IMG/VR virus record: IMGVR_UViG_3300044805_000052
Coordinates: 1-27,180 of that record
From: a virus
Taxonomy: Duplodnaviria > Caudoviricetes
Length of the DNA stretch: 27,180 nt
Direction: 5' to 3' (one strand)
A model generated the notes under the pieces. It worked only from the letters and a program-made list of their open reading frames with translations, made no database searches and was not told the DNA's origin. A program made the position numbers and the translations under genes. Each line of letters starts with the position of its first letter. Position 1 is the stretch's first letter. Below, one piece after another: positions 1 to 27,180 of the stretch.

Positions 1-2
1 TC

Positions 3-161
3 CCCTGCGGCACGCCCGTAAGTGTCAGCCACCAAGGGCGCCAGCTCACCGTGCGCATCACCGACCGCTGCGACTGCAACAGCATCGACCTAAGCGCCGG
101 CGCCGCACACCGCCTAGGCGTACCGCTAGACGGCATCGCCACCGTACGCATCAGCTATTAG
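3..161 (+). CDS. RlpA-like double-psi beta-barrel protein (lytic transglycosylase-like), 3' part only
   Basis: Hand translation from 3: PCGTPVSVSHQGRQLTVRITDRCDCNSIDLSAGAAHRLGVPLDGIATVRISY*. It fits the RlpA/DPBB pattern (P-x-GT-x-V, VRI-x-DR, IDLS-xx-AA-xx-LG). The start lies outside the window. Confidence 0.75.
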   Translation, partial: PCGTPVSVSHQGRQLTVRITDRCDCNSIDLSAGAAHRLGVPLDGIATVRISY

Positions 162-163
162 CC

Positions 164-349
164 ATGACTAACACCCGAGCCGTCTTCTTTCAAAAAGGCG
201 ATGAGCGCATCGTCATCTGGACAAATCACACACGCTGGACCGTCACCGATATGGTTGCTGGCGGCACAAAGCGATACACCAAACAATTAGCCACGGCATT
301 GGCAGCATCACTAATGGCTGAAGGCTACGAGGCAACCGTCCATGACTGA
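164..349 (+). CDS. hypothetical protein (61 aa)
   Basis: ATG 2 nt after the previous stop; the 3' end overlaps the next gene start. Confidence 0.7.
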   Translation: MTNTRAVFFQKGDERIVIWTNHTRWTVTDMVAGGTKRYTKQLATALAASLMAEGYEATVHD

Positions 350-677
350 CCCCATCACCCCACCGCCTGAGCTAGTACAGCAATGGGAAGAGCAGTTCCT
401 GGAAAGGCCAACCATTAACGGTTGTTTTATCCAGTCGTACATCGCTACCAAGGCGGCTCAATGGGGTGCCGACCAGGAGCTGGATGCGTGTATTGCATGG
501 CTGGTTCGCAACTACAACTATCCAGAAGCTGGCAACCCCCTCCGCGCTGCCCGCCGCCCCAAGCCACCGAGCTTGAAGGAGGAGGCACTTAAAGCCCTGG
601 AACGGATGCAAGACCAGTACCCGCACCTGGGAAACACTAAGACCATCCGCCGCGCCCTGGAGGCCCTCGATGACTAA
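342..677 (+). CDS. small modular phage protein, family A copy 1 (PITPPPELVQQW / AAQWGADQEL / RRPKPPSLKE)
   Basis: Coupled ORF; paralogous to 1199..1576. Confidence 0.85.
   Translation: MTDPITPPPELVQQWEEQFLERPTINGCFIQSYIATKAAQWGADQELDACIAWLVRNYNYPEAGNPLRAARRPKPPSLKEEALKALERMQDQYPHLGNTKTIRRALEALDD
459..484 (+). repeat. 26-bp exact direct repeat, second copy 1346..1371
   Basis: CAATGGGGTGCCGACCAGGAGCTGGA in both family A genes. Confidence 0.95.
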
Positions 678-706
678 GCAACACCGCGCCATGCCTGAGC
701 TGTGGG
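670..706 (+). repeat. 37-bp direct repeat (35/37 identical), second copy 1569..1605
   Basis: ATGACTAAGCAACACCGCGCCAyGCCTGAGCwGTGGG at both A-to-B gene junctions. Confidence 0.95.
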
Positions 707-996
707 CCGCCGCTGAAAAGTGGGGGGCTAACACTTTGGACATGGCGAACTGCCTCCTTGAACTCCGCGCCCGCATCGAGGCGTTGGAGGCTGCGCAGCA
801 GAAGGTCCGCTCTGCCCCTGAATCGCCATTGGTGGAGCGCGTCGCTGATGCCATCGCAGCACAAGCCACCTCTGCCGGCATCGTCAACGACCGCCCAGCC
901 GGCGCCGCGATCCTTGAGGTGGCGGCGTGGCTGCGTGAACAGGGCACCCCTGCAAGTGGCTGGGCCATGCGCCTTGAGCAGGAGGCAGGGCGATGA
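670..996 (+). CDS. small modular phage protein, family B copy 1 (MTKQHRA / CLLELRARIEALEAA)
   Basis: GGAGG RBS upstream, overlaps the previous stop; N-terminus paralogous to 1569..2144. Confidence 0.85.
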   Translation: MTKQHRAMPELWAAAEKWGANTLDMANCLLELRARIEALEAAQQKVRSAPESPLVERVADAIAAQATSAGIVNDRPAGAAILEVAAWLREQGTPASGWAMRLEQEAGR

Positions 997-1199
997 CACG
1001 CATCATCAACGGCGAGCGTCGTTATGGCGTTTGGGGTGGTTGCCCTAAAGGGAACCCTGAAGACCCTACTCATTGCATTAAAGAAGTTTGGCCATCTGAC
1101 AGTGCGTGGATTCCGTATCAATGCAGCCGCAAGCGCGGCCACGGCCCTGATGGGCTGTACTGCAAGCAGCACGCTAAAAAACACGACATGGAGGATTAA
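993..1199 (+). CDS. small Cys/His-rich, putative zinc-binding protein (68 aa)
   Basis: GGAGG plus ATGA overlap; C...QC-x12-CKQH pattern. Confidence 0.75.
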   Translation: MTRIINGERRYGVWGGCPKGNPEDPTHCIKEVWPSDSAWIPYQCSRKRGHGPDGLYCKQHAKKHDMED

Positions 1200-1576
1200 T
1201 GACTGACCAATCTTTCCCGATCACACCACCGACTGAACTGGTGCAACACTGGTTGTGCTCAAGCGACTACCTATGGGGTCCGCTTGAGCAGACGTCCATT
1301 ACCATCACGGCCAACCGGCTCCAGAACATTGCCACCCGCGCCGCCCAATGGGGTGCCGACCAGGAGCTGGAGGCATGCCATTGCGAGGTTAGCTTTTGGG
1401 GAGGCAAAGGTATGGCGGATAGACTTCAGGCCACCCGCCGCCCCACGCCGCCTAGCTTGAAGGAACAACTGTTACAAAAACTTGAGCACATCAGGGACGT
1501 AGCAGACAAGTATCAAGACACTCAAAACGCTATTGATGATCTTCGTGAAACCCTGGAGGACCTGCCAAATGACTAA
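1199..1576 (+). CDS. small modular phage protein, family A copy 2
   Basis: GGAGG plus TAATG overlap; shares four blocks with 342..677. Confidence 0.85.
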   Translation: MTDQSFPITPPTELVQHWLCSSDYLWGPLEQTSITITANRLQNIATRAAQWGADQELEACHCEVSFWGGKGMADRLQATRRPTPPSLKEQLLQKLEHIRDVADKYQDTQNAIDDLRETLEDLPND

Positions 1577-2144
1577 GCAACACCGCGCCACGCCTGAGCA
1601 GTGGGAAACCATTGAGCTGTACGCCGGCATCAGCGCTCTCTACTCCTGCATCATCGAACTCCGCGTTCGCATCGAGGCGCTAGATGCTGCGCATCCTCAC
1701 CAGGACAAGATGGACCGGTTGATTGCTATAGACCGAGACGACCCTAGCAACTCGCCGGTAGCGGCTGACACCTTCCGCGCCCTGTGCTCTGAGCTGGTTG
1801 AACTCAGCGCTCCAACAGATTCCATTTCCCAACTGGCTGAGCGTCTTCAAAAGTTGAATGAGTTGGCTACCCGCGCCCGCATCGCCCTAGCCCATCCCGA
1901 GCCGGTGGTGGTGCCGGTGGCGGTGAGTGATGCGCTAATTAAGGCCGAGTGCGCCCTGTCGGATGTTGCCGAGGGGGAACCGGAATGCGGCTGGGGCGAC
2001 CCAGCGCAATGGGTTGAGCAACGCTGCGCGGAAACCCTGGCGATCATCCGCCCGGTGATGCAGCTGCACAAAATCCGCACATCGGAGTGGCCGCCCCAGC
2101 CGATGCCCACACCCGCCAACAACACTAGGGATGCCAACCGATGA
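1569..2144 (+). CDS. chimeric modular protein: family B N-terminus fused to family C blocks (FRALCSEL / TRARIALAHPEP)
   Basis: Start moved to ATG 1569 (GGAGG upstream, same context as 670); internal DNA repeats shared with 2141..2452. Confidence 0.8.
   Translation: MTKQHRATPEQWETIELYAGISALYSCIIELRVRIEALDAAHPHQDKMDRLIAIDRDDPSNSPVAADTFRALCSELVELSAPTDSISQLAERLQKLNELATRARIALAHPEPVVVPVAVSDALIKAECALSDVAEGEPECGWGDPAQWVEQRCAETLAIIRPVMQLHKIRTSEWPPQPMPTPANNTRDANR
1774..1799 (+). repeat. 26-bp exact direct repeat, second copy 2154..2179
   Basis: TCCGCGCCCTGTGCTCTGAGCTGGTT. Confidence 0.95.
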
Positions 2145-2452
2145 GCACCACCCTCCGCGCCCTGTGCTCTGAGCTGGTTAAGGCCTGGGATGCCACGGCA
2201 GACTTTGACTTCAACGACTTCGGCCATGCAGCCGCTGACATTGTGACCCGCGCCTTCGCCGCCCTAGCCCAGTCCGAGCCGGCTGAGCTGACGGATGAGG
2301 AGATTCTGAGCTTGGCTGACGACTGCGGCTTTGAGGCGCAGGAGATCACAAACTGGGACGGGAAAAGTAGAACTGTTGATCACGGTTGGGAATGCACAGA
2401 CGCGCAGCTCCTGACCTTCGCCCGCGCCGTCGAGCTGGAGGGTTCTAACTAA
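2141..2452 (+). CDS. small modular phage protein, family C (LRALCSEL / LAQSEPAELTDEE / FARAVELEG)
   Basis: ATGA overlap; blocks shared with 1569..2144 and with the end of 2452..2883. Confidence 0.85.
   Translation: MSTTLRALCSELVKAWDATADFDFNDFGHAAADIVTRAFAALAQSEPAELTDEEILSLADDCGFEAQEITNWDGKSRTVDHGWECTDAQLLTFARAVELEGSN
2431..2442 (+). repeat. 12-bp direct repeat containing the RBS, second copy 2865..2876
   Basis: CGAGCTGGAGGG flanking the AT-rich gene; both copies preceded by CCCGCGCC. Confidence 0.85.
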
Positions 2453-2883
2453 TGTCACCTTGTTCATCCTGCATTCATTACCGAGTAGCTGTAGGTACTC
2501 TGCATCCCGTTGAAAGGTGGTGCGCTATTTCAGGAGAATGGCTAAGTGCCAGAGACGTATGGCACAATAACCCTGAAGCACACACCGGAGTTTGGGGAGT
2601 GAAAACAAACAACATCCCTGAGTGCAAGTTCACCATGTCCGCCCGAGAAGTTTGGGAGTACGACGAATGGCACGCTTCAAAAATAACCCTTTACTACAGG
2701 GAGAATCGTGGAGGGTATAAGGGTTTTCATGACGATCCTCGCAATTATTATTGGCTACATGCTCGTTATGAAGAACGAGAAACTGAATTAAACAATTGTA
2801 AAAGATTTTGGCCTGGTAACGATCTTGCACACTTTGTACAACGACAACCCCGCGCCATCGCCGCCGAGCTGGAGGGCCAATGA
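2452..2883 (+). CDS. AT-rich hypothetical protein with CxxCxH motif
   Basis: GGAGG plus TAATG coupling; ends in the array motif RAIAAELEGQ. Confidence 0.8.
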   Translation: MSPCSSCIHYRVAVGTLHPVERWCAISGEWLSARDVWHNNPEAHTGVWGVKTNNIPECKFTMSAREVWEYDEWHASKITLYYRENRGGYKGFHDDPRNYYWLHARYEERETELNNCKRFWPGNDLAHFVQRQPRAIAAELEGQ

Positions 2884-3257
2884 AACCTGCAATAGAGCGC
2901 GGTAAGAAATGTTACAACGCTTGTCTAACTGAAGAGCAAGTGCGCCTTGGCCGCATTTATGTAATGAAAGGCCCGGTTGGCACTTTGCCGCTATGCGCCA
3001 GACGCTGGGGCATTGCTACTCAGACGCTGCGCAATGCGGTGATTTACAAGAACTGGAAGCACATCCCGCCGCCTACACCAGAAGAGATCGAAAACACACC
3101 GCTGCCGCATTGGATTGATTCCATTGGTGCGCCACACCGCTCTCATTGCAGCATGTGCGTTCACTGGGAGCACAACTGCACCATGGGGATACCCGAGGGT
3201 GGCGGTTTTTTCGCTAAATCATGTGCGGCCTATGCCACCGCAAGCCTCGCGAATTAG
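2880..3257 (+). CDS. putative DNA-binding protein (helix-turn-helix plus C-terminal Cys4 cluster)
   Basis: N-terminus (LTEEQV...ARRWGIATQTLRNAV...NWKH) resembles the HTH found C-terminal in phage HNH proteins; C-terminal CSMCVHW..C...C. Confidence 0.65.
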   Translation: MKPAIERGKKCYNACLTEEQVRLGRIYVMKGPVGTLPLCARRWGIATQTLRNAVIYKNWKHIPPPTPEEIENTPLPHWIDSIGAPHRSHCSMCVHWEHNCTMGIPEGGGFFAKSCAAYATASLAN

Positions 3258-3419
3258 CCAGCGGATCTGCGACTTCTGGCTGGCTTCTAGCTCCGCTAAC
3301 AGCAGCGCGTATTCCAGCAAGCCATTCCAATCACCCTTGGCGTGCAATGCTCGTAATGCACTTGCATTGGCTGCGCCATGGAACTGTGCTTCCATTGTAT
3401 GAACTAATGGATTCACCAT
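3219..3419 (-). CDS. hypothetical protein (66 aa from ATG 3419; 71 aa from 3434)
   Basis: Fills the otherwise empty gap 3258-3417; helical protein-like sequence (GDWNGLLEYALLLAELEASQKSQIRWL). Confidence 0.6.
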   Translation of the reverse strand: MVNPLVHTMEAQFHGAANASALRALHAKGDWNGLLEYALLLAELEASQKSQIRWLIREACGGIGRT

Positions 3420-4323
3420 GTCATCATCATTCAACAGCTACCTTAACGAGATTGCGCGTTATCCACTGCTCACGGTGGACCAAGAGATCCAATACGGCAG
3501 ACGTATCGCCAAGATGCGTGAGCTGCAAGAACTGGAGCGCCCGCTGACAAATGCAGAGCAGCGACTAGTGCGTAGCGGTCAACGCGCCCGCGAGCGGTTT
3601 ATGCAATGCAACCTACAGCTAGTGGTGCATGTAGCAAAGAAGTACGAAAACCGCAAACGCAAATCACTTGAAATTATGGATCTCATCCAGGAGGGCAATA
3701 TCGGCTTAGCGCGCGCGGTCGAGCTGTTTGATTCATCACGCGGTTACAAGTTTTCAACCTATGCCTACTGGTGGATAAAACAAGGCATCCAGCGCGCATT
3801 ATCGCAAAATGATGCAATGATCAGATTACCGACTGGCTTGCATGAGCTTTTGGCTAAGGTTGCTCGCACTACATCAGAGCTTAGCCATCGCATCGGTCGC
3901 ACACCAACACTGGCAGAAATAGCAGATCATATTGATGTTGATGTAAATGCAATCCACGATGCACTACGCCGCAGCCATACGGTGTACAGCTTAGATTCAA
4001 TAATGGCAGGCAGCGAAACTTTGACGTTAATTGATATGATTGCTGACCCGCAGTCATTGGTTGATATAGACGAGCTTAGCATTAGCCATCAAGCGCAAGA
4101 GATGCTTGAGTTAATTGATAAGTATTTAGACGACCGCTCAAAGTTTATAGTGCGCAGCCGTAGGCTACAGCAGCCACTTACTTGGGCTGAGATCTCAGCA
4201 AAGGTTGGTGTTGCGCCATCACGGGTGCAGCAACTTGAACGCATGGCGCTGTTTAGATTGAGGATGATGCTCAACAAAGGAAAAGAACTTAATGACACAC
4301 CGCTCGGCAACTACAACCATTGA
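3418..4323 (+). CDS. phage-encoded RpoD/sigma-70 family RNA polymerase sigma factor (group 2-like, no region 1.1)
   Basis: Region 1.2 YLNEIARYPLLT; region 2 NLQLVVHVAKKY and DLIQEGNIGLARAVELFDSSRGYKFSTYAYWWIKQGIQRAL; region 3 IRLP...PTLAEIA; C-terminal region 4 HTH. Confidence 0.95.
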   Translation: MSSSFNSYLNEIARYPLLTVDQEIQYGRRIAKMRELQELERPLTNAEQRLVRSGQRARERFMQCNLQLVVHVAKKYENRKRKSLEIMDLIQEGNIGLARAVELFDSSRGYKFSTYAYWWIKQGIQRALSQNDAMIRLPTGLHELLAKVARTTSELSHRIGRTPTLAEIADHIDVDVNAIHDALRRSHTVYSLDSIMAGSETLTLIDMIADPQSLVDIDELSISHQAQEMLELIDKYLDDRSKFIVRSRRLQQPLTWAEISAKVGVAPSRVQQLERMALFRLRMMLNKGKELNDTPLGNYNH

Positions 4324-4468
4324 ACATATCGGCGGCATATGGCGAGTATGCGCTAATGGGATATGTAAAGAGCACCAGCAAGAATGGCAGGCAAAGGTGT
4401 TTTATCATCAGATGATCAATAATCCCAACGCACACGCGGACGCCCAGCGCGAATGCCAAGATGGATGA
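4292..4468 (+). CDS. small hypothetical protein (58 aa, below the ORF-track cutoff)
   Basis: Hand translation MTHRSATTTIEHIGGIWRVCANGICKEHQQEWQAKVFYHQMINNPNAHADAQRECQDG*; fills the gap between sigma and the endolysin. Confidence 0.55.
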   Translation: MTHRSATTTIEHIGGIWRVCANGICKEHQQEWQAKVFYHQMINNPNAHADAQRECQDG

Positions 4469-5465
4469 AGCCTTTAGTGGCGCCGTAACCTAAAGAGAAA
4501 GGCCACTTAGCATCGCACCAATCTTGCACGGCCTTTACGGGTACTCCGCTGATAAAAAAGTCAATGGCACCGCATCCTGGTTTATAAAGATGCTCGCTAT
4601 TGCTGGCACCACCAACTGCTTGGTTCACATTTTCTGGCCGGTTACCGCTGGTAATAATGATTGGCTTGTTACCGAATTGAGTTCTGGCTTTCTCGATAAA
4701 AACGCACAATTCAGTGCAGATGTCACATTGAGACTGGTTAGCAAAACGCCTGCGCTCTTCATTGACGCAAACCTCACCGTAAGTGATGTGCGGGGTAATA
4801 AGCGTAGTGAACGGCGACGCAGGGGTAAAACGCGGCGCTGATTGCTTGCCAATAAATAGCTCTACTTCAGCAGCTCGACGGCGTGTAAGCCCTAGCAGAG
4901 GTTTGCCGTTAGCTTTATCCCACTTAGGCAGCTCTTGCGGGATTACAACCTGCGCAGACTCGCCTGCATTAAGCCGGCGGCGTAGCGTGGATTCTTCTAC
5001 AGCGCCACCACCTACGTTGTACAGCCAGCTAAGCAATGCTGCTTGCTGGTTGCCGCCATAGTTCTTAGCCGCTGGGATAAGCGTATAAAGCTGCGTCGCA
5101 AAACCCTCTACGCTGTCACGGAGCATAGTGTCAGCAGTGACCTGGCTGATCTTATCGCCTTGTCTGACGGGACGCCCGTCGATTTGGGTATTACCCCAGC
5201 CAATGGTCCACACCCCTGCCGGGCAGGCATATGCGACCAGATGGCACCCTTCAAACTCTTTGATGATGCGCAGCGCTGGCGCTAGATAAATAGGATCTGG
5301 TTGCTTGCCAGCTTGGCTCCATGTCTTAAACCACGGCTGATCCCTATTAAAGAGATCTGGCACTCGCTTTAATAATTCCGCTTCTAATTCAACGACTGCC
5401 GCCATTTGATGCGGTGTGCCTTGGCGGTAATAACGGAACAGATCGCTAGGTTTAATCTGACTCAT
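4416..5465 (-). CDS. endolysin: N-terminal ~55-aa domain + GH24 phage lysozyme + peptidase M15A domain
   Basis: FEGCHLVAYACPAGVWTIGWG and GLTRRRAAE (GH24); ITSGNR...N..VGGASNSEH...AID...FIHLG (M15 Zn peptidase). Confidence 0.92.
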   Translation of the reverse strand: MSQIKPSDLFRYYRQGTPHQMAAVVELEAELLKRVPDLFNRDQPWFKTWSQAGKQPDPIYLAPALRIIKEFEGCHLVAYACPAGVWTIGWGNTQIDGRPVRQGDKISQVTADTMLRDSVEGFATQLYTLIPAAKNYGGNQQAALLSWLYNVGGGAVEESTLRRRLNAGESAQVVIPQELPKWDKANGKPLLGLTRRRAAEVELFIGKQSAPRFTPASPFTTLITPHITYGEVCVNEERRRFANQSQCDICTELCVFIEKARTQFGNKPIIITSGNRPENVNQAVGGASNSEHLYKPGCGAIDFFISGVPVKAVQDWCDAKWPFSLGYGATKGFIHLGIRAGRPRVRWDY

Positions 5466-5743
5466 CGCTTTAAGTTGCGGATTGCAGCCTTAACGGGGTC
5501 GTACAGGCCCAGCACTGCGCCGATCTGGGTAGCGGTAGCGATGCCGCCAATCTTCTCTTCAATTACGTCAGTGACCACCGCCTGCATCTCTAGCGGCTTG
5601 GCGTGATCTACCAACATGGACGGCAGCTCAATGTCGAGCTTGGCGAAGATTGCGGGCAGCTCTTTGCGAAGTGCGCGATCCACCGCGAGCTTGAGCAGGG
5701 TGCGACCTAGCTCTAGTGCGATGGTGCGGAATATCTTGGTCAT
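5462..5743 (-). CDS. hypothetical protein in lysis cassette (93 aa)
   Basis: ATG at 5743 overlaps the upstream TGA (ATGA); its stop overlaps the endolysin start. Confidence 0.75.
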   Translation of the reverse strand: MTKIFRTIALELGRTLLKLAVDRALRKELPAIFAKLDIELPSMLVDHAKPLEMQAVVTDVIEEKIGGIATATQIGAVLGLYDPVKAAIRNLKR

Positions 5744-5946
5744 TGCGGTGACTTGGTGAGGATGCCGCCAATCCAACCAGCGGCTGTGCCTACCGCAGCA
5801 TAGACAGCTGAAGACTGCGGGTCACAGTTGGATGGGGTGCGCACACGGCAAGCCGCAAGGTCGATACCGCCAATGGTGATGCCAGTTGCTAGCAACGCCA
5901 CCAAGCAGCGGATTAGGTAGCTGCGCTCGGTGGGTGTGGTGGTCAT
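5740..5946 (-). CDS. small two-TM membrane protein, holin candidate
   Basis: Two hydrophobic stretches separated by a short loop with two Cys; upstream of the endolysin. Confidence 0.6.
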   Translation of the reverse strand: MTTTPTERSYLIRCLVALLATGITIGGIDLAACRVRTPSNCDPQSSAVYAAVGTAAGWIGGILTKSPQ

Positions 5947-6182
5947 CTGCCTTCAAGCTTGCTAACGCGCTGCTCAACGTTATTGAGACGGGTATAGGTT
6001 TCGCGGCGGTCGTCTTTGATATCGACGTGCATTGCCTCTAGCTGTAAGGCGATGTGCTCTACCGCTGAGGTAAGGCGTATGACAGCATCACGCGCTTCAT
6101 CATTGCGCTTGCCAAACCCCATGGCGCCCATGGCGGCGACGGAGATCGATGCTCCAGCAATCGCAGCAATGACCTCGATCAT
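5943..6182 (-). CDS. membrane-anchored coiled-coil protein (holin or lysis-accessory candidate)
   Basis: Hydrophobic N-terminus, then heptad pattern ending RLNNVEQRVSKLEGR. Confidence 0.7.
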   Translation of the reverse strand: MIEVIAAIAGASISVAAMGAMGFGKRNDEARDAVIRLTSAVEHIALQLEAMHVDIKDDRRETYTRLNNVEQRVSKLEGR

Positions 6183-6191
6183 GGTGCCAGT

Positions 6192-6251
6192 CTACCTACT
6201 TACCTTGGCCGCGCCGTAGTTTACGGTGCCAGCCTTTGCGCGTACTGCCAT
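6192..6251 (-). pseudogene. possible internally deleted remnant of a small basic gene
   Basis: ATG 2 nt after the upstream stop gives MAVRAKAGT...; the -1 frame gives RKLRRGQGK* (stop 6196-6198). Confidence 0.35.
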
Positions 6252-6253
6252 GG

Positions 6254-6457
6254 TTACTCAGCCCAAGCAGCAGTAGCGACGGCAACCACCTTGGGGTCTG
6301 CATTGGTCAGGTCATCGCCAGGCTGGAGCACATGACGGTGATAGGAGGTGGACAGCACTTCGCCATCCTCAAGGACGCGGGTGGCCTGGCGGACCTGAAT
6401 GGCACCAGATTCCAGGACTTCGATCTTGTCGATGACGACTTCTTTGATGAGAGCCAT
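6254..6457 (-). CDS. small protein following tail fibre 2, putative fibre chaperone/assembly protein
   Basis: Position directly after the fibre gene; DKIEV...IQVR...SYHRHVL.PGDD pattern. Confidence 0.75.
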   Translation of the reverse strand: MALIKEVVIDKIEVLESGAIQVRQATRVLEDGEVLSTSYHRHVLQPGDDLTNADPKVVAVATAAWAE

Positions 6458-6524
6458 TTTAGGAACTGCCGACTGGCAAAAACAGGTTTAATGGAAGTAG
6501 TTTTGAGCCGTTGCGGGCTTGAGA

Positions 6525-7322
6525 TTACACTTCGTAAGTAAACACGCCGCCCATGTGAAAATCGGATCCAAAGTCGAGTGGGTCTCCATTGGTTGCAACG
6601 GCTGCAATCCAGAAATATGAGTTAGCACTATTAGCCAAACCGGAATACAAAAAGGTCCTTATTCCACTTGTGCTTCCTGTGTCAGCTTTATGAATTACAA
6701 GTTGAGCTGGCTGTGGGGTTCCTAATGCGCTGCCCGTAAATGATGCACTTGATGTAAATGGTATTGCCACAATAGCCAAGCCACCACTGGCTGATCCACT
6801 TCTAGCGGTAACGGCAACACGCCAACTCAAGGTAACTTTTCTACCAACTTTTGTGTAAGTGCCGGTTTGATTAGAATAAGTGTAGGTAAAACCAGTATTA
6901 GAAATAACCGGCGTCCACGTCCCCTCTTCATAATCATCCAGCGTGTTTGGATCGGCGCTGGCGACGGCGGTTGCGGGGAAAGTCAGGCCGTCTGATGTTT
7001 GGAGCTTGGCGCCAGAGGTGTTGGCAGATGTAAGGCCAACAAGAAGCCGCGCAGAGCTGTCGATGCGAGCTGCTTCCGCACCACCTTCAGCAAATGCCAG
7101 CGTGTCTGCTGCTGGGTTAAATAGCCCAGTATTTGGGTCAGCGTCAAAACTGAAACTTGGTGCTGCTGCCGAGCCTGCTGGTGCGCTGGCCAGCAGTTCG
7201 GCGTAGGTGATCTTCTTATTCTTATCGGCTGCCGCTGCTTCGCTGATGTCAACAATGGACAGCAGGTCACCAGTGGCTGGTGCTGTCAGCGAGGTCAGGT
7301 CTGAAATCTTGCGGTTAGCCAT
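6525..7322 (-). CDS. tail fibre / receptor-binding protein 2
   Basis: N-terminal RKISDL...NKKIT, fibre repeat AAPSFSF..DPNTGLF...EAARIDSS, LDDYEEGTWTP before a beta-rich tip. Confidence 0.8.
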   Translation of the reverse strand: MANRKISDLTSLTAPATGDLLSIVDISEAAAADKNKKITYAELLASAPAGSAAAPSFSFDADPNTGLFNPAADTLAFAEGGAEAARIDSSARLLVGLTSANTSGAKLQTSDGLTFPATAVASADPNTLDDYEEGTWTPVISNTGFTYTYSNQTGTYTKVGRKVTLSWRVAVTARSGSASGGLAIVAIPFTSSASFTGSALGTPQPAQLVIHKADTGSTSGIRTFLYSGLANSANSYFWIAAVATNGDPLDFGSDFHMGGVFTYEV

Positions 7323-7345
7323 AAGAGTTCTTGCGTAGTGAAAGT

Positions 7346-7585
7346 CTAGCTCTGGATGTCAAAAGCTACCTTGATTTCATCCGCATTGTCGGCATCATCG
7401 ATGGCGTCTTGCACCAGTGCGTACTTGTCGCGGATGGCTTGGCGGGATGTCTCGGCGGCTGTGTAATCAGCGCCGGGAATCTGCTTGCTGATGATCGCGT
7501 CAAGCGGTGCAAATTCAGCCTCCCGTTGAGCGCGGCGCAGTTGATGGCCGATGGCCTTGGCCTTGTCCATGTTGATGGTGATCAT
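7346..7585 (-). CDS. putative tail fibre assembly protein
   Basis: Coupled downstream of fibre 1; helical RR..R...F..LD and RQAIRD motifs typical of fibre chaperones. Confidence 0.7.
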   Translation of the reverse strand: MITINMDKAKAIGHQLRRAQREAEFAPLDAIISKQIPGADYTAAETSRQAIRDKYALVQDAIDDADNADEIKVAFDIQS

Positions 7586-7830
7586 TGGTCGGCCTCTAGG
7601 GTGGCGAAGTAGGCATCGGCACCAATGCCGTAGCCATCGGGGTTGCTGAAATCAGCTTCCCAAGCGCCACGGAATGTCCGATCCTCTGGGATGTCCGCAG
7701 CATCAATGAGCAGGTAGGGGGTGCCTGCCGGTACATCTTTTTGGGCGACGTGTTCGACAGGAAGCTCGCCTGTTGGGATGACAATGGCAACGGTGCCGGT
7801 GTCCTGGGGGTAGATAATGCGTGTGTTCAT
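7582..7830 (-). CDS. putative tail fibre assembly protein
   Basis: Coupled to fibre 1; KDVPAG...IP.DRTFRGAW motif. Confidence 0.75.
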   Translation of the reverse strand: MNTRIIYPQDTGTVAIVIPTGELPVEHVAQKDVPAGTPYLLIDAADIPEDRTFRGAWEADFSNPDGYGIGADAYFATLEADQ

Positions 7831-8918
7831 CGGAAGATGGCAAGGTAGAAATAAAGCATGTCGACAGCAGAGAAGCCATCAGTATTAGCGCTTACTCTAA
7901 TAGATCCAGCCAATGGCAATGTTCTATGAAATCTAGCAAGTACCTGGCCTGCCATTGCCCCAGCGTTGTCTTCAATGCCACCTACAACAGCGGCATAATT
8001 AGTGTCCGGCATTGCTGTTGTAAAGTTTACGGTGTAATCGCCTGTTCCATTGTCCGTGATGCTGCTTACATTCCCGCTGCCGCGAATAGCGACAGTGCCC
8101 GTACCATTAAAATTTACCCACGCGCGGCAACCGTAGGCAGGTGCAGCAGACCCATACCCACTATCAAATTTTAATATGCCGACAGTTGTTAGTTCTAGAT
8201 AATCAATCTCGTTACCAGCAACCAGTTTACTTAATTTGAAACTATGGTCAGTGCTGGTCTTTTGACCAAATAGCCACTCTGCTTCTGCGCCTTGATTATA
8301 TAAATGGCATCTAGCTTGACCTGCCACACTTGGCGATACATAAATATTACCAATGGTTGCGCTTGCGGTTGATAGTGTTACCTGAAAAGGCGACTCCGGG
8401 GCGCTAGTGCCAATGCCAATGCGGTCAGTAGATGCGTCAACAAAAAACAAATTAGCATTATTATCTCCTTTAATCCTAAAGTCATAATCTACGGTTGTAT
8501 CATTAAAAACTACTTCCGTAGGACCAAATTCAGCCCGTTCAACACCATTGGTTGCAATGTTTAATTTATTGCTATCGCTTCTGAATAATCCAGTATCAAG
8601 GTCACCGCTGAAGGTAATGCCTGGTGATGCAACACTACCCGCTGTGGCCGCAAACGCACCAGTCATGGTGGCGCCTGCTAATGATGCAAGGCCAAGGTTG
8701 GCGCTGGCCAAGGTGCCGACCGTGATCCAGGCGCTGTTGGCGGCGTTGCGGATCTTCAGCAGGCCGGTGGTTGTATCTGCCCACCACTGGTAGGCATAGG
8801 TGGTGCTCGGCTGCGTTGCGCCACTGTTCTGGCTAACAATTGCGGCTAGGCCGTTGTTCAGGTCACTACGGAATGCGGCGCCTGACTGGTTGGAAATGAT
8901 GTGGTCGTGCTGTGCCAC
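7827..8918 (-). CDS. tail fibre protein 1
   Basis: Directly after gpJ; N-terminal FRSDLNN...WWADTT..LLKIRN, fibre repeats (GIGT..P), C-terminal RAWVNFNG...NVSSITDNGTGDYTVNF domain. Confidence 0.85.
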   Translation of the reverse strand: MAQHDHIISNQSGAAFRSDLNNGLAAIVSQNSGATQPSTTYAYQWWADTTTGLLKIRNAANSAWITVGTLASANLGLASLAGATMTGAFAATAGSVASPGITFSGDLDTGLFRSDSNKLNIATNGVERAEFGPTEVVFNDTTVDYDFRIKGDNNANLFFVDASTDRIGIGTSAPESPFQVTLSTASATIGNIYVSPSVAGQARCHLYNQGAEAEWLFGQKTSTDHSFKLSKLVAGNEIDYLELTTVGILKFDSGYGSAAPAYGCRAWVNFNGTGTVAIRGSGNVSSITDNGTGDYTVNFTTAMPDTNYAAVVGGIEDNAGAMAGQVLARFHRTLPLAGSIRVSANTDGFSAVDMLYFYLAIFR

Positions 8919-8921
8919 TGC

Positions 8922-11900
8922 TTAGATCTCCTTGCCGTAGCCGACGGCAGTGTAGCTGAACTGTCTGCTCACGGATGTGCCAGCACTGTTCCTAAATTCT
9001 ACTGTAAAGCCAAGGCGTGTCACTGCGGTGATCAAGAAGAAGTCGCCAGTGGCCATATCGTTAGCTGTAATGCCGATGTTGGGTGCCTGGTAGAAGGCAT
9101 TGGCAAAGGTAGCGGCGTAGGTGCTGGCGCCGCTAGTAAGCACTGCTGATTGCTCAGTGCATAGCTGTAGCTCCATCTCCACGCCAAGCTCGTCGATCAG
9201 GATGTTTATCGAAGGATCGCTTGATGTGGCAATGGTTTTGAACTGGAAGCCCCTGCCGCGCACGATGGCATTTGCAAATTGGTTCCAATCGCCGTAAACG
9301 GGAGTGCCGGCAGGGTCGTCATTGGTAGTGCGCACATACATCTCTGCGTTTACCCTGTCAAGATTGTCTTCATCAATTTGCGGCCACTCGTCTATTAGCA
9401 GTGTGTTGTCGTCAAATAACTGACCAGGCAGAAGCGGTCGTGCCACGAAACGCCGCCTGATATTTACGTCAAAGACGCTGCCCATATCCCATGAGCTACC
9501 AAATTCATACTCACCGGCAGGATTAACGCCGCCAATAACGTCAATAGTTGGAAGAGCATCGAAGTCACCGTCTGTAGCCATGTCGTCCATGAGCTGGCCA
9601 GAGTCAATAACAATTCCGTCTAGCTCTGGGTCGTAATACATCCCCGTGACGTTGCCGCTAAAGGGTGGCGTCTCTTGATCCTCTGCGTATACCTTCACCG
9701 CAAAGCGTGGCTGCGGTGTAGGTAGGTCTACTACTACTGCAGTGGCATTTACGGAACGGTTGCCAAAGTCATCTTCAAACTTCAGTAGGTAGCTGCCTTC
9801 AAGAAGTGGCACTTGCTTTTGCGTTTGGCTGCCTGCAGCCGCTGGCACAATATCCTGTGAGTCTTCCCATGCAGGGGTAACAATCGCAACGTTGTGCCGG
9901 ATTAGCACCTTGCCGCCTAGCAACACGTCCAGCTCAGTGGCGCGTTCCCAGCTGATGATGGCGCTTGCTTCGTCAATTGCAAGCAGGCTGACGCCTACTA
10001 CGTCTGCGGGTGGCGCAGTTTTGCCAAATGCTTGGAATGTCAGCAGTGCAGGTTGCAGCGAGGGTCTTAAGTTGGCGCCAATTGAATAGACCTCAATCGT
10101 GTAAACGCCGGGGGATGTGTCGAGGATTTCAAAGTCAAGCCGCGAAATCGTGAAGATGTTCCAGTTACCAGCCCCGTAGCGCCAGCGTATCTTGTAGTCC
10201 TTAACTGCTAGCACTGGCTGCCAATCAATAACAAGCTTGCTTTTGGCAATGCCGCCACCGTCGTATAGCAATTCTGTAGCGGCTAGATTGGTTGGCGGTT
10301 CGGGGATAATGTTCAGGTCTGTTATGTCGCGCTGCTGTAGCGGCTGGTCGCGCTCGATGTAATCGTACTTGCTGGAGTTATACGATAGTGCGCTAACGCT
10401 GTAGTTAATCCCGTCCTGCTCTTGGATGGCTAGCACTCGCCACGTTGAAGGCTGGATGTTGCTGGTTTCGTAGATCCAGACGCTGTTTACGTTTGGCGCA
10501 GTGGTAAATGCTGCCGATACCGTGATGACATTGCCGGCGATGGATGAAACCGTGCGCTTCTCGACGCTGCCGTCAGGCAAGATTGCCGACAGTTGAGCGC
10601 CTGATGCCGTCAGGTCGGTGGCGTCATCAACTGTGATGGCAGTTGTGGTTGCGGCAGAGATGCGCCCGCCGCGCCTTGCGCCAGCTTTGACTGGATCGGC
10701 TACCTCAATTACCTGCCCTGGCCGGACTACAACACCGGCATCAATGCTGGTTGTAAATGTGATGGTTTCGTTTTCGTAACGCTCGGAATAGATAATCCAC
10801 TCGCCAATGCGCCGTGCTTGGCCGCGGCTGGTGCAGGCAAAGGCGCTGATTTCAGTTTTGATGACGCCATACTTGGCGATGTTTTCAGCATCTTCTACTA
10901 CCTCAAATACGGTGTCGCGTAGTTCCAGGTCGAGGTAGCTGACTACGGCAACATTGGGTCTCGTCTTCAGGCTGCTGTTGCTGTAGCTGAAACCTTCCTC
11001 GGTGACGTTCGCCAACGTGAACAGGTAGGCCGGATCGACGGGCTTATCTTGGGCGACGGTCAGCGAGCCGAGGCCCCAGAAGGGCATCACTCGGAACGTG
11101 CTGCACATATCGTTGATCAGCTTGTACGCATCCTCCTGCGTTTGGATGTTGCAGTTGCAGGAGAAGCGAGGCTCGTAGCCGCCGAAGCCGTCGAGCACCA
11201 GCTCGGATGCATATTGCGATGCGGAGAAAAATGCAAACTTATCTAGGCTTGCGGCGGTGATGTGCTCACCGAATCCGTATCTACTGGTTAGCAAGTCCCA
11301 CAGAATCCAAGCTGGGTCGCTGGTCCATTGCGCAGCGCCAAAGGTGCCATTCCACACTCCTGCATAGGTGATGCGGCCGTTGGTTTGATCAACGGTTGCA
11401 TTGCTGGGTACGGCCACCTTGACGCCACGCACCCGATAGCTGCGGCTGGGGATGCTGTTGAACTGCTCGGCGTCGATGCGGATGCCAACTAGGGCGCTGT
11501 TGGGATAGGCGAGCTTGGCGTAGATAATTTCGGTGTAGCTGGACCAAGAGAACTCATTGGCCAGTCGTAGGTCGTTGCTGTCAGGCGTGATGCGCGTAAC
11601 GCGGACATCCACCGGAAACGTGCCAGCTAGGCCGACTAGGTAGTCGCGCTGATATAGGTCGCCGGATCGTCCTGCAATGGTGTCGTCGATGACGGTAGTG
11701 AAGCCGCCACCGTTGTACTGGATGGCGATCTGCAGCCGGACCGATTCGCCTACGGTGTCGCCTTGGTCGGTGATGCGCTCCAGCCGTGGCACCGTGATGG
11801 TGACGCGGACTGCTTCAGTTTGTGAGTCGGTGATGGTACGAGTGACGGCGCCATCGTTGCGGACCGTTACGCTGACCGGACGTTCATCCTCGATTACACC

Positions 11901-12173
11901 AGCAAAAGGGATGGCATCTTGATTCTGGGTGCCATTGCGCGTGTAGATCGTGACGTTTTGAAAGTTGAAGGTGCCGTCTGGGTTTTGCAGCGGGGTGTTA
12001 TTAAGGAAGATGCTTTTGAACCCGTCTTTCAATCCAGCGATCTCGCCTTCGCTGATTAGGTCGATGACCTGGGCGTACTGAGTTGAGTCGAGGCTGTCGG
12101 TTGCAGTGGTTGGCGTGCGAGCAGCGCCGCCGCCGCCTTTGCCGCCGCCGCCGCCTGCGCCGATGATCGTCAT
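8922..12173 (-). CDS. tail tip / host specificity protein (lambda gpJ-like)
   Basis: 1083 aa; DLISEGEI.GL, YPNSAL, WT.DPAW.L.DLLT.RYG.G, EPRF.CN, FN3-like repeats; follows gpI. Confidence 0.95.
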   Translation of the reverse strand: MTIIGAGGGGGKGGGGAARTPTTATDSLDSTQYAQVIDLISEGEIAGLKDGFKSIFLNNTPLQNPDGTFNFQNVTIYTRNGTQNQDAIPFAGVIEDERPVSVTVRNDGAVTRTITDSQTEAVRVTITVPRLERITDQGDTVGESVRLQIAIQYNGGGFTTVIDDTIAGRSGDLYQRDYLVGLAGTFPVDVRVTRITPDSNDLRLANEFSWSSYTEIIYAKLAYPNSALVGIRIDAEQFNSIPSRSYRVRGVKVAVPSNATVDQTNGRITYAGVWNGTFGAAQWTSDPAWILWDLLTSRYGFGEHITAASLDKFAFFSASQYASELVLDGFGGYEPRFSCNCNIQTQEDAYKLINDMCSTFRVMPFWGLGSLTVAQDKPVDPAYLFTLANVTEEGFSYSNSSLKTRPNVAVVSYLDLELRDTVFEVVEDAENIAKYGVIKTEISAFACTSRGQARRIGEWIIYSERYENETITFTTSIDAGVVVRPGQVIEVADPVKAGARRGGRISAATTTAITVDDATDLTASGAQLSAILPDGSVEKRTVSSIAGNVITVSAAFTTAPNVNSVWIYETSNIQPSTWRVLAIQEQDGINYSVSALSYNSSKYDYIERDQPLQQRDITDLNIIPEPPTNLAATELLYDGGGIAKSKLVIDWQPVLAVKDYKIRWRYGAGNWNIFTISRLDFEILDTSPGVYTIEVYSIGANLRPSLQPALLTFQAFGKTAPPADVVGVSLLAIDEASAIISWERATELDVLLGGKVLIRHNVAIVTPAWEDSQDIVPAAAGSQTQKQVPLLEGSYLLKFEDDFGNRSVNATAVVVDLPTPQPRFAVKVYAEDQETPPFSGNVTGMYYDPELDGIVIDSGQLMDDMATDGDFDALPTIDVIGGVNPAGEYEFGSSWDMGSVFDVNIRRRFVARPLLPGQLFDDNTLLIDEWPQIDEDNLDRVNAEMYVRTTNDDPAGTPVYGDWNQFANAIVRGRGFQFKTIATSSDPSINILIDELGVEMELQLCTEQSAVLTSGASTYAATFANAFYQAPNIGITANDMATGDFFLITAVTRLGFTVEFRNSAGTSVSRQFSYTAVGYGKEI

Positions 12174-12766
12174 GCCTGCACCTGCACGGTGTCGATGCCA
12201 GCGGAGATGACCACGCTGCCGACGATGGTTTCACCGTAGACGATCGGCAGCGGAACACCTTGCCGTGACGTATTTTGAATGCCGCTGAAGCTGTAGCTCT
12301 TGCGCGGATCGTTTTGTGTGTCAGGTCCGGTGGGGATTCGTGGCGTGGGCGTGAGTAGCTGGGAGACGCCACCAAGAACGAGGGTTGCACCTGCAAAGAG
12401 AAGGACGCTGCTAAGTGCTACTGGAGCAGCAAGACCAAGTAGTCCAAGAGTTGCGCCACCTGTAAAAAACGCGCCCACGATCAGCAATGCGCCCAAAATA
12501 ATCCGCCCCGTTGCACCACCAGCGCCAGCCATCACGGGCACGATCTTGATTTCTTGCTGGCCGGCAGGGTCGTGGAGCTCTTCTAGATCAAGGTCGTAGG
12601 TGCCGACACTTACGCGATAATGCTGGTCAGCCATGTGGCGCTCCAGTGCGGGCCAGTTCGCAACTAGGAAGCGCACGGCTTCAGCGGCGGTTGCTACGTC
12701 GGCTTCAAGGATGCGGTGGCCGACAAACTTGGCCAGCTTGCCGTACAGCTTGATCTTACGCAACAT
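12170..12766 (-). CDS. tail assembly protein (lambda gpI-like)
   Basis: I.LYG.L...G, I.IVPV..GAG, SYSFSG.QNT..QG.P.PIVYG...VGS.VIS. Confidence 0.92.
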
Positions 12767-13460
12767 GACGCAACCTCCTTCCAGTACATTTTAGTAGCCA
12801 GCCACCTCCGTAGAGGTCGCGAGATGACAGGCGCTGCTGGAGGTGATGCAGGATCATCTGATCGCCTAGGTAGACCGCGCAATGGTTGAGGCCGGTGCTG
12901 TTGATAGCCATCAGCAACAGATCGCCAGGCTCCACCTCTTCGTCTTCCTCTAGCTCGCGGAAGCCGGTTTCCTTCCAGCAGCGGTCAAAGTATGGCTCCG
13001 CCTGGAACTGCTCAGGACTGGCGCAGCGTTCCCAGTCGCGTAGTGCGATGCCATTCTCGGCGTACCAATCCCGCGCCAAGGTCCAGCAGTCGTGGACGCC
13101 CCACACCCACTCCCGGCCAATTAGCGGCGCCTTGTACCCCGATGGCGTGCATTCGCCCCACTGCCCGGTTTTGGGATTGACGATATGCCACGGCAGTTCG
13201 CTGGTTTCGCACGCTGCTAGGTCCGCCGGTGATGGCGTTGGCGGCGTGACGGGATGGCTATGCACGATGGCGACGATCTCGCCTTGGTCTTCAGCATCGG
13301 CCCAGTCGGCAGGGTCTAGTAGGAAGAATTGATTTGGGCTGGATGCAAGGTTGCGGCATGGCACATAACGCTTGCGGCCCTTGATGATGACCAGCAGGCC
13401 ACACGCCTCGCGTGGGTCTTCAGCTTGTGCGTGTTCTAAGGCTGTGGCTTGCCAGGTCAT
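12756..13460 (-). CDS. tail assembly protein (lambda gpK-like; JAB/MPN + NlpC/P60)
   Basis: EACG and HSHP...PS.AD (JAB); DCW...NHCAVY...LHH (NlpC/P60). Confidence 0.93.
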
Positions 13461-13462
13461 GA

Positions 13463-14926
13463 TTACACCGTGTACTGGCCCACACCCGGAAAACTCCCGA
13501 ACGGTAGGTTTGCGTTGGCCCTGAATGTGTAGGACTGGTCAGTCGCAAAAAATGTATAGGTGGCTGATGAGATGGCAGTGGGAATGTAAAAAGTCCAAGT
13601 GGTATTAGTAAACAAAGGTTTTGTTCCTGCGTTCTGATTCAAGGTCGCGACGGTAGAGCGTATAACTTTTTTTAAGGAACTGTCAAATCGTGTTTGATTT
13701 AACACGTTAATTATTTGGCACCTTCGTGAAAGCGGCATAATTGAACCTACTACATACCATCCAACAGTTAATGGAGTGCCAAACGTAAACGCTATTAGAC
13801 TTCCTCCTATTGTTCCAACTGCAGACGCAACTGGTGTAACGAGTCCATCTAAGTCGGCGGGCGAGCTGAGCGTAACCGTAGTGCCGGAAACCGCAACCAC
13901 CTGTGCGCCGGCTGGTAAGTAATTGCCTGATACAGTCATGCCAGGAGCTATGCCAGTGGCACTGGAAACCACAATCTGCGTGTAGTTGCCTTGGATGGTG
14001 CCAGTTGTCACCACGTTTGTAGTGGCGGTGGCGTTCTGGCTCAGCGTCACCAGGGCACCGCTCACGCTTGCAACGGTCGTGCCAGCGGGCAAGCCAAAGC
14101 CTGTAACCGGATCACCCGCGCTGAATGAACTGACCTGCGTAAGCGTGAGGATATTGCTGCCGAGCGTAACTGAGCCAGTGCGGTACTGCTGCTCAAAGCG
14201 CAGCTCACAGCTGCTTAGCTGCTTGCCGCAGGCGTCTTCAGCCAGTGTTGCAACGGGCTGGTTGTTGGTGTTGAAGTATGCGTTACCGGCATAGCCGCAC
14301 TCGGTGCCACGATATTTCCACTGGCATACGTTGCTGACGCATTGACGCTTGGGGGCTCGCACAGAAATTAAATCAAATACTGCTGCGAGCTCAAACTCGA
14401 TGACGTCGCGGGTTTCAACTACCTTGCGGTCGATGTAGTAGATCTCCCGCGGGAACTCTGCCGTGGGATCTTCGGTTGGGTTGGTTGGGTCTAGCAATAT
14501 GGAGCTGCCATCTTCCAGCAGCAATGCAAAGCTATCTTCTGTTAACAGGATGTCGCCACTGTCTGGGAAGTTTGCGCCGTCTAGGTACCGCCCTAAGGTG
14601 CGAATGCGCGTCACCTTGGCGCCTTCTAGACCGCTTGGTAGCGTCAGGATTAGTGCTGTGATGGTGCCAAAGATATTGCTAATGCGCAGCTTTGGCCGTG
14701 GCAATTGCCCTTGCCCGCTGTACTCAAACCCCTCTGCTTCAAGGGGAAAGCGCATGTACGCTTGGCTATTCCATATAATGTCGCCGTTGTTGCCCGTTGC
14801 GTTGACGCCAGCGTGGAAGTAGTAGGTTTCGTTTACGCCATGCTGCGCAGCATTTAGCTCTAGCTCAAACAGCTCGATAATTGCGCCGGGCGCAATCGCC
14901 TGCAGCGCACTAACTGGTACGGTCAC
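13463..14926 (-). CDS. minor tail protein (lambda gpL-like) with large insertions
   Basis: IELFEL, PRPKL.ISN, FELA; CQWKYRG.ECGY...CGK.LSSC..RF Cys set (the Fe-S ligands in lambda gpL); terminal LPFGSFPG. Confidence 0.92.
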
Positions 14927-15264
14927 GGTTCAAATACCTGCATGAAGGTAACGTCTACCTTGCTGCGCTGAAACTCAAATAGCTCTCGGGTCCAGCTTGG
15001 GCAAGTCCACTTGTAGGTGTTGGCATCGCCTGGTGGGCTCCAGTCAAAGCTAGCGGCATCAGCGGCGCGGGCATCAAGGAATGCTTCGATGATGTCGGCG
15101 TCGGCGTCGCTGACGCTAAAGCTAAGGTTCCATTCCTTAGGGTTTTGGTTGAGTCCGAAGGTGACACGCTGCTGGTAGCCATCACCAAACTGAGCGGTGC
15201 GAATCTTCGGCTGACTGCTTTTAGTGGCCGAGTAGGTCGGCTCGTATTCAGGGAAAGTAGCCAT
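14923..15264 (-). CDS. minor tail protein (lambda gpM-like distal tail protein)
   Basis: FGDGY.QR...GLN, F.W.PP, F.QVFEP. Confidence 0.93.
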   Translation of the reverse strand: MATFPEYEPTYSATKSSQPKIRTAQFGDGYQQRVTFGLNQNPKEWNLSFSVSDADADIIEAFLDARAADAASFDWSPPGDANTYKWTCPSWTRELFEFQRSKVDVTFMQVFEP

Positions 15265-18086
15265 TATGTGAGCAGTCCTCCAGGGCGTTTCTGTTTGACC
15301 AGCTCTTGCTGGATAGCAGCAGCGATCAATCGACCGAGCTGCTTGCCTTCTTGTTCATCGCCTTCTACCTTACTACCGCTGGCGTCTACGTTCACGACCA
15401 CGTTGACGCCGCCGCCGCCACCACCGGATGCTGTCACGCCTAACTTGCCGCCGGGGCCACGGCTAAGTGGCATGATTGCCTCGGGGCCAGCTTCGCCCAT
15501 CAACCCGATGCCTTTAGCAAACGGGAACAACGTCGGGCTGTTGACGATGCCGCCCTTGGCAAAGGGGATGATGCCGTTGGCTCCGTATGCGTTGCCGTTG
15601 GCATTTTTGCCAAATGCTTTTGCTAGGAACGAAAACACGCCCTTGCCATCAGTGCCACCTAAAGCGCCCAACGCTTCTGCGATAGCTTGCATTATTAACA
15701 TCTTGGCAATTGTCTTGAGCAGGTCGGCGCCAATCTTGCGCAATGAAACTCCTAAGCTTTCAGTGCCATCAATCATTGAATCAATGGCACTGCCAAATGC
15801 ACCTGCTGTTGCCGATGCCATATCAGTAAATAGTTGATTGTTTTCAACTGTTGCGTTCTTTAGCTTTTCAGTTTCAAACAACAGTTGCCTGATTTGATTG
15901 ATCTGCTCTTCTGTAAGGTTTAGTTTTTTAATTTGCTCCGATACTAGCTGATCCTCAATTTGCATCTCGGCGCGCTTAAGCGGATCTTTTTCTTTTGCTA
16001 ATGCAAATTCAAGCCGTGCGTTTTGTAAAATAGCTTGATGGTCTTTCGCTCGCTGCTGCTCCAAGCCTGCAAGATCAAATCCTAACTTACCTGATACTAT
16101 TGCAGCATCAATAGCAAGCTTGTTTAATACATTTTTCTTTTCTAGTGCTGGCATTTCTTTGTTGGCGACAATATCTGCGCGTTGTGATGCAATCTGCGCT
16201 AGCTCTTTTTGTGCATTACGCGCAAGCACTAGCTGATCGTTACCCGCTAATTGAGCCTGTTGCAATCTGCCTTCAATAGCAAAAATATCTTGCGCTAGCG
16301 TTAGCTGCACTTGCGATGCTCTGATCTGCTCAGCAACCCGCTTGGCAGCATTTGCGGCTTCATCGCTGGCGGCCTTTGGCTTGCCGCCAGTAGGGCCTGT
16401 AGCAGTGGTGCCGCCTACCGTTGCACCTATTGGGATGTTAAGTGCATTGGCGGCTGGAGTTTTCCTTGACTTGGCTTTCTTTGGCAAAGGCGCACCATAT
16501 CTCCCGTAGATTCCAGTAGCTTGCGCATTTGGCGCTGGCGCTCGACTAGCTGCGCTGCCAGCAGCACCAGCAGCACCAGTAAGCATCGATACAGCATTGC
16601 CGCTAAAGATATTGCGAATCGGAGCAGGCAGGTTAGACCACCAATTGTTAATAATGGCACTTAACCCATTAAACCCTGCAGCACCTTGAGATACAAGGCC
16701 GTTGAAGAAATCATTAAACGCATTGCTAGATACAGCAGCACTTGTTTCTGCTGCATTTGATGTGTCCTTAAATGCGCCTTGAAATAATTCTCTTATAAAT
16801 TTAGCAATAGGGCTAAGCTCAGGCGGCAGCTTTTCATATGCTTTTTGAATATTGGCAGCAGAATTTCTTGCGTCATCTGCCATGCCTTCAACGGCGCTCT
16901 TAAAATCGCTGGCTACAACTCCGCCGATGTTATTTACAAAGTTTCGGAATGTTCTATTGGTGTCGTATACAGCTTTACTAAGAAGTCCAAGCCCGATAAT
17001 TGCTGCAGCAGTCCATCCGGCGCCTGGAATGGCGAGCATTGCCAACTTAAGATTGCCAAATACAGCACTTACGCCTGCAACCTTTGGCGCTAATGCTGCC
17101 GCATTATTTGCGTATAACGCCCATGCTGATGATCCTGCTGTTGTAGCAACGCTTAGCTTGCTTGATTGTATTGTTAAAGCAGCTAGTGCTGCTTGCAATC
17201 CAATCGTGATTTGAATTGCTTTTTGCAGCAGCAAGAATTGCGCAATTAGCTTAACAGTTTCGCCTGTTGCATTTTTGACCGGATCTGGCAATGCTGCTAT
17301 CGTGCCAACTAATGATGTAAGATCTTTAATTAAAGGCGTGACTACTGGCAACAATTCATTGCCGACCGCAACGCTTAAATCATCAACGGCGTTTTGCAGA
17401 TCTTTGAATTTTTGAGTGTCGGAATTTTGCACCAATGCGGCGATTTTGCCTGCGCCTTCTGATTCGATGCGCTTGAGTGCATTAATAACAATGTCGGCAC
17501 TTAATTTACCATCTGAAGCAAACTGCTTAAGATCTTTGGCTGCAATGCCTGTCTCTTTGCTAACAGCAACAAGTAGGCCTGGAACTTGTTCTGCAATGCT
17601 CCTAAATTCGTCGCCCTGCAGACGGCCTGACCCAAGTGCTTGGCCTAATTGCAGAAATGCTGCTGACGCGCCTTCAGCACTAACGCCAGACAATCGAGCA
17701 ATTGTATTGAAGCCGTTAAATGTAGATTGAATATCTTTAAGTGAAACGCCAAGCGGCCTTAGTCTTCCATAAATATCAGCAACGCCTGTCGCCGCTTCGC
17801 GATTGCTTAGGCCGAATTGTTTAGCTGCTTTTGCTGCAAATTGCTGGGCTTGCGTATATTCTCCATATTCGCTAGTCAGCAGCTTTAATCGAGTTTGCAA
17901 ATCATTAAAAGATGCAGCGGCTTTTAATGTTTGCGCGGCAATGCTGGCGACCCCAAGGCCAGCTATAGCTGACTGCAGCGCACCAAATGCCCGCTGCGTC
18001 GATTGCGCCTGCGTCTGCACCTGCCGCAGCTTGCTAACAGCACCGCTGCTGTCAACATTAATGGCGACATTAGCGACAACCGACAC
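15264..18086 (-). CDS. tail tape measure protein
   Basis: 940 aa, Ala-rich; QL.QALGSGRLQGDEFRSI.EQ.P tape-measure motif; C-terminal FAKGG...GEAGPEAI.PL. Confidence 0.95.
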   Translation of the reverse strand: MSVVANVAINVDSSGAVSKLRQVQTQAQSTQRAFGALQSAIAGLGVASIAAQTLKAAASFNDLQTRLKLLTSEYGEYTQAQQFAAKAAKQFGLSNREAATGVADIYGRLRPLGVSLKDIQSTFNGFNTIARLSGVSAEGASAAFLQLGQALGSGRLQGDEFRSIAEQVPGLLVAVSKETGIAAKDLKQFASDGKLSADIVINALKRIESEGAGKIAALVQNSDTQKFKDLQNAVDDLSVAVGNELLPVVTPLIKDLTSLVGTIAALPDPVKNATGETVKLIAQFLLLQKAIQITIGLQAALAALTIQSSKLSVATTAGSSAWALYANNAAALAPKVAGVSAVFGNLKLAMLAIPGAGWTAAAIIGLGLLSKAVYDTNRTFRNFVNNIGGVVASDFKSAVEGMADDARNSAANIQKAYEKLPPELSPIAKFIRELFQGAFKDTSNAAETSAAVSSNAFNDFFNGLVSQGAAGFNGLSAIINNWWSNLPAPIRNIFSGNAVSMLTGAAGAAGSAASRAPAPNAQATGIYGRYGAPLPKKAKSRKTPAANALNIPIGATVGGTTATGPTGGKPKAASDEAANAAKRVAEQIRASQVQLTLAQDIFAIEGRLQQAQLAGNDQLVLARNAQKELAQIASQRADIVANKEMPALEKKNVLNKLAIDAAIVSGKLGFDLAGLEQQRAKDHQAILQNARLEFALAKEKDPLKRAEMQIEDQLVSEQIKKLNLTEEQINQIRQLLFETEKLKNATVENNQLFTDMASATAGAFGSAIDSMIDGTESLGVSLRKIGADLLKTIAKMLIMQAIAEALGALGGTDGKGVFSFLAKAFGKNANGNAYGANGIIPFAKGGIVNSPTLFPFAKGIGLMGEAGPEAIMPLSRGPGGKLGVTASGGGGGGVNVVVNVDASGSKVEGDEQEGKQLGRLIAAAIQQELVKQKRPGGLLT

Positions 18087-18090
18087 GCGC

Positions 18091-18279
18091 CTACCTACGC
18101 CTTTGCTTCATTCTACGCTCCTGCTCTTCGTTTTGCAGGTCAAAATAACAGCTCCACAAAAGCAGCTCTTCCATTGTTACCTCTTGGTTGAGCCGGACTA
18201 ACGAGTAGCCCAGCTCTTTAGCAATGCCAAGTTGGAGCAATAGTAGGTTGTCTTTCTTTAGCTCAGCCTTTAATGCTTT
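18091..18279 (-). CDS. tail assembly chaperone frameshift extension (gpT-like), no start of its own at the 5' end
   Basis: 62 open codons in the +1 frame of the chaperone: KALKAELKKDNLLLLQLGIAKELGYSLVRLNQEVTMEELLLWSCYFDLQNEEQERRMKQRRR*, ending 4 nt before the tape measure start. Confidence 0.75.
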   Translation of the reverse strand, partial: KALKAELKKDNLLLLQLGIAKELGYSLVRLNQEVTMEELLLWSCYFDLQNEEQERRMKQRRR

Positions 18280-18613
18280 TCATGTCTACCTCTACCTCTT
18301 CAGGGTTGGTGATAATCGCAAGCATCAGTTGCTGCAGGTCAGCATCCATTACCTCGTTCTTCAGCTCAGCGATCTCGCCAGCAGCAAACAACCGTTGCCC
18401 CGCATCATCTACTGCTTTGGTGATCAGCAGGTTAAGCGCAAATCCGTTGGGGTCATCGCCACCTGGCATCTTTTGCGCACGCTCGCGCTCTGCCATGGTC
18501 AGAGGTGCTGAGTAAAACTCAAAATCAGTGCCATCGTTTAATTTGACCGTACGCTTAACGGGCGTCAGGTTAGCAGCTTGCTTGAGGCGTGACAGCGCAG
18601 ACGTGGTTGCCAT
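18263..18613 (-). CDS. tail assembly chaperone (gpG-like)
   Basis: Position between tail tube and tape measure; D..G.RLF motif. Confidence 0.85.
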   Translation of the reverse strand: MATTSALSRLKQAANLTPVKRTVKLNDGTDFEFYSAPLTMAERERAQKMPGGDDPNGFALNLLITKAVDDAGQRLFAAGEIAELKNEVMDADLQQLMLAIITNPEEVEVDMKSIKG

Positions 18614-18646
18614 AAATATCAGTGATTCGCTATCACTTTAAGCATG

Positions 18647-18673
18647 AAAAAGCCCCCAGCGCAAGCTGGAGGC
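18647..18673 (-). terminator. rho-independent terminator after the tail tube gene
   Basis: GCCTCCAGC-TTGC-GCTGGGGGC stem-loop followed by TTTTT on the - strand. Confidence 0.85.
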
Positions 18674-18688
18674 ACATGTGGTAACCGA

Positions 18689-19447
18689 TCAGGCACTGGT
18701 GCTGAAGTCAAATGTAGGAGTACCGCTTGGCCGGAAGGTGATTTCCACCATCTGGGCATCGTCTGGGTTGATGTTGATGCTAGCGGTCAGCAGCACTGCA
18801 TCCATGGCGATGCTGCGGCTAAGTGCTTCAGTGGTGCCCTTATCGGTGTACAGCTTGAAGCCGCAACCAACCTGCTGGCGCTGCAGCACGTCTTCCACCA
18901 TTCGGTTGGAGAGTGCTGAGTCCTCGTTGGTGACGTAAACGCTAGCGGTACCGCTGCCATCAGCAAAGCCAGGGATGTAAGCGCGGAATGGCGCATACTG
19001 CCCAACAGCTTGACCGATGGTGGTTACGTCAATCTCAGCGCGGCTGATCTCGAAGCTCCATGACTGCACCTGCCCGACGGCGGCGTAGTCGGCGTAATAC
19101 ACCTCAAACTCGTTGGGTGCTACAGCAGTGCCATCATCAGTGATGGCAAGGATAGTGCCACCTGCAGTGGCTGAAACTGTCAATGCACCAGTGGAGGCGG
19201 TGTAGCTGAGGACGTAATAGGTGGTGGCAGCCGAGATGGGTGCAGGCAACGTGCCGGTACCGGCAGCGCCAGTTTGGCTGTCGATTACGCGAAACTTAAC
19301 GGGGTCGCCAACCTTGAAGTTCAGGTAAGCGGCAACAGTGATGACATCGGTGCTGATATTCACGCCCGTTTCAGGGAAGTTGCCGTTGGTGCCGGCAGGC
19401 TTGTAGTAGAGAGCGCCGGACGTACCGGACAAGACAGTGACGGCCAT
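18689..19447 (-). CDS. major tail tube protein
   Basis: VGQV.SWSFEI.R.EIDVT..G...Y.PGFADGSG; position; followed by a terminator. Confidence 0.9.
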   Translation of the reverse strand: MAVTVLSGTSGALYYKPAGTNGNFPETGVNISTDVITVAAYLNFKVGDPVKFRVIDSQTGAAGTGTLPAPISAATTYYVLSYTASTGALTVSATAGGTILAITDDGTAVAPNEFEVYYADYAAVGQVQSWSFEISRAEIDVTTIGQAVGQYAPFRAYIPGFADGSGTASVYVTNEDSALSNRMVEDVLQRQQVGCGFKLYTDKGTTEALSRSIAMDAVLLTASININPDDAQMVEITFRPSGTPTFDFSTSA

Positions 19448-19480
19448 TGTTGTGAGCGGTAGTGGCTAGTGACAGTGTAC

Positions 19481-19888
19481 CTAGTCTAGGTACGCTTCAA
19501 ACGTAGCCGTAAGTTGCGTTTGGTAATAAGGCTGCGGTGCTGCTGGTGTTACCTGTGCTGGGCCTGATGCCGGATCGAAGATGATGCTGCTGAACTTGGC
19601 GCGGTCAAATAAATCCTTGACACGCTCGGCAATCGTGAAATTAGCAGCCGTGCCAGCGCCGATAGGGGTGAAGACATTGACTACCAGCGTGCCGTTCTGC
19701 CGGTTGAAGCTGGTGAGTGTGGCGTAGCTGTTGTCGCCAAACCGTATGAACGCCTGCAGCCATGGCGTGTTGTTAGGTGGCGTAAATGGTACGTTCTGAT
19801 AGCTGACTGGGTACACAGGCGCTACCGCCAGCTCAGTCGCAATGCGCCCTTCAATAGCAGCGCGGACATCGTTGTAGGTGCTGCTCAT
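19481..19888 (-). CDS. tail terminator protein
   Basis: Y.NV.F.PP...W, G...VNVF.P.G.G; directly upstream of the tail tube gene. Confidence 0.8.
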   Translation of the reverse strand: MSSTYNDVRAAIEGRIATELAVAPVYPVSYQNVPFTPPNNTPWLQAFIRFGDNSYATLTSFNRQNGTLVVNVFTPIGAGTAANFTIAERVKDLFDRAKFSSIIFDPASGPAQVTPAAPQPYYQTQLTATFEAYLD

Positions 19889-20322
19889 GATTCCCTGCCG
19901 ATGCGTGCTGCTGCAATTCTGACGCGGCCTTGCACGTCCTTGGCGGCGCCTTGCACCCAGCCGCCAGGCGCTTGCTTGCTGCTGCCCCTAGCTAGCGGCT
20001 CCGCATATGGCAGGTTGTTGTGGACTGAGTAGACGTTGCCGATGCGCTCTTGCTGGTAGTTCATCTTGCGCAGCGGAAACATTGGTCCCGCAGGTGGGCT
20101 GGTTTTGTCGCGGCCAAGATTACTTGGTGATTGCTGCGGGCCTGCATCGTACGACCCGGCTGCATTCTCGCCGACCTGCCAGCTAGCGCGAAACCTACCG
20201 GTATCAACTGGGCTGGCTTGCTTTAGCAGGCTGTCAGTTTCCAGCACCGCTGCACGCAGCAGCTTTTCCATCTGTTGGTTGCAATAGTCGCCAATATCAC
20301 CAACGCGAATAGTGCGTGCCAT
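19885..20322 (-). CDS. HK97 gp10-like tail completion/neck protein
   Basis: SPVDTGRFRASW and NNLPYA..L..G.S.QAP.G motifs. Confidence 0.85.
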   Translation of the reverse strand: MARTIRVGDIGDYCNQQMEKLLRAAVLETDSLLKQASPVDTGRFRASWQVGENAAGSYDAGPQQSPSNLGRDKTSPPAGPMFPLRKMNYQQERIGNVYSVHNNLPYAEPLARGSSKQAPGGWVQGAAKDVQGRVRIAAARIGRES

Positions 20323-20678
20323 CAGTCCCTCAGGATCAGCTCATAGGTGATCGGCTCATTGTCCTGCTCAATAGTGCGCACCTCAATCACTTGCAACGTG
20401 CGGTTGCTGATGATGACACGATCAGCAGTGGTTGGCACTGCTGCGGTATCTGCTGCTGCAATGATGAATCGCTTGTCGCCAGCCTGGATCAGGTCATTAA
20501 CCTCGCTGCGGCGCACGTCCTCCAGCACGCCACGCAATGCGGTGTCGCTGGTGGTTTCAGCAGCAGTGCCAGTTGTGGTGTTATAAGCGCCAAGCGTTAT
20601 TCGGCGGATGGTTGCCTCACCACCAAACTTTGCCATCAACTTTGACGCAACCTTGCGCAGCGGGCCGGATAGTGTCAT
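20322..20678 (-). CDS. head-closure / head-tail joining protein
   Basis: Position; G.Y...TG, I..GD.R, P...D beta-rich pattern. Confidence 0.75.
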   Translation of the reverse strand: MTLSGPLRKVASKLMAKFGGEATIRRITLGAYNTTTGTAAETTSDTALRGVLEDVRRSEVNDLIQAGDKRFIIAAADTAAVPTTADRVIISNRTLQVIEVRTIEQDNEPITYELILRD

Positions 20679-20896
20679 GGTGCGCCTTCCGACTTAATGT
20701 TGTCGCCATCTTCATACAACAGCAAATCATCATTTTCTGCTGCAATAAACTCAAACGCTGCTGCTGCTGCTGCATTAAGCACTGGAGCTAATCGCAACTT
20801 GCCGCTTAAGTTCAACATCAGCAGATCATTGCCCCAAAGCTTTAACAGATCAACACCTTGGAGTATGGCGCCCTTGGCAATGTCGATCCGTATCAT
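20675..20896 (-). CDS. small hypothetical virion-region protein with acidic C-terminal repeat
   Basis: Coupled to the next gene by ATGA; C-terminus FIAAENDDLLLYEDGDNIKSE. Confidence 0.65.
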   Translation of the reverse strand: MIRIDIAKGAILQGVDLLKLWGNDLLMLNLSGKLRLAPVLNAAAAAAFEFIAAENDDLLLYEDGDNIKSEGAP

Positions 20897-20899
20897 GGC

Positions 20900-21106
20900 T
20901 CAACTTCTGGTGACGGTAAGAAGGTTGTTGTTTACATCGTAAGTCAATGTAAGAGTTGCAACGGTTCTGCCGCTAGCTCCGCCACGCTTATAAATTGCAG
21001 TCAGCAGGTTATTGCTGGCATCATAGGTGTTTTCAATGTAGTCATGCGTTGGGATTTCAAGCCCCTCACGGGTTACTGCATCACCACCGCCAATGGAAAT
21101 CATCAT
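20900..21106 (-). CDS. small hypothetical protein with two TYD.NNLLT repeats
   Basis: Coupled to the adaptor gene; internal repeat TYDASNNLLT / TYDVNNNLLT. Confidence 0.7.
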   Translation of the reverse strand: MMISIGGGDAVTREGLEIPTHDYIENTYDASNNLLTAIYKRGGASGRTVATLTLTYDVNNNLLTVTRS

Positions 21107-21666
21107 GACCGGCGAATTGCGAAGTTACCTGGTCCACTTATTCTAAGCCCTGTCAGGTAACGCTCCATCAGCGGTGGCACCTTATCAGCGCCAACAGCGC
21201 CATAGCCAACGTTAGGCGTTACGTCAAGGCTGCCGATCTTGACATTCTTGTAATCCTCCAATCCGCTTAGCCCTAGCGCATCAGTGTTGTTATGCAGGAA
21301 CACCGCCAGCACGGTTTGCGCGTACTGGATCTGCGTTGGGATCTCGGTATCGGTGAAATAGTCAGTACTGATGCGAAATGGAAAGCCAACTGCATAGGTA
21401 TTGATGTAGGTGTCAGGCTTGCGCACGCCAGTACGCGGCCACTGCAATGATTGCGTATCAGCAGCCCTAGCGCCTAAAAACCGTTCGCGGTCTAGGCGTT
21501 GCGTTGCCGTAAACAATGCACGGTTGCGGCTGTCGGTGTTGCCGGTATTCCAATGCTGTACATCAGCGTCCTCGACAAAGCCATCAACTATCGCTTGCGC
21601 GTCCGCTAGCGTCAGGTACGAGTTTGCGTTTGAGGCCCCTGCTGTGGCCACGATTACTACTGCCAT
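21103..21666 (-). CDS. head-tail adaptor (DnaT-like phage family)
   Basis: ANSY.TLA.A, AL..AT..LD...F.G.R....Q.L.WPR, IP..I..AQ..LA. Confidence 0.8.
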   Translation of the reverse strand: MAVVIVATAGASNANSYLTLADAQAIVDGFVEDADVQHWNTGNTDSRNRALFTATQRLDRERFLGARAADTQSLQWPRTGVRKPDTYINTYAVGFPFRISTDYFTDTEIPTQIQYAQTVLAVFLHNNTDALGLSGLEDYKNVKIGSLDVTPNVGYGAVGADKVPPLMERYLTGLRISGPGNFAIRRS

Positions 21667-21772
21667 TGTCCGGTTCCGTTGGTATTAGTTTAGGCTCTGC
21701 AATAGAAAGAGAGGCCACTTCCGTAGAAGCAGCCTCCCGATCACGCAGTCGCCGGAAGGCGAACAGCCCCAT
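21584..21772 (-). CDS. small hypothetical protein (MGLFAFRRLR...)
   Basis: TAATG coupling to the upstream gene; fills the gap before the adaptor but overlaps it by 83 nt. Confidence 0.55.
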   Translation of the reverse strand: MGLFAFRRLRDREAASTEVASLSIAEPKLIPTEPDNGSSNRGHSRGLKRKLVPDASGRASDS

Positions 21773-22143
21773 TAGCTAGCAGCGCCCTTGATGACTGCAA
21801 AGCTAAGCACAATTGCTTGGCTTAGCGAGCCACCAGATACGTTGCGCACTGTGACTGCAAACGATCCCGCCGCGACCGCATTGGCCAGAACGGAATACGC
21901 GCCAGCAGTGCCGGCTGACGCATGGTTAACGATCACAACATCGGTTGCAGCTATAGAGCTGTTTGTGACGGTGAAAGAAACGTTTGTAGCATCAGCCAAA
22001 GCAGCAGCGTTCATGGTGATTGATCCTGAAGGGAAGTTCAGGGTTACACCAGTGCTTTTGCTAGTTGCTTGGGTGACAGCGCCACCAAGCCCAACTGGGT
22101 AGCCGATCGCATTGCCGGCTACGGTTTCAAAGATAGAAGCCAT
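21772..22143 (-). CDS. putative capsid decoration / minor head protein
   Basis: Immediately after the major capsid gene with a GAGG RBS; Ala/Ser/Thr/Val-rich beta protein (VTQ.TSK.TGVTLN...G.ITM). Confidence 0.75.
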   Translation of the reverse strand: MASIFETVAGNAIGYPVGLGGAVTQATSKSTGVTLNFPSGSITMNAAALADATNVSFTVTNSSIAATDVVIVNHASAGTAGAYSVLANAVAAGSFAVTVRNVSGGSLSQAIVLSFAVIKGAAS

Positions 22144-22154
22144 GATTAGTTACC

Positions 22155-23183
22155 TCAATCGAAGTTAGAGGTGTTTGTAGCCCGCACGATCCCAAGGTTC
22201 TTGAGTTCGTACACCTTCGACCAGTTACCAACTGTTGCCAGTGCGGCGCGAGTCGGGTTAGGAGTGCCAACGGTCCACTTGCTACCAACGGGGTGGTAGC
22301 AATAGTGCAGGTCGATCGACATGGCATCACTCTTGGCGAGGATGTCACGGTCGGTTTCAGTCTGCATCCCCATCTGCTCACCAGAGGCAATAGCGCCTTG
22401 GGTGAAGAAGTAAGTGGCATACTCGGTGGAGCTGCCGCTGCCTTCAGTTTGCACATCATCCGAAACAATTACCCTCAATCCCATATACACGGGAACTGAG
22501 TTGTCACCGCCGTAAGCGCCAACCAAGCTGCCGCCAGATTGGGTGGTAGTAGTGCCGCGTGCATCAAGGGTGCTGACATAATCAATCGCCTTGCGCTCTA
22601 CCAAGTCGTAGTAGACCTTGGAGTGCATTGCAACAGCAGCCAGCTTGTCACCTTGATCACCCAGCAGGCTGCGGGCTTCCGCAACATGACGCGGGCTAAG
22701 CACAACTGGAGTGTCGCCAGATTCGCCGTCGATGGTTAGACCAAAGAAAGCAGCAGATGAGCTAGTGGTGCCGAGGGTGCCGAAGATACCAGCGAGGCAT
22801 GACAGCAAATCCTTCTGACGCTGGTTGGCAACGTAATCAGCGATCTTGGCGCCGATAGCGGCCATGGGGTCAGCGCCAGCAGCAAGAGCTGCAAGGTCGC
22901 GTGACTCAAAGGCACGGCCACGGTGCAGGATAACGCCAACCTGCTTGTCAGCAGTGATCTTGCCGGGTGTCAATGAGGTGCTGTCGGTCAGCACTTCAAA
23001 GTCACCAGACAGGTTGGCTTTGAAGAACGGGACATTAATGTAGTCACCACCCTCAGTAGCATTCAACTCCGCCATTGGTTGAACAACACCCGATGCCAAG
23101 AAGGCATCACGAAGGGTGGTCTGTTCAAGAACGTAGGGGGTGAAGATTTCTGGGATGATGATGTCAGAGCGAAGAGTCGCCAT
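22155..23183 (-). CDS. major capsid protein
   Basis: 342 aa after the scaffold; T..SD.IIPE.F..Y, MHS.VY..L, Y.G.RVIV.DD, ETDRDIL motifs. Confidence 0.93.
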   Translation of the reverse strand: MATLRSDIIIPEIFTPYVLEQTTLRDAFLASGVVQPMAELNATEGGDYINVPFFKANLSGDFEVLTDSTSLTPGKITADKQVGVILHRGRAFESRDLAALAAGADPMAAIGAKIADYVANQRQKDLLSCLAGIFGTLGTTSSSAAFFGLTIDGESGDTPVVLSPRHVAEARSLLGDQGDKLAAVAMHSKVYYDLVERKAIDYVSTLDARGTTTTQSGGSLVGAYGGDNSVPVYMGLRVIVSDDVQTEGSGSSTEYATYFFTQGAIASGEQMGMQTETDRDILAKSDAMSIDLHYCYHPVGSKWTVGTPNPTRAALATVGNWSKVYELKNLGIVRATNTSNFD

Positions 23184-23213
23184 GATTCATCTCGGGGAAA
23201 TGGTTTACGGTGT

Positions 23214-23248
23214 GGGCACAGCCCGATGCACCAGCACAGCCGGTTGCA
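23214..23248 (-). promoter_or_regulatory. two C(UGU)G hairpins in the capsid gene leader
   Basis: GGGC-TGT-GCCC (23214-23224) and ACCGGC-TGT-GCTGGT (23230-23244). Confidence 0.6.
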
Positions 23249-23254
23249 GATAGC

Positions 23255-23926
23255 TTAGCGTGCTGCAGCAGTTTTCAATCGTTCGTACATATCACGGTCT
23301 GTACGAAACAGTCGTGATTGCTCGGTGAGATTAAACGACTCCTGCGCAAATGGGTTCTTGACGCCCAGCGGCATCTCACCACTGCTGCGCCCTGATGGTG
23401 CGCCGCTGCCTTGTGGCTTGGGTTGCTTCTGCATCCATGCCGGCAACGACTTAGCCCATTCGCTTACGGGTGTGCGCTGGTAGCCATCGACCACTACCAC
23501 GGTGCCATCAGGATCACGCTCGATCTGATCACTGCTCAGCTTGGTCTTGAGCACCATGTCGGGGTCATGCACTAGATCGGCTAGTGCGGTTACTGCTGGC
23601 GTGACAAGTTCAAGTTCACGGACGCGGACTTCAAGTTCTGTGATGCGCTGGTCCTTTTGCGCCGTCGCCTCACGGTACTGCTGCTCCAAAGCTTGTCTTG
23701 CTTCGGAGTACTTACCTTGTGATTCAAGTTCAGATTGCTCAGCGCGTCGCTTGAACTCAAGTAGCTCATCAATGTTGACTCCATCTGGAACCGCCTTCCC
23801 CTGTTGCTTGGCTTTCTTGTACTCGTCTATCAGCTCAGCGTTTTTGCGTCGCATCGCTTCTAGCTCAACTTGCAACCGTGATACTTCAGCGTTTTGCTCC
23901 ACAGGAGCAGTTTGCTCTTCAGACAT
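23255..23926 (-). CDS. capsid scaffolding protein
   Basis: Coiled-coil N-half, GSGA linker, NPF...FNLTEQ.RL...D..Y.RLK C-terminus; upstream of the capsid gene. Confidence 0.88.
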   Translation of the reverse strand: MSEEQTAPVEQNAEVSRLQVELEAMRRKNAELIDEYKKAKQQGKAVPDGVNIDELLEFKRRAEQSELESQGKYSEARQALEQQYREATAQKDQRITELEVRVRELELVTPAVTALADLVHDPDMVLKTKLSSDQIERDPDGTVVVVDGYQRTPVSEWAKSLPAWMQKQPKPQGSGAPSGRSSGEMPLGVKNPFAQESFNLTEQSRLFRTDRDMYERLKTAAAR

Positions 23927-23947
23927 GAATAACCCACAGGGTTTATT
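23895..23947 (-). promoter_or_regulatory. two C(UGU)G hairpins flanking the scaffold start codon
   Basis: AACCC-TGT-GGGTT (within 23928-23947) and TGCTCC-TGT-GGAGCA (23895-23909). Confidence 0.6.
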
Positions 23948-23951
23948 TGCC

Positions 23952-24224
23952 TCACCACTTTACCTTATCCGCCCAGTAAGCAGCGCTTAGCTTACCTTTG
24001 GCGATGTTGCTAGCGTGTCTGGCCTTGAATGATGCCCTTCTGGCCTTGTCTGCTGCTGATTCTCCTGTTCGTGCTGGTGAGCCTGATACGCCCTGCTGAC
24101 CAAACCTAATCAGCTTGATGGTATCGCCGTCTTTGGCAAGTACCGCATGAGATTTGTTTGGGTTGCCGGGTGTGCGCTTGGGTTTGTTGTAACCCTCAAA
24201 CTGCTCGCCGCGATAGGTGATCAC
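23952..24224 (-). CDS. small basic hypothetical protein (90 aa)
   Basis: GTGA coupling; KLIRFGQQG...RRASFKARH...SAAYWA..VKW. Confidence 0.8.
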   Translation of the reverse strand: MITYRGEQFEGYNKPKRTPGNPNKSHAVLAKDGDTIKLIRFGQQGVSGSPARTGESAADKARRASFKARHASNIAKGKLSAAYWADKVKW

Positions 24225-24391
24225 TTCTTCTTGTGCTTAGGCTTCTTGGCAGTCTTAGCCGCAGCCTTGAATGCAGCAGTAGATGGCCTACCGGCTTCAC
24301 CCTTGCGCGCCATGCGCTCCTTGCTGCCAGCTTCAATGCGCTCGCGCTTTGCGTTGATGTTGGCGTACAGGCCTGGTTTCTTTAGTGGCAT
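24221..24391 (-). CDS. small very basic protein (56 aa)
   Basis: ATG 24391 with GAGGA upstream; KPGLYANINAKRERI...AAFKAAAKTAKK. Confidence 0.75.
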   Translation of the reverse strand: MPLKKPGLYANINAKRERIEAGSKERMARKGEAGRPSTAAFKAAAKTAKKPKHKKK

Positions 24392-24560
24392 GACGCCATT
24401 CCTCAATGCCTAGTAGCAGGCTAGCGCCATCTGCTGTTGCCCAGCCCTTGTCGGTGTAGATCGCCGGCACCCACGCCTCACCTGCTAATGCCTCAACAGG
24501 ATCAGAGCTGACCGTAAACAGTCCCTCGTTGCGAAAATGCCGGAGGCTAGGCAGGTCCAT
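24333..24560 (-). CDS. hypothetical protein (75 aa, MDLPSLRHF...)
   Basis: ATG at 24560 lies within the 10-bp repeat; protein-like WVPAIYTDKGW core. Confidence 0.7.
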   Translation of the reverse strand: MDLPSLRHFRNEGLFTVSSDPVEALAGEAWVPAIYTDKGWATADGASLLLGIEEWRHATKETRPVRQHQRKARAH

Positions 24561-24562
24561 AT

Positions 24563-24590
24563 TTGTCTTGCAGCGGCGCCATGGTATCAT
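24563..24590 (+). promoter_or_regulatory. sigma70-type promoter for the antisense gene, probably leaderless
   Basis: TTGTCT (24563-24568), 16-nt spacer, TATCAT (24585-24590) with an extended TG; ATG starts 7 nt after the -10. Confidence 0.55.
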
Positions 24591-24596
24591 AGCTTC

Positions 24597-24881
24597 ATGC
24601 CTGAGATTACGGTTCAAACGGAAGAGGGCCCTGTAAAGCTGTCTCACTTAGGACGAGAGCTTGAGCTGGTGGCCGGTCAAGGCGCTAATGCGAAAAGATG
24701 GTGGCAAATGTTTAGGATTCGACCACCTATTGGCGTTGATGGTCATTTGCTATTCCCCGAAGATTGCTCATTACGAGACGTGATAGAAGCTATTGGAATG
24801 GAGTTAAGCAAGGAAGAAGGCGAAAGGTTGCTCAAAATTCTGCCTCCATTGCCGGCAATTCCAGCAAATGCTACTCCTTAA
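24597..24881 (+). CDS. candidate immunity protein for the MuF C-terminal domain (94 aa)
   Basis: Fills the gap after the MuF stop on the opposite strand; shares TTAA stop codons with MuF; inside the repeat-bounded cassette. Confidence 0.65.
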   Translation: MPEITVQTEEGPVKLSHLGRELELVAGQGANAKRWWQMFRIRPPIGVDGHLLFPEDCSLRDVIEAIGMELSKEEGERLLKILPPLPAIPANATP

Positions 24882-27163
24882 GGCAGTACATCAAAAAAAC
24901 CAACTACTGCTCGGAATAAATCAGGGTGCTTTTGGTAAAGGCCCGCCATGCTATCGGGAGTAGCAAATTGCTCCATAGCCATTGTCCAGACTTCAGTAGA
25001 TATATATCCTTTATCATTTGTGTATTGTTTGCCCATGTACGGTGACAAGTAATTATCGGCCCAAGCAGTTTCTTGAGCTTGATATCCGCCAAATGGCACC
25101 ATGTCATTGAGCTTGTATCTTGGCTTTCCTTCTAGCATATTTTCAACAACTTGTTTTTGCAAGCTAGGATGATTCGCTGAATACGCTTTGTTTTTAGACC
25201 ATTCCCTAGCCCATCGCCCTAGCCATGGGCGCTGTGCCTCTACAGTATGACCAATTTCATGAAACAATACAGCTTTACCTCGTTCCCCAATTGGTATGTG
25301 GACTAATCCTTCGCCTACAACGTTAAACCCACGAACATCGCCAATATCTTGTTGAATTAGTTTTACAGCAGGTGCCCATTGTGTTCCTTGGCTAGGCTTC
25401 AGTCCTTCGCCTTTGAACATACGCGCATATTCTTGCGCATCAGCAAGCATTCGTTTTTTATTTTTGGCCGCTTCAATTAAACTGTTGCCATTATCCAAAA
25501 ATGTTAGGTTTGAATTATTAGCGGTAAGCAAATCCGCTTCTGCTTTGCTTAACCCTCGGCGAATCATTGACGCTTTTATTTTCTTAGATGCGCTAACCAT
25601 TGACTGCTGCCCGCGTTGCGCTCGCACATACGAACCCGTTAATGTAGATTCAATTTTTTTAAGCAATGCATTCCGCTCTCGCAAGCTCATAGTAGTATCG
25701 GCAAGCACTTGTTTTTTCCGTGCCAATAGTTGTGGCAGCACGCGTTTATATCTTTCCACAACAGCTCGGCCGCCATCCATCCCCTGCCCATATTGCTTGA
25801 TTATTGCAGCTCCCGCATTATCCATTTGTTGCCCTTTAATGCGCCATTCAGGCGTTGGTTCAATCCTTGCTACTGGTTGAGCTTGTCGTTTTAATTTTGG
25901 TGTTGGATCTTGCGGTTGCTTGTTTGTAGAACTAGGCGGATTGGGTTGTTTGGTTTTTACAGGTCCATAGCGTTTGCGTAATTGCTCCAAGGTTAGCTCA
26001 GAGCCATCGTCCCGAACCAGCTTGGCCATTGCATCCTTGGCGCCGTACTTATCGGCCAGTTTGTTGAAGTATGCAACCTTGCCAGGGCCTAGCGCATCAG
26101 CTTGCACGCTGCGTGGTTGCTTTGCTAACCACTCGCCATAGCTTTGATTGATTGGCACCTGGCCATCCTTGCTGGCCCGTGTTGCCGTAGTTGATGGCGG
26201 CAGGATGTCTGGGTCGATAATCGGCACTGTTGTCGAGCGGCAGTTGAAGTGCTGCGGCGGCATCGGACCTTTGCCATACTCAAACTCACGGCCATCCAAT
26301 GCAGCGCACCTAGCACTGGTCCTAGTGTCAAGCGTGGCGACGTAGCGGTACTTCTTGGTGATGTCTTGGTTGGCTTCATATACCTGCTGGCTGGCGGTAT
26401 TGGCTACTTGGTTGATGCTGGTGCGTACTAGCGTGATGATCTGATTGTCAGCTACGGCTGTCGCTTGCCCGCCTGCTGCTACCAGTTGCCGAACGGTCTT
26501 TGCTTCCTCGCCAAATTGCAAGTTGCCAATCAACCGCTTAGCGATGTCGGGTGTGGTTTCACCTGTCAGCAGCCCCTGCCGCACCACCTGGCTAAACCGC
26601 TCGGCTTGGTCTACGGCAAGACCGCGAAATGCCTTGGTGATGACCTCACCATTGGGCAGCGTGATAGTGGCACCCTTGGCAGCGGTCAAGTTAAACACAC
26701 CAGTGCCAGCTTGACGTGCTAATGCTTCCGCGCCTTCTACTGCTGCAAACAGGTCATCGCTCAGCGCCACTACGTTGAGCTGTGTCGGGTCAGTGGTGAC
26801 CACCGACTGCGCAAACTGCGGGCTGATCTCAACGGTGCGCACTGCATCACGGCTGCCGGCAGGTAGCGCCTTGCGCAGTTCTTCAGTGACAAACTCAGAT
26901 TGCAGCTCCGCTAAGCCTTGCAGCTCAGTTGCGGTTAGCTCGGTTGCGTCACCTGCCCACCCGGCTAGCGACTCCTTAAGTTGTGCCAATATGCCGCGCA
27001 ACCTAGCAGCCTTAACTGGTGCGGCTAGATCATCAATGGTGCGTAGCTGGTTGACGCTATCAATGATGATGTCGTTATATGCATTAATGACACGCCGCGC
27101 CACGCTATTGCTATAGCGGTTAAGGTCTATTGCATTGCGATATAGCGACTCTGGTGTGCTCAT
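24878..27163 (-). CDS. MuF / SPP1 gp7-family minor head protein with C-terminal HExxH zinc metallopeptidase (polymorphic toxin-like) extension
   Basis: YVATLDTRTS..CAALDG...PPQHFNCRS (MuF); Pro/Lys/Gln linker after aa ~401; LFHEIGH (H635-H639) and TEVWTMAME (E724). Confidence 0.9.
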   Translation of the reverse strand: MSTPESLYRNAIDLNRYSNSVARRVINAYNDIIIDSVNQLRTIDDLAAPVKAARLRGILAQLKESLAGWAGDATELTATELQGLAELQSEFVTEELRKALPAGSRDAVRTVEISPQFAQSVVTTDPTQLNVVALSDDLFAAVEGAEALARQAGTGVFNLTAAKGATITLPNGEVITKAFRGLAVDQAERFSQVVRQGLLTGETTPDIAKRLIGNLQFGEEAKTVRQLVAAGGQATAVADNQIITLVRTSINQVANTASQQVYEANQDITKKYRYVATLDTRTSARCAALDGREFEYGKGPMPPQHFNCRSTTVPIIDPDILPPSTTATRASKDGQVPINQSYGEWLAKQPRSVQADALGPGKVAYFNKLADKYGAKDAMAKLVRDDGSELTLEQLRKRYGPVKTKQPNPPSSTNKQPQDPTPKLKRQAQPVARIEPTPEWRIKGQQMDNAGAAIIKQYGQGMDGGRAVVERYKRVLPQLLARKKQVLADTTMSLRERNALLKKIESTLTGSYVRAQRGQQSMVSASKKIKASMIRRGLSKAEADLLTANNSNLTFLDNGNSLIEAAKNKKRMLADAQEYARMFKGEGLKPSQGTQWAPAVKLIQQDIGDVRGFNVVGEGLVHIPIGERGKAVLFHEIGHTVEAQRPWLGRWAREWSKNKAYSANHPSLQKQVVENMLEGKPRYKLNDMVPFGGYQAQETAWADNYLSPYMGKQYTNDKGYISTEVWTMAMEQFATPDSMAGLYQKHPDLFRAVVGFFDVLP

Positions 27164-27180
27164 GGCTCAATGCCTAGATC

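Follow-up and report, generated by a model that had tools for sequence, protein, structure and literature searches.

How does a stretch of phage DNA come to hold a row of small genes in which short, near-identical blocks alternate with segments that cannot be aligned to one another? The array that raises this question lies in a window of 27,180 nt (the whole stretch of DNA analysed), a single contig that represents a partial genome. The window derives from a siphovirus, with lambda-like tail genes, an endolysin and an RpoD-type sigma factor, and the array, a series of tightly overlapping genes on the + strand, precedes the sigma factor and runs in the opposite direction to the virion genes. 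The virus is a cyanobacterial siphovirus, and given that relatives of the array were found in the Synechococcus phages S-CBS2, S-H1 and the T7-like S-RIP1, its host is likely, judging from these sequence relationships, a picocyanobacterium. The public runs containing most of the window are freshwater metagenomes; three RNA runs contain 0.10-0.36 of the words.

The initial annotation had proposed that the blocks between positions 342 and 2883 are microhomology anchors for recombination that swaps parts of genes within and between phages. Re-measurement reproduced the claimed pairs 459-484 and 1346-1371 (26/26 nt), 670-706 and 1569-1605 (35/37), 760-783 and 1656-1679 (22/24), 1774-1799 and 2154-2179 (26/26), and 1869-1905 and 2246-2282 (31/37). 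The 12-mer pair 2431-2442 and 2865-2876 likewise matched at 12/12 positions but is not beyond chance on its own, with 70 of 300 shuffles reaching 12 nt; it extends in frame to 20/24 nt (block d), and the same gene ending is seen again in relatives. The longest exact repeat in 342-2883 is 26 nt, compared with a maximum of 16 nt in 300 dinucleotide shuffles. Two family A blocks, a1 and a3 (Table 1), lie beyond the first list, and the 26/26 run at 459-484 is the best part of the 51-nt block a2. At degenerate positions encoding the same residue, identical codons are used at 8/14 positions in a2 and at 8/8, 9/10, 8/8 and 8/8 positions in four B and C blocks, and the block DNA is conserved with position-specific codons. 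The blocks of the three families have no sequence in common. Tests for structured RNA in the blocks yielded no folding signal (mean z -0.5 to +0.4) and no Rfam match, and promoter and terminator counts were at chance level. The genes at 993-1199 and 2452-2883, which lack an internal A, B or C block (the latter has the terminal block only), are passengers.

Table 1. Genes and conserved blocks of the array, in window coordinates.
Feature	Position	Strand	Description
61-aa passenger gene	164..349	+	upstream of A1; 94% nt to L002 over 164-495
Gene A1, family A (PHROG 32006)	342..677	+	111 aa; four blocks, three variable segments, five predicted helices
Block a1 of A1	354..386	+	partner 1220-1252, 26/33 nt
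Block a2 of A1	441..491	+	partner 1328-1378, 41/51 nt; contains the 26/26 run; crossover gradient
Block a3 of A1	540..590	+	partner 1424-1474, 35/51 nt; crossover gradient
Block a4 (A1 end) overlapping block b1 (B1 start)	642..706	+	partner 1569-1605, 35/37 nt
Gene B1, family B	670..996	+	108 aa; same block/variable design, five predicted helices
Block b2 of B1	754..795	+	partner 1650-1691, 34/42 nt
68-aa passenger gene	993..1199	+	between B and A genes; 88% nt over 973-1237
Gene A2, family A	1199..1576	+	125 aa; no variable segment in common with A1
Gene B2	1569..2144	+	191 aa; B-gene front joined in frame to a C gene, plus tail
Blocks b1 and b2 of B2		+	
Block c1 of B2	1773..1799	+	
Block c2 of B2	1869..1904	+	
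Gene C2, family C	2141..2452	+	103 aa; nearest L319 (2154-2302) and L322 (2274-2428)
Block c1 of C2	2153..2179	+	
Block c2 of C2	2246..2281	+	
Terminal block d of C2	2420..2443	+	
Gene D	2452..2883	+	143 aa; conserved passenger family without variable segments; ends in block d (2854-2877)

The families to which these genes belong are large. A1 and A2 match PHROG 32006, of unknown function, over their full length (E 4.9e-26 and E 1.2e-21); at 90% clustering A1 has relatives in at least 7,996 clusters (7,996 of 8,000 scored candidates), and a family A profile search returned 2,517 clusters at 50%. A relative is encoded by 570 of 612 matched viral stretches, 613 of 676 candidates from the B1 search are relatives, and gene D has 32 homologues at 58-88% identity. 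The species-genome collection holds 12 family A loci, all on metagenome-assembled contigs with mixed labels, none of them bearing the title of a cultured isolate, and these are likely misbinned phage DNA. Profile comparison indicated that A and B are not homologous, and families A, B, C and D have no match in Pfam, NCBIfam or PADLOC. A genes occur in many contexts, with six kinds of 3' neighbour in 223 cases, and both A/C fusions and long forms with duplicated block runs exist. Literature searches, confined to non-subscription papers without their supplements, found no description of the family or system.

Comparison among relatives indicates that the variable segments reassort. The listed A1 matches, which are ranked by likeness to A1 and so enriched for segment 1, and which include some rows duplicated from two sources, number 120, one being A1 itself and one not segmentable. 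Among the 118 matches left in this list, a single segment is in common with A1 in 102 (segment 1), 8 (segment 2) and 2 (segment 3) cases; 4 have segments 1 and 2, 2 have none and 0 have all three. Segment 1 of A1, present in 106 of the 118 listed matches, is found alongside 54 segment 2 types and 51 segment 3 types. In a broader set, 307 profile hits in 233 loci, together with the window, provided 207 unique segmentable genes, among which alleles defined at 80% nt identity number 129, 127 and 126 for segments 1, 2 and 3 (Chao1 estimates 381, 322 and 296) and occur in 205 combinations. Segment 2 is also common in 12 of the 158 pairs having segment 1 in common (permutation mean 1.4), segment 3 in 4 of the 182 pairs having segment 2 in common (mean 1.3), and segments 1 and 3 are both common in 9 pairs (mean 1.1). 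Because these counts are low but above the permutation means, linkage between segments is mostly, not wholly, broken, and adjacent segments are linked above chance. For B1, 5 of 118 matches were not segmentable; 90 of the 113 used have only the middle part in common, and this part, found in 104 matches, is combined with 32 front types and 34 tail types.

Individual genes display the same mixing. Protein P0061 joins A1 segment 1 to A2 segment 3, and the cultured phages S-CBS2 and S-RIP1 each have one segment (91% and 88% aa) in common with genes whose other two segments are different, while S-H1 has a 71% match only. A common segment was found in just 1 of 50 same-locus paralogue pairs, implying that exchange takes place mainly between genomes; of the swapping that had been postulated within and between phages, the part between phages is therefore borne out and the part within them mostly is not. 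The variable segments are not collinear among relatives but reassort, gene order is not fixed, as evidenced by the six kinds of 3' neighbour, and the recombination interpretation of the initial annotation is supported. The host-takeover or anti-defence role that it gave the proteins is a putative one.

The position of the crossovers was examined in pairs of genes with only the left segment in common (108 and 131 pairs) or only the right one (131 and 110 pairs). Going through a2 and a3 from either side, identity in excess of background drops within 30-50 nt, from about 0.9 down to about 0; the decay is noisy, with no single step. This gradual decay is indicative of homologous crossover and not of a fixed att-like site. 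Recombination in the blocks is supported, but with crossovers distributed along 30-50 nt of block and not placed at point-like microhomologies. Unrelated genes have exact runs with a median length of 16-17 nt; of 2,000 pairs, about a third reach 21 nt, 7-8% reach 31 nt and none reaches 55 nt. The relevant portion of De Paepe et al. (2014, PMC3945230) gives 23-27 bp as the minimal pairing segment of Red-beta, and as the median run lies below this length, only some gene pairs would be easy substrates. RecE-, RecT- or Bet-like genes are present in 37 of 249 loci, some of which overlap on one contig, and T7-type markers, among them a gp2.5-like gene, in 35 of 249, with no locus having both classes. 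T7-type and RecE/RecT-type contigs are connected by 19 segment matches at >=80% nt, four of them at 100%, and A1 segment 1 itself occurs on three contigs, one T7-type, one RecE/RecT-type and one other; segment sharing links phage types that differ in their replication genes. We consider it likely that the array is a sample of a shared cyanophage gene pool (families A, B and C) whose segments are almost freely mixed, most likely by homologous recombination.

Silent sites in the blocks had been taken by the initial annotation as more alike than protein-level selection would keep them. Identity at fourfold sites in blocks is indeed raised, at 0.67 over 20,223 pairs without a common segment, versus 0.46 expected from pooled block codon use and 0.31-0.53 in ten clusters of neighbouring core genes, measured at conserved columns. 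However, a clean contrast with protein-level conservation is lost when core-gene pairs at 85-95% protein identity are considered, which have 0.51-0.80 (few pairs), similar to the 0.70 of the blocks. Block pS, 0.43 between random genes, only slightly exceeds the pS found within alleles, 0.29-0.37, and the blocks look to have been homogenised by exchange rather than frozen. GC3 in the blocks stays at 0.76-0.80 across the three locus-GC bands, compared with 0.53-0.57 in the segments. Within alleles of the three segments pN/pS is 0.22, 0.13 and 0.13 (62, 50 and 59 equal-length pairs), showing that segment alleles are under purifying selection, and spacing is in frame in 174/174 cases between a1 and a2 and in 205/207 between a2 and a3. 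Because the frame is kept and pN/pS within alleles is low, the array proteins are likely real.

When the window was compared with 332 loci, the closest DNA was found to change repeatedly along the array, from L002 (164-495, 94%) to L004 (462-580, 93%), L181 (771-935, 91%), L098 (973-1237, 88%) and L157 (1265-1374, 89%), then, across B2, to L296 (1435-1793, 89%), L312 (1772-1904, 84%) and L329 (1872-2128, 95%), and finally to L319 (2154-2302, 91%) and L322 (2274-2428, 99%). The switches fall at blocks, and by its nearest DNA the array is pieced together from about ten donors, with the joins in blocks. The 61-aa passenger gene accompanies the front part of A1 in L002, a contig with T7-type markers, and the 68-aa passenger holds the same position in L098, L102 and L110, where the A gene behind it carries different variable segments. 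In four public runs, contigs cover the window arrangement piecewise, none covering it whole, and other contigs from the same samples enter and leave the arrangement at blocks. Single contigs of run X1, which may be the source sample, span A1 (1-699) and A2 (968-1590), and contigs of run X9 span 760-1315 and 1636-3500.

It might be argued that this patchwork was created by metagenome assemblies joined at blocks, given that the sequences are mostly metagenomic and that lake-sample contigs break and branch at blocks; yet exact matches across a block seldom reach 31 nt and never 55 nt in the 2,000 pairs, cultured phages show the same segment sharing, and contigs of X1, possibly the source sample, span A1 and A2, with X9 contigs covering 760-1315 and 1636-3500, leaving such chimeras extremely unlikely. 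An old duplication, after which structural motifs were conserved and loops diverged independently with no swapping, would account for the blocks through protein selection alone, as these coincide with predicted helices, but has a practically negligible chance of being correct when identical segments are found with dozens of unrelated partners and across phage types; unless artefactual, the reassortment counts refute it. We regard as highly unlikely a site-specific process, whether integron-like or invertase-like cutting at fixed block sites or a reverse-transcriptase retroelement. The conservation of block DNA with position-specific codons would fit such a process, as would the tyrosine integrases close to a small number of loci (clusters of 3 and 2; flanks of 1.5-8 kb), but linkage decays gradually across a2 and a3 with no step, unlike the fixed crossover point of an integron or site-specific cassette, and the blocks have no common sequence among the three families and are not structured RNA. 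No reverse transcriptase was found in the window or among 34 scanned proteins covering the commonest neighbours, and the alleles are unrelated and under purifying selection, not point-mutated, so that a diversity-generating retroelement was rejected. The earlier remark that no reverse transcriptase or integrase is in view holds for the window, in whose one contig of a partial genome no recombinase was found either, nor was any exchange caught in progress.

Segment shuffling between motifs has a precedent in tail adhesins; in the array it affects non-tail genes. The parts of Trojet et al. (2011, PMC3157838) drawn on here describe gp38 adhesins of T2/T6-type phages in which hypervariable segments lie between conserved motifs, as in the array, and are traded through recombination within or close to these motifs to give a population-wide library, and A genes reassort segments in the same manner. 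Compared with gp38 as described there, the array genes are small, predicted all-helical and outside the virion module; they come as paralogue arrays drawn from three families unrelated to one another, with fusions across family boundaries and transfer between phages of podovirus type and siphovirus type. Homology to gp38, its glycine-rich motifs and a place in the tail-fibre locus were rejected for them, as they have no Pfam or PHROG tail match and lie before the sigma factor on the strand opposite to the tail genes. PeSL cassettes of T4-type phages, in the sections consulted of Arbiol et al. (2010, PMC2839356), similarly shuffle small non-essential genes by crossover at short repeats; PeSLs, however, are intergenic promoter/stem-loop elements that move whole genes, whereas the array blocks lie within coding sequence, keep the frame and move gene parts, and membership was rejected on this ground together with the chance-level promoter and terminator counts and the lack of a folding signal. 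Ea22/DUF551 lambdoid early genes, as portrayed in the excerpted text of PMC10834534, are also small non-structural mosaics with acidic variable domains, but Ea22 swaps a whole C-terminal domain while the array reassorts three internal segments of 10-30 residues, and Pfam and PHROG gave no match to these families, neither the window genes nor three C-family relatives having an Ead_Ea22 or DUF551 hit at E 0.01. The array works like gp38 shuffling and recalls PeSL and Ea22, but is a member of none. Rad52-like relaxed recombination on short diverged homology, as set out in the passages used of De Paepe et al. (2014, PMC3945230), is a likely enzyme route here; those passages concern general mosaicism and report that exchange between virulent coliphages and temperate ones was not found, whereas the array has a fixed block-and-segment gene design and its alleles link T7-type and RecE/RecT-type contigs. 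In the part of Smug et al. (PMC10684548) considered here, mosaicism in proteins of unknown function is placed beyond that study.

Based on the data presented above, we propose that co-infecting phages would exchange segments inside GC-rich coding blocks of 27-51 nt, by means of phage annealing proteins (RecT, Bet, gp2.5) or host RecA. Crossovers in two blocks would swap one segment, and those in end blocks would carry over entire genes or passengers; fusions such as B2 may come from unequal crossovers. The blocks would provide a constant helical frame, with the acidic segments forming predicted exposed helix-loop-helix turns that putatively bind variable host proteins, e.g., defence or transcription components, which would favour rare combinations.

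Structural models of A1 (pLDDT 85, pTM 0.56) and B1 (pLDDT 77, pTM 0.46), both of moderate confidence, have five helices each, with the blocks coinciding with predicted helices and the variable segments at helix-loop-helix turns. A Foldseek search on the A1 side found no PDB match at E 0.001 and only uncharacterised viral proteins in BFVD; the best VIA score (Z 5.5, histone-fold and CsoR-like rows) is in the range common for helical proteins; ESM Atlas returned only unnamed viral clusters for A1 and leads <0.9 for C2; and defence libraries contained no match for the array genes. The A, B and C segments have D+E fractions of 0.19-0.20 and K+R fractions of 0.06-0.07 (0.12 and 0.11 in core genes), and 98% of the 207 A genes have a net negative charge. 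An Ocr-type DNA mimic was rejected on composition, as the family A core has too few acidic residues (median 16% acidic and 11% basic, maximum 23% acidic); Ocr has 34 acidic and 6 basic residues of 116, according to the portion of PMC4872106 consulted.

We put at roughly an even chance that the segment turns bind host proteins in an allele-specific manner. A fuller proposal, which we offer only tentatively, is that the array belongs to an antibody-like repertoire common to unrelated cyanophages, in which helical scaffolds with three loop cassettes would act as allele-specific binders of host defence or regulatory proteins and the blocks would be kept alike for the purpose of reshuffling; with about 300-380 alleles per cassette, some 3 x 10^7 family A combinations are possible. 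The main rival to host binding accepts the shuffling as real but sees it as a by-product, and gives the proteins a generic job or almost none, with interchangeable foldable spacers as segments and recombination homogenising the blocks. That nearly any combination seems tolerated (205/207) is consistent with this, as are the duplicated block runs, the cross-family fusions, the many contexts of A genes and the failure to find a function, but strong purifying selection on each allele, hundreds of unrelated alleles per slot (Chao1 about 300-380) and an acidic bias common to three non-homologous families argue against it, and we judge it unlikely.

Family A ranks among the most diverse unannotated cyanophage families, and its segment combinations can be counted as a natural record of how unrelated lake phages have recombined. 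The cultured phages S-CBS2, S-H1 and S-RIP1 carry family members, through which the roles of many small phage genes now labelled 'hypothetical' could be tested. Were the segments to determine host targets, the array would constitute a recombination-driven binder library that operates without a retroelement or integrase.

The end of an open reading frame lying upstream of the array (window 3-157) displayed 77-86% nucleotide identity to sequence located ahead of the arrays in several of the compared viral loci (L002, L037, L098, L109 and L173), and it may serve as a marker for the left anchor of the array. At window position 679, another contig, found in metagenome runs X1 and X7, passes from the end block of an A gene directly into the start of a C-type gene. 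Variation was also observed within B2, the B-gene front fused in frame to a C gene, where a contig from run X9 carries a variant of the first variable segment (window 1617-1631) that differs by an insertion of 9 nt as well as by four changes.

Among the relatives, many C-family genes terminate in an extra Trp/Cys/His-rich module (L125, L141, L167, L181), which we take to be reminiscent of DUF551; searches of Pfam and PHROG returned no match for this module. A small conserved gene combining a diverged A-type front with a constant tail of its own was present in L007 (4353-4643), L010, L011, L045, L048, L065 and L071, and often adjoins A and B genes.

Outside the array, a weak 33-nt repeat shared by the tape-measure and minor head genes (17709-17741 and 25632-25663; 85%, E 0.05) is probably due to chance.

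Virion and lysis genes of the window
Feature	Coordinates	Strand
MuF-like minor head protein, 761 aa, long C-terminal extension	24878-27163	-
Endolysin, two catalytic domains: phage lysozyme and peptidase M15	4416-5465	-

The extension of the MuF-like protein contains an HExxH-type motif, and this suggests a putative metallopeptidase fused to the minor head protein, as in polyvalent phage proteins.
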